Positions 1-64,000 of a DNA stretch of 64,000 nucleotides are shown piece by piece (the first letter of the stretch is position 1; every line of letters starts with the position of its first letter). Location of the stretch: contig JALMLS010000268.1 in the NCBI GenBank assembly GCA_038496445.1, forward strand, positions 372,001 to 436,000. The letters run 5' to 3'. The stretch comes from Trichosphaerium sp. ATCC 40318. Taxonomy: Eukaryota > Protista > Tubulinea. The notes below the pieces were generated by a model that was not told the origin of the DNA, searched no databases, and saw only the letters and a list, made by a program, of their open reading frames with translations. The translations under genes were made by a program, and so were the position numbers.

Positions 1-744
1 GAAATTGACGTGGCAACAGCAGTACGTTGATACCTTGGTATTATTGGCCTAAATACGCACCACTAGCTTAACTTTGATTGCTTCTTACGCATCGCAACGT
101 ATTTGGAGCGAAAAGCCCATGACTTGCTTTCTTTAGCTCTGGTATGCAGCAGTTGGCACGAAATGATGCGAGATGCGATTAAAGTATCAATTCGACGTGT
201 ATACGGCGTTTCACGTGAAGACTATCGCGGCCCGAAAGACTACACCTTGTATGACGATGGTATTGATTGGTTCGCCTTCTACAAGTCGTATCGAAAACTA
301 AAGCACTTGACATGCACCACGTGCAAACGGTTTTTACACTCACCGGACGACAACAACAGAGATGTCAACTCATGTCCATTTTGTGACACTGCTGCTTTTT
401 GCAATTCTTGTTGTTTTCAGAAGGGATGGCCCAAACATAGGTGGACGTGCAACCGGAGGGTATGGTTCCAATGGCGTGGGGGTGAGATGTCAGGTGTCAC
501 GTATCGAACCATAATCCCTCGCACAAAACACCAGCGTGGCGCTACCCTCTACGACATTACAGAGAAGGATTGTGACGACTATGAACGCCGTATAAGCAAG
601 CACATGGTTGTACGTGGTACGCCACGCGTTCAGCTGTGGTTCTGGCGCACGCAGCAATCTGTCAACAAAGACAAAACAATGAAAGACTACATTCCAATCT
701 TGTTCAAGGAACGCGGTTTTACGGCTAGGTTGTACCTTACTTAA
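1..744 (+). CDS. F-box + MYND-type zinc-finger protein (5' end outside window)
   Basis: Removing intron 22-66 (GTACGT..CACTAG) gives ...LNFDCFLRIATYLERKAHDLLSLALVCSSWHEMM, an F-box pattern. Later CTTC..CPFC...FCNSCCFQKGWPKHRWTC resembles MYND (YC...CQ...W..HK..C). Confidence 0.7.
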
Positions 745-961
745 TGCACCTGCCGCTCATCAAAAAAAACCTTTGAGCATGTATTTCTTAAGTAGTTTAT
801 TGTTTATTTAATGTAATAACGTTAAATTAATTAGAGGCTTATTAGTGTTTGCCTTTAAGTAGGATATTGTATCTCGGGCAGAAAAATGCTTGAGATTTTT
901 TTTATTGTTGTTGAAGCCACAAACGAACAAAAAGAAAGCACGCTAACACTAAATATCGCAC

Positions 962-2132
962 ATGACGGCTGTTGTAGCACCTAGATCACCCTTACCTGTT
1001 ATAGTATTTCGTGGTACGTAAGGTGGCCTGGATACATAATTTGTAATAATTTATTAATTTATTCTTTGCTAATCCTTTCGAGTCCAGACAAAACTAACAA
1101 CAATCAACACATCACGTGCTATGATATTCAAGGAGAAATAGGCTGTGGCAGTAGCGGCAGTGTATTTGCAGCAAGAGAGAAGACTACACGAAAGCGTGTT
1201 GCGTTAAAGCGTATTAAACGCGAGTTCTTTGAGAAGTTCCACTCGCTTGTAAAGCAAGAATTTGATTTTGGTAGAACCTTTAAACACTCAAATATTATCA
1301 AGGTGCACGGCGTTTGTGTAGATGAAGGTACGTTATCCCAATCCATAACTTGAAAACAACATTGAAAATATTGTAAAAAACACGTGCTTACTTGCAACTT
1401 GAAAAAGGCCTTCCCGTACTGATCATGGAACGTGCTCGTTGCAGCTTATTTGATTTGCTTGATGGTAAACCCCTGTCACTCCTTAGACCAATTTTACAAG
1501 TGGCGACTTATCACGTGCTCAGAGCGTTACAGCAAATACATTCACGTGATATAGTGCACTGTGATATCAAAGTCGGTATGAGACATTCATATTAGTACAC
1601 TCTGATACTTAATTGTTGCGCAGAGAACATCTTGGTTGGATACGATGGTTTCTTTAAGGTAGCTGATTTTGGGTTTGCACAGACTGTTGGCCAGTTTAAC
1701 AAGATTCCACTCGCTGGAACGCCACAAGTACGTGATAATTCAGTATCTTTCAAGTTAATCATGGTATAGTACATGGCACCGGAGTGTTTTGTTGGCAAGG
1801 GAGAGTTTACGACAAAATTTGATATTTGGTCAGTTGGCGTATTAGTTTTTGCCTGTTTGGTTGGCGAGTTTCCAAAACAAGTAGACTTTTCATCAACAGA
1901 AAAAATATGCAGAACACTTGCAACTGTAGCAAAGCAAGGATACATCAATTATTCGTCACAAATCGGCGAACTTTCGATTGATGACGTAGCCTTCTTGGGC
2001 GCCATTATGGTCGTCAACCCATCACAGCGGCCTACCGCTGCAGACTGCTTTAAATTACCCTGGCTACCTGCTCGTTTGGGTCATCCTCTACCAAAGAAAA
2101 CGCAGAAGAAAAAGAGAAGAGAGAAGCAGTGA
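962..2132 (+). CDS. Ser/Thr protein kinase, multi-exon
   Basis: Spliced motifs IGCGSSGSV, VALK, HCDIKVENIL, DFG, GTPQYMAPE and DIWSVG, joined by GT-AG introns. Confidence 0.92.
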
Positions 2133-2549
2133 ACAATATTTTTTTAACCCTCATTTTTCGCTGGTGTCTCGTTGTATATGTACCTTGTATCTTGTAAATA
2201 ACACCTAAAAACTCTGTCACGTGGGTTGCCATATTTTTGTTTTTTCTGAGATATACGATGTGTCAATTAAATAACTATTAATAGAAGGCTAAACAGGCAC
2301 TGTAGAATTACGTAATGGGTTCTATCTCCTAGCCGTAGATTGCTTCTCAAATGGTGTAGTGCAATGTGTACCGTTATGAAACGCGGACTTTGACATTACT
2401 GTAGTATCCCGTTTGTAGTTTTTTCACATCAGTGGCATCAGCAATTCTACTAGAAACAAGGAAAACTAACGTTAAATTACATCACATCGGTCAATCAACT
2501 GAAAAAATCAGTTTAGTTTAATTCAAACCGCGCATACAACGTACGAAGC

Positions 2550-5171
2550 ATGGCACAAGCGTACCCAACGAATCCTGCCTATCAGGGCGGTTCACAAGCT
2601 TATCAGGCGCCACAAAAACAGCAAATGCCTACATACTATGGTCAACCAGCGCAAAGGGCACCACAACCTGGTTGGGTGCCACAAGCGCCGCAATTTGTAG
2701 CGCAAGGTCCACCGGCACCTCAGGGCGCACTACCGACGCCGTATGCACAGTACTATCCGTACAACGCTTTCGGCGGTTACATGTACGGCCAAAATTTCAA
2801 CCAAAGGCAACGCGTTCCCCCTTACCGTGGCCGCGGGCGAGGATCGAGAGGTCGTGGTGGTTTTGCTGGTAATCGGAGACGTGGAGCTGGTCGACAATCT
2901 ACAGCGCCTCAGCCTATTCAAAAGGGCGACGTTGCCAAGTACGATATTAAATAATCGCCAGAGGGCCTATGGGAGCGATCTGGGAGCTTTTTTTCACCCT
3001 CTCTCGCAAATCGCTCCAAATGAGCCCCTAATGCCTACTTAGAGGTCCTACCACCAATTTTAAAAACCTGTTGCAAGAAGCACTTCAAAAGCGTGGCTTA
3101 GCGTTACCTACTTACAACACCATAAAAGTCGGTTAGTGACACATGTTTTACATTTAAAAAACCAAAAAACATGTCTCCGCCTCCCATTCTCGCGCTTTGG
3201 TAGTGTCCCACGCCACTACTACAGCGTTTAAAGAAGAATTGAAGAATTTCTTTTTTGCACAAATCCCCCTTTGGTACACTAAAATAGCACCAAAATCGCT
3301 CAGCTAAAAGTCAAGAGGCTGGCTACATTCAGGCGCATTATTCTTTTTTTTGTTGCACTAATGACTCTCTGTAAATACAAAGGAACTCTGACATGCCCTT
3401 GTAGGTCACCATACACGTGCTCACTTTGTGTCATCTATAAAGTTGTGGGATGATACTGTAATCACTTCTCCAAAGGATAAGGTCTATACTCAACGCAAGG
3501 TGCGCATTATTACAACATGTTGTTAAACAGGATTTGTCATTGTGCACTTTGGAGAAAATCCAATTTTTTTTTTACATTATCGTTGTTAACTTCGTTTTCT
3601 AGCATGCAGAGCAATATGCCGCTGATCAAGCAATAAACTACGTCAAAACGAGCGGACCTCCACCGCGCAAAAAGGCTCGAAGAAAGCAGGAGCAGTCAAA
3701 TGCTAGAGTGCGCTCCCTTCAAAATTCACCAGCTCCTGTAGCACAACCTCCTGGTGCGTTATCACTCAATTGGTTGTATCTAACGTGGAATTTGATCTAG
3801 TCAATATGCCAGCAGTACCAATCAATCACGCACGATTGCAGATGATTTTAATGACAGACATTGCCATTTCCCCTCTAGACACAACTGCCATTAATAAAAT
3901 ACAGGTACCTACAATCCAACATGAATGCCAGGCTGACTAACATTGTAATGCGATTTAGACAGAATTGGTACCTCCTGTTGAAGAATCCAAAGAACTTGCT
4001 GTGTTTGTGGATCAAGTCCTCTCTGCCATTCGAGAACTCAAGGATGAAGAACATATCAAAGACATACAACTCGTCGGTGCACACGCATGGGTACTTACCA
4101 GCCACTCACTTATTTGCACCGGTTTTTTTATTAAGTTAGTATTTAGGGTACACGACTTAAAGGTGATTGTACTGCCGAGGTCGTTGTTGTAGATGTCGCT
4201 CCGCCTTGCGTTTCTCGTGTGAAGACTTATGTCACTTCACTCAAAGAAAAATTCCTTGATGGCATGACGAACAACGTGCGAACGACCTTTTTTGTTGTTC
4301 AGCTTATTTTGAAACTAAATGTTATTAGGGCTCTATAATCACCTTTAAAAAGACTGTAAAAGACTTGTCATATACCGTCATTGTTGATTGGACATTTCAA
4401 GAAGTATTTGGATTTAAACCAGGTACGCACGCGGTAGTTGTTATGCTACACCAATTGGTGGCTTCTCAACCGTCTTGTTTTGGTGCGTGGCGATTACTCA
4501 CATTGTTGTCTTGTATTAGAAGGCGATGCCGCAGATACCACTTCAGAGTCGTATGTTGACGTTGTAGCAATGAAGGAGGCTATTATAAAGATTAGACAGA
4601 CATTGTGGTGGAAAGAAACAATGGGCTTCAATGACAGTTACACCTACTCAAGGAATATAATTCGTGTTTTCACACATCTATGTGCAACTGCTGAGGACTG
4701 GCGCATCCTTGACACTTGGGTACGGTTCTCTTTATGCCAAAGGTTGAGCCCAATCCTTGCTAACCTATTGTACATCAGAAAACTGTGGTTATCGTGTACA
4801 GAGCGCTTCATCATTTTCAGTTTTCTTCGGCTCATGGTAGAGCTGGGTTTGTAGCGCTGCTGAGAGGTGTATTTGAGTATTTTGCAGCCGGTACAACGAG
4901 CTTTAGAATTCTTTTTTGAACCGTGACTTTTCTAACTCAATCGAATAGGACACATTCTCCCTGGAGGCATGACCTTACCTGACCCAGTTCGCGAAAATAA
5001 ACAATTGCTTGAAGGATTGTCTCTCGACAAATTGAGCCAAGTAACAAAGGTAGCACAAGCTCATATTATTGGGCTCGCTACAAAAGTAAGCTTTTTTGGT
5101 TCACCTGTTTACTCATCGTTGCTAACGTAAATCTCTTTTAGCCCGAGCCGACACTCAAAGGATTGTTCTAA
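2550..5171 (+). CDS. Q/P/Y/G low-complexity + RGG + dsRBD + DZF-domain protein (ILF3/NF90/ZFR-like fold)
   Basis: dsRBD: FKNLLQEALQKRGLALPTYNT..HFVSSIKL..QRKHAEQYAADQAI. DZF/NTase-like: QLVGAHAWGTRLKGDCTAEVVVV, AIIKIRQTLWWKE, IIRVFTHLC...W..LDTW, LLRGVFEYFAAGHILPGGMTLPDPVRE, VTKVAQAHIIGLA. Confidence 0.8.
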
Positions 5172-5346
5172 TTGTAGTATAACATCTTGTACATAAACCT
5201 GTGGTGATGAGAATAAAGAAAGCAAGCCTTTGAACCCAACAACATCTTTTTCAATTAATTTTTATTATTACTGTGATAGTACAGAACCATGTGTGGTAAT
5301 CACTTTCATTTTCATTTTACAAGTTTTGTAATATGCGTGACATTAA

Positions 5347-8006
5347 TCACGTGACTCTCAAAACAGAGTTTTGAATAATAGGAGACGTGTTATAAGATAC
5401 AAACACGCTATAGGTACCAGGCGTTGGTGCAACGTACTCCGCGCTATGCGTACAGTTATAAATGGGTTGCATTGTACTAATAAAACGCGACGTACCGATA
5501 AATACCAGGGCTTTGAACAGCAATGTTTGCGTATAAGTTAGTAGGGCCTTCAATGCGTACTTTGATTCCATTCGGATTACTGATAGCCTACAGGAAAAAG
5601 TGAGCAATCACGTGACCAGCTAGTGCTGAGCGTGCCTTTGGAGAACCTGTGCCGTCCGTCACTGTAACAGTAAATGAAGATGGTATGCCAGCACGTGTCG
5701 TTGAAAGACCGAGACCTAAAGCAGAACATGTCAATAACAAGACATGATTACTAAAGCGCTTACCGCCCACTTGAAAGTTTGTAGCACCACCAGAACCGTA
5801 ACCAGAACTAGGCGAACCAAAGCTACCTCTTGGATTATATCCACCAGAGTTTGCATTAAACCCACGGTTTCCACCCCATCCTTGTTGTGGTTGTTGTGAA
5901 AATCCTGCAGCCGACTTGTAAGTAAAATAACCTACATGCGCAGCACATGGCTAGCAAGAAGAGGCTAATTCCATTCAAATAACTCCGCACCTCCATTTTG
6001 AAATACTGTCAAATTCTGAGAGAACATTGGTCTGTTTTGTATACTCACGTTTATAGCGTAAGGACCAGGTGCATTTGGCATAAAGTCAATGCCTGTGTCT
6101 CCATTGCCTAGATCATACACTTGTGGTGCCAGATTCACTGAAAACAAAGATTAGCCAAAATAAATGGAACCTACCTAAACAACGCGATAAACACCGTACT
6201 TGGACCACTGCATGTTGCTGAAACCTTTTCTAGTTCCAATTGTAGAGGCTCACTAAGTATACAAGTAAGCGTTTGTCACATGATAACCACGTGCCCTGTT
6301 GCATCTGATGTGGATAGGACATAGTGCGCCTTTCGGCCCATAGGCATGCTCTGAGGGCCAGAGAAATTGAATCGTTGTGACATGGCCTTTAGGAAAATAA
6401 GAGATTAAACTGAAAGTTTTTTGATTGGCTCACCGAGGAAGCAGGTCTTAGCTTGCGCATTGGTGCTGCATTGTTATTCCCAAACATGTTTGTGACTTGT
6501 GGTTGTATTGGTTGCGGCTGTACCTGTACCGGAACTGGCGTAGGTTGTGGAGAGTAAGTCACAGGCGCAGTTTTTGGTTGTGAGAAGACACCAGACGCTC
6601 TAGCCTAAAAAAACTAAATTATTGAGCCCAAACAAAAATCTGCATACCTGAGGAGTAGGTCTCACTGGTTCTGCCTTTGCTTGCTCGAGGCTACTCAACA
6701 AGTCTGATAGCTCGTTACTGGCTTTAGAGTCGATACCAGTCGGATGTGTGGTTGGAACACTTGCAGCTTCCCGGCGTGGTGGATCTTCAGGTATTGGATT
6801 CTGTCTGCGTCGCATCGATGATCTGGATGAAGCGTTGCTCCTCACGCTTGATCTGTCAGGGAGAGTTGATTGGAGATTAGCACTAGAGGCTTTTGTGTGA
6901 AACAAAGCGTTATCGTCCATTTGTGTAGGGTCGTATTCCTGAGGCGGATCGTGCAAGTCTGCTATCAGGTTATCCAACTCACTTAATCCAGAATCTTCTG
7001 GTTCTGCCGTTGGCATGCTTGGATCCAATCCACCACCTGCAAGTAGCCGCTTTAGCGGTTGTGACACTTAATTTAAAAAGAGAGATAATTGTACCATCTT
7101 CTAAATCAGCAATAAGCATGTCGAGCTCGTTGTCTACTGCTGTGCTCTTTACGGAGGCTCGCACACTTCTTGCAGCCATCCCAACGAGTCGATTCATTGC
7201 CATAGGATCTAGGTCACCATTAACACTGCCTCTGGTGCTCCCTGTGACACTAGGGGCGCCATAACTGGAGCGTGTATTGTATGATGCACCAACACTGCCC
7301 CTGCCAGCAGTGCTTGCAGGTTTGTAACTTCCTCTTGTACTACCTCGTCCGTTGTATCCTGTACTTGCTCTTGTATCGTATCCAGCTGTCCCAGACGCGT
7401 TTGCCCCATAACTGGATGTACTATCTCTGGTGGGTGTCTGTAAGAGAGTTAAATGGTAAAAACAGTAAATATAAAAACAAAAAAGCAAATTAGGACAAAC
7501 AAATTTAATCGTACGTAAGTTGAAGAGGTTTTTGGTTCTGGGTCGTACGAGTTGTCAGCAAAATCGTTATAGTCCAGGTCAAATTCAGACAGCCTACTTC
7601 TTGAGCTTCTAATCGTTGATCGTACATCCTCTTCCAACTCATTGACAAGAGCGTCTACGTCTGCTGTGTTGAGAGCGTCTACGAGAGTTCAGTAAATTGC
7701 TTTTCCCTGGAAGTTGTCTCAAATAGATGTAGAGGCGTTATAGTTTGTGTAAATGGCGCATAATGCAATCACGGAAAGCTTTGGCCCAAAAGGAAGTAAC
7801 ATTTTAGTAAACAAACAAGTAAACGCACCATCAATATCTGTTGTGCCCGTCATCCCTGAATCGACGCCCAACTCAGACATTAGTGCATCTAATTGAGACA
7901 TACTAGTATCGTTTGAAGGTACAGATGGCGTAGAGACGCTGGCACTAACTGTAACGCCAGCTTGTGCATTGTCAAAGTCTGCAAGTAAATTATCTAGCTC
8001 GTCCAT
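5347..8006 (-). CDS. LD-motif-rich disordered protein with two C-terminal filamin (Ig-like) repeats
   Basis: LD-like motifs MDELDNLLADF, QLDALMSEL, DVDALVNELE, ELDMLIADLE, ELDNLIADLH, ELSDLLSSLE. Filamin repeats DLGNGDTGIDFMPNAPGPYAINVSI and CSALGLGLSTTRAGIPSSFTVTVTDGTG..GIYRAEYVAPTPGTYSVFVSYN. Confidence 0.8.
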
Positions 8007-8276
8007 TTGATGTACTCAACTATTAACCACTACAGCAACGAGCGTTAGTCTTGTGTACGCGCAATCAACGTGTATTACACGAGTTGACCAATTGTAGCCA
8101 TTTGTGTTGGTGAAAGCGAAAAAACAGTTTTCGTCACAAAAATCGGTGGTACAGCTGAAAAAGAGCAATATTACACGCAAGCGCCTATTAGAAAGTATGT
8201 ACAAGTTGTTTATTTACATGAGTGTTTTTTTTTGATTGTTTTTTGGACAAACAAAACCCTTTTTTTTTTTTTTTTG

Positions 8277-9582
8277 TCACCTCTTTTTCTGAGAGTCCGG
8301 TTGAGTTTTTTGTTGTTCTGAAGCTATCAGTTTCGCGTGCCATTTCTCTGCTGCTTTAACGAATAGATTATCTACATTCATATTTGTTTTGCTTGAAGTT
8401 TCCATTATAAACTCAGCCTACATCACGTGGTCAAACAGATACGCGAAATAATCTGCGGAGACAAAAAAACAAGCGAAAAAAATTTTATGACATACACCAA
8501 CCAGTTGCCGCACTGTTTCAGCTGCTTCAGCAGTAACTTTCCTCGATTCTTCCAAGTCTCTTTTAGTGCCAGCCATTACCATAATCACGGACTTTGATGC
8601 GTATTTTGTAATTTCAGCTACCCATCTCCTAACCTTTGTAACAAAACGTCAGTTATCTTCAAACTACACTTTTTTGTTCGACAATGTGCAAATTTTTAAA
8701 GTACAAATACGTCGACGGCTAGCGTACCCCAACATCGAAAAATTGGTCTGTGGTGTCGTAGCATAATATGATAATATTTGCGTTGCGATAAAATGCTGTG
8801 GTGTTTGTCCTAAAACAGATTTAATAAAATCCTTCTTCCACGTGATTCAAATCGTTTTTTGAAATAAATCATATCAACAAACGACAATACAAGTAACTTT
8901 GATACCAATCGGAAAAAATGTAAAACTAGATAATGCGAGAGAGGAGAGAAAACATAACAATTTTCGTTACTTGTTGAGTAAAAAAAATTTCTTGGTTATT
9001 ACAATGCTCGTTAGTAACCAAAACGGAAAACAATTAAAAATAAAAAAAAACCCTTATTAACTCATAAATTGCTGAAATGATCTAAAACACCCTCAAAGGT
9101 AGTTCCTACAGTACCTAAATCGTTCTTGACCAGCCTAATATATATAAGACGGCGTATTAGCACCACAGCGTACCGAATCCCAGAGTTGCATTTTTATTTT
9201 TTGGCCTCCTGTGTTGATGTACTTTACGCGCTTGGATAAAATGTTACTTCTTCAATTGCGTATTACGATCTTTATTTGTGTTGACATACCAAGTCAATAC
9301 CCACAGTCGACGCTACGCGTTCAAATTTATTTTCTACAAGCCGGTGGGCTAGCATTGTCTTTCCTACGGCTGGAAAGATAGTATTTAGACGATAAAGTCT
9401 GCACACAGTATATTTTTACCTTGATCTCCAACAATCAGTACCTTACATAATCGATCGTAGTCCTTAGGACAGCTAACATGCCATTAGCGTCATGTAACAA
9501 CAAAAAAAAAATCTCTGTACTTTTCTTCCTTATTAAACGGTAAATCTATGCCAGCTCTCGATCCTGTGAGACAACCACCCAT
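8277..9582 (-). CDS. Rab-family small GTPase (Rab1/Rab8-like) with N-terminal MGGC and no C-terminal Cys
   Basis: Not called as a protein in the ORF track. Spliced: [89 protein letters not shown]. Confidence 0.88.
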
Positions 9583-10056
9583 TGGTGTAAATTTGGTAAC
9601 AAAACGGCAGTCTGTCACACATTGACTTGACGCGTACCCACTTAAACTCGAAACTGGTTATCGACTACGCCAACGCACTACGTCACCAGGCCTTTAGAAA
9701 GATTGGCATTCGACAAAGTGTACAACTCCGGAACAAAGATACCCACGTGATCAAAGGGGCACTATTAACTAAAGACGCTGGTGGGATTAGCGGACTATTC
9801 TCAAGAACTTCGCAGTTCACTAGCGCACTATTTCTAGAGCCGTGTAACTACCACGTTTCCGGTTTATTTTTACACCCTGTCATACTCCAAGAGTAAAGAA
9901 AACTGTCGGGAAATAAACACCTTTTGCGGGGTCAAATTACTTTCGGATACGGTACCCAATTTCAAATCTACGGAGTGGTGTTGTGTTGATACGTGCAAAT
10001 GCATGATGTCTTGCCGATAGCACTGAGGTTTGTCAAACTGAGGTAGTACGCTGTTA

Positions 10057-11386
10057 TTATTTGGGCCAAATAAAGCCATTAGTAATATCCGTCAAATATT
10101 GTTTGTATTGCTTCTTGCTAATCACACGTAAGGTATTTTTCTCGGTTACCTCCGGTGATATTGTCAAGATACCAATGCGTTCCATCGCGTTTTTCCTGCC
10201 GTTAATAGCGGCTGTGAGTTTGTGATGACCGTCAAGCACATAGCTAACCACTGTAAAAGAAAGCCTTATATTTAAATGTACCGTACCGAGTTGCTTTTGG
10301 ACCCTTATGCTCAGCCATTAATACAATCGGTCTTCCCTTTATGATAAAAATTAATCATCACGTTTCTTTCAAAAACGTACCAGTTGGCGTCGCATCTGCT
10401 CTTTATATTTATCTACTGTGGCTTTGTTACGGTAAGTTTGTGTCAAATAGCAATGTGCAGACTCATGATAGACGCATTGTAAAGCTTTTGTTTTCCTCAG
10501 CGTTGTATATTCCCACCTGCCACGAATGGCTGGCGCATATCTAATCGAGTATCTGCCAGGCGCGAGCAATTGAAGTATTGGTGCAATATAAGTAGACAAG
10601 GGAATGTCGGGGTCAATGACGCCGTGACGAAATCTCACCTCTAGCTCACGTATCTCCTTGTCAAGTTGCGGTTTGTTTAGCCCAGCACAGCATTGGTAGT
10701 AGCGGAAAAGGCTTCCAGAAGATGTTTCAAAAAGCTGCAATAGCACTGGCTACAGGAATTTTGTAAACGAAACGACCTGTCAGTTTTGTTGGATTTTCTG
10801 TACCTCTCCATGTGCCAAAAGCTGTTTTGGGTTTGAGAAACGTGGCCGACCATAGTCACGTGCTATACTAACAAACTCCAGTACTCCTGCGCCATCAGTG
10901 ACGTTCACAATTTCAGTAATGTCAGCTGTGGCGTGGATAAGTGGTATTCGCGAGTAAATCTCATCGTACATTGGGACGCTGTGTCCCTTGATGTTCGCGA
11001 AAAATAGTTTGTAGTTTCTCCAAGTTTACGAACTGATTTTTTCAAAACGGTCTCATATGTGGTAATACGTTTAATAGCACCAATAGAGGTGGGTTTACAG
11101 TAGTCAGTGAGGCCTGTCGACATGTCAGTTGGAGATGTAAACAAGTAAAAACGTCACCTGGTAAAAAGTGAGCGTACACCCATCTCCAAGCGTCGTGAGT
11201 GCTCAATTTTGCGTTGAGAAGCTTATCGGTACAAATCAACTAACGAATTGTTACAGGATAAAATTACAAGCTACATACCGAATGTATTGTACGACAAGCT
11301 GTTCTAAAGTACTCAAAGCATCCATGTTCCGTTATAATATTGAATTGTAACTCGGGCGGTAAGGTTGTAAAACCACAAACTGCCAT
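10057..11386 (-). CDS. F-box-like protein with C-terminal ParB/Srx-like (DGHHK) domain
   Basis: N-terminus FTTLPPELQFNII..FRTACRTIH. C-terminus TVDKYKEQMRRQLGRPIVL..SYVLDGHHKLTAA. Exons join in frame through GT-AG introns. Confidence 0.6.
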
Positions 11387-11476
11387 TTTATATTTTGTTT
11401 GTCAGACTAGACGTTTTTTGACCTCCTTTCGCTCCCAAATTGTCAGAAGTGCATGCGCGTGCTATAAGCATCAACC

Positions 11477-14400
11477 ATGACAGACCAACAAACACACGAT
11501 AGATTAATAAACCTAAATGGCCTCGGCAGAGGTATTTTGGCGCAGCTCTACAATCTTAAGGCCTACTGGTACTATTCGCACCCAGCGTAGTTACTTACCT
11601 TGCTAAAGGAACGACGCTAAACGAAAACCTCCTTTTCTCGCGGACCAACGATACACAGCCATCAACAAGCTAGTCAAGCGCAAATTCCCTGAAATACCAC
11701 TACTAGAGAAGGTATGGCGTAAAACGATAATAGATTTCAACTTTAGTTTGCCCCAATACTGTTATATGGCTATTTATAATGCATATTTTAACTAACGAAA
11801 CTCCTTGCACTAAACCTAAAATTTAACGCAGCTCGAACAAAACAACTTGGATTTATACAAAGACAGCGCTACTGAATATGTAAAATTACTCATGCCATAC
11901 TACAACGCATTCGTTGACGCATCAGACTTCCAACAACTCGCTAAGCAAATAATTCTCGAAATAGGCAACAAAACAAGCGAGATATCTGTACGTCGGTTCT
12001 CCGTTACACATCAAATTGACTAAGTTACAAAAAAAATATTTCAAACGCTCTTTTTACCGTGTAATTGCTTACGTGTGTACAGTTTGATATAAACCCAACG
12101 TTTATGGAGAATTTCATGGACATGTATTGTCTGTACATGCAAATCCCGTATTTCGTCCATCTTCTTGAAGAACGAAAGTCCTTCCTTGGTATATTTAACT
12201 TGTGCTATTACCTCGCATACAATGAGCAACAAGAGGAGAGTTTTGCAGGGCACGTCAAGTTGAAAACCAACTGAAAAAAAATCACAAAAAAACTGCACAA
12301 ATTTTGTTTCTCTAGCTAACCCTTCGATAGCATATCTAAATACCTAAACGAATATACTGGCAGTCGTATGTGGAAACAATTTCAACTGGATTTCAAAGCA
12401 ATCGGGTCCAAGGTAAATTCAACATTTTGTAACATGGCTTTTTGTATTTACTTCATTTTATAAAGGTTGTCAATGGCCTTGTACCATTGTTCGTGGATTA
12501 CATGAAAATACGAACACCATCAGGTACATCTCAGTTAATTGCATGTGCGTTGAAAGCATTTTAACGGCCTCTATAGCGCTACGTAAGGATGGCACGTTGA
12601 GTTTGACTATTGATCCTACAAAGCTCACGTTCCCTATTACTCACAGAGTGCGGCACTTGGCATTTATTTTTTATTAACTATTGTTTAGAATTTGAACCTC
12701 ATGCTGGTCGCACAAAAAATTCATACGTGGGTTATGTACAGTTTTTTGTGCTCTCCAGAAGACTTAGGCACTGTATGTGTTTTTAGCTGGTTTTATACTA
12801 TTCGCGTGTTCGTCAGCACTTTGGTCTTATAATGACTTAGGAGAACGCAGTACCTATGCTACAAGCTATTATGAGCGAAGGGTATAATGTACCTGTGTTC
12901 CGCGATGTAACAGCGCCACTTGCTGCTCCATATGAGGATCTCTTTAAAAATTACAAGAGCAAAGCCAACAAAGCTGTAAAATTATACAAACACACAGGAT
13001 TAATCAAGTACGTTTGTCTTTCGCTCGATTAAAAAAAACCCAACGAATACTCGGGTATTTTTATGTGTTTTCCCGTCGTTGGCGTCAGTGATGTTGTGGC
13101 TCATACTTTGATGCAGGGAAGGTGGTACAAAGGGTGTTACAGAAGCTGGATCACAACATCGAAGCAGACGTATATATTTGCGCCAAGAGCTTGAAAATCT
13201 GTATAGATTATTGAAGGATACACCTGCTCTCGTTGGTCCAAAGTTTATGGTACTCATTTTAAATAAAAACCTCGTGCCCGCAATTGACACATTTGACTAG
13301 GTTTGCTTGGCAGCATTGACTTATGCTCGTGAGGAATTGTTCTGGTACTTCCGTCATTGGGGCAATCCTCCTCCAAAGACGTTCAGCAACAAACATAAAC
13401 CAGATGAATTCGCTGATAACCGTATATCCGAGTTAATCTTTAATATTGTTATGCTTACCAATCTCATTCGTGAAAACAAAAAAGGTATCACAATCGTTTT
13501 GACACGTTTATCTGACGACTGTTCTCGTAGCTGCCCAACAATACTTTGCTGAGTACCTTTCTGGTGCTGACTCCTCAAAAGTGGCAGAGGTAGCTCATGG
13601 CGACTTTCCCAATCTCGCTGGACCAGCCGTCAATGCTGCTGTAGAATTTGTAAGGACGCGATTGGTGATGCTTCCCCAAAGAAGCTTGATGAAAATCAAT
13701 TCCTTGTACGTGCATACAGCAATTACCTCATTTAAAATCTAAATATTGCGACTAGGACTGTCGCTTGCATTGGTATCGTGCTGAAGCCACTTTGGCTGCT
13801 GGACGACCAGTTGTGGCAACTAAAACAGCAAAATCAATTCTAACAATGAGCAATGTCATACTACATACTTTGTACGCCCTCCGAATCATCCGTTTTATTC
13901 TTTTTGGAGATTTTTTAAGCAAGAGCTAACGCCAGGTGGTTAGGGTTGTAGATGATATCGAAGGTTTGTTATCTAAATACTGTTCGTTGCGTGAGCTCTG
14001 GTATTTTAGTGATAAATTTGACAAGGTAATATATATGCCACTTTTATTATTGTTATCATCCTAAATGGTATGCAAATAGGTCTTCTACAAATCGATTGCT
14101 GATGGTCCTAATCAACCAACACATTGTATGGCTTTCATGATTTTGTTGAGCCACTTCCCAGAGAACGCAACACCTTTCGATCCTCAAGAGGTACATACAC
14201 AGAATACTCAAGGTGTATTCAGCCTTGTTTCTCACTTTCTTCTTTAGAAATTGCGTATTGGTGATGCAGTATCTGCCAAGGCACAAATATACATGGACAA
14301 GATATGTGGCCGTATTGGATCTCTCATAGATTCTATTGCCAATGAATTTATTACCCATGAAAACCAGGTAATCAATCTTTCAGTTAGTCAAAATTGACAT

Positions 14401-16634
14401 TAACCTTGTTGTCTTGTTTAGTTGTCAGAAGCGAATGGTATATTCAGCTTGGTGAAGAAAAAGACAGATTGGAAACCACCAAAGAATTGGCATGAGCCAG
14501 CACCAGCTGGCACAGAAAGTACCTGGCTCAACCGTGGCGCATTGCAAACGTACACAAAAAATAAGTTTGACATTTTTTTTCTAATGACTCACCCGCAGGT
14601 TGCGACTCTATCAAAAGAATGTAGCACAATTGTGCACTGCTATCAACAATGTCAAGTCAATTTCGATCTATGATAAAGTCTACACTCCTTCAGAGGTATG
14701 TGTACTTTCACCTAAACCAAAAAAAAAGATTATGACTGACGGTATTTGTATAGTGGCTTGTCGATCTTGTAGAAAACTTACTAAAGGGATTCCTTGGTCG
14801 TCTCATCATGACACCGTCCAATCGTCAACCTAATCCTAAGGACCCAGATCCAAATCTAATCCAACCTCCACCAGTCCTCGCTGCACAAATTCAAACGTAC
14901 ATTGGCGTTCTACAAACACTTGAGTATTATGGTTAGTCAGGTTTTTTTTTCAGAAGTAATGAACAATGCATTGACACCTTGTTAGCTGAAATCAATGTGC
15001 TACAAATTGTCGATACTGTCATGTTGAGTCAAGTTCATCATGTTGCTTCTGGTCTACCAGGAGAAGGCGTTGAATGGATGAAGGAAATAGAAAAGAGCAA
15101 CACCTTACCAAAAGATACAATAATTGAAAAGATTGCTACTTGGTATGGTACCTTCTTTTCAGAAAAATTGATACAGACGCCTGGTATTGTATTCAGTCCA
15201 AAGAATAGAGGATTCGTTACCCGGTTATCTCACAACAATTTCAAGTGCGTTAGCAATGTTACACAATTGTTGTTATTGTTACTGACAGTTGTCTTGAAGA
15301 GCTGAAACATATTGTGATTTGAGACAATTGAGGGCATTAATGTCGCTTATTGGCACTTGTGGCTTGAAAGTAATTAATAGAATGATAATGAAGACTATTC
15401 TATACAACGTCAGAACAATCAAGGTAAACGCAACAAACTTTCAATATTCGCTGTTATTTTCTTCTTCGCTCATTGACAACGTATAGGAAATATTGCGTGC
15501 ACTCAAGCCTATGTTGGAAGAAGTATCAAAATGCTATCATATTGAAAATAAGGCAAATCATTTGATACGCGCAAATCTTAAAGAAAAAGGTACCTACTTT
15601 CATACCTGCTTTGTTTTTTTTCGTTTTGTATTATGTTAACAAAATGTGTTTCTAGCTCCATTTATGGATAAGTTTACACGTGCTTCTGTTATCATTGGAA
15701 ATGCGCTCAACTTTAGAGATATTTTATACGAGGCTCACAGGGATGTTTGTGAAGAAACAGTTCCTTTCATCCAACATGCTGTTGAGAATACATTCAATCA
15801 GTATAACAGAAATGTATTTATGGCCATAGACTTTGTTGTACGTAAAATAATGCATGATGTTATTGTCGTAACTCTTAATTAGCCAATGGATGCGCTAGCT
15901 GCTGATCTTGGTATTAAATCTACCTTGTCTGATCAAGAACTTCGTCAATTGCTTCTACCTGGTACTTGTAGTACTTGAATCACTCTTTAGCCACTTACTT
16001 TTGTACTAGAAGCACAAGCTGATGCACAATTATGGGATCTATTGCCAGTGGCATATGCACTAGCATTCCCACTAGCAGGATTCTTCAAAGATGTCAATTA
16101 CGATGTCATGCTTGAAGGTAACGCTATTTCTACAAGTTTAATTGTAAGATAAGATATTAATTATGTTTTTAGCGGATCAAATCAACGCTCACTCTTTGGT
16201 TAAGACAATCAGCGAGTTAATAATTACCTTTAAATCTCTAACGGTGGACAGCAATGACGTGCGAATATTTCAGAGTTGATTTGTTATTTTTCTTTGTTTT
16301 CTAATTATTTGGGCGCTATTAGGAAAAGGATGTAAAGAATTCTTTGGTATTGTTCCTTGAAATGGCAACCACCTTTCTGCTCCGCATGTGCAAGAACAAA
16401 TCAAAAGACAAGACTGTTCCAAGAGAGATAGAGTCCATGTGTATTCTCATTGATCTCGTACGACTTAATGATTTGTTTCTATCTCTACGCTATTGTTTGG
16501 TTAACCAGTTTTAGTTTGTTGATGGCTGTCCATTGATTATGAGAAGCCAAGTCGAGGAAATCCTTCCATACTCGTTCCTGAGGTCCATGTGGCTTCGCTT
16601 GCACAACAAGGCTACCACTGGATACCATTATTAA
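11477..16634 (+). CDS. NCKAP1: Nck-associated protein 1 (NAP1/Hem-2), SCAR/WAVE complex subunit, many exons
   Basis: MTDQQTHDRLINLNGLGRGILAQLYNLK, LTYAREELFWYFRH, ISELIFNIVMLTNLIRE, QQYFAEYLSGAD, LPGEGVEW, IIGNALNFRDILYEA and ILPYSFLRSMW follow the NCKAP1 family order. Confidence 0.92.
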
Positions 16635-16858
16635 CGGGTAAAAACCCCAGCATCTTGTTGTACACTTATTTATCAAATAAAGAAAATCCCAGTGCAATAT
16701 CTCTTGTAGTTGTTGGTAGGCTAACGTTGGTGTTAAGCTAAACAATACAAGACTTTTGTTGAAATATGAATGTGACATAAAACTATTGCTCTTTTGAACG
16801 CGCGACAAGCTCTTGAAAGAGTTGTGATAATATACAGCGCACGCTGCTCCATTGCAAG

Positions 16859-18853
16859 ATGTTTGTGCGAACTTGTAAGTCAAGAGTGCTGTACACGCCA
16901 AAAAAGAGTACGCATGAGCGACGGGTAAGCAAATCAATGCCGTTTACACTAAAATAAGGCTATCTTGTTATTATAGCCTAAAACTCACCTACAAGCGTAG
17001 ATAAAGCGCTATTATGCCTCTAGTAAGCATAAACTCGACGTAAACGTTGTAATTCATGGACCTCACCCGTCTGTTGCTTCTGAAATTGAAACAAAGCTAA
17101 AAGCTAATAACATATTTGACCGTTGTCAGGCACTTACAAAGAGAGCTATTTCATTCGCGTACGATGGTAAGGCGTCTTTTTTTTTTTGGCATCATCAATG
17201 TCACTCACGTGATTCTTTTTTTCTTTAGTTACAGCACAAAATACAGAATTTAGCAAACACGTGGAGAAGCTTAGCAAAACAGTTCCTGAAACTTTGACAC
17301 TAGTAGACAATTGGACGAATGTATTGTGTAGGCTTTTTACCACAGGGTTTGGTGGTGTTGTCATGCGTTACGGATATGACAGGGATAAGAGTTTTTGCTA
17401 CCTTTGGCATAGTCCTAAAGATCGTATTGAACAAGCGGCTTCTGTAATTACAAGGGAGATAGCGCATCGTGTTTCTGGTGCATATTGTTTCAGGGATGAT
17501 GGCAAGACTTGGTATGCTCCATTAATAGTAGTTTTTGTTTTGTTGTGACGGTATATAAAGGGTTTCTATCTATGGAAAAGCAGGAAAAACAATGAGAGTA
17601 TTACCAGAAGTTGAACATGCTGAAGAGAAGGTTGAGAAAAGTAGTTCTATGAAGTATCAAAACAAAACAATCACACAAATGACATTTAGCGATGCAGTAC
17701 AAGGCGGTGGTTCAGTATTTCACAATGGTAAGGATATTCTTGCAGAATACAAGCTAAAGTGGGGGTTTCCAAAACCTAAGATTAACGAGATTCCCTTGGA
17801 AGTATGTACACCGTGGTGTAGAGAATTCAGTGTACTGACATTTAATTGTAGGTTTATTCAGAGGCATCTTTTTACTTCAATGTCTCCAAGTTTTTACATG
17901 ATAATGGCTTCTATAGTGCCTTTCTATTAAAGGTTCCGGAACCTGATTTTGTAGATGGTTTTGTAACCAAAATACTTGGTGTTCGTAAGACAAACAACTC
18001 ATTTTTTGTATTTTATTCAGTTAGTTTAACTTTTCTGTCCAAAGAGGATATGGCTATTGTTGGTTATGACCCTGTTGACACTAAAACTGAACCGACCGAC
18101 GACAGTGATGAATTTATCTCCCCGTATACACTGCGGGAGGTATGTCTAATTTATTACTGTTCGAGCTTAAAATATGTATAGAAACTTCCAGCTGTTTTTA
18201 CAGCAAATGTGAAACGACCTTTAATATGCAAAATGTTTGTATGGCTTTGGGGAGCGGCTTTTTATGAAAAGAAGCTAAAAAATCAAGTGATTACAGAACA
18301 ACCTGTACCGGCTTTCGGTGTTGCACGTATGTTTTCAAGTACAATTTACATTTAATGACATTTGTCGACAGGCAGTATAAAAACATGGGTATTTGAAAAA
18401 AAAACAGGCAAAATGTGCTTCAGTTTTAAACCTACCAAAACTGGCTGTCAAATGTACATGTCTACAAATGTTGATATTATTCAACGCATGTTAAATCTTG
18501 AAGTAAATTCAAAGGATAAAGTTGTCGAAGGCATACCAGTGCTAAAGGTACGACATTTGTCAGTTTTCTTTATAAGTTGTACTGTGTTTGCTAGTCATGA
18601 CTTTATCAGATTATTCAGCTAAATTTTACTGTAGTGCAAAGGAGACACTATCAAATACGCGCTTGCCATTGGCGCCACTCTTTTAAGTTCTACTGAGACT
18701 CAAGCAAAAGTTGTTGAAGAACTATCACAGGAGGCTATAGATATAGCGAATGATGCTGGAGTTAAAATACCATCCGATATAAAGATGCATGTCAATGTTG
18801 AAGGAAGTACTCTCAGCATGAATGCTAAAGTGACTGACCTACTCAAAGCATAA
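16859..18853 (+). CDS. Hypothetical protein with probable mitochondrial targeting peptide
   Basis: Spliced start MFVRTCKSRVLYTPKKSTHERRIKRYYASS is Arg-rich and acid-poor. Exons join in frame and end ..VTDLLKA*. No domain recognised. Confidence 0.6.
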
Positions 18854-19026
18854 AACTGTATTAAAAAAACCATTTTGTCGTTGAATTCTGTTCCTTCACA
18901 CTCAGGAATGAATTATAGTTTAGTTTGCAAGAACCACATGACTTAACAGCTCTTAATTAAGTGCTGAATTTCACAGTCGTTTGTTGCTACTGTGGCTGCC
19001 TGTGTGCATTCTTAAAGATATTGACT

Positions 19027-20264
19027 ATGGAACTACCTCAGTACGTTAAATTATCTATTGAGATGCTAAAGATATCTCTTGAACCAATGTTAATAGCCTC
19101 AAATTTTATTGATTCTTTGCTTACGATCTTTATCTTTATCTATTTACAACGTCTCGCGCTTTTTTAATAATAAGTAGTGTACCGAAAGCACCAGAGAGTT
19201 TCAGCATTCTCCTTGAAGTGCCTATAGAGATTCTGTCGGTCATATTTCTAAACCTAGAGCATTCTCGCTTCAATGTCGCTCAAACGTCTAAATACCTCTA
19301 TAATATCATTCGTAGTGTTGTGGGCTACTATAGTATTAGGTTAGACACCAAATCCGATTATGAAACGTTTTTTGGGTATCCTTCAAATCGGCTCGCAAAC
19401 ACGCACCTTGTCTTCCGTAAATGCTATTGGTTTACTGGAACGTACCTGAGGGAGATAACCAACAAGTATAAATTATCATCAATAGATGTTGGATGGTGCA
19501 AGAGGGTTTATGATAGTGATTTGGCATGTCTTCAGGGTGTACCGAGCGTGGATATTTCTGGATGTATAAACATCAATGGGTGTGGCTTGAAACACTTATC
19601 AGGTGTTCACACTATCAATCTATCTAAAACAGAAACAGTAAAAAGTATTGGCGAATTAGCTGGTGTACATACAATCGACCTTAGTTACACTGCTGTGTCA
19701 GACCAAGATATTGCGACAATTGCTGGTGTGCATAATGTCAACCTTCGAGGTTGCACTAATGTGTCTGAGGTTGGACTAAAAGCTCTTGCTGGCGTGCATA
19801 CCATTGACCTAAGTTACTGTACCAATTTAAAAGCCTCGGGCATTGAAGCACTTTCCAATGCTCATCTATACAATATTACATTGTTTGGATGTCAAGTCAA
19901 TCATAAGATTGTTTGTTCGCTCTCTGGTGTGCACACTGTTGATCTTGGTTATTGTGGAGGACTTACAGCAGAAAGTATTAAATGTTTAACTGGTGTTTGT
20001 AACCTTAGTATTGATCAGTGGTCTCATTCTTTGGAGTTTCTGATTACTGATGAATTATTGGATTGTTTGAAAGATATCCATACTCTTAGGTTTACGCCTC
20101 ACAATAAACATACATATACACGTGCTGGAATAATGTCGCTGGCGGATGCATATAAAATCATTGTCTCAAAACCAGGTGATACTACTTTCAACAGTTGCAT
20201 TGAGGACCTAAAGAGGAACAATACAATAGTTCAATTGTTGTCACCAAGACGTTGTTTCCTTTGA
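19027..20264 (+). CDS. F-box + leucine-rich repeat protein (LxGVHTIDLSY-type repeats)
   Basis: LLEVPIEILSVIFLNL F-box, repeated LSGVHTINLS/LAGVHTIDLSY units. One 5' intron, then an uninterrupted exon of about 1.08 kb. Confidence 0.85.
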
Positions 20265-20471
20265 TGAACGTATGCTAGAATCTACATATGCACGTCAATT
20301 TTTGTTGCTAGTGTAAAATAATGTAGGTGAAGGTGACCATGACTGGCTAGCTACAAAATTTACACCCATGTTGAGTTGTAATTTAAATTGTAATCGTTTA
20401 TTAGTATTGAAATATAGAGCATTATGGTATATGGTTATCACAATAAGGTTTGACCCATTGAATTAGGAAAT

Positions 20472-23400
20472 CTAAAGACTGGTTAACCCAAAAAGTCGGT
20501 AGAAAAGATATTGAAGTTTACTTACGTTGAAAGCCTTTGTTCTTGGTCTGCTATTTTCTTCTCCTGTATCCTTTTCTCTCTGTACTGGTAATATTTGTAT
20601 CCAATTGTAGTAACTATAGTTACTAAAACGAGGAATATAAAGAGTGCCATTAACGCAAGAACCCAAGGAGGTGGAGAGTGAGAGGTTGGTTCTATACTAG
20701 TTTAAAAAAGATGCCATTTGTCATTTGGCTTAAAGCGCCAATATGTCTTCTTACCTTCTGGTATTGGTGCGTAATTTACCACCACTGCCCCAGTCACTTG
20801 TGTATTAGATAACTTACCTACCCGTATGTTACAAAGAAAAGAAGGAAAGGGACAAATTTCAAATGTAAAACAAAGAAATGAGTTTGATACCATTTTCTAG
20901 CTCCCATTCTGCAAAAGCGAGCAAGTTACGTGCAGTCCATGTAGCCGGAAGGCCATCCGGATCAAAATTAATAATTACTTTGGTGCACTTGTTGGACAAG
21001 ACGATGACTACGTCATCTTTTATGTCTAGCAGCTCTATTTTGTTTTAGCACTTCTTGTGGAGTCTCAAATAACGTACCAGCAAGGGCATGTTTCAAAACC
21101 TTATTGGAGATACAGTTTGACGTTACATCAACTTGCAAAGCAGGGCTTATAAAGAAATGCATTTTATCAAAGTCAGGACCTTTTGAAGGTGCCTCTGTAG
21201 GCATATCTGTAGGCGGCGCTGAAGGAGGAATTGTAGGTGTTATAGGTTCCATTGGAGCTTCAGTTGGAGGTGCACTTGTGGGTGCGTTTGTTGTTGGTGG
21301 TTTCGTAGTGGGTGATTGTGTAGTCGGTGGATTTGTCGTTGGTGCGTCTATTGTTGGAGGCACCGTGGTTGGAGGTACCGTGGTTGGTGGCAATGTTGTT
21401 GGAGGCACCGTGGTTGGAGGCACCGTGGTTGGAGGCACCGTGGTTGGTGGCACCGTTGTTGGAGGCACCGTTGTTGGAGGCAATGTTGTTGGTGGCAATG
21501 TCGTTGGTGGTTTTGTTGTAGGTGGACGTGTGGTAGGAGGAAGAGTAGTTGGAGGTTCTGTAGTAGGTGGACGTGTGGTAGGCGCAAGTGTAGTTGGTGG
21601 AAGCGTTGTGGGTGCTTTGGTAGGAGGAGATGTTGTGGGATTGAAAAACGGAGGCATAGTTGGTGTCGCTGTTGGGATCGCTACGGGTGCTATGCTTGGT
21701 GGAATTATGAACTCGCAGTTGGTCACATGTTCGTATATTTCTAGTGCACCACTTTCGCTCCGAGAGATTGTGATATAACTGGTTGCTGCATCGTTGAAGA
21801 GAATATCATAGATATAACCTACAAAAGCATTTTAGTTAAAACCTTATGTGGGTTTCAAAGAGTTGATAATGTACCTTCTTCACTATAAACAGGGATAGGG
21901 GTTGTTGTGTTTTGAGGCTTCATAGCTATTGTACGAAGGTTTTGACCTATGCAAGATAATGTCATTACAACGTATGTCAAAAAACCAGGTTACCTGTTCC
22001 GTTTGTATAAACCAAACATGGTAGTACTCTACTTGTAGCCCACAAACCCGAGTCCAGGCCCTTCTCCTCTACAAATATACCTATCCAACATATGAGTTAA
22101 TATTTACTAAGCTAAATCAATGAAAGTATGACAACTGCTAGCGTTAAGTTTTTGACATACCAGCAGTGCTCGTTATACCAGACTGAAGTTGTAGAGATGT
22201 CGAGTTTGTATCTGTAGCACTCCACCATAAGGTAAAATCGAGAGGCATCCGAGAAAGTTGAACTACTGTATTGAAACCATTGAATGTTTCACTAATATCT
22301 GAAACTTTCGTCTGGAGTTCTGCCGTATAATCCTCTGGGATAGGAATACGTGCTTCAGATATAAACATCTCAAGTACAGCTGTAACAGGAGCAATATCAT
22401 CAGTGGCATTGCCAGACCCGTTATTGTTGCCAGTAGTGCTGGGCTCAAATGTAGTACTATTACCAGCACTTGGAGCAGGGCTGTTAGTACTATTACCAGT
22501 ACTTGGAGTAGGGCTGTTAGTGGTATTACTAGCACTTGGAGCAGGGCTGTTAGTACTATTACCAGCACTTGGAGTAGGGCTATTAGTACTATTACCAGTT
22601 GGATTAGTGGTGCTATTGTCAGCAAACTGAGCTATAATGACAACACTAAAATAACTGTAAAAATATCATTGTTTATAGCTCTAAAAGTGAAGTTATTAGT
22701 ATTAATTGTACGTACGTGTTGATGGCAACTTTACCAAGGAATAATTGTTTACCATCCCAGCGATCATCCTCAGTGTCGACAAGTTTTACCATGTCAGCTC
22801 CGTCGGTTTCTGTAGAGCAAACAGCGTCAAAAGGACCTTCTTTAGGGCCTACAGAGAATACTATGTATGTTTCAACAGCTGTTACTGCTAAGCCCAATCC
22901 CGAAATGCCGTCTGGTTCTCTGCTGCAGTTATTGAGGTCAATCTAATAGAGTAAGTTTATATCACGTGGCGACCTCAAAACAAAAAGAAAAAAATCTAAA
23001 TTTTTGTACGTTTAGGGTTGTAGGCAATATATTGCCGTCATCATCTGTGTCATAATTTTCTAAATCTATTACGTTTATTTCGTTGTTATAATTAACATAG
23101 TAAATTGTTAAGTTGTCCAAAATAAGAAAGTCTCCACTAAAAAAAGAAACAAAGTCAAACATAAGACTGATTTTAACTACTGCGCACCCCCAATCTGTTA
23201 CAAGTGTAGCATCGTTTGTCTCATTTGTATTGAGGAATATTTCAGATCCCTCACTAATGATAGCAGCTGGAAAACTAACAAAGATGTGGATATTTAGGTT
23301 AAAATCACTCAAGCCTTCACCTACAAAAAACATTATAATTAGAAAAAGGGTTTGAAGTTTCCGCAATCACGTGCGTATTACTTCATCAGTATCTGTCATA

Positions 23401-23978
23401 TAGTTGAGTTTGTGTAGTGTATAATCACCTTCTACATTTGCGAAATAGTATATGGTGTGTGAAAAAGAAGACAGCCTTGCCTTGCCGTGTGCCTATTATC
23501 GGAGAAAAAAAAAAAGTGAATTTCTAGTATAGTTCATGTTGGCAACTCAGGAAATGTGTTTAAATGAACGATTCAGTATTGACGTACTGTAGCGGCGCTG
23601 CTAGCGCTGGTTAGCTGTTCACTACAATTGGCGGAACAATTAAGATTTAGTTTATGCATTTCTTGAACGTTCTCGCTGGTGTAAAGAGTATGAATGAGAT
23701 ATTGATTGTCTTCGTCCAGTACTGAACAGTTTGAGTCATCGAACAGCATAAAAAACGTACGGAATATCGATTCAGAAGCAGTATCGTTCATCCAATGCAC
23801 TTGGGACCTGCTAGCAAGCAAACGGGGCTAATTGCATGTCAACACGCCAATAATATCGTATAACGTCTCTCACGCCTAATATAGGCGAAAAGGAGCATAT
23901 TTAAACGGATCTTACCTCATCCATTGCGTATGTGCCCAAAAACAAGACGCAGCATAGTACCAGATGCATTAATCGCAT
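20472..23978 (-). CDS. Type I membrane glycoprotein with mucin-like Pro/Thr and NST repeats
   Basis: Signal peptide MRLMHLVLCCVLFLGTYA, GNSTNSPAPSA repeats, PPTT repeats, C-terminal TM WVLALMALFIFLVLVTIVTTIGY followed by a short charged tail. Confidence 0.7.
21240..21640 (-). repeat. 15-bp coding tandem repeat (PPTT[V/L/R/E])
   Basis: Repeated ggaggcaccgtggtt units on the + strand. Confidence 0.9.
22450..22600 (-). repeat. 33-bp coding tandem repeat (GNSTNSP[T/A]PSA, about 4 copies)
   Basis: Repeated tactattaccagcacttggagcagggctgttag units on the + strand. Confidence 0.85.
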
Positions 23979-24085
23979 CTAGAATCAATAATAATCAATG
24001 AATATAAGAAACCGTAAATGGTTAGGTTCCAGAAAGCGTTTTACTGCTTTTTATGGGATTTTGGTTAAGTCAGTTTTCTACAATT

Positions 24086-25274
24086 TTATTTCTTTCCTGT
24101 TATACTCAAATAATTTACAGTATTTTGGAACTGGACCGTAGGCTTAAGTGTTCCTGGTAGTACTTCAACCAGTTCTCCTTGTTCCAACACTTGACGATCA
24201 GCACGTCGTGCTTGATACTCAAAATCTGTGAAAATAAAATTAGGTAAATTTGGAAAAAAAATACTATGTTGGTACCTGAGAAGTCAGTGTTAGTCATCCC
24301 GAACTCAATGTAATCGAATATGACATTTTTAGTTCTGTAGAATGTATCACTGACTTGGCACATGAGTGAACCATCTGGTAGAGTTGTCATTGATAGATCC
24401 CAACTAGCCGCTTCAATCTTTTTGAAAAAAACAGTTTAGCTTTTGACAATTTATTTTTAATAAACGTACAACTTCTGCAAGGTCTGCCTGCTCAAAACCT
24501 TCAACACCACATACTATAGGAGAAGCGATATTAATGATATACATACACATTTTGGGTTCAGTTATCTTAGACAAGCCCCAATCCTAAAAACAGTGTCAAC
24601 GCTTTCTCCCGAAAAAAAAAAAGAAAAAAAAAAAGTAGAGCAAGTTAACTGACGTGACCACAATGAAATTCGAGTGTAGTTGAGCGTTTACGCTCTTTGC
24701 AGGCTGTGCCTTCACTATACAATTGTTTTCTATCAACAACCCTCTCGAATTTGCCCAAATGGTAGACATCATTTCCGTTTGTTTGTGTAATTTCGTTGTT
24801 AATGCAAACTTTGTACTTCCACGATGATTTTTGACCCTCCACACATCCCTGGCAACCAATTAAGATATTTTGACTTTCATTAAACCACGTGGCTACTCAC
24901 TGGGAATTGGCCTATTTCTTCCATTGCTTGAGCAGCCGTTTTTTCCACTTTGGCAACTAGCTTAGCCTTTTTTTGTTGTCAGAATTGGTTTTAAAGGTCT
25001 TTATGCTATACCTTGTCTGTGTGATATTTAAAGGTGCAAATAGGGCCGTCATTAGGCTATATCATGTTATGAGCGTATATTAGGGAGGCGTACTGCTTGT
25101 ATTGACACAGAACTGGAATCATCTTGAGCAAGTATTGTAAAACCGCGATGATCACCTTTTGGCAGCTCTGCAACGCATACTGACGCGCATAGAAAAACAA
25201 CTAAAAAAACGTAAACGAATTTTATTTCTAAAACCATTGGAGTCACCTAAGAGTACCAGCAAGCGCCCAGCCAT
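24086..25274 (-). CDS. Secreted MRH-domain (OS-9/PRKCSH-like) lectin
   Basis: Signal-like MAGRLLVLL. Spliced WKYKVC..ITQ..YHLGKF..QLYSEGTAC..KRSTTLEFHCG..ITEPKMCMYIINIASPIVC matches the MRH consensus. Confidence 0.8.
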
Positions 25275-25351
25275 TATATCAGGAATAGTGTTTGACTGTT
25301 TAGATGACTTGTTGCGACTTGTAATTTTAAATTACAGCAGTCACCGTTAGA

Positions 25352-26490
25352 ATGGCGTCTAAATTTTACTCAGCTGCTGTACAGGGCGATCTCGGTGCCA
25401 TTGATCTACTTGAATCATCAAATGACCCCAAGGCTCTTGTTAACGAACTAGATCAAGATAATCACACTGCCCTCCATTGGGCAGCGCAAACAAACGTACC
25501 AAAGCTGGCCTTACAAGTTTTACAACATGGCGCAAATGTAAGATCAAAAATACGCTAATTTGGCCGCTAAAAAGCCCGTAGGTTAATGCTTTGACTATAC
25601 AAGGATTTACACCAATTTACATTGCCGCCAGGCGTGGACACACAGACATTGTAAAAATATTGCTTAACGCCAACGCAGATCTTTCAGTACTTGTGCGTCA
25701 ACTATAACAAAAGCGGTTACCCTTTCTGTACCAAAACTAACCAAATATCACAAGGATGGCCATCATCAGACCGCCCTTCACCGTGTATGCGAGAACGGGT
25801 TCGAAAACATAGCTGCGCTCATGTTATCTGGCGGTGCCAACGCTAATATCAATCAACAAGATCTAATGGGCCGCACAGCGCTCCATTGGGCATGCTCAAA
25901 GTACAAATAGAGGCCCCTCTTTGCGTTTAAAAATCTGACATTTACGCTCATGTAGGGGTTTGACTGAAACGACTAAATTGTTGCTTGAGCGTGGCGCTGA
26001 TATTTTAAAAACAAAAAGTGGTGAAACTCCTTTGCATTGGGCTTGTATAGGTACAGAATTTTGGAAACAGTTTTTGTTGTTGAGAAATTTGACAAGTTTT
26101 TGCTGAACCTACTGGCCTATAGGTAACCATGAGGAATCTGTATCTGCGTTGCTCAAGTTTAAACCAATGGTTAAAGTTTATGGAAAGAATGAGAGAGGAG
26201 AGTCACCATATGACTTGGCGCAAAAGAACATAAAAGACCTCTTAAAAAGTGCGTTTTTTTTGAAGAATTTTTTTCACGTTGTGATTTTTTTTTTTTGAAC
26301 ACGTGACGTATAAATCGATTTTTGTAACATTCCTGATGTATTAATAGTGCACGCAAACTCCTTGGGAATTGAAGATGAACAAGAAGCAAAGATTAGTAAT
26401 ACACAACACTCGACAGCAGTCAAAAAGTTAAAAGGAAAACCAAAAGCTAAAAAACTAAATATTAGTTTTAAAATGAAACCTAAAAAGTAA
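25352..26490 (+). CDS. Ankyrin repeat protein with basic C-terminus
   Basis: HTALHWAA, FTPIYIAARRGH, QTALHRVC, RTALHWAC, ETPLHWAC repeats; ends KPKK*. Confidence 0.9.
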
Positions 26491-27710
26491 ACACAAATTC
26501 CTTCCCCTTTTTTTTTTTTTTTGAAGTTAGTTTTAAAAGGTAGTTCACTGAAAAGACGTTGGTTTTTATCTTTTAGCGCTGACTCACTCTCTACTGCACC
26601 AGAGGTTTGCTTTATCACGAACCCCGACAACGGCGCTTATATTGACATGTAAGGAAATTGCTTACTTGCAATGTAAAACCAGGGTCGTTGTCGACAGTGT
26701 ACTAACATCTTTTTTGTTACATTTTGCATAAAGTTCAGTAAGTAACTGTGGATTGATGACCACGTGGAACAAGGCGGTAGATAAACTCATATTGCACAGA
26801 ATATCGTTACAGTTGATACATGTTCTAGTGGTACGCTACATGGAGTAAAGGTACTATTTATACGCCATTTGAACTTTTTTTTTGTAGAAAACCTAATGGT
26901 GAAGCGGTTGTTGGACAATGAACTATGAACTTGAGATTGTGCGTATATTACAAATCTATTGTTTAGAATGTGTTGTTATACAACTGTTGCCTTTCTCTCC
27001 TGTATGAACCGTACGCATACGTCACAATCCCAGATGAAAACCCGCAGACTGTTTTGCACAAATTAAATCTCGTCAATTACTTGACATATTTGCATGACAC
27101 GCGCAAATACTTTTGAGATTATGGAACTACTATGGGACGTAGTGTAAATATTATCGTATTTCAAGGCAAACAAGGTGTAGACGCAGAATTAAGGTTTAAA
27201 TTTTGAGGAAATATCTTTTTCTAGTCACTTTTTCAGAAACTGGAGTTACAAGAAAGACCTTTTATCAATTGACTGTGGATGTTTTAAACTTGGGTAGTAA
27301 CAGCGAAACTTAACGAACTTTCCAATATTACGCGTGTCATTTAGATAGGTACTATCAAATGAAAACAATCTGCTGTGCCACTTTACAAGCTTAGGGATTT
27401 CTCGTATTTCTATTTTTGTTTTTGTAATGACACGTGACGAAATAAAGTTTCGAGAAAATCTCGTGTTTCTCCTTAACTGGCTACGCTAAAACCAGGAAAT
27501 AGTATGCACCACATTCATAGCGCGTGATTGGCAAGGAAGTTTAAGGAGGTACTTTTTTTGCTTCTCTCACATATATTTAGTGATGTCTTAGACTTGAGAC
27601 AGCACAGTTGGTGAGAATGGCATTAGGAACTTCTCAATATTTTTAAAGCAAATCACAAGAACAGCAACCGTTACACAAGTTCACTTAGATGATTATAAAA
27701 CAACAACAAA

Positions 27711-29319
27711 ATGCGGGGCAGCAACAACTCTTTTGTAATTACATTATTGTGCTTTTTAGCTATAGCATACTCGCAGAGTACGTGAACAATCTTTTTTGTA
27801 TTGTAATAGCCTCACCTATTTTGCTTTTTAGACTCGTTCCCAACTCCATCATGTCCATCGGATAATTGGTCGCGTTGGTTAGTATCAATACAACACACTC
27901 ACAATCTTATTTCTAACAAAGTAAACAATAGGTTCAACGTTGATAGGCCTTCTGGAAACGGTGAGTACGAGTCAAGATTCAACCATGAGCGAATCCTTGG
28001 CCCCGTGTGTACGTCTGCTAAGCACCACAGCATCTTTTATGTATCTAACGAATGTTGAAGGCGCTACTGGTACTACTGCAGCCAATATACAGTGTGTCAA
28101 TGTTGTTTCTGGTAGAGATTGGAGATCGTACCCTAATAATCCTTTCATAGTACCTTGTACTTTGGAAGGAGGTTTCCAGTGCAGGAACAGAGATATGGCT
28201 GTACTAGGCGTTAGGTTTTGTCCAAACATGCAAGTACGATACTGTTGTGAACCCGACGAAAGTAATACACCAACAACGATGCCTCCAACAACCCAACCTC
28301 CAACAACGGATCCTCCAACAACAGATCCTCCAACAACAATACCGCCAGGAACCATGTCTCCAATGGTACAATCTCCGACGACACTTCTCCCAACAACACA
28401 ACCGCCAACAAGTCTACCACCACGACCAACGCCACCAATGGTACCTACAACTATGCCGCCAACAACACAACCTCCAACAACGAATCCTCCAACAACAGAA
28501 CCTCCAATCACAGAATCGCCAACAACGATATCACCAGGAACTTCTCCAACTGTACGATCCCCTGCAACACTACAGCCAACCACAGAACCTCCAACACGTC
28601 CACCAAGATCCACGTCACCAATGATACCAACAACCTTCCCTCCAACAACACAACCACCAACAACGAATCCTCCAACAACACAACCTCCAATAACAGACCC
28701 GCCAACAACAATACCACCAGGAACCATGTCCCCAATGGCACAATCGCCATCAACAAATCTACCTACAACACAACCTCCGACCACTGAACCTCCTACAACA
28801 AGACCACCTAGATCTTTGGCGCCAGTAGCACAACCTCCTACAACTATACCTCCAACAACACAACCACCAACAACAGATCCTCCAACGACACTACCACCAA
28901 CAACGGATCCTCCGACAACAGATCCTCCAACAACAATACCACCAGGAACCATGCCTCCAATGGTACAATTGCCAACAACGCTATCCCCAACCACACAACC
29001 GCCAACAAGTCTACCACCGCGACCAACGCCACCAATGGTACCAACAACCTTACCTCCAACGACACAACCTCCAACAACGAATCCTCCAACAACAGAACCT
29101 CCAATAACAGAATCGCCAACAACGATACCACCAGGAACTTCTCCAACTGTACAATCCCCAATGACGCTATCTCCCACCACAGATCCTCCAACAACTCTAC
29201 CACCACGACCAACGCCACCAATGGTACCTACAACTATGCCGCCAACAACACAACCGCCAACAACGGATCCTCCAACAACGGATCCTCCTACATCGTTGCC
29301 ACCAAACAGGGTCAAGTGA
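27711..29319 (+). CDS. Secreted mucin: signal peptide + CysD (Mucin2_WxxW) domain + PTS domain
   Basis: Spliced CPSDNWSRWFNVDRPSGNGEYE..VCATG..IQC..VPCTLEGGFQCRNRD..FCPNMQVRYCC, followed by about 350 aa of Pro/Thr repeats. Confidence 0.88.
28270..29300 (+). repeat. Pro/Thr coding repeats with a higher-order duplication
   Basis: 15-bp PPTT[Q/D/N/E] units; the block starting 28324 recurs at 28921 (offset 597 nt). Confidence 0.9.
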
Positions 29320-29643
29320 AGGAAACAGTAGTCTGGGGTGTTTGAAACTAAACAATAAATAGATTATCATAACTTATTGTGTAACAGTTTTTATTCAGAC
29401 ACAAATAAATAAAAGGGCTGCCGCAACTTCTTTTAGGTGTTTGATTACGTCGAGAATATTAGAGTTGACAGCTATCGACACCTTAGTAGGTGACAAAACC
29501 AAGCAGTCATACGCTATGTTGTCAGATTAACCAAAGCGTAACCCTGTTCAACGTATCAGGTTTCCTATTGTGCACGTGTTGTAGTATGACTTAACTACGA
29601 AACTTTTTAAGTGCGTGTTTTAACGTTTAATCGTGTTACAGTA

Positions 29644-31314
29644 ATGGAAGAGGCATTTCATCTACCAGGTGATGACATAGAGACTCCAAAAGGGCCGTTG
29701 TCCCTCACAACACAGCTAATTATGCTAATTGCGAAGAATACAAAAATATACGGCTCTCAAACTTTGTACGCGTCACTATTGGGCTGAACTGACGATAAAA
29801 AGCGCCGTACTGCCATCAACACTCCAAACGCGAATATTAGCTGAAGCTTGTAAAACTTGTCGAAAAGTAAACATAAATTGGTCACTCTTTTTTACTCCAA
29901 GCGTACAATCAGAAATATTCACCACGACCGCGCAATAATTCCTTGTAGGTAACAGAATTGTTTTTCTATGGACACGAGACGATAACTGATATTACATTCA
30001 GCGGTACATCCACGTGATTTCAGACAATTTTTTTTTCTTCAAAATAACTGAGTTTCGATTAGAGCTTGCTGAGCATGGCACCCAATTGACCAAGCTAACT
30101 CTTATTAATGTGTCATTGAAGGTACTAATTGTATCAACAATTTTATAATTTACTGTGATGTTAAGGGCTTCACGGCTGTTTGTAGCGCCTGTACAGCACT
30201 CCAAGATGTCAACTTGGAAGGTATGAAATTAATAGAATCTATACAGCTTCCTAATTGACTTATAGGTTGCTTGGATGTTAGTAATAATGATATAGTTGCA
30301 CTTTCAACCAATTGTAAACAACTGAAAAGGTTATCACTTTCTTGTCTTAATGTGTTTGAAGGTAAGCAACAAACAACATCGCAAGACCAACTGATAATTT
30401 TCTGTATAATATAGATAATACTGTGTTGGATACCATCATCACTTTAACAAATTTGGAGAGTCTTAATATTGCCAGTACAAGCATTAAAGATGAACAGTAA
30501 GTACACACTTTCTTGACTTTGTAGTTTTTATACTAATGAATTCTTACGCATAGGTTTGCTTTGATTGCTCAAAATCTGACTAATCTGCAAGAAATCAACC
30601 TTTCAGATACTCCTATAAAATCTTTAGAGCCATTGGGTAGCTTAAAAAAACTATAGTATGTTGTGTTGGCTGACCAGAAATACACTAGCATTACATACTA
30701 ATTTTTTTACTTTTGTAGCTACATAAATTTGGCTTGGTGCATTTCTGATAGCTTTTCGCTAGCGCCCTTAGCTAATTGTCTAGAATTGAGATTCTTGAGT
30801 ATCACTGGCATGGATACTGCAGAGCATGAGCAAGTTGTCTTTCAAAAATGTAAAAAGCTTCATACACTTGTACGTGATCTTGTTAATTGTTCAGTTACCT
30901 AACAATCTATTCAATAGTTGGCAGCACAAGTAAAATTTCTATCAGATGAAAGCTATGAACTTATGAAGACACTTCCCTCATTGGCTCATTTGGGTATTGC
31001 AGAAAGCTCTATAACCGAAACAGGAATGCAACATGTACTTGGGATATCTACGTTAACCTTCCTTGTATGGCTCCAGTTCAAAGTAGTACCAATTATTGAC
31101 ATAGTACTCTTAGGATATAGCAATACATCAAAGGTTTGAAGAGTCCACATTGCACAAATTCGCAAACCTAAAAAATATCAAAAAGTTGAGTATTGAGAAT
31201 GGCGAGTTGCGACATTATGTTCTCTCTACTGAAGAGAAGGATATCATCACCAACAGTATTCCCTCAAGCACATCTCTGAAGTGGATTGACAATAGCAACT
31301 ACTTCTATAATTAG
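29644..31314 (+). CDS. LRR protein with N-terminal BC-box/F-box-like adaptor motif
   Basis: PLSLTTQLIMLIAKN..FAVLPSTLQTRIL followed by LRRs (LTNLESLNIAST, LTNLQEINLSDT, LPSLAHLGIAES). Confidence 0.75.
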
Positions 31315-31569
31315 ACTTGTACCACAGCCCATTCATTGGCATTTGAACTTGCTATCAAATCTCAACAACATTACAGCTGTAATGCTCGAACTCCAAATAA
31401 AATGGACCAGTATAAACTTGACAATGTCACGTGCTTATAATTTCACCAATTACACAAAAAGGGGTGTTCAGAAAATTGTACGAGACGGACAATTAGCAAA
31501 ACGCCGCTTAGTCCTTCTTGTGCGTGCCTTAAAGTTTGTGCGTACTCTCCGTTTACACAACTACACACA

Positions 31570-33221
31570 ATGATGGGCTGGATGGCCACAGGGCCAACTG
31601 CAGAAGATCTTTCTCCATCACCAAAGACGGTAATGGCATTTATGCTTTTCCCGGCCTGATAGCATTATTTTATTGACGTATATAACAGGTAGATGATTAT
31701 AAAGCGCTTGCGAAGAAAACGCTAACTGACCTACTTAAAATTAACGCAGAAGGTGCGCTATACCCTATAAATGCGCTTTTCGCAATGTAAATAAAGTATA
31801 ACACTCAAACAAAATGTAGACGATTGGGTTGAGCTACAACACAGTTACGAGGGTGTAGAATTGCTTGACAAGACAGTAGAGGGCGAACAAGTTGCTACAC
31901 TGAAAACAAGTGGCACTTTGCCTTGTTCTCCAGCTGTACGTTCCAATTTATACCTAATTACGCTCAATTAAATTGTTTCGAACAACTTAAAGCATTACGG
32001 ACAATCTTTTGCCCTTTTTTTCTTTTCTGTCCTTTCGTTTTGAACTAAAACAAGTGATTATTGCAGGAGTTATATCACATTGTCGCTACAACCGACTCTA
32101 GTGAACGATTGAAATGGGATAAAGAATGCTTGCACGTATCTCTCATAGAAGGCACGTGCCATTTGTTGTTTGAACGTTTACCTTGTGTGCAACACGTGAT
32201 TGGATCCATGATTAATTAATCTAATTGTAGAAATAAGCGGAGACTTGATTGTTATTTACCAAACGTATGCTGCGCCATATCCCCTTCAGAACAGAGATGT
32301 AGTTGGATTCCGTGATACAGTATTTAAAGACGATGGGAGTTATATCCTATACGGGTCTTCAACAAACCACGACAAGGTACAACACGCTGAACAATCCTGG
32401 AAAACTGACTTTGCATTTTTTATTGACTTTTGATTTGTAGAAACCTCTTGACCCAAATTTTACACGTGCTTTCGGATTATCGGCTTTCATTGTAAAACCA
32501 ATACCTGGTGCGTGGTTATGCAAGTGTTTATCTAAATTTATTAACATGGTAATCAAGGAGAACCTTTTAAATGTCATGCTACGCGCATTGTACGAGTAGA
32601 CCCTATGGGCTCTATTCCAAAGATGTTTTTAGCTCTAGCCAAAACAACAATGGCTAAGCAGTACAAAGTAGTCGTAGACTACGTCAAAACAGAGTACGTT
32701 ATCTAATACATTTACAAATACAGTAACATTAACAAACTGAATAGAATTGCACCAAACAGAAAACCTGGACAAGTTAAGACACTTCCAAGACGTGTTTCTA
32801 AAGGTATACATACGCCTGTTACGACGTTTGTTATTAACCACTTTTTTAACAGTTCTGGACGTGTCCCCTGAGGAATCAGATGACGAGGAATCGGATGACG
32901 AGGAAACTAACTTGCTCAGCGTTTCGCAAACTATTGATGATGATGATGTCGGATGTGTTCCATGATCCACATGATGCTGATTTTGATGATCTCAAAAAGC
33001 ACGGTCACCATGCCGAGAAGTTGACTAAAATTCAACATGTACTTGAAAGGCTAGAGGAGAACACAAGACATTTGAATGATCGTATGCTGGCTTTAGAAAA
33101 GGGTAAAAAATTAGGTGGAAAAAAATCGACAGAAGTCATTTCTTGGACTTATGTTGCTATGGCTGCACTACCTTTTGTTGTATATGGAGCATATAAGATG
33201 CTACAACAAGCAAAGAAGTAG
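31570..33221 (+). CDS. START-domain lipid-transfer protein with C-terminal tail anchor
   Basis: RLKWDKEC, YAAPYPLQNRDVV and RVDPMGSIPK are START motifs; then acidic linker, coiled coil and TM ISWTYVAMAALPFVVYGAY. Confidence 0.88.
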
Positions 33222-33471
33222 CGTGCATGCTTGGCGTACATTTTTTCCTCCAAAGAGCCCGGCTAAGGCTAAGTATCAACAACCCTTGTATCTTGTAAAA
33301 AGTATATTACTTATTGTAGAAAAATGCCTTATGTTTCACTCTCGTTCACTATTTACATGTAATCAAGGTTATGCACTAAGAGACATATAATCACTTGATT
33401 ATAATAAGAAATATAAAATACCCAATCACGTGGAGATAGTGTTTTGGTGAAACAACTTCTATTTTATTGAA

Positions 33472-36400
33472 TTAGTTTGTTAGAACGAGGGTTGCTGTCT
33501 TGTGTTGTTGTATCTTTTCTTCTGTGAAGAATAATGTAGCGAACTCGTCTTTTTTAAACATTTGATACAAATCATCATAGTGCTTACTTCCAAGATGACC
33601 AGAGTTACCGCCAGGCTACAGAGTCATCAACAAAAAGAAAAACAAAAAAGTAAATTCTAAAAGAAGGTACAATGATAAACTTTGTGTTATCCCAATCACT
33701 CATATCCATAACCATTTTTAGGGACTGTTGAAACATATTCTTCTTGTATCCCAACTTGGAATCATCAAACTCATAGAAACTATTTTGCAAGAGTGCTAAT
33801 AACCGACAAAAGTTAACACGTGAAAAAAAATACAAAAAACAAGAGCTGTTAAAACTGTTTTTTTCTGAACCAACACAAAAAACGTACTGTCTCCATCTCC
33901 TCCGTTAGGGAAATTAGGATTAGAAAAAGCACCATCCAAAACTTTTATGAGACCCAAAGCATGTGGCATTTTGGCTGATTGGAAGTTACCCCATTGCCAT
34001 GAATCCACATCCTCTCCTTTGAAATTATCAGTTTAATGCTTATAAAAACCATGTGTTTTTTGTCAGAAAAGAGGGCGTACCAGCAATCTCCTGTAAGACC
34101 TCAAGAGCTTCTTTTGTTGAATGTATAATAATATCTTTCAGTTCTTCCCTTGTCACCCATGGGTTATCTTCTTCATCGATTATCCTCATGAATCCGTTAC
34201 CAGTATGAGAGAAGAATTCATGAACTATTCTCAATTTGCTGCTACAGAGGGCATTAGAGAAAAACAAGCAAAAAAAAAAAAGAGAATACAAATTCAGAAA
34301 AAGTACACCCACACGTGCATGATGAAATAGAGAACATTTTAATTATAATGTATAGTGATAACTTTGCTTTATAATTCAGAAAAAAAACGTACTAGGATCT
34401 ACCAAGGAGAATCTGAGTCACATTTTTATCAGCCTTCAAAAAACAATGACACGTTAGTAAATATCTTAACTGTGTTTTTTATGATAGCATACCTTGCTGG
34501 AAACAATATTATGAAGCATTCTCCATCTCACAAAGCGGTACAATGTTGCAGCTGATGAAGTCTACAAACAATTAGCACCAAGAAAGAACAAAAGCACTAA
34601 AAAGTTTGCATACTATTGCCATTTCTCCGTCCCATTTAGCTATACGTTGGAGCACATCCTTTACTTGTCCTTCTTGGTCTTTTACCCAAGAGGAGGATGC
34701 AAGGAACTGTGCAAACTTGAAACCAACCTTTGAAAATACATCCTTTTGCATGTCAAGGAAGGATTTAATATCCCACTTCTCGGTCTTGCTCAGAAGAGCT
34801 TCCATCCTTTAATATCAAATTTAGAACATACACTTACTAGAAAAAGCATTTATATTACCTTTCAGAACGCAGAGGAGATATGAAGGCGGTTCCCAAACTA
34901 TTCTTCACTGCTGAATCAGGTGAAGGTTTTTGATTACCAGTAAACAAAAAGTTTGTCTTCGGGTTGATAACACGTGGAAGCTCTTTAATAAGAGTTAGTA
35001 TCATTTATAAACTATATATACGTACCTTTAGTATCCACATTGCCTTCCCAATCGTATTCTCCTGTCCATCCTGGCACAGGCATACCACCATTACCCTTTT
35101 TTTAAGTAAGTACAACATGGTGTTTGTTAAGTTGTTCTACCTTTTTACGGAGAGGTACAAGCCCAGTGAAAGAGTATCCAATGTTTCCTGATGTATCTGC
35201 GAATACTAGACCGTACGATCCAGACAAAGGAGTGATTATATCTTGAAAATCCTTGACAGTTTTTGATTTCTGGCCAAAAAGTTAGCTTAAAAGAGATGAT
35301 AGTTTTTTTTGTTTTTGAGAAAACAAGTGTGTTGCGTACCAATACTGCGTCAAATTGCAATCCGATATCATTTGGATAATGCAATACTGCACTAGATAGA
35401 GCAAAATGGTATTTAGCGCCTGTCCACTTTTTTTTGAGGTTGGACATTGTAGTTGCATCATTTTCAATAAATTCAGTCAAGAGAGGTCCATGAACAGTCT
35501 AAGCAGAAAAAGTCATCATAAGTATGTACGTACATGATCATAATATATTACCTCTACTACATCATATAATATAGGATCTTCTTTACCTTTGATGTAAATC
35601 TTTTCTGTGGTTACTTTTGCATCAACCCATTTGTTCTTGTGCATGTATTTGTAAGATCCATCATCTTTGAATTTCTCAACAAATATATCCTCTTGATCAG
35701 CATAACCGAGTGTTACACTAAGAAAAAATACAATTACATCAATAAATAGTTCACTATAGTACGCACCCAATACCAACATAGTCTGAGTGACCAAGCACAA
35801 CTATTATTAAAAAATAAGTTCCTACAAGCACAAAAATAGGATTCATGACATACTTCCAGGATAACCTGGCATTGTTACTCCAGCAACATTTAATTTGCCG
35901 TCATGTGTACGTATATGACTCATATACCACATGGAAGGAGTGCGAAGCTCCAAATGAGGGTCATTGGCGAGCAAAGGCATTCCAGTTTTTGATTTTTCTC
36001 CTGATACAGCCTTAACCAAGCCAAGTAAGTACAACGACAATGACAAAAGTAAAGTCAGCTTACCCAAGCGTTACTGCCTGAAATTTTACCTGTATAAGGC
36101 TCTTCAGCACCCATACTTGCTCTACTCAAAAGATCATTCATATCAAGTCCCTTTGGAGATGAAACTAGAGCAGACATTATTTTACAGTTTTTTGGTTTTT
36201 TTTGCAAACGTACATCCAACTCCGTAATCCTGGCTTGCTTCAAAAAGCTGTGAAGAATGAGTATGCTATACAGATTGTAGAAGTTTACAAAACTCTTGTC
36301 GTACCCCAGCAAGCTCTGAGCCTATTGTTTGTTCAAGTACAACACGAGCAAGCTCTACACTAGATCCTCTAGCCATCTGTTTGCAAATGAAAAATACAAG

Positions 36401-37371
36401 CGTAAAGGAGTCTATTTCAGTCCAAGGTTCAGGCTTAGGCATACCAAGCTGTTTTAAACAAAAAAGTGTGAATAAGATGTTTATGTCAGAAATTCATAAA
36501 CTGTTCACGTGATCTAACAGAACAACAATGCAACAAAAACTTGTGACGCACAATGTAAAATTCCAATGGTTTAACGTAATGCTCACTTTCGTAGTATGCG
36601 TTAATACCTGATACAAAAGCACGTGTACGTAGTACAGTCTCAACATCAGCATCAGATGAGTTCTATTAAAGTCAGTTGGGAATCATAATTCTAAAGCTGT
36701 TTTTTTTTTTTTTGGAATCACGTGCCCATGAAACAGCCATCCTGCGTAGTCCCAATGTTAACATCATCTTATCAACAGGTAATGCTTTTTCTCCAATTAT
36801 AGTACTTAATCTTCCAGAAACAAGGTTGCGATAGAACTCAATTGCAAAAGTCCTAAAAAAAGAAAAAAAGTTAGTTTAGCTTTTTGTTCCTTGGATATTT
36901 AATTTGCCCGCTTTTCAAATGGGTTGTGTGAAATATAAAAACGTACCTATCCTGTGCCATGGCATAGCCTTGGCCAAATAGAGCTTGCTCAAAGTCATCA
37001 GCAACGATATGAGGTACACCATAAATATCTCTTGTTATAGTGATGTTACCAGTAAGTAACGGCGATGATACCGTTATTGTGCCTGTTTTGAGGCGTTAGA
37101 TAATTTATTACGCGCGTTGTGGTTTCTTGTGTTTTACCATCAAGTTTAGGTAGTGATAAGGAGCTAATAAGCTTAAAAATAGCTCTTAGAGTGAGACCAG
37201 CGCCAACAGTTAATTGCGATCTGATTTTTTCAGTTGCTTTATCCTAAAATGCACTTTGTTACGCGTATTAATCATATTGCAAAGGCGTACAACAACTTCT
37301 ATGTTTGTTCGGATAAATAAAGGAACAAGAAGCGCTAACAATAGCACAACAACATTAACACACAACCCCAT
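33472..37371 (-). CDS. Penicillin acylase / AHL-acylase family Ntn-hydrolase (peptidase S45), many introns
   Basis: ITRDIYGVPHIVA, FGQGYAMAQDR, GSNAW (catalytic Ser), PLLANDPHL, VAGVTMPG, VHGPL, SWQWG and GQSGHLGSKHYDD; N-terminal hydrophobic segment. Confidence 0.92.
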
Positions 37372-37659
37372 GAGCGTTGGATGCCTTACAAGAATAAACG
37401 ACAGTAACTAAGTGGTTGACGTTTGTTGAAAAAAAAAACCAAAATAAAAACGCCTACTCTCGTTTTAGGTGATGACCCGAAAATTCATCAACGTAATTCC
37501 ACTGAAACGCCAACAAATTGTCAATTGCAAGCATGAATTTATGTCGATGCCTACAACACTGGTGCAAAGTTAATCGTAATTTTGCTGCGAAAAGCAGAAA
37601 AAAAAGAGATCGGCAGTCAAAGTTATTCAGTATTCCTAACCAATCTCTACAGCGCACAA

Positions 37660-38337
37660 ATGGAGACGAAAAACACGGCTCTAACTAATAAACGTAAGCT
37701 CCATACCCTACAAAACGATTTATACACAAATAAAGTAGAGTTAGAGTATTCCCACCTATTTCACCTTCCAACAGAGATACAGCTTGATATTATTGACTTA
37801 GACCTTGAAGTTTATATAAAATGGGCTATACTATCAAAACATACAGCAACTACTTCAAGGTTTGACTGTGACATGAAAAAGCATGGAAAATGGCTCAAAA
37901 TCAAATATCTTGAAGATGGCACGACATCACGTGTACAAACAGGTGCATTAGCAAAAGTGGTACAACAAGAGTATTGGACACATGGTTCACGAGAAGGAGA
38001 GTGCAAGCAGTGGCATGATAATGGACAATTGAGAATGAAGTACAATTACATTAATGGTAAAATGGAAGGTGAGCATAAGACATGGCATCTAAACGGTCAA
38101 TTGTCTGCTCAGTGCCATTGTATCAAAGGAAAACTTGAAGGAGAGTACAGGGAGTGGTATGATAGTGGCCAATTGAAAGCAAAATGTAGTTATGTCAAAA
38201 GCAAGCTTGAAGGAGAATACAAGTCATGGCATAAAAACGGCAAGTTGATGGAGCAATGCAGCTATGTGCATAGTGTAAGAGTAGGAGAATATAGAAGCTG
38301 GTATGATAATGGTAGAGAAAACCAGCGGTATTTTTAG
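37660..38337 (+). CDS. Intronless F-box-like + MORN-variant (YwqK-like) repeat protein
   Basis: LFHLPTEIQLDII, then 24-aa repeats such as GKLEGEYREWYDSGQL. Confidence 0.85.
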   Translation: METKNTALTNKRKLHTLQNDLYTNKVELEYSHLFHLPTEIQLDIIDLDLEVYIKWAILSKHTATTSRFDCDMKKHGKWLKIKYLEDGTTSRVQTGALAKVVQQEYWTHGSREGECKQWHDNGQLRMKYNYINGKMEGEHKTWHLNGQLSAQCHCIKGKLEGEYREWYDSGQLKAKCSYVKSKLEGEYKSWHKNGKLMEQCSYVHSVRVGEYRSWYDNGRENQRYF

Positions 38338-38919
38338 TACTTTGTACTGATACTATACCTCTGCTATGTGATCCTAGGTGTTGGTTTGTTCTGTATTGTC
38401 AACAACAAGGTATTAACACAAAATCAACATGTTAAAAAAATCTAGCAATTAGAGCTGTACACACCATTTCAGCACAATAAATTAGAACAACCAGTGAACC
38501 TATTAATTGCACTACACGAAGCACGTAAATGTAAACATGATAAAGCTTGGTGGATATACGGTCATCAATACAAGCAATGTAAGAAGTGGCAGGACAACGA
38601 TTGAATTATAAATGAGCGTAAGTAAAAGTACTTTAATGCTTCTCTTAATAAATAAATAGCATCGCAGCAAATTGACTTGTTTAAGTGTCATTAAAGCGTA
38701 AGAATAGCATATGATTTTACAACGCCAGCAGTTAATACGCTTATAGATTAGTTTTGTAGGTCTAAATGTCAAATTTTTCTTAAGCACTGAAAATTCAAGA
38801 AAGAAATTTTTTTATTTCATTTTACTTTTTCGAACAACCCATCCCATGCTGATGAACGTAATCATCTGGCTTTATATTAAAAGTTTTATCAGGTCCAACT
38901 TTTTTTATACTTGTCGGGT

Positions 38920-41900
38920 TTATGCAACGGAACGTTGAGTAAGGATTCTCTTGACAAAAACTTCAAATCCCTTTAAATCTTTTGCTCTATTTGAAGAAAA
39001 AAATGTTAAGTTCTAGCAAACTATTATTCATTGTACCTCAATGGCATTGTTTGGAGAATATTGTATATACTATTGTGAGTCTTTGTATAATTATCATACG
39101 TTATATCAACACCAACACGTCGAGACAAAGCGAGCAAATAAACCTTTTTTAAAAAAAATGAGAAAAAACAATCCAACAAAAAAAATAAATTTTGTTTTGG
39201 CTTAAAATTAGCTACCTCAATATGACCCACAAGCATCTTTGCTGATGATCTAGGCTTTTTTGCGTATAGCCTTGCGAAAACATCTTTCGATTGCTTCAAA
39301 CGAGCGACAGAGTTTTGGGTTTTGTTGATACTAGAAAAAAATATTAAGATTTTATTTCTTACTGTAAAGAAATTGCTTTAGGTTTTGTTGTTGCCGGCGC
39401 AACTATTCAATTTACCAGGAACAATATCGTAAAAAAATTATACTAAAATATCATATGGTTACCTGTGTACAATCAAAAGAGCTATGGCTATTCTCATAGC
39501 GACAACTGTTTGAAAACGCGTCGCTTTCATATAACTAAAAATTTGTGATTAGCAATTTAATCCTACTGCACGTGGACATACCTCTCCATATGTGTCAACG
39601 CCACCATGAGTTCGGTACCGTTAGGATCACCTCCACGAATGCCAGCTTCATAACTGGCAATACCAGCACAGTACCTTTAAAGCAAGTCAGTTGATTGTTT
39701 GACTGCTCAAAAATTTCTTGTGCTAATTGACGTACCACGTGAGTCTATGATTACTAGCTAATTCCCAAGACTTATCCAAAGCTTTTGATGCGTCTATCAA
39801 ATGTCTTACACCAACATTAGCCATAGTCTTTGGTCGTACACCCTTGTTTAAGCGAAAAAGTTAGTATTTTTCAACTAAAGAAAAAAAAGGCACCTCTTCC
39901 AACAGGGTCAGACCTATCGCTGATTGTATTGTGACTAGAGTCTTTACTGTAGGTACAATAGCTTCAATATCTCTAACAAAAAATTTAAATGATCCAGACG
40001 CTTTCAAACCAACACTCAAATCACGTGCAACATCTAAAAACATAAGTCTTCAATTTGAAAAAAACAATTATGGCGTCACCTCTTTTTAACTGCACGCCAA
40101 GTGCTTGTTGTAAGTAATAGACACCGTATTCCTTTTCTGCATTTGGGAAGGACTTCCATACTTTGAATTTTTTACCATTCTCTTTCCTAGTCAAGGCAAT
40201 ATCTCCTACAAAAAGAATGTTACACTGTGCTACTTGAAACCTTGTTTTATACCAAAATAAGATAATATTTCATTTTTTCCTTCCTTTTGCCAATAATCAA
40301 CTGCAGTACGATTGAAAGTGATGAGGTTCATATTCTCAACAATTACAGCCTAAAGCAAATGGTTATGAAACCTAAAACAAAATCTCCAACAGTTGCAGAG
40401 ATGTGTCTTTGAATAAATACCTTTGCCTTGGCTGGATCTGGTTTTTTCAGAACGATTTCCCTCAACTGCTTAGCAGCCCTTGATTTTATGACACGTAGCG
40501 CCATTAAAAATAAAAGCGTTGTTTGGACCTAACACGTGTCAGTCACGTGTCAATTGCAGTTATAAAGAATCTAATGCCAAAAAACAAAAAAAAAAAAACT
40601 TGCTTACGTTTTTGGATGATGTGTGGTGTTTGAGTAGACCCAAATGGCGTATATTTATGCCTTGTTGATGCATACGACCAAAAATACTCAATTTCTTAGA
40701 TAGTATATCCGTTTGTATTTCAATCCGTTGAGCATGCTCTAAAACATGGTCAACCGGTTTCTTTTTTTCTTTTTGCCTTTTTTTTCGCTTCAAAACTCAT
40801 ACGTGGTATTACTCTATCGTATAATCTTGATGTAATATCTAAAACTGCACGCTCGTGTTTCTCTCTATGATCATCCCACTTCTGAAATCTGAAGGAAACA
40901 TAAACAAAAAAGTCTCATTCTTCATAACATACCCGCTAAAACAATCTGAGCTCATTGGCTCACCATTCCATTGCAACAACTCTGGACGCAGAACTAATAT
41001 GCGTATAAATAGATCATGTCAAAATACCAGTTCTTGTACTAACCTCTAGAGAATATAACATGTGGATACCTTTTGATATACTTCACACTGGCCTCAGGCG
41101 GCATCAACCTTGCAATATCTGGAAGGTAAGTAACTTATTGTGGTAATTTTGACGAAAAGATACACCGTACTTGTAACATAGTAACGCTTATCTGTACCCT
41201 TGTATATAGCCAAGTCACCAGGACCAACAATCGATGTATCTTTGACTTTGTGTTTAAGCAATCGAAGCTCCTAAATGATAAAATAATAATTAATCTAAGC
41301 TATCAAACAACAAGCCATGATATTTGTCAAAGTACACGTGCCTTACCAAGTCTTATCATTAACCTTTCGGCTTTATGATCTTTATTTACAATAGTAAATC
41401 CTTGATTCGGACTACCATAACTACACATAGGTAAGTATAGTCACTGGATATTTAAAGCGTACACTACTGAACTCTGATCGATTGGCATTTTTGCTTTCTG
41501 TAAAAAACTCTTTAGCAACAACTGTAAACAATGTAACGCTTTACGTACAGCAATGACACGTAGTCCCATATAACTTACAAGACAAATAAGTGGACAACTC
41601 AGACCATCTATATTAGCAGTAACAACATAATTGTAAGCAACCAACTCGTTTGCCTAATAAAACTGTTGTAAGTTTTTGTCCTTTAAATATAGAGTATGTA
41701 CAGCTGCTTTCAGAGCGCGTTCCAAGTTTGGTTCAGGACCTCCGTGGATCCATGCACCATTATCAACACGTATATCATCGATAAAAGTACATGTGATATC
41801 ATCACAATCGAAATGAACATCATCATCGCTGTGCATTGGCATTTCCTTTCATAGAATAAATTTCGCATGTAATTTTTTATCTTTTTTTTGGTTTTTTCAA

Positions 41901-43070
41901 CTTTTATCACTTATTATTTTTGCCTAACCTTTGTTCCTCCTGCTTGATAATGCTCTATAATAATCGCTTTGGCATATAAAGTTGCTTTTTCTTTAAATTC
42001 CATCCATAAATCTGTGAGATATTGATTTCTTTCTGGTAAAATCTCGCTTTGTTCTACAGCGCATTGGTACCTTCCCACTCTATTAATGATTTATAAATAA
42101 CATACCAAATACCTATCATTAAGCGTCCCTGTACTATCAGGTACAACAAATGGCATAACAGCAGTCGAATCAGACATCTACAGCAACTCTAATCAACAAC
42201 AAAAGGCAACAAATCATCCAAATACCTTAGAGCGCCTTGAAGACTTTGATCTCAAACTCCCTGTGTCTCCTCTGTCTATATGTACACCGTACGGTCCCAA
42301 GTGTCTATAAACAAGAACACGTGAGCTTATAGAAAAAGATACAAAAAAACGTGATTTTGTACAACAAAGGCGCCGTAGCTGCGCTTTTTGATTCAACAGC
42401 CGCCTCAAGAGAGTCCTTCATAAAGACGCTAGGTAGCCGAGTTTCGAACAACGCTACATCAAGCTCTACCATCTTTTCCTTTATAAATGAATTAAAACAA
42501 CATGTATTAACAAAAATCCACGTGTTAAACAAAATACACGCTGTTTTGTCACGTGACGAGAAAAATAAAAAGCACAACAACCCAAAAAAAAAAAAAGAAC
42601 ATGAACGTCATCTTAAAATAACAAGGTTACCTTAGTATCACTAGTGTTTCCATTTGTCTAAAAAACTAGTCATTCTCACAGTCTTCACTACGTTTTTAAA
42701 AAAAACACTCCAAAATACGTACCACAAATACGAGGTCTCCAGTAAGAGCTTCATCTACACACGTGTCAATAAAAAATGAAGTAAAAAAGACGTGAAACTT
42801 ACCGATTGAGCTCTCCGGTGTTACAAACGCCTCGTCTGAATCTTCATCAGTCTTTATATCTTTGGGAACAGGTTCGCTCTCTTGTTCTTGTTTTTCTAGA
42901 CGGGCTTTCTTCCTAGCGGCACGTGCGGCTCTTCGAGCTCTCGGAGACTGTGGTTCAGGGCTAGAGAGGCCTTTCGCGTTACTTACAGTATGTGCCCGGT
43001 TTCTATGCTTTCCAGAGGATGATCCGCGTGCGCTTTTGGCCCTTTTTGGACCTGACGCATTATAAGCCAT
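38920..43070 (-). CDS. CLU (clustered mitochondria)-domain protein
   Basis: CPLICLVSYMGLRVIA, IVGPGDLAIYKGTDKRYYVTNIARLMPPEA, LRPELL and MHQQGINIRHLGLL. Confidence 0.85.
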
Positions 43071-43282
43071 TCCGTGACACTGTTGTAACTGGTTGTGAGA
43101 AGTGATAAAGCAAAATAAAAACAAACAACAGTCAAGTTCAGTCGTGATAATATTATCTTTTTTTATTTCAGTTCATCCTTACCCGAATGGTGGACTTTAT
43201 TGCAAAGAATACTCCTTGATATTCGGAGCATGCCTTGTCGGCTCATATGGAGCAAAAAACTAGATTGTCAACAAGAGTTGTT

Positions 43283-45123
43283 CTACGTGATGTTCAAGTG
43301 AATAATCGACCGAACTATATCTTCTGTCATAAAATCAACTATTATTATATTCATGTGGTCTTCCCACTCATTAGCGTGTATCGTCTTGAACAGAACCTGT
43401 ATACAGAACACAAATTAGTACTCTAAATCAACCAATATCATACTGCAAACAACAACAAAAACTGGCCTGGGTACCTTGTTTATCATCTTAGAGAAGCCTT
43501 TGATTGTACCTGATGAAAAAAGAAAAAACAGTCAGTGATCACCAGTGCACAACGTGCACAACTTTTTTGTACGAAAATGTGATAGCTCTAAACGTACCAG
43601 AAAATCCAGGTATTGTACCCTTTATCACTCTATTAACATCTGGTGTTAGAATCGCTTGTAGTACAAATAGTTGTTGATCTGAACGTTGTGTAACAAATGA
43701 TTTTAACTTCTCTACCAAGTCATGGACATTAGCGCTATTAGCCCAAGGTGAAATGATAGTATTCCTTGACCAACATTTACTCTGATAAGTCGACTGTGAA
43801 TCATCATCATGATAGATAGAAATGACTAAACACAAGTCAATACAGGGTCAACAAAAAAAAATGGAACAAAAAAAGATCTCAGGTTTACCTCTGTGTGGTG
43901 TTTTCCATAGTTCTGATAGAACTATCGTTGGTTTTATTGTCTTGGGCGCTAACAGATCTCCAAATGTGTTGCGCAGTATAGTAGTCAATGCCTTAAATTA
44001 ATGAGCATGTGATCTTTTGATCCATCAAAAAAAAAAGTGTATTTTGTACTTGATGGTTTTGACGTGACATCTGGAAGAAATGGTTAAAATCGAGGATGAT
44101 GACTTCCTTAGGATTTTCTCGTATAAGATCAACAATGGCAGTGAGTAATGGCATTACTTCAGAATCGTAAAATCCGTGACAAGTGTGGAACTTTAGTACA
44201 CTATCGCTATCCTTCATAATGTCAAAACATCAACAGATTGTCTCTTTGTTGGTACCTTAGGAGCAATACGAAGATCAAAATAACGAACACCTTTTTGAAG
44301 TTGTGTGACTAGATCCCATGATTGTGTTCTGGACCATTTAGAGGCGATAAGTTCTAACACATGAGTTAATTTTCATAAAAACTTGTATCTATTTATACTT
44401 ACTAGGGATGTAACCAAGCATACTCTTCTCAAGTCTACCTTCGAGTTCAGGATGAGTCTTATACATGTCAGGAGCGATATCTGATTTTACTGAAATCGTG
44501 GAAGTACCTGTATACAACACGTGTTACAAAGAGGTTGAAGTAAGAACACAACTCCAAAAGACTTTCTTCAAATATTGTGTGACAATGCTTAACAGAAAAC
44601 GTACCAGAGTCGTGACTACCAGGAATGTTCAAATAATTCAGTTGTTTGTTACCAATTTTATCGCTGTAATGTGTCATCCAACCGACAAGAGCCACTGGCG
44701 GTTTCTTTTTTTTGTTGCTTTTCTTTGATTTCGGGCTTTTCTTTTCTGGGTTGACAGCCGGTACGATTTCCTCAATTGGTGCCTTTGAAGCAGCAACAGG
44801 CTCAGTTTTCTCTTTTTTGGCTTTTTTTTCTTTCTTCTTTTTGACAACGTGGAAGTCATTTACTTGTAACGAAGCTGCTACAGCTTTTTCTGGTACGCCT
44901 AGAACCCAAGTTAGCACCTGTGATAAGGCAAGTGTTGCTTGTGACGATTTAGTGACGAATACTAACCAGTAGTAGTTCTGGCTTGCTTCACACGCGGAGC
45001 AGTTAAATATAAAGCTGTATATTGCGTTATGGAGCTTATGCGCCTAGACACACGAAGAACGCTACGTAAGTCCTTTACATCGATTTTCTCTAACACTAGA
45101 GCCCATAGAGAGTCCGACAACAT
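43283..45123 (-). CDS. F-box-like + PI-PLC X-domain (PLCXD-like) protein; may extend to about 43197 via a last intron
   Basis: N-terminus LSDSLWALVLEKIDVKDLRSVLRVSRRI, Lys-rich linker, then IPGSHDSGT, TQSWDLVTQLQKGVRYFDLRI, HGFY, NPKEVIILDFNH and NIIIVDF. Confidence 0.85.
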
Positions 45124-45322
45124 TTGTACAGATTTATTGTAAAACGTAGTATCTGCTAATTAGTAGTTAATATAACAAGTTTTCGACCGGGTAATCATTG
45201 CAGTACCGTTTAGCTTGTATTCCGCGTGTTGTGAAAATCAAAAAAGTTGCGCTATTTTCTTCCTTGCTTCCCGCCGATAAGTCACTTGGACAAAACATCT
45301 TTTTACGCCTGTTCCCTATTGT

Positions 45323-47466
45323 ATGCACCCTTGCCCTGTTGTACAAACGAGATTCTGTTGCAACAGTTCGTCACGTGTATTGAAATAATACCTGCAGAAC
45401 TATCACCATCTTAAATGTGGGTTTTGGGCGTGTGATGACCTTTTGAACGATGATGCTAAGGCACAAAACGTAATAAGTTTCGAGAACAAACAGCCTACGT
45501 TATACGATACATGGCGCGAGTACGGTTGCGTTGTTGCTAGTTTTGAGTAATCATAGATTAGTCTCCACTACAATACAGCCGATTAAGGTTGTGGGACGTT
45601 AGTACAACCGTGGTTCCCCGAGAGATATCTGCTAGGCTTAATCGCAGCAAATTTGAAGCGTTGGCGGCACGAAAGAGCATTTACGTTTTAGATGACTTTT
45701 ATAACGAAAAGCGCATCGCTGGGGAGCCATTTCTAAGGTGTGTCATTAAAAATTCTGTTACAAATTGACACTTTTCAGCAATACTACTAATGGAGCGTCC
45801 ACCCAGATAATGAACGCATTTCCAGAGCATAATTGGCACTTTTGGAAATTTGAGTGCGTAAATACGGATAGAATCAGCTATCGAGCATCTCTGAGCGTAG
45901 CGAGACCATATTAAAACCATCTCAACACGCTCAACGGTTTTTTTGTTTTTTCACATTTAACGACTCCTAAAACTTGCCTAGCACGAGCCCATACGCTCAA
46001 TGGAATATCAAGGAGAATGTGCAATTATTTTTTGAGGTTCTAGCCGAGCAATATAACTTGAAAGTACTGGATGATTTGTACCAAGTATGCTTCATTTTCT
46101 TTCCATCTCTTTGACACTTTGATTCACGTTTACTACTAAGGTGACTGTAGCGATGATCAAGGACAATGGTGGGAGCCCTATGCTTGAAGGTTATCATAGA
46201 GGATCACCAGCGCTTGCTATTTCGACGACGTTCCCCGAATACTCATGGAACATGAGGAGTTTCAGGTTAAGATTGTCCACGACCATTTAACTAGTTGTTT
46301 AACTTGAGATATATAGGATAAAGAAGGGATACTGGGATCAAGTTCATAACCAAAGAGAGTTATTTGATGAGATAGGTAGACGTGCTGGGGTTAAGAAACC
46401 GTCAGATTGGTACCACGTTAGTATTGGAACTATTACAAAGCACGGTGGACATCCTATTTTGAATAAAAGGTGAGTTACAAGATCATCATTTTGTGCTAAC
46501 AATACCTAGATATGGTGGTTCTGTACTTCGTGCACTAGAATCTATGTATCCTGACTATGAGTGGATACCTTGGAAGTTCAAGTACGAGTTTTTGCAAAAA
46601 CCTTTACTGAGAAATAAACTGATCGTTTTCGTAGAAACTCACGACACTACTGGACAAAACTCCCACATCAATGTGAATATTTCGAATATGTTGGTGAGAA
46701 GTTGCGTGCCATGTGCTTTGATGATTGGTATGCTATCTCTGGACCATCCGTCAAGGCATATGGTGGTAATACTCTCATTGATTCTTTGTACGCTTCAGTT
46801 CAAAAACCTGTTAATCACGTGTCACTTACAGTAAGGTCAAAGGTATAATGGTTCTCCTTCCCAAGCCCTAATGAGAATATACCCTAATTACAACTGGGAT
46901 ATTACCAAATACAAGTACGTCTAGTGGTTTACCTTGCCTACTTCGGGTTTTTTTCGATACTGTTTTTCTTGTACCCATTTTTTTTGGTTTAGTTTAGCTC
47001 CGAGAAACTTTTGGAATTCTCTTAACAATGTCGCTAAAGCAATAATGAAAGTAGAAGAAGATAACGAGATTGTGAAGGTAGAGCAATGGTACGTCGACCT
47101 TTCTTGGATAACCGTTACAAAAAAGATTTCTTTCGCGAAGTTTTGCGAGCGAAGATTTCAGTTGCAACTTTTTTACTTTACGAAAGCTTTTTCTTATGGA
47201 GTCAAAAACTAATTTTTTAAAGGTATCGTGTCACTTGTAAAAATCTACAAGATGCTTCTGTACAAGGTCTTATCAAGAAATTTCCAAAAGTATTAGCTTT
47301 AGTGTATCCTGAAGTGAACTGGGATTGGGCACTATTCGCAAAGCGAGATAAACGAGGAACACAAACGTATTACATGTATTTCCTTACTTTCTTTTTTTGA
47401 CATTTTTCATTCAGGTCTCTTCAATCCTGCACACGTCAATTATTAGCTAATAAGCACGCTACATAA
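45323..47466 (+). CDS. Protein of about five ~70-aa W/F-rich repeats
   Basis: For example KGYWDQVHNQRELFDEIGRRAGVKKPSDWYHVSIGTITKHGGHPILNKRYGGSVLRALESMYPDYEWIPWKF, with similar units before and after. Confidence 0.8.
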
Positions 47467-47992
47467 CGAAATACACTTACAGAAAAGATAATAGAAGAGT
47501 AATTCCAGAAGAGATGCAGCAATCCAACGCACCAAAAAAAGCGAAAAACGCAAGCCATCCATGCACATAAGGCAGTTTGGTGCCACCAGATCCAGGACAA
47601 GATGCCTGAGGTAAAGAGCACAACGTGAAGTTACAAATCCAAGAAACTACAACTAGTATCCACGCCAGTACTTGCAAGAAAAAAACAAGCGAACAATGTT
47701 TCCAAAAAAAGATAATTTATTATAGATGGATTAATGTCAACCGCCGAATAATTAATTCTCATTTTTTTTCTCCCACGCGACAGTAGTAGGTTGTGGGCAA
47801 AAAAAAGTCATCCAAAAAAAAAAAGAGAAACTACGTTTGGTTTTTGTGTTGTTCAGTGCTCGTCTTTGTCGATCTCGTTATAAGGGACGCGAAGCGTGCC
47901 AATCCAGAACACCTCTTGCTAAAGCTTTTATGGTTTTTAACCGCGTGGCTTTACCGTGTGTCTATTTTTTTTTGAAAGGCTTGTTTTTGCCT

Positions 47993-48620
47993 CTAAGACT
48001 GCACAAGGAGTGGGTAGTTGGTGTATTGGACTGGTTGGTAGTATGGGTAGTTGTAATTCACACCGGAGTTGTAGTTGTATCGCATTGGAGAGCTAGGAGC
48101 GCTTAAAATACGTTGTGTGCGTTGTGGAAGCGTTCTAGGAGGTATAAGACAATTGTGGAAAGTTGGTACAAGCTGAAATAAAAATTTGTTTGGAGCGTAC
48201 CTAGGTATTGCTCTTTGCGGCTGTGTGTCCGTCAATGGTAGGCGAGTAGTTTTGGTATGTTTTACCGGTGTACTAACTTGGCTCGCGAACGATGGAGCTG
48301 GAAGTCTTGAAGCGTCGGGGGAAATCTCAAAGGGACCAGCTAGAGTTTCATGAGCATTTGTAGTGCGTTTTGGTGGAGTTGGCAAGTTTTCTGTGTTTTC
48401 GCCACGTATTCGATCAATTTTATCAGAAAGGGGTATTACGAACCTGCCCAGCGTGATGGCTGCTTTGGAGCTGTAGTTTGATATTTCGTTTTGGAGTTAG
48501 ACCCTTTGCTTCTTCGTCTTGGCTTTTTACGTCTGCTGTTTGATCGTGGCTATGTTTTAATAAGTATTGTACAGAATTATTGTTGGGTTTTTATTCGCGT
48601 ACTTTTTGCTTAGCGCTCAT
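47993..48620 (-). CDS. Small disordered protein with PNRC/Edc1-type decapping-activator motif
   Basis: MSAKQK|PRSNSRRKKPRRR, then LAGPFEISPDASRLPAPSF, resembling [YF]AGxxFxxSPxPxxLPxPxF. Confidence 0.6.
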
Positions 48621-48779
48621 TTTCTTGTTCTATTGGTTCGTTTGAAGTATTTGGTTTATGTGTTGCTCTCTTCATGAACTGGAATTTCTGTAAATTCGTT
48701 CAGTTCGCTTGCGCCAACGCAGCTTAACTATATTCAACGAACGTAATATAAACCAGTTTATTATGACATAATCAAGTAC

Positions 48780-50330
48780 GTTAGTACTCCATCTAAGGTT
48801 TCAGGGTAAATCTAGATGATACATTTTTAGGTAAGTTCACATCAAGTTTTTGTTAACTGAACACGCTTCTCCACGTCTTTTCGCAACATGCACCCAACCA
48901 AGTTTTCATACCGTGGTATTGGTTAATATTATTTGCCACAAAGAGTTTGGCGTTATGTGTATTTAGATGAATTTGTGTATTGTTTCCCACGTAATCATCC
49001 AACGCAAGTGCCGTGAATTTCGTAACAGATAACCAGCAACCATAGGATTTTAGCTTAGATTTTAGGTGTACCACAAAATATGTGACAATGTTGGATCTCA
49101 ACAGGCTTAACATGAAAAGAAAAAAGGATATTTATTTGAATAGAAGGCTTTCTATCATAACTGGTGTTATGAGACAGCACCAGTGAGTGAAAGCTTACTT
49201 TATGATAATCTTGCTGGTAAGGTTCAATACCTAGTGGTGGAAAGAAACAGTCCTAATTTCAGTCTGTGTTGTTGTGGGAAGTTGAAACGACTTCAATTTT
49301 TTTGACTTTAGTCGTTTTGAAAAAATTACGCAATGTCAACTAGTAGCAAGTATTATTTTGGCACTCGTTTTTATAGTACACATGATAAATTGACTGAATA
49401 CTTTACACATTTGAGAAGGGTGCAACAACATCTTTGTTGTTGCAAAGGATTTTCTAACAAAAATTTTTTTTTGTTTTTTTTTTTGTTTTTTTTTTTTTTT
49501 ACATTCTTGGGCTTCCGCCTTCGAATGCCATTTTTGCTAGATCTATGTCATAGCTGGATATCATTATGATATTTTCTACGCCTGTAGGTGGGTAGTAGAG
49601 GTCTTCTACCTGTGGGTCCCAAGTCAGAGCGTATGTGTAGTCTGGGTTGGTATTAACCAAGATGCTTTTAGGGACTGTGACCGTGACATTAATCACTAAT
49701 GGTCTGCCCAGGAGAGAATTGTATTTTTTACGAGCGTACTTTCGCACTGCTCGGAGTAGTCTTGACATGTCAAGCAGAAGTATAGATATTAGTTGTAGTA
49801 TTCGTATGCTTCCACTAGATAAAAAATCGAATTTGCTTTTAACAAAGTAATTTCTTGTTGCAAAAAAGTTGTGGTTTTACACGGTTTTTGAGAAAACCGG
49901 TCCAGTGTGTTGTACACGGTTATCGAAGCATATCGAGTCCAATTGGTAGTAGATATACGGATTTCGATGTTGGGTTTTAAGATATGGAGTTATGAAGTAA
50001 ATCGGGAGTGTCTTTTTTGAGAAACAAATGTGAAAAAAAGTGAAATTCGAAAAAGACTTAAATGCAACTTACAGCGGTTTCTGCTGTTCCGTGTGATGTC
50101 TTATGCGCGTATTTCAAGACTGGTCTATGTTTACAACGGATATTAAGCCAATGCAAAATAGGAAGAAGCCGAAGAACTCAGAATTTGCGTAAATAACCTG
50201 TATTAACTTGTGGCTTGTTATTAATATAAAGTAAGACGTTTCCGTGTGTTCTGATCCAAAAAAGGTTGATCTTTCTGTTTTAGCCTCCCTCAAGCGCTTG
50301 TCACTCAAAACATGCCTCAATTTTATAACG
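48780..50330 (-). other. Possible multi-exon hypothetical gene or gene relic
   Basis: Coding-like ORFs (49499-49768, 48853-49113) with splice-like signals nearby, but I could not assemble a clean model. Confidence 0.25.
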
Positions 50331-51441
50331 TAAACGAATCATAGCGTTGGTGACGGTTTGAACCTGGTACCTGCCTTTTTGGTTTCAAAAAAAACGTGAT
50401 CGTACCGTTACCGATTTTCTGCTTACTTTTTGCTCTCAAACAAGCCTGTATGTAATATGAGGGACAGTCGTATAACTGTGATGCCACTGTAACATTTTTG
50501 GCGCTCTTTCAGTTCAAAATAGCGTTAGCCTTTCTTTTTGTAGACGCTAATGCATTAGCAAGAGCTATAACGTGTATCTCGTAGATTCATGATACTTTTC
50601 AGCTCTTTTGAGCTGGTTTTGCACCAACAACAGCGATCACAATTAAAAACTCGTAAGCATGGCCCACCAGCGTGCTGCGACCCACAGAATATACAAGCGC
50701 TTTCCGTGATCTACATATTGACTGCTTTACGCCTTTGGCAACCATTTGCATACTGCGTAGGACTAATGACCCTCAATAGACTTGTTTGCTCAATAGATAC
50801 AATGCGAATGTTGAAAGGCCTTAAGACATGGTTCAGATAAAGTCACGCCTTTGCTATCAAATTCAGCTTGTGGTAGTTAGATACCTTCTTTTGTAGTTGA
50901 TATCAGTAAGACACTTAACTACAGATTTATAAACGGACTGTAGAACTCTTCATACGTAGCCCAATTAGGAAAGTCATATTAAAAAGCTACATTAAAACGC
51001 ATCACACATTATTACAACATGACCACCTCTAAAGCCACTGTATTGTTATGTTTTCTAGTCATGTCGCTACAACCTTCAACAATGATAATTACGTGAAATA
51101 TATTGAGTTAAAATCACTTTTTAAAGGAGGGATTGATCACCATTGTGTCTTAGTATATTTCCTGGAAAACAGCAGAACCCATGGTCACAACAACAAAAAT
51201 TAAGTATTTATCCACGTGCATCTTGTTTTAACACAATACAATTCAGGTATGTCCCTTTAATCCAAAACTAACTTCGTAACCAAATATTTAGGTAAGACTA
51301 TTGCAAGTGCATACCTTAGAATGATACCACACAATGATGGATTTACTGCAATCCAATCCAAAACTAGAGACAGTTTAGATCTTGTTTTTTTTGAATGGTT
51401 TATTGCGAATTTAGGCAGTACTTTAGTTTACCTAACATTAT

Positions 51442-52989
51442 CTACCTTGGTGTACCCTTTACTTTATTCTCCCAAGAAAATACCTTATGTGCAGAATTAG
51501 CATACAAGGTTGTATATCCGATACCACCAAAAGCAACATTTGTTACCAAATCAACAGGCATTGGAATAAAATCAATCAAACGCCCTGACGGTTCGAAAAC
51601 ATGAACACCAGCACGTGTATCCAAAGTGTCAACATTATTTCTAGGTCTATTCAAACCAGCATTGACATACAAGTTCCCAAGCGTATCAACAGTCATACCA
51701 TCTCCAGATCTCCCCGGATTAAACCTATGAAACACTGTCTTATTTGTCGCTTCACCTTGTTCAGATAAATCGTAAGAAAGTATAGTACGTTCGCCGCCAG
51801 TACTAGAATTAGTTTCTATAACATAAAGAACAGTATCATCAGGAGATATTACAAGACCATTAGCACGATCAGCGCCATTCACAGGGTCACCATGAATATC
51901 GTCAATAATCTTTGAAATACTCCAAGTATCGTTACTATCTATATCCGTAGGCGGGTCTAGACGGTATACACCACCTGTAGTGACATATCCAGGCGTACTT
52001 GATGCCCGATCAGTAAAGTACAGTCGTCCTTTTTCATCAAAAGTAAGGTCGTTCGGTCTTCCGAGATGTAGTCCGTTGATTTCTTCCGCTATGACTTGAC
52101 GTTCCATTGTATCTATATTATACCTAGAAACAACACCGTCCACTCTGTTAAACTCACAAACGTACAAATACGATGCGGTTAAACCTTTCCTGAACTTGAG
52201 TCCATTTGCGTTGTTAGAGTTTGTCTTCCAAACCGATAGATCTGCTTTATCTTCTGACGAAACATCTTTGATTGTATATATAATACTCCCGTCTACCTCC
52301 GAAAAATATAAAGCATCGTTGTCAGGGTCGTATGTTGGACCTTCGGTCAATGTAATGCCGTTAATACTCATACCATTCACGATTTTAACATTTTGTGTTT
52401 GAGGCTGTAACGTCATTTCTAGCTCCCTTGCTTCAAAGTGATACGTTTGAGTGAGTATAAACGCGTCTATAGGTAACGTTATAGTAACATCAACATTACG
52501 GCAACAAGCCGTATTGGCCAAGATTGGCAAAACAAAAAGAATAAAAATTGACAAAACTGCCAAAAAAGGGAGAAAACCGAAATCGTTTCTTCTTCTTCGT
52601 GTTGACATACTGATATACCCAATAAAAGCAATAGTAAGTGTCAATATCAATATAAAAGGTGTTTTGGATCTCGCACGTGACGTCGCTTGAGGTTCGCACG
52701 TGTCAACGCCTGAAACTTCGTAAATTATTTCTCCCGAATTTATCTGTTTGGTTGTAATGTCTGGAGCGAAGTTACCATATATCGTCGCTGTTAGATCGAA
52801 ATCTGTAGAGTCTACAGGCACTGGAGCAATTATAATATTTCCAAAAGGGTTTAAAACACGCAAGGATGATAGGCCAAATAAAGGGATCGTCTTAGTGTTT
52901 GTTTTCGAAGTGGTAGCACATGGGAGACCAAACACATAGCAGAACGCCAGGATTAAACAAACAAGATGTTTGACGCTTATGAGATACAT
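51442..52989 (-). CDS. Intronless SMP-30/gluconolactonase-family beta-propeller with signal peptide and two TM helices
   Basis: LTEGPTY, LYFSEV, ANGLKF, RPNDLTFDEKGRLYFTD, RANGLVISPDDTVLYV, GDGMTVDTLGNLYV and VTNVAFGG. Confidence 0.92.
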   Translation of the reverse strand: MYLISVKHLVCLILAFCYVFGLPCATTSKTNTKTIPLFGLSSLRVLNPFGNIIIAPVPVDSTDFDLTATIYGNFAPDITTKQINSGEIIYEVSGVDTCEPQATSRARSKTPFILILTLTIAFIGYISMSTRRRRNDFGFLPFLAVLSIFILFVLPILANTACCRNVDVTITLPIDAFILTQTYHFEARELEMTLQPQTQNVKIVNGMSINGITLTEGPTYDPDNDALYFSEVDGSIIYTIKDVSSEDKADLSVWKTNSNNANGLKFRKGLTASYLYVCEFNRVDGVVSRYNIDTMERQVIAEEINGLHLGRPNDLTFDEKGRLYFTDRASSTPGYVTTGGVYRLDPPTDIDSNDTWSISKIIDDIHGDPVNGADRANGLVISPDDTVLYVIETNSSTGGERTILSYDLSEQGEATNKTVFHRFNPGRSGDGMTVDTLGNLYVNAGLNRPRNNVDTLDTRAGVHVFEPSGRLIDFIPMPVDLVTNVAFGGIGYTTLYANSAHKVFSWENKVKGTPR

Positions 52990-53239
52990 GAAATGATGTA
53001 TGGGTTTACGTTAGGTTCCGTTCTTGGTGTTGTGGTCAAATCATTTCTAACACGGCGATTTTGGTCCTAAAAAAACGAGATGTTGGAAGGTGTTAATGTG
53101 TGCACTTTCAACGCAGAAACGTTTTCTAAATTCAACTGCCTCTCTAACCAGGCCGCAATCAACACTCACTACAACACTGCACTCGAAAGGAACGGTATTT
53201 GGATGACTTGGTACCCTTCTGTGTAGCTAAAGAGAAGTA

Positions 53240-54099
53240 TTAAGATAGTGATGAAGAGAAATGGTCAGCCCAAGCAGTGGTATGAGACTGGAGAACTCAT
53301 GTTCCTGTATATCTCGACGACAAGAGGAATAGCATGTTAAAGGGATGGTATACGAACTGACGATTGAAGGGCGAAGTTATGTATGTTAATGGCATCAAAC
53401 ACGGTAAGGAAGAGAGGTGGTATGATACTTGGACAGCTTAGTCTACAAAGTACATGGACTGATGGCAAACAAATTGGTGTTCAGAAGTAGTGGGATAAGT
53501 ATGGCCATGCTAAGGCCCAGTGTATTTATGTTAATGAAGAAAAGCATGGTGAAAAAAGCAGTTGGTGGCGAATAGACAAAGTAATGTATGTTATTGGCGA
53601 AAGGAATGGGAGACACAGCATGATAATTGGTATTCCAAGGTATGTATGCTGATGGTAAAAAATGGAGAGTGTTTGGAATGGAGTGAAAACGGACAATTGA
53701 TTGCTTGTACCACACTTAACGATGATAAAAACAATGAAGGACAGCCACAGTAGTATGGGAGTGGACAAATTAAGAAACAAGACATGTGGGTTGAAGGTAA
53801 ACGAGAGGGGCTGGTCCAATGGCGGCATCAAAATGGACAACTTAAACTCCAATATGATTACAGATGAAAAGAGAAATGGTGAGGTGAGGAAGTGGTATGA
53901 GAATGGACAAGTTAAGCTCCAATATATGGTTTCAAAAGATAAGCGCACCGGTGAGGTAAGGGTGTGGTATGAGAACGGACAGTTGAAGAGGCAACTAAAC
54001 TATGTTGATGGTAAAAAGAAATGGCATCATGGACAACTTCGATCTTGGCGCTGTGCTACCGTGCAACCACTCGGCGTGATTGACAGTGTAGGAAAATAG
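53240..54099 (+). pseudogene. Decayed MORN-variant repeat gene, related to 37660-38337
   Basis: WYETGEL, WYTN*RLK, NGIKHGKEERWYD, WSENGQL and RNGEVRKWYENGQVK units lie in several frames with in-frame stops and no splice signals. Confidence 0.75.
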
Positions 54100-54197
54100 C
54101 ACTGATAATAAACCACGCTACTGGTGATGGTACTAATAAACATTAAGCTAATAGCAAAAAAATATTATTGGCGCCTTATTATTTATCATTTGATCTA

Positions 54198-57139
54198 CTA
54201 AAAAAGGATACATCCTCCTGCATTAGCTAAAAATTCCTTTTTTTTTCTTGTTTTCCTTGCTACAACGCAATTTTCATAAACCAATGTTCGTCTTATCGGC
54301 TTAAGAGCCCACCACTCCACCCTACGCCAACAAATATGTGTTACGGTGAATACTCGACGCTGTTTTACTTGGTGTTTATACAAGCACCCTATTGTTTATG
54401 TATCTTTCCCTTTTGGTGGGATTTCAAAACCTTCCCCAAGAGTTGTACATTGTTAGTTTATTTTATTTAGATACACTTCTTAGAGATTACATTTGTGACT
54501 ACTGGGTTGCTACAATATGCTCTCCACCATTCTACAATAACATGAGAGCGCACTCCTTTCCACCTTACATTATATGGTAAAGATCTTATGTCAAAGACAG
54601 CCATCCTGACATTACCCAAATCGTTTAAATGATTGGCACCTTTGAAGAAAATGTTCGCAGAGTATTTAGGATGTATTCTGTGTTCCGATGTTGATGTGTA
54701 CCAGTCATGAAATATTGTATTAAAGAAATCAATAGAAGAGTCTTGGGTACTCTTTAACGACTTTTCTAAAGTTATAAGACGATCCATAATCTTAAGGTCA
54801 GGGCGGATAAGAAAAAGCTAAAAAGAAAAAAAGTGAGATTTGATATAATTTAGGTATCCTTTTGCTGACCTTGTTGGAGAACCTGTCTGGTGGTATTGTA
54901 TCAGGAGCTGCTGAAAATGGCTTGTACATATGAAATAATTCGTCGACATTTGTCAATGGTACAGTGAGAGGGTCTAAATAAGCCACAAGATTGTATTCTT
55001 TGATTCCCCATATCTTAATTTGTGTATTTTGTAAATCCGACAAACTCTCATCTATGACTACTTCTGTTGCCCTATCTTTTAAGCAATCTATAATGTCTGA
55101 ATCAATATCATATCCAGCCAATACAATAATATCATACATGGTGTTGTGAAGGCTTAAAAAAACCGTTAAAATTTTACCAACCAAACAACACTTAGTTTTT
55201 CAATTAACAAGAAGAAGTGAACTAAAACCGAACCCAGAAAACTGGGAATAGCCTCCTCTAGTTCACAAGAAATAACCAGTTGCAAATCACTTACATTAAG
55301 GCATTTACTAGACCTACAGCAGCCAATGCATCTATAAGAATAAAATGAGAATTGCATTATATACAAAAGAGTCTTTGTTGCGTTACCTCTATCGCTTGTT
55401 ACTATGGTTACCCAAGCAAAGTTTTTTTTCAATGGAAGAGCCTTGAATTTTCTTCTTCTCACTGATTTTGGCGATAAATGCAACCTGGGAAACAATTATG
55501 CATTAATAGGTACACCACTTTTTCATGTTATTTTAAATATCTTCAGAACACGTGCCTGGTAGTAGGGTATGTACCTACTGCTTTTGTAACCTCTCTCAAT
55601 ATCTCTGGTCTTATATTTGGTTCTATTTCAGGTCGTGGTAGAGGCATACCAACAGCGAAACTCCACCAAGCAGAAACTTAAACAGAACTCAAAAAAGTTG
55701 TATTTGATAATCATTTATTGCGTACTTAGTGGATCCTCTGACAGCTTCTTCTTTTTCCACGGTTTACCTAATTCGTCGTTATAACGGTGCTTTTTGGGGG
55801 AAAGTGTACATACTCCAGGGGTTCGCAAAATGAACAAGAAGTGCTTGATCAATTAGTACTTTTCGCAGTTTATTCCAATTTTGAGGAGGGTTGTACTTCT
55901 TCGGAAGATACACAATAGTGTTCTATTTCAATTTCATTAGTAGACCTTATTTATTTCGATGTACTCACCAAAGATACTGGTAATCGATGTCTCTCTGATT
56001 GAAGAAACCAATCATGGAAGTACTCATTGAAAAACCTATAATCACAAAATTAATAAAATACCAAAAGCAACAGTTGTATTTTTTACCCTTGATCGCCTCT
56101 ATTATAAGACACAAAAGAATTCACCATAGAAAGCATATGCTTGTATGTAGACATCTTGTATATATATAAAGTTAGTAATCACTTGTGATTATAACCGAGA
56201 AATTACCCTGGGCTGTAACAACATAACGCCACTGTTAAACCTAAAGAATGCTTTGTTTAGTTCTGCTTAGATATACATTACTTGTAATACCTGTGGCTTG
56301 TGTATATATCTGGAGCTGCTGCAAAATCGCTGTACTCGTAGAATACACTGCAGGTGAGTGAATAATATAAGTACATCGTTACAGTATGGCAGGAAATCAA
56401 CTATGTCGTACAAATCTAAACTAGCTCTGGGGAGTACATCTATATCCAAGAAAACCAATTTTGAAAACTGAGTCTGCGACCAAGCATGTATCTTCGCATA
56501 TGTTAACCTTCTGTATGGATTTGATATTCCCTTCAGTACTCAGGAGTTAAGAAAAAATCATTCAACTGAGTGAGAGGAGTAATCAACAGAAAAACTTTTG
56601 CAAAAAGGATATCTGGAATAATTTGGCCAAACATAGTTCTACCAAAGGCGTTATATCAACTGTTTAATACAATTACGCACGTGCATGTTATGCAATCGTC
56701 GAAACGAGACATTGCAGCAGGAAGTACCATAACGACAAGAGGAAAAGAACAACCACGTGTTTTTAAGGCTCTGGACAACGCCTACAGACTGATATTAACA
56801 TCTATTAACGTTTTAAAGGCGTCCCTACCTTGACAGCGTACCAAGACGCCAAAGACGAATCTGCGCACGTGTTAGCTAATAAAAGACCACGTGGACGTAC
56901 CACCAAGTAATGCTAGGCGATTGTAAGCAATCTGAATACCCACAGTCGCCCAGGAATTGACTACGTCGCTGAAAGTATTGAAACCACGCACTTATGTAGG
57001 CATAGTTATCTTTATGAGGTACTAGGCTCTGTTCAGGTACTTTACTCATATTTGATGTGTAATGTTGGTTTAAATGCGTATTAAGTGCTACCAAGCATGC
57101 AAGCGATAAGATCATAATAGATATAACGAGATGCTCCAT
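54198..57139 (-). CDS. Type II membrane glycosyltransferase with two tandem GT8 (glycogenin/GUX/IPUT1-like) domains
   Basis: N-terminal TM. Domain 1: YAKIHAWSQTQFSKLVFLDID, FNSGVMLLQP, GDQGFFNEYF, LVHF..KPW. Domain 2: FAWVTIVT, IKIWGIKEYNLVAYLDP..NVDELF, SAAPD. Confidence 0.85.
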
Positions 57140-57220
57140 TCTTGCGCATGTAAGTAAACTTAATAAAATAATATTTTAAGTCAACATTTATTTTAGTTGA
57201 AAATGTACAAGTTTTCTGGC

Positions 57221-58278
57221 TTACAACAACCCCTTCTCTACTGATCAGCAGCTACTCGGTATTTTAGTGTTTGGATGTGGTAATAACCTAAGTACCTGCA
57301 GCCTCTACCATGGCCTTAAGCCTGTTTGTACGTGCAACTTCAAGTGGCGTTTTCTTGCTTTTGTCTAAGCTGTCTACAAAAGCGCCATTCTTTACTAGAA
57401 GTACAGCAAGGTCGCCATGTCCTTCATAGCAAGCTATGTGAAGAGGTGTCTAGCGTGCGTAAAACTTAGAAAAATATGAGCTTAAATGTCCACTACCTGG
57501 CCTTGCGCATCCTTTGAGTTTATCTTTACATCCTTTTCTAACAGCATACGGGCTATTGTCTCCTTTCCAGACACAGCAAGTCTAAAAAAAACGAAAACGT
57601 CAAAAGAAGAAGAAAGTAGGCTACAGTGAGCCAAATGTTTACCTGTGTAAAGGTGTAACACGTTGTTTATCAGCAATGTTTACTTTAGCGCCTTCATCGA
57701 GGAGAAAACGTGCAATGTCTTCATGTCCTCTACTACACGCGTAGAAGAGTGCAGTTCTACAAAAAATTTGGGTGTCAGTTTTTTCTTACAACTCCAAAAA
57801 GTTAGAAGTGCTCACCTGTTGTCTGCCGTTGCGTCATTTACGTTTGCGCCTTTACCAAGAAGAAGTCTAATAGAAGAAGTGAGTAATTTTTCGTGTTTTG
57901 TTCAATTTGGACGTTGAGATGTTTCATAATAACGTTGTTATGTTTGTTTTGAATGACGTACTTTACTGCTAGCGTGTGTCCAGCACTGGAAGCTGAAATT
58001 AGTGGTGTCCATTCTGTCAGTTATTAGATTACTGAAAATACGCTTATTACGCTACCTGATGAGTCCTTAGTGTTTACTTGGGCGTTTTTATCTAATAGAA
58101 ACTCTATTACGTTTGTTTTGCCGTTAGCAGCAGCCCAGTGCATTGCTGTACGCCCGTCACTATCTTTCTGGTCGATTGTCGCTTTTTTGTTTTCAAGAGC
58201 TTGCTGGACGCCGTTTACGTCTCCATTCGTGGCACAGTTCCATATTCCTTGCTTGTCAATGTTAAATAAATCAGACAT
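57221..58278 (-). CDS. PSMD10: Gankyrin/Nas6-like 26S proteasome assembly chaperone (ankyrin repeats)
   Basis: DSDGRTAMHWAA, WTPLISASSAGH, LLGKGANVN, DAQGQTPLHIAC and KKTPLEVA are collinear with gankyrin. Confidence 0.75.
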
Positions 58279-59062
58279 GTTGTACTGGTTGCGATTTTTT
58301 GTTTTGGAAAGCATTGAAACACATGGACCGCGGCTCTTGAGCGTAGAGCAACAGATTGCCTTCTACAATAAGCGAACAAACAGATGCACGTATTGGATTC
58401 TATCGGCACTTTGACACGACCTTAGATTTGTTAGTTGAAAACGAACGTAACCTTCTCCGCAGCTTATCAATCACCCATACTGGCCAACACGTGGGATATC
58501 GGAAAATACCACACTCCGTCACACTTTCGACCTCAACGAAAAAAGAAAGCTAGGAATGACTTATAAGCGGAATAACTAATATGGCCGTAGTACTACAGAC
58601 TCGTTTCTTAGTGTCTATTGTAGCCGTAGATATTGTACAACCATTTGGAAAGCTAAGAAAGTGTAAATAACGTTGGTACTTCGGTTAACATCTATTGAAA
58701 ACGAGCGCAGCTTAATAGTTACGTTATGATCGCGATACCAGTCACGTGCTTAGTGTTATACATTGCTATCACGCAGCAAAGTTGGAGGTAACTCTTGTAA
58801 AGCAAAACAACTATTTTGTTGTTCGTATAATCCTAAAAATATATCACGTGATCATTTAAATAAGCTCAAACAGATGCTTGTAAAGAAAGACCTTTTGAAG
58901 TTGAAATTACACGATTCACGAAGTAGTAAAAACGTGTACTATTCTATTCACGCGTGATATCAATTTTACGAAAGAGTAGAAATACATATTTTTATTCAAG
59001 TTTTTTTTTGTTAGTTTCAGTTTTGACGGTCGTATTTGTACACTGTTCCAAAGAATTTTTTT

Positions 59063-60240
59063 TTACAGTTTAGAAGCCCATAGAACAGACTCCAATTGAA
59101 GTTGTAACTCGGGCGTTTGAAGAGGTAGAACATCTACCATACCATTACAAGTCCAAGTCCAAAAGAGACATGGGTTCGTTTCTAAGAAGGCAGTTACTGC
59201 GTTAACGACATTTTTCCACACTTCTAGCTCATCTTTTCGAATCTTAAACCTCCACTGTTTTCCCCGTCGCCTGTGATCTAACATTTCAACCCATCTAAAT
59301 AGTTATGTAAGACAAAAGGGATATTCTACTTTACGCGCTACAAAATCAAAAACCGCAAAAAAAAATTTTAACTAAAACGAGAGCAATTTTTACCTTCCCA
59401 TAGCCTTATATGTACTATAATCATCCTTGGCCTTCTTGGGCTTTTGTATAGTGAACACAGAGAACGCCAACATGAATAAATCGTGGTTTCTAAAGCGAAC
59501 ACAACGTCAGAAAATTAACTTTTAGTCAAAAACTACCAAGAAGGAGAAAATACAAAGAGCGTGGCGTTAATACACGTGATTTCTTTTTTAAACGAAGTGG
59601 ATCTTATAACGGTCTTTGACGTACGTGACGCAATAGAAGTAACCTGAATTATCCCACTTGAGCGTAACGCCAAGACCAAGCTTTGTAACCAAACACAAAG
59701 CATATAATATCGGTCGTGTACTCTTACCAAACCATTCGCAATGACAGTCCCAGTGAGAAATAGAAAACATGCTCCATGGATTCTACTTATTTGTGAATAA
59801 AAACCGGTTTCAAAACGTCGGGTTTCGAAAAGAATTTCAACAAAAAAGTAATTTCTTCATCTGACGCCTCTTAAATAAACGTGTAGCGCTTTTTTTGTAT
59901 ATTTATACGTACAACACCGTTTCTTCCTCTTTTTTGAGCATTTGATATAGTTCTAGGTTGAGTTTTTGTTATTTCAACAGGTGCCGTGTACTCTTGAGAT
60001 TGATTGTTAGGATACCACCCAAAATTGAGCTCCCTAAAGCTCGTTGAGATTGCTTCTTTACTAAACCATTAAACGTGAGGATCGACGTACCTCAAACGCT
60101 CTAAATCTATACCGTCTACATTTAATAATGCGGAAGGAGCGTAATCATGCCATTTGAAATTGCGGTTGAGGTGTTCTTCACGTAACATTGTTTGTTTTTG
60201 AATATTCGGAACACTCAATTGCTTTGTGTGGCACCACACA
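59063..60240 (-). CDS. Hypothetical multi-exon protein
   Basis: Several exons join in frame (..YFYCVT|NHDLFMLAF..KAMGR|WVEMLDHRRRGKQW..WASKL*); the 5' structure is uncertain. Confidence 0.35.
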
Positions 60241-60370
60241 AGTTAAAATGCGAACTATTCATTCTGCAAAGTAACACATGGTTTTTAAAAAATAAGCATG
60301 CTACCACACGTGTGTATGAAAAGACACCTGAGGTAGTTTTTTTCCATCACATTTTTTTTTTTTGAAAAAG

Positions 60371-60510
60371 AAAAAAAAAAACCCTGGGAGGATTGCACCA
60401 GGGCCCTGAAAGAAATGTCGGCAACCTGCGGCACTACGTCACGTTACGTTGTATATACTCTTTTGTAAATATTGTGTAGATATTACCCGCCTGTGTCCTC
60501 AGCGGGCAAT
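60371..60510 (-). ncRNA. Candidate structured small RNA (GC-rich hairpins ending in a T-run)
   Basis: Minus strand: stem ATTGCCCGC/GCGGGTAAT and terminal stem CCCTGG/CCAGGG directly followed by 10 or more T. Confidence 0.25.
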
Positions 60511-62376
60511 TGTTTTGTGCGGTAAACAACAATACAATTTTTGTAATAATAATAATCAGGGAACAAGAAGCTTTTGTAAAAGGCTAGTTTCGCCTTATCT
60601 ATTATAAATAGGTTTAGTTCTAGAAGATGTGTTCATTTCTAGTTCAGTTTCAATAATGGGCTTTGGGATGTCTAAGAAAAACGACATGTGTGCTTAGTTT
60701 CCGCGTTCCTTCATAATGTTATGTGAATACTCGTTTATTTGGTGCTTTATACAGAAAAACAAACAAAGGAAGAAAATTGTTTCCTTTTTGATTTGAGATT
60801 GTTAAGAATAGAACACATCCGGATTTTTAACGACCAAAATCCTCCATATGACACCATATTTTCATATACTCTCGTCACCTTGCACCTTTTTTTAGAGTAT
60901 TTCTAATGAGAGACAAAACCGCTTTTTTAAAACTACTGTATTGCTCGTCGTTTGCACTAAGCTTTTTTTAGGTTGTTTATGCGAGTCCATCTGGTGATTG
61001 TAACTTCGAAACCTCACGCTTTTGCAAGGCAGACAGGCATCAAACTACACAATCACACATCGTTGAACATCCGGTTTGAAAGCGTTCATCAGAAGAGTAG
61101 ATACAAGCAAGATGAAGGTTGGTGAACATGTAGTTTTTTGACACAAAGGGATCAGTAGTTCGGAGACTACAAAGGCAAGCACTCGCTGTATATTAGGCAG
61201 CATACTTTACCTATTTTTTTAACAATATTTTTAGGTCATCATCAAAAGACACCTTTCTCTGGAGAGTGGAGTGTCCGTCAACACCAATCATTTTTTTATC
61301 AAAAAACGAGCCTGTATACCGCCAACCTCGCCATTGGTTTCTAATGACTCAACTATCACGTTGCGGCGCTTTGCAGTTGTTTTTCTCACATACGAACACA
61401 AGTGTACAAAAAGTTCAAAAATACGACTGGCGTGTATGTAGTCAGCTGGCATACGGCTGTGCCATTATGTCTAGGAGGTTGTCGTCTTATTTTTTTGCTA
61501 CTGATGATTGGACGAGTATGCAGTTACGTATCTGAGCCGCAGATGTCTCGTGATACTCATTAGGCAAACATATTCTAAGATTATTGTAGATGTTTGATTA
61601 TTCATCCTAATGGTTCATCAAATAAGCTGGTGCTTACGTCAACGTCATAGACAACGCGCTATATTACTATCTATGCATACAAACTATACTTCATTCAAGC
61701 CAAGCGCCGGAATACGGAGTAGAGCGGACGCAAAGTCGGCAGAAGGATACGATAAGCTTATTCAGACATTGACTATGTCACAAAACCAACAACAAGGTTA
61801 TAACCTCGCGCTTTCTTAGACGATGCGAAAATAATACTGAAGGACATTAATGGGTGTAATGGGTATACTGTAACCCCATGCAATACGCTAAACAGTCACT
61901 TTAAAACAAGCGCGAACACCAACAGTGAACTTTTCAGGCAATCCAACTATATGATGACACTAACGCTACCAAGTAGTTCACAGCCACGAGACAAGGAGTA
62001 AAAGAGTAAGTATTAAACTCCTGTGCGTAAGTTCGTTTTTGTGTAGGTTTCCGTGATAGTATTGGTCGCGACATGAGCTTTGTTGTTCTATGGCAGGACA
62101 ATGAGGTCTTACATAGATAGGAACAAGGGGTATAAAGAAGTGATTTGGTAATGGGCAAATTAATACCCCTAACGTTTTTACGGTCACGTGTTGCGAATAG
62201 GCACGTTTATATTGTCAGTACCTTTAAGATAATCGAACCGTAAAGCGGGTATATGTTTTTTGTTCACTAACTTCTACATTTGTGATTATGTTGAAAATAA
62301 AACAAATAAATGCAGGATTACGATTTTACAATCTCCATGTTATTAGTATTTGACAAAATAAAAATGTGGCGTCAGG

Positions 62377-64000
62377 TCACTTTTTGCAGCAAAAACTCCG
62401 TTTGTTTTGACTTTAAAGTAGTTCTCAGTTATCCTTTTTAATAACGCACTAATTAATTCTAGATACACCTGTCCAAGGTAGGGTGAAGCAATACAACTCT
62501 ATTGTATCTACCACAGTCAGACCTAAAATACCAATAAAAAGCTTGTTTATTTTTTATCACGTGATACTAGTAACATCTGGGCTGTCGTTGATACCTAGTT
62601 TCGTCCTTTTGTTTTCACCCGAAATTTTTTTTGCCATTTTTTTTTTTTTTTGTGACCTTAAATTGGGAGGTTGAAAAGAACTCCACGTAGCATTACTGCA
62701 AACGTGCTTTTTTGTTTTTGTTATTGATTTATTTTTACAATGGTTGTACAATTTCAACGTTGTTTTCAAACTGATCTCTGAGATCTTTTATGTAATCCAC
62801 AACAGTAACAAAGTCAGGCCGATCTACGCGTTATTAGCAAAAGCAGAAAGTTTGGTCAAAAAAAAAAAAAAAAGTAAAAAATCAACAAAGAATTTTTGGT
62901 ACATACCTTCCGCCTGATACTTCCAACACATACGCATAAGTATCACATATGGTTGTGGATAATGATCAGGTATGGTAGGTGTGAATCCATCATCCCTACA
63001 ACAAGGATTGTTACAAAGAAGGAAGACAACACAAGCTTTTTTCAAAATTTACAAGGTTATACTTACCTTATCATGGCCGCCAAATTCATCATATCAGTCT
63101 CATCTTTATGTGGTGTTCCTTGAGACAACATTTCGTATAATACTTGACCATAACTCCAAACCTAACAGGTCACAGTAAGGTCCAAATACAAAAGTTTCGC
63201 CAGTTAAAAAAAAATAGAAAAAAACAAGAAACAGAAAAGCTTAAACGCAGTTTTCAATTTGCAGATAACGTACATCACTCTTTGTTGAGTATTTTAATGA
63301 AAATGTCTCAGGAGCCATCCAAGCTACTGGACCAAACATTGTTTTGGTCTTACGAACAGCATTAGACTCAACAGAACGACTCATTCCAAAATCACAAATA
63401 ACTGGATTACATCCAGTTCTTAGTAGCACGTTACGTGCTGCAAGATCCCTAAAAATATGCATTAGGTACTGTAGTGCATGGCCTCTTTGGTTGAGTGTAA
63501 TTACCTGTGTACAATACCAGCAGTGTGAAGGTGAAGCATACCATTAGCAGTACCAAGAGAGATGTTATAAATCTCCGCTAGATTTAAAGGACGCTCTTGT
63601 AGGAGCGTTTCTAAACTACCTATAAAAAAAATTTAAGGTTTAGTATATTTGATTATACGATTACAAATCGAGACATCGAAGACCTCCGGAGTAGCGTTTT
63701 CCAAACTTCTAAAATAATAATAAAACGAAACACTTGCCTCTCTCAATGTACTCCATGACTAGTACTGGCATTGTATCTTGTATTGATATCCCGTATATTG
63801 TTAATACATTTGGATTAGGTTCCAGAGAGCTTAAAACAAGCGCAGTTAGGAGTAGAAGAGAGAAAAAGGTAGAAAGACGTACAGAAAAGTTTCTACTTCA
63901 CGCAAAAACTGAAAAATCTCGCTCTGTTCGATTGATTTCTGCACGTGCCGTCAGGGGAGTTCGTTTATTACCAATTGATAAATTAGAAAAGTGACGTACT
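62377..64000 (-). CDS. Tyrosine-kinase-like kinase (HRDLAARN); 5' end outside window
   Basis: FLREVETF, PVLVMEYIERGSL, HRDLAARNVLL, CDFGMSR, GPVAWMAPE, YSTKSDVW and MRMCW..DRPDF. Confidence 0.92.

Follow-up and report, generated by a model that had tools for sequence, protein, structure and literature searches.

Whether a DZF domain joined to a dsRNA-binding domain (dsRBD), a module supposedly confined to animals, also exists in a distant protist, and what such a protein would do there, is the question raised by a gene of Trichosphaerium sp., a marine amoeba of the Amoebozoa. A preliminary description of the window (the whole 64,000-nucleotide stretch of DNA that was analysed) had claimed at this locus a protist protein with an RGG box, one dsRBD and a DZF-like domain, in an order reversed relative to NF90, and the source of the gene agrees with the host that it proposed. 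A literature search returned no paper linking DZF with Amoebozoa or other protists.

Gene structure and transcripts

The gene consists of 12 exons with a combined length of 1662 nt (553 codons), and its ends in the window, positions 2550 and 5171 of the forward strand, coincide exactly with the start and stop codons (Table 1). A single spliced contig of 1847 nt (run X1) crosses every exon, and all 11 introns, each bounded by GT..AG, are found spliced out in transcript contigs from three studies. The in-frame peptide of each exon is an exact substring, at consecutive positions, of P0004 or P0001, two proteins of the MMETSP0405 transcriptome of Trichosphaerium sp. that match the gene exactly. 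The possibility that the dsRBD and the DZF domain belong to separate genes had been raised at the outset, and in the spliced contigs both are carried on one mRNA. A second strain showed four listed differences, all of them at synonymous third codon positions. The protein analyses were performed with the transcript-derived sequences, P0004 spanning exons 1-11 and P0001 being without exon 2 and with exon 12; the last nine residues, encoded by exon 12, were hence analysed separately from exon 2.

Table 1. Positions in the window of the mRNA, exons and protein domains of the Trichosphaerium gene.
Feature	Positions	Strand	Evidence or remark
mRNA including 5' and 3' UTR	2442..5248	+	1847-nt contig; last 107 letters 5142 to about 5248
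Exon 1: ATG, Q/P/A/Y/G-rich region, RG/RGG box	2550..2938	+	junction 2938/3043
Exon 2 (89 nt): dsRBD helix 1, strand 1; in P0004, missing in P0001	3043..3131	+	
Exon 3: dsRBD strands 1-3	3405..3499	+	transcripts, dsRBD model
Exon 4: dsRBD helix 2 (RKHAEQYAA, to nt 3641), RKKARRK (nt 3666-3686), P/S/A-rich linker	3603..3753	+	
Exon 5: DZF region begins	3801..3904	+	transcripts
Exon 6: helix ahead of NTase core; VGAHAW (G-A for G-S)	3959..4090	+	transcripts, ILF3 alignment
Exon 7: GTRLKGDCTAEVVVV; first two metal-binding positions occupied by T and E (nt 4162-4179)	4147..4275	+	
Exon 8: strand YTVIVDW, site of third catalytic Asp position	4329..4422	+	donor in transcripts 4422/4423
Exon 9: C-terminal DZF lobe, first helices	4520..4719	+	transcripts
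Exon 10: equivalent of helix 8	4779..4890	+	transcripts, dimer model
Exon 11: loop HILPGGMTLPDP; counterpart of helix 9 (aa 524-543, nt 5023-5082); dimer interface in the model, Q535 on axis	4949..5085	+	
Exon 12: last 9 codons and TAA	5142..5171	+	transcripts
dsRBD (aa 137-204), across exons 2-4	3062..3641	+	Pfam dsrm, AF2 model, Foldseek, PDB phmmer
Pfam DZF_C match (aa 441-538), across exons 9-11	4657..5067	+	33.2 bits, E 6.7e-8, cut-off 24.3

The predicted RNA-binding half of the protein

From the N-terminus, the segments of P0004 follow one another as a Q/P/A/Y/G-rich tail, an RG/RGG box, the dsRBD, an RKKARRK linker and the DZF domain. The prion-like Q/P/Y/G region and the RGG box that had been claimed are both present, the former as residues 1-89 (nt 2550-2816; Q 20%, P 17%, A 15%, Y 12%, G 10%) and the latter as residues 90-116 (nt 2817-2897), where six RG/RGG motifs are found, and the basic patch occupies residues 213-219 between the two folded domains. 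The claim of one dsRBD likewise held, since the whole protein scored 23.7 bits and the domain by itself 28.6 bits against Pfam dsrm (PF00035; cut-off 23), and the AF2 model of the domain has the alpha-beta-beta-beta-alpha arrangement (H9-22, E32-39, E42-49, E53-56, H66-84), the position of the KKxAE..AA motif, at the beginning of helix 2, being taken by RKHAEQYAA. The best Foldseek matches of this model were the dsRBDs of DRB2 and HYL1 (probability 1.0); DRB2, HYL1 and RNase III were also the matches of the domain in a phmmer search of the PDB, and the match to the RNase III C-terminal domain reached an E value of 3e-6.

The DZF domain and its nearest relatives

A full DZF-like domain downstream of the dsRBD had been claimed, and the profile evidence is strongest in its C-terminal part: DZF_C (PF20965; cut-off 24.3) matched over profile positions 5-99 of 133 at 33.2-34.5 bits (E about 6e-8), and the G.LPGG..L.DP motif that had been quoted is present as LPGGM..LPDP at residues 502-511. 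DZF_N (PF07528) stayed below its cut-off of 27.1 at 12.2-14.3 bits, and its match is correctly placed, with residues 272-359 colinear on profile positions 41-134. A phmmer search of all PDB sequences returned only three chains, all of them ILF3/NF90 DZF domains (E 2.1e-5, 1.5e-3 and 6.8e-3; about 20-27 bits), in an alignment of some 230 colinear residues that runs through the N-terminal NTase-core lobe; it gave no OAS, cGAS or PAP match, and no NF45 match at E up to 10. Ranked by features, the Atlas look-alikes of the protein were the ILF3, STRBP and ILF2 clusters, with ILF3 best at 0.92. The Pfam search contained no zinc-finger match, and single exons (29-66 aa) searched against Pfam and the PDB gave only noise, being too short.

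Set beside ILF3 (NF90/NF110), its only solved sequence relative (E 2e-5), the amoeba protein shows the same kinds of component: a DZF-type domain that is putatively a pseudo-NTase, a dsRBD, an RG/RGG box that includes an RGRGRG run, and a tail of low complexity and Q/Y/G type. In both, a basic linker of NLS type separates the DZF domain from the dsRBD. The claim of a reversed domain order is upheld by the published architecture of NF90, which runs DZF, NLS linker, dsRBD1, dsRBD2 and RGG/low-complexity tail (PMC11952958), whereas the amoeba protein runs tail, RGG, dsRBD, linker and DZF. The parts of NF90/NF110 thus stand in mirror order, with the basic linker once more between dsRBD and DZF. 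In contrast to the two dsRBDs of the NF90-STRBP type, the amoeba protein contains a single one, the nearest kin of which are the dsRBDs of plant DRB/HYL1 proteins and RNase III rather than those of NF90, and its host is an amoebozoan, whereas NF90 is described from vertebrates only and NF45 is described as occurring 'throughout the metazoa' (PMC3467086). NF45 (ILF2), a small family of DZF proteins said to span the Metazoa, resembles the amoeba protein in its DZF domain and differs from it in lacking a dsRBD and in carrying extensions at both its N- and its C-terminus, which wrap around the heterodimer. The polarity of the amoeba protein, with its RNA-binding module N-terminal and the DZF domain C-terminal, is that of ZFR/Zn72D, and the ZFR-NF45 complex is considered the more ancient one (bioRxiv 10.1101/2022.06.15.495552); ZFR, however, recognises RNA through C2H2 zinc fingers, has no dsRBD and is about twice as long.

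On balance, the gene probably, though by no means certainly, encodes a putative dsRNA-binding pseudo-nucleotidyltransferase of the DZF (NF45/NF90/ZFR) type that is native to Trichosphaerium. The likeness of its DZF domain to that of NF90 is tentatively taken as common descent. The overall architecture, with its reversed domain order and a dsRBD of DRB/RNase III type, is for these two reasons tentatively taken to have been assembled independently.

Homodimer or half of a heterodimer

Two copies of residues 225-544 were folded together with ESMFold2, which gave a score of 0.39 (median of three runs) as compared with 0.01 for the best of three controls. Of the proteins solved as one-chain pairs, 21 of 30 attained the mark used for a dimer, as against none of 23 single chains; among eukaryotic proteins, the counts were 17 of 29 pairs and none of 30 singles, and among eukaryotic test cases without an older solved relative only one in seven reached it. 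The partner in the dimer model has a pLDDT of 77, as does the DZF domain within that job, and at least 74% of contacts agree between runs. The model predicts a symmetric dimer via the same helices as in NF45-NF90, with an interface composed of residues 487-505 and 524-543 (the helix 8 loop and helix 9), in which Q535 touches Q535; this residue is aligned to Gln319 of NF90, at the core of the NF45-NF90 interface, and is the one conserved among the three core residues of NF90 helix 9. The passing score may reflect the memory that the model holds of NF45-NF90 (4AT7-type) structures.

The protein might instead be one half of a heterodimer, with an NF45-like partner too divergent or too fragmented by exons to be detected and needed for its stability, just as NF90 and ZFR need NF45. 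All characterised DZF proteins act as heterodimers with NF45, which does not homodimerise in cells (PMC3467086), and six-frame searches of intron-rich DNA are exon-fragmented and insensitive: genome scans with DZF_C, OAS1_C and SMODS were blank, and given that the 12-exon gene itself escaped both Pfam DZF scans (DZF_N and DZF_C), such blanks are not evidence of absence. Against a hidden partner, a whole-assembly protein search with the DZF region recovered only the gene's own exons and no paralogue, and the modelled homodimer passes its controls. The check for an NF45-like partner that had been called for was run in the genome and, at this low sensitivity, found none. Its sole DZF_N candidate, L001 on contig C153 (E 0.03, and 20.8 bits for the frame taken alone), was rejected as an antisense frame of an NPR3/NPRL3 gene, the opposite strand carrying that gene with three colinear Pfam matches. 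An obligate heterodimer is regarded as rather unlikely, albeit the likeliest of the alternatives.

Catalytic positions

The degenerate NTase signature that had been claimed was recovered in the alignment with NF90, with VGAHAWGT at residue 315 and GDCTAE at residue 326 of P0004. When the residue roles given in PMC3467086 are read onto this low-identity phmmer alignment, a different residue stands at four of the five positions that serve catalysis or NTP binding (Ser replaced by Ala, the first Asp by Thr, the third Asp by Thr and Lys by Thr), the second acidic position being kept as Glu; the Asp of IVDW, four residues past the aligned Thr, is an alternative candidate for the third catalytic Asp. 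The signature therefore reads G-A ... T-A-E ... T (or D) as against the G-S ... D-x-D ... D of OAS and CD-NTases. Because four of the five positions are replaced, the DZF protein is most likely a pseudo-enzyme, judging from its sequence. NF90 also has no Ser after the Gly and has Thr at the third Asp position, and the amoeba protein additionally lacks the first catalytic Asp. NF45, by contrast, keeps Ser107, Asp121 and Lys228 and binds ATP/UTP (PMC3467086), where the amoeba protein has Ala, Glu and Thr.

A working OAS-like sensor, with dsRNA brought in by the dsRBD and a 2'-5' or cyclic oligonucleotide signal produced by the NTase domain, is improbable in view of these replacements, which include the loss of the G-S motif, of the first metal-binding Asp and of the phosphate-binding Lys. 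OAS belongs to the same broad NTase superfamily and is activated by dsRNA, OAS-like proteins are known from 8 of 12 eukaryote supergroups (PMC10732462), and the triad still has one Glu and perhaps one Asp. With the domain alone, moreover, the first Atlas cluster was OAS1_C/NTP_transf_2, whose value of 0.92 was shared by the DZF clusters, ILF2 among them. The secondary-structure order of the single-sequence AF2 model (helix, strand with G-x, strand with acidic pair, helix, two strands, helical lobe) matches OAS too; at a pLDDT of 39 only this order fits, and the Foldseek matches of the model (I-DmoI, gyrase, kinases) are noise. OAS itself, however, keeps G-S and all three Asp and has no dsRBD, and the proposed comparison of DZF with OAS1_C profiles was decided in favour of DZF: DZF_C passes, no OAS1_C, NTP_transf_2, SMODS or Mab-21 match appeared in Pfam at E up to 10, no CBASS CD-NTase model matched in PADLOC, and the PDB sequence matches are to ILF3 only.

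Origin of the gene

Acquisition from animals or from a giant virus, or contamination of the assembly, rather than descent as an old amoebozoan gene, is brought to mind by a Trichosphaerium genome unusually rich in giant-virus genes, some 40% of which contain introns (PMC10521059), and by word-based protein searches that returned only the dsRBD-DZF protein itself and no other protist relative, yet it is very improbable given that the eleven introns (47-273 nt, mostly with CTAAC-type branch sites) fit the genome mean of 75 nt (PMC10521059), the locus lies inside contig C27 (about 374.5-377.2 kb) adjoining other spliced genes, the same spliced gene occurs in runs of three studies, a recent transfer from animals would have left a far higher bit score with ILF3, and no relative was present among 2.9 million viral contigs. 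Metagenome contigs likewise held no relative, and an exhaustive protein search with the 66 residues of exon 9 recovered the protein and, beyond it, no more than two chance matches to repeat proteins.

Proposed role and implications

As a native DZF pseudo-enzyme, the protein would hold structured or double-stranded RNA by means of its dsRBD and RGG box, and the RKKARRK patch would direct its import into the nucleus. The DZF domain would be non-catalytic and pair two copies through the helix 8 loop and helix 9, and the resulting symmetric dimer would offer two dsRBDs to RNA. Such a dimer could serve as a scaffold that binds RNA duplexes in RNA processing or in the handling of foreign dsRNA, as NF45-NF90 does in animals; the preliminary description had similarly suggested roles in RNA processing or antiviral sensing, which may be held on the same conditional footing.

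A stronger proposition, and a doubtful one, is that the protein is the sole DZF member in its amoebozoan host and acts as a symmetric homodimer. If true, it would provide a living example of the 'homodimeric precursor' proposed by Wolkowicz and Cook for the NF45-NF90/ZFR/SPNR heterodimers, and dsRNA-binding DZF pseudo-transferases would date back to at least the common ancestor of Amoebozoa and animals instead of being an animal invention. With a supposedly animal-only module found in a distant protist, either the origin of the module moves outside the animals or the same parts list was put together twice. The gene may also offer a simple one-gene system in which to study the role of a dead NTase domain, be it dimerisation, ligand sensing or RNA geometry, and the idea of a homodimeric ancestor becomes testable with one recombinant domain.

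A further possible layer of the homodimer reading concerns the start of the dsRBD: exon 2, whose 89 nt shift the frame, adjoins a structured hairpin in intron 1, through which the protein might regulate its own splicing.

Gene structure, transcription and variation

The DZF gene was recognised from a reading of the three forward frames. Window positions 2550-5171 are spanned by no long open reading frame, the only one there being of 134 aa and beginning at 2550. Its twelve exons sum to 1662 nt (553 codons plus TAA), and the start and stop codons fall exactly on the limits of the preliminary description. The introns are GT..AG throughout, 47-273 nt long, with a CTAAC-type branch site in most. 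For the published Trichosphaerium draft genome, a size of 70.87 Mb and an average intron length of 75 bp are given (PMC10521059); the assembly used here (G000) is 70.28 Mb, and in size, number of contigs and introns it agrees with that draft.

With the 66-aa exon 9 as its only query, an exhaustive search of proteins returned the 523-aa P0001, identical across the whole of that exon. Both P0001 and the 544-aa P0004, a member of the same cluster, derive from transcriptome MMETSP0405 (Trichosphaerium sp. ATCC 40318, Amoebozoa, Discosea). The in-frame exon peptides are exact substrings of P0004 at consecutive positions, and the exon 12 peptide lies in P0001. Logan contigs from runs of three studies, compared with window 2400-5400, have all 11 introns spliced out at the model coordinates. 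A single 1847-nt contig runs from 2442 to about 5248 through every exon, so that the dsRBD and the DZF domain share one mRNA, and the possibility that transcripts would divide them between separate genes is dismissed. Immediately upstream, an open reading frame at 1773-2132 (+), which has a motif of the '...FDIWSVGV...' type and a basic tail, is the end of a protein-kinase-like gene. The two genes are distinct, the first stopping at 2132 and the DZF transcript contig beginning at 2442.

A slightly different allele was found in a fourth run, under another organism label. The four listed differences, at 3641 (TAC/TAT), 4683 (TGT/TGC), 4856 (GCG/GCA) and 4983 (GAC/GAT), all occupy third codon positions and are synonymous, which points to purifying selection. 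In the 2024 runs X2 and X3, a second sample that bears a different organism label, the gene is present at about 97-99% identity over window 2400-5400, with synonymous changes only among those listed and with some pieces unspliced; that sample may stem from a related strain or species of Trichosphaerium.

Intron 1 (2939-3042) can pair imperfectly with itself over about 22 bp, as a hairpin (MFE -30.4 kcal/mol, z -2.4, 2/200 shuffles as good) directly 5' of the 89-nt exon 2, whose skipping changes the reading frame. Exon 2 is absent from P0001, which has 'SPS' at the join of exons 1 and 3, as might be expected of a transcript that skipped exon 2 and regained its frame when one base was dropped at ORF calling; the Logan contigs across window 2400-5400 hold only the exon-2-included form. 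A hairpin beside a skippable exon of its own gene suggests autoregulation by this dsRNA-binding protein.

Coordinates of the DZF gene, the regions of its product (P0004 numbering) and further loci in the assembly
Feature	Position	Strand or remark
Exon 1	2550-2938	+
Exon 2	3043-3131	+
Exon 3	3405-3499	+
Exon 4	3603-3753	+
Exon 5	3801-3904	+
Exon 6	3959-4090	+
Exon 7	4147-4275	+
Exon 8	4329-4422	+
Exon 9	4520-4719	+
Exon 10	4779-4890	+
Exon 11	4949-5085	+
Exon 12	5142-5171	+
Low-complexity tail	aa 1-89	Q 20%, P 17%, A 15%, Y 12%, G 10%
RG/RGG box	aa 90-116	six RG/RGG, among them RGRGRGSRGRGG
dsRBD	aa 137-204	profile, model and sequence matches
RKKARRK	aa 213-219	classical basic patch within P/S/A-rich linker
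DZF region	about aa 243-553	Pfam and PDB sequence matches
dsrm locus	G000 C102:82277-82477	
dsrm locus	G000 C218:31907-32107	
dsrm locus	G000 C128:26754-26966	
dsrm locus	G000 C187:55288-55395	
dsrm locus	G000 C47:211745-211924	
NTP_transf_2 locus	G000 C26:77071-77295	
NTP_transf_2 locus	G000 C53:34901-34999	
NTP_transf_2 locus	G000 C11:262448-262570	

Domain architecture

The dsRBD matches Pfam dsrm at 23.7 bits in the whole protein and 28.6 bits as the domain alone (cut-off 23), and the NCBIfam RNase III C-terminal region at E 3e-6. Its AF2 model is moderately confident (pLDDT 65.5) and comprises a helix, three strands and a helix; helix 2 opens with the RNA-contacting motif RKHAEQYAA. The best Foldseek matches of the model are the plant DRB2 and HYL1 dsRBDs (probability 1.0, E 1.5e-3); the nearest solved dsRBDs by sequence are those of DRB2, HYL1, DRB3/4 and bacterial RNase III, those of NF90 not being among the nearest.

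That the C-terminal half is of DZF type is borne out by DZF_C (33.2 bits, cut-off 24.3; E 6.7e-8; aa 441-538) and by a PDB-wide sequence search in which the sole matches up to E 10 were three ILF3 (NF90) DZF chains (9gtz_B, 2.1e-5; 4at7_B, 1.5e-3; 5dv7_C, 6.8e-3), aligned over about 230 colinear residues in both lobes; no OAS, cGAS, PAP or NF45 chain was among them. DZF_N remained under its cut-off of 27.1 at 12-14 bits, correctly placed and colinear (aa 272-359 on profile 41-134). An archaeal CCA-adding enzyme model matched weakly in the helix and G-x...acidic region (E 0.007). Atlas look-alikes, which rest on language-model features and serve as leads only, were OAS and DZF/ILF2 clusters (both 0.92) for the DZF domain alone, and ILF3 (0.92) followed by STRBP (0.89) for the dsRBD plus DZF. 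The region would adopt a DZF fold.

NF90 is ordered as DZF, conserved NLS linker, dsRBD1, 50-aa linker, dsRBD2 and low complexity (RGG, RGRGRGRG), NF110 having a longer low-complexity tail (PMC11952958). These parts recur in the amoeba protein in mirror order (tail, RG/RGG, dsRBD, basic linker, DZF), as first described, with one dsRBD instead of two; a basic linker between DZF domain and dsRBD is common to both. The polarity is that of ZFR, whose RNA-binding module likewise precedes the DZF domain but consists of zinc fingers rather than a dsRBD.

Catalytic site

The nucleotidyltransferase roles comprise a Ser after a conserved Gly, three acidic residues and one Lys; NF45 retains Ser107, Asp121 and Lys228, and NF90 carries Leu97, Thr168 and Arg234 (PMC3467086). 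These roles were carried over by phmmer alignment to NF90, the chain numbering being calibrated on the published Arg308/Gln309/Glu312/Gln319/Arg323 (offset +2). The amoeba protein has Ala for the Ser (VGAHAWG), Thr for the first Asp and Glu for the second acidic residue (GDCTAE), Thr for the third Asp (SYTVIV) and Thr for the Lys (RVFTHL). The signature is therefore degenerate, as originally proposed, and with four of the five positions replaced, catalysis is unlikely. The true third acidic position might be the Asp of IVDW, four residues downstream, the NF90 alignment being weak in this strand region; in either case the protein lacks the first metal ligand, the Ser and the Lys.

Partner or homodimer

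Since NF45 is the pairing partner of each of the animal DZF proteins (PMC3467086), a second DZF gene was sought in Trichosphaerium. A single DZF_N candidate emerged when the assembly was scanned with Pfam, namely L001 (C153:29732-32947; E 0.03, 20.8 bits as an isolated frame). It was rejected as an antisense-frame artefact: the opposite strand encodes the GATOR1 subunit NPR3/NPRL3 (+ strand of the locus, about 667-1844), in three exon pieces with three colinear NPR3 matches (profile 163-227, 310-403 and 423-450). A whole-assembly protein search with the DZF region returned only the eight exon pieces of the gene itself, these searches being insensitive, as the Pfam scans missed the window's DZF gene too; an NF45-like gene may thus have escaped them.

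The model of two copies of aa 225-544 scored 0.39 as the median of three runs, the highest of three controls reaching 0.01; partner pLDDT was 77, and contact agreement between runs was at least 74%. The dimer mark, which this model passed, was reached by 21/30 proteins solved as one-chain pairs and 0/23 solved as single chains; among eukaryotes, by 17/29 pairs and 0/30 singles, and by 1/7 of those without an older solved relative. Passing it indicates likeness to the solved complex rather than binding, and model memory may lie behind it. The modelled interface involves aa 487-505, which take in the end of helix 8 with the HILPGGM loop, and aa 524-543, the counterpart of NF90 helix 9 in the alignment. 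Residues 497, 498 and 535 make self-contacts, and Q535 aligns with NF90 Gln319. The NF45-NF90 interface is built from the same elements (PMC3467086). A homodimeric precursor has been proposed in the DZF literature.

Origin and relatives

NF45 is described as occurring 'throughout the metazoa', and NF90 is assigned to vertebrates (PMC3467086); OAS-like enzymes are widespread among eukaryotes (PMC10732462). Our literature search found no paper that connects DZF proteins to Amoebozoa or to other protists. Among 5.8 billion proteins, word-based searches returned only the protein itself, and viral and metagenome contigs yielded no relative. A recent origin by transfer from an animal or a virus is unlikely in view of eleven introns of host type, the native genomic setting, the very low similarity to ILF3 and the want of a relative among the viral contigs. 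For the DZF domain, the specific match to DZF_C and ILF3 speaks for common descent; for the architecture, the affinity of the dsRBD to DRB/RNase III types and the reversed order speak for independent assembly. The dsRBD-DZF observation and its structural interpretation are upheld, and the protein is best read as a putatively nuclear dsRNA-binding DZF pseudo-transferase that probably dimerises with itself. Gene, transcript, domains and, by alignment, the degenerate catalytic site are demonstrated; fold, dimer, localisation and cellular role are inferred.

The assembly further holds three NTP_transf_2 loci and at least five more dsrm-encoding loci; other dsRNA-binding proteins are therefore present in this amoeba.

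Follow-up and report, generated by a model that had tools for sequence, protein, structure and literature searches.

In textbooks, Rab GTPases are defined by C-terminal geranylgeranylation and GDI-driven cycling. A Rab gene of Trichosphaerium sp. appears to depart from this design at both ends: its product starts with MGGC and ends without a cysteine. The gene lies in a window of 64,000 nucleotides (the whole stretch of DNA that was analysed), and an initial annotation had described it as a Rab1/8-like GTPase with an N-terminal acylation signal and no prenylation site. The question is whether the two unusual ends belong to an intact gene, and whether they sit on a G domain of the Rab1 type or of the Rab5 type, in which such ends are known.

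The gene is located on the minus strand (9582..8277), and eight exons were assembled by motif from the reverse complement of 9750..8150 (Table 1). The coding sequence comprises 633 nt and translates into 210 residues. All seven introns are GT..AG introns, with lengths of 48, 50, 59, 39, 305, 94 and 78 nt. Rab1-like and Rab18-like proteins aligned collinearly with the translated exons, and none of the junctions fell on a gap; hence, the gene model is independently backed by homology. An eight-exon model with GT..AG borders and gap-free collinearity is far beyond chance. The microexon (exon 5) is required, because both frame and motif depend on it and reading through past it meets a stop. The location of the gene, its MGGC start and its QKKR-stop end were all present where the initial annotation had placed them. 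The published Trichosphaerium genome has a GC content of 37.7%, a mean intron length of 75 nt and approximately eight exons per gene (PMC10521059), and the GC content of the window and the intron sizes of the gene were consistent with these values.

Table 1. Exons and flanking features of the Trichosphaerium Rab gene (positions in the window)
Feature	Position	Strand	Description
Upstream ATG, out of frame	9620..9622	minus	29-codon ORF (9533..9622) overlapping the MGGC start codon
Exon 1	9521..9582	minus	ATG 9582-9580, then GGT GGT TGT (M-G-G-C); 2 additional nt at the end; donor AA/GTACAG
Predicted lipid sites (exon 1)	N-myristoylation at Gly2, S-palmitoylation at Cys4	minus	read from sequence
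Exon 2	9420..9472	minus	strand beta-1 and start of the P-loop; AG/GT borders; collinear with DYLFKLLLIGDS of Rab1-like proteins
Exon 3	9290..9369	minus	(A)VGKTMLAHRLVENKFERVASTVGIDL; remaining G1 (GDQAVGKT), switch I with the conserved Thr, RabF1-like VGIDL; weak Ras/Roc matches
Exon 4	9174..9230	minus	RabF2-like; start of G3
Exon 5	9115..9134	minus	20-nt microexon, AGQERF(R); completes G3 (DSAGQE) with the catalytic Gln; AG and GT borders
Exon 6	8728..8809	minus	switch II; RabF3-F5-like
Exon 7	8496..8633	minus	VRRWVAEITKYASKSVIMVMAGTKRDLEESRKVTAEAAETVRQLVG; G4 = TKRD at 8567-8556
Exon 8	8277..8417	minus	AEFIMETSSK... (G5 = SSK), helix alpha-5, 17-residue Cys-free tail to QKKR; TGA 8279-8277
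Genomic run of 16 A	8260..8275	minus	directly past the stop codon; read from sequence
Poly(A)-signal-like TGTAAATAAA	8218-8209 (AATAAA 8214-8209)	minus	63 nt past the stop codon

Database searches were run exon by exon, and the joined 210-residue model was compared only locally (panel BLAST, HMMs and trees). Exon 7 alone matched Ras in Pfam with an E-value of 2.8e-7 and 30.7 bits, while exons 3 and 6 gave weak Ras/Roc matches. The matches of the exon-by-exon PDB searches were all Rabs.

The start codon and the stop codon were considered separately. An in-frame stop is found upstream at 9660-9658, and the ATG of MGGC is the earliest one in this frame thereafter. An alternative start for exon 2 was not found, as its frame in the preceding intron contains a stop and no ATG. 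The next in-frame Met of the gene is in exon 3, and starting there would cut the P-loop. Accordingly, the MGGC exon is the sole start that gives a complete G domain. The out-of-frame upstream ATG listed in Table 1 is relevant only if transcription begins upstream of 9622; a long 5' UTR of this kind could lower the use of the MGGC start.

The last exon ends with CAG AAA AAG AGG TGA, and the end of the protein reads ...QPDSQKKR. The last cysteine of the 210 residues is residue 107 (LCYD), and the final 103 residues are Cys-free. The predicted gene model thus contains no C-terminal CC, CXC or CCX(X) geranylgeranylation motif, which bears out the earlier statement that a prenylation site is missing. 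The TGTA..AATAAA-type signal reported after the stop was also found (TGTAAATAAA, Table 1). Because the next same-strand gene starts at 8006, 270 nt past the Rab stop, the 3' UTR must end within ~270 nt. In oligo-dT libraries, internal priming could arise from the stretch of 16 A that immediately follows the coding sequence.

A possible splice donor (AG/GTGACA at 8280) overlaps with the stop codon. This raises the possibility that the ends of the model are wrong, i.e. that another first exon is used or that a further 3' exon restores a prenylation motif. To look for such an exon, we combined all GT donors of the last exon with all AGs down to 7600. Just one GT/AG pairing yielded a Cys-containing end (...QKKRCTNV). 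However, its acceptor at 7888 falls within coding sequence of the gene starting at 8006, and CTNV differs from the CC/CXC motifs of Rabs. A credible extra exon with a prenylation motif was not found in this brute-force scan down to 7600. The initial annotation had named a spliced last exon adding a CC, CXC or CAAX end as the finding that would overturn its reading, and the scan revealed no plausible one. Together with the lack of another in-frame start for exon 2 and the AATAAA after the stop, this makes wrongly placed ends very improbable.

The G domain between these ends is complete. The motifs G1-G5 occur in order (GDQAVGKT, the switch I Thr in STVG, DSAGQE, TKRD and SSK), and by this order the protein is a member of the Rab family. 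The residues that contact the nucleotide are kept: GxxxxGKT, the switch I Thr, DxxGQ with the catalytic Gln, the K and D of G4, and SSK in place of SAK. GTPases of the Rac/Cdc42 type normally have Thr where NKxD has Asn; hence, TKRD need not weaken nucleotide binding. Judging from these residues, GTP binding and hydrolysis seem to be retained. The TKxD and ETSSK motifs may resemble those of Rab24, which we take as a lead only.

The RabF-like motifs that had been noted along with TKRD are likewise present. The RabF1-F5 positions (VGIDL, FYRNA, LCYDTT etc.) aligned across 218 Rab panel sequences and were conservative, non-identical variants of the reference motifs used for comparison (IGVDF, KLQIWDTAGQE, RFRSIT, YYRGA and LVYDIT). 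The Rab fold is well preserved, as the joined model reached 176 bits on the Rab1-type HMM described below.

Two panels were used to assign the G domain to a Rab type: a Rab1/8/10-type panel of 106 proteins and a Rab5 panel of 112 proteins. Rab5 was the sole contrast panel, and ARA6, Rab5b and Rab24 were absent from both. For the Rab5 panel, sequences were collected by searching with a natural Rab5-like domain. The Rab1-type panel was fetched with a profile (A4) consisting of two natural Rab domains and the exons of this gene as separate rows. The joined model scored 175.6 bits on the Rab1-type HMM (106 proteins, fetched with a profile that held its exons) and 115.7 bits on the Rab5 HMM (112 proteins). 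At 26 positions, the Trichosphaerium Rab sided with the majority of the Rab1 panel against Rab5, and the reverse was the case at 11 positions. VGIDL in switch I and the residues of switch II follow the Rab1-type consensus of the panels (IGVDF, ERFRTITSSYYRGA) and not their Rab5 consensus (IGAAF, ERYHSLAPMYYRGA). In the local BLAST of the joined model, the best scores were obtained for P0238 (45% identity, 164 bits) and P0226 (43%, 161 bits), two Rab1-like proteins discussed below; canonical Rab1 reached ~141 bits.

The PDB matches differed between exons. For exon 6, the best 60 matches were all Sec4, Rab1, Rab3, Rab8 or Rab12/26/27/30/43, with no Rab5 among them. The top match of exon 7 was plant RABF2b, and the top matches of exon 8 were Rab5 chains.

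Four trees were calculated. Quick PMSF runs on 38, 60 and 35 rows supplied three of them, and the fourth was calculated under LG+F+G4 with 1000 ultrafast bootstraps. In all four, the Trichosphaerium Rab shared a clade with just three other members: P0226, P0238 and the latter's tandem neighbour (SH-aLRT 97-100, UFBoot 97). Rab5 was recovered each time as a clade of its own with 100% support, and the Trichosphaerium Rab was outside of it. Its terminal branch was extremely long (3.3-6 changes per column), which could mean relaxed constraint. The AU test rejected none of the alternative placements: the p-value was 0.385 for a clade with Rab5, 0.19 for a clade with the other N-acylated Rab1-like proteins and 0.21 for a clade with core Rab1.

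These results bear on the alternative that the gene is a member of the ARA6/RabF1-Rab5b group, i.e. a Rab5-derived N-acylated Rab, either inherited or transferred. The ends of the protein would fit: the MG-(x)-C start with Gly2 and a nearby Cys, and the Cys-free tail, equal the end architecture of that group. The best PDB matches of exons 7 and 8 point in the same direction, and the AU test retains a clade with Rab5. The G domain, however, is not of the Rab5 type by the measures applied: the Rab5 HMM scored 60 bits below the Rab1-type HMM, only 11 positions against 26 favoured Rab5, VGIDL and switch II fit ERFRTITSSYYRGA rather than ERYHSLAPMYYRGA, exon 6 lacked Rab5 among its best 60 PDB matches, and the maximum likelihood trees placed the protein away from Rab5. 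Membership in the ARA6/RabF1-Rab5b group is therefore regarded as hardly probable.

We conclude, with fair but not final confidence, that the G domain is of the Rab1 type and not of the Rab5 type. The Rab1/8-like identity proposed initially was thus upheld by the HMM scores (176 vs 116 bits), the diagnostic positions, exon 6 and the trees, and qualified by the AU test, which keeps a Rab5 placement. The same applies to the Rab phylogeny that had been suggested as a check: the protein was placed away from Rab5, but the AU test failed to reject the Rab5 clade, and the panel did not contain ARA6 or Rab5b.

Close relatives were sought by several routes. A search with exon 7 among 1.84 billion representatives returned no close relative; the 14 weak matches were all tandem or misassembled Rabs or fragments. 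Two fragments matching exon 7 (P0008 and P0012) were rejected as orthologues, as they belong to a Rab21/5-like gene and a Rab30/43-like gene, respectively. In a word search with the reading frame of exon 7, no protein of 42-133 residues shared three words. The sole match of a metagenome scan with exon 7 was spurious, being located inside a bacterial flagellar operon. For exon 7, the ESM Atlas yielded only generic Ras fragments. The search with profile A4 found canonical Rab1-type proteins; the protein itself, for which ~280 bits were expected from a local simulation, was not among the best 120 matches and may be absent from the protein collection searched. Altogether, no relative above ~45% identity was found in the searches made.

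The long terminal branch, the distance to all relatives found and the failure to recover the protein from the searched collection would fit a decaying or silent paralogue among many recent Rab duplicates. The MGGC start and the lost tail Cys would then be by-products of decay. We consider such decay unlikely: each of the eight exons, including the 20-nt microexon, keeps its frame and canonical splice sites, all key nucleotide-binding residues of G1-G5 are intact, and the product still scores 176 bits on the Rab1-type HMM. Moreover, losing the tail at random would leave a consensus myristoylation start unaccounted for.

The N-terminus MGGCLTG matches the PROSITE pattern PS00008, G-{EDRKHPFYW}-x(2)-[STAGCN]-{P}, with G-G-C-L-T-G; this is a pattern match only. 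In detail, a small uncharged residue stands beside Gly2 (residue 3), Thr occupies the fifth place (residue 6), no Pro follows (residue 7), and the Cys is two residues from the Gly. Between the lipid site and strand beta-1 there are ~22 residues, without a basic patch after the lipid site.

Dual N-acylation in place of prenylation has been shown by experiment for ARA6 and PfRab5B (PMC3912013, PMC3871812). Membrane binding of both proteins needs Gly2, and their targeting is directed or strengthened by a Cys close by (PMC3912013, PMC3871812). The precedent cited by the initial annotation, N-acyl anchoring in Rab5-group ARA6 and apicomplexan Rab5b, is thus confirmed for ARA6 and PfRab5B.

A soluble, non-lipidated Rab-like protein has to be weighed as well. 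Here, Gly2 would not be used by N-myristoyltransferase, and the protein would be cytosolic or held by a partner. Taken by itself, a Gly2 motif predicts myristoylation only weakly, and the N-terminus at this locus is a match to a pattern. In Acanthamoeba, two Rab7-like proteins have neither a tail Cys nor a known replacement anchor (PMC10913462). Against this stands the complete fit to the pattern at residues 3, 6 and 7 with an adjacent Cys, a layout as in ARA6 and PfRab5B, and the recurrence of an MG-x-C start in a tail-less Rab1-like metagenome protein (P0249). A soluble protein is accordingly a rather improbable explanation.

Our preferred reading is that the gene encodes a Rab1-type GTPase with two N-terminal acyl groups, no prenyl group and a GDI-independent anchor, and on the sequence features described here this is probably the case. 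Since there is no C-terminal Cys, neither geranylgeranylation nor a prenyl-dependent carriage by REP and GDI is to be expected. By analogy with ARA6 and PfRab5B, Met1 would be removed and Gly2 co-translationally N-myristoylated. Cys4 would then be S-palmitoylated at the target membrane. The double lipid would tether the protein via the ~22-residue linker at the front of the G domain, with no REP/GGTase/GDI cycle. Release from the membrane would occur via depalmitoylation and not via GDI.

With ARA6/RABF1 of plants and charophytes and Rab5B of Plasmodium and Toxoplasma, the Trichosphaerium Rab shares the Rab G domain, an N-terminal extension of the MG(x)C kind and the absence of a C-terminal Cys. 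Dual-acylation anchoring without GDI would be a further likeness; the lipidation is proven in ARA6 and Rab5B and only predicted here. The differences are in the G domain and in the position of the Cys. ARA6 and Rab5B are Rab5-type proteins, whereas the Trichosphaerium Rab fits the Rab1-type HMM better by 60 bits and has Rab1-type switches. Its Cys is at position 4 instead of position 3.

Compared with the prenylated Rab1/Ypt1, the common features are the best family model (176 bits), 38-45% identity in the G domain, RabF-type motifs and the catalytic Gln. In contrast to Rab1/Ypt1, the Trichosphaerium Rab has no CC tail and carries an N-terminal extension of the acylation type. It also differs in TKRD for NKxD, in G1 (GDQAVGKT), in G5 (SSK) and in its very long branch, and it is not a Rab1 orthologue.

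The two metagenome proteins with similar N-termini did not come out as its closest relatives. P0249 is Rab1-like, starts with MGACSS and has no tail Cys; it was found on single-ORF contigs of ~1 kb. P0227 is also Rab1-like and has GGCGQSK near the start of an ORF that is cut by the contig edge. Both are alike to the Trichosphaerium Rab in their Rab1-type G domain and in the MG-x-C (or GGC) start, and P0249 also in the missing tail Cys. The Trichosphaerium Rab did not group with either of them in the trees (AU p = 0.19 for a joint clade).

The relatives that did group with it have ordinary ends. P0226, P0238 and the tandem neighbour, encoded on contigs L008, L009 and L040, are Rab1-like proteins with TKxD, CC tails and ordinary short N-termini. 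They are alike to the Trichosphaerium Rab in sequence (43-45% identity, 161-164 bits), in the clade common to all trees and in ten residues that are rare in the 106 Rab1-type proteins. These include the Thr of GTKxD, the Cys of (L/M)CYD, the Ile of ANII and the Ser of ETSSK. Six of the ten shared rare residues are amino acids with AT codons, and AT composition may add to the signal that joins the Trichosphaerium Rab to this clade. They are unlike it in their CC-type ends, their short N-termini and their location on intron-less contigs of 19-29% GC.

These contigs and similar ones (L007-L011 and L040; 19-29% GC) are intron-less, with genes packed on both strands and ORFs mostly without a Pfam match, and tandem pairs of Rab genes are frequent on them. 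A neighbouring gene on L007 has relatives with 59% and 46% identity on IMG/VR viral contigs, one of which is 161 kb long. The contigs carrying P0226 and P0238 are probably giant-virus DNA. The Rabs of bona fide giant-virus MAGs are also Rab1-like, yet they are farther from the Trichosphaerium Rab (≤40% identity). In the Trichosphaerium genome, 1,581 gene models of giant-virus origin were reported, and ~40% of the putative virus-derived transfers have introns (PMC10521059).

A tentative and, in our view, doubtful scenario would connect these observations. A Rab from a TKxD-type Rab1 lineage may have been swapped between giant viruses and amoebae. The amoeba copy would then have gained introns and exchanged its prenylated tail for a dual-acylation exon, and GDI-independent anchoring would thereby have arisen a second time, now within the Rab1 type. 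If real, the link to the giant-virus-like Rabs bears on the trade in membrane-traffic genes between viruses and amoebae.

The independent origin of GDI-independent anchoring that the initial annotation had proposed is favoured by the Rab1-type placement, but with an AU p-value of 0.385 for the Rab5 placement it is no more than likely. In the searchable literature, which covers Rab evolution in part, N-acylated non-prenylated Rabs are found only in the Rab5-related ARA6/Rab5b group (PMC5869587, PMC3912013). At this locus, the N-acylated, tail-less design is predicted to occur on a Rab1-type G domain. The weight of a single gene is limited, and the anchoring is a prediction from its sequence. 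If the prediction is true, the swap from a prenyl to an N-acyl anchor evolved more than once among Rabs. The Trichosphaerium Rab would then be a natural test of Rab function with the G domain hung from the opposite end and cycling without GDI.

The ends of the Rab gene and its exon structure showed several local features (table). The microexon was flanked by introns of 39 nt and 305 nt. The MGGC start codon was overlapped by an upstream ORF, which is a possible regulatory uORF, provided that the 5′ UTR extends as far as its ATG. At the other end of the gene, the genomic A-run could produce false poly(A) ends through internal priming of oligo-dT cDNA. The product of the next gene begins with MDELDNLLADFD, an LD-motif-like start.

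Features in the window and on metagenome or read-assembly contigs (L handles)
Feature	Location	Strand	Remark
Microexon of window Rab, 20 nt	window 9115-9134	-	codes AGQERF of the G3/switch II motif
Upstream ORF, 29 codons	window 9533-9622	-	ATG at 9622, out of frame
Genomic 16-A run	window 8260-8275	-	directly 3′ of Rab stop codon
Next same-strand gene	window 7719-8006	-	start 270 nt past Rab stop
Rab21/5-like gene	L001:246-653		Logan contig, SRR19201356
P0249 coding region	L005:321-932		
P0249 coding region	L006:42-653		
Tandem Rab1-like gene pair	L008:2438-3997		
Tandem Rab1-like gene pair	L009:142-1701		
Tandem Rab1-like gene pair	L040:818-2383		

The metagenome contigs carrying the tandem Rab1-like genes were AT-rich and intronless. 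The two products (206 and 217-219 aa) had GTKxD at G4 and CC tails. A 161-aa ORF adjoined the pair and gave a weak Syntaxin-6 N-terminal match (E = 0.003), and the surrounding ORFs had no Pfam match. This arrangement may represent a small giant-virus gene cluster for membrane traffic. GTKKD was found at G4 of the Rab21/5-like gene, in which the catalytic Gln was replaced by Glu (WDTAGEE).

P0249, a Rab1-like metagenome protein of 203 aa from two JGI samples, starts with MGACSS and ends in AMTQSPN, with no Cys at the end. Both of its contigs were ~1 kb long and held one ORF each. P0249 is an independent case, outside the Trichosphaerium genome, of a tail-less Rab1-type design with predicted N-acylation.
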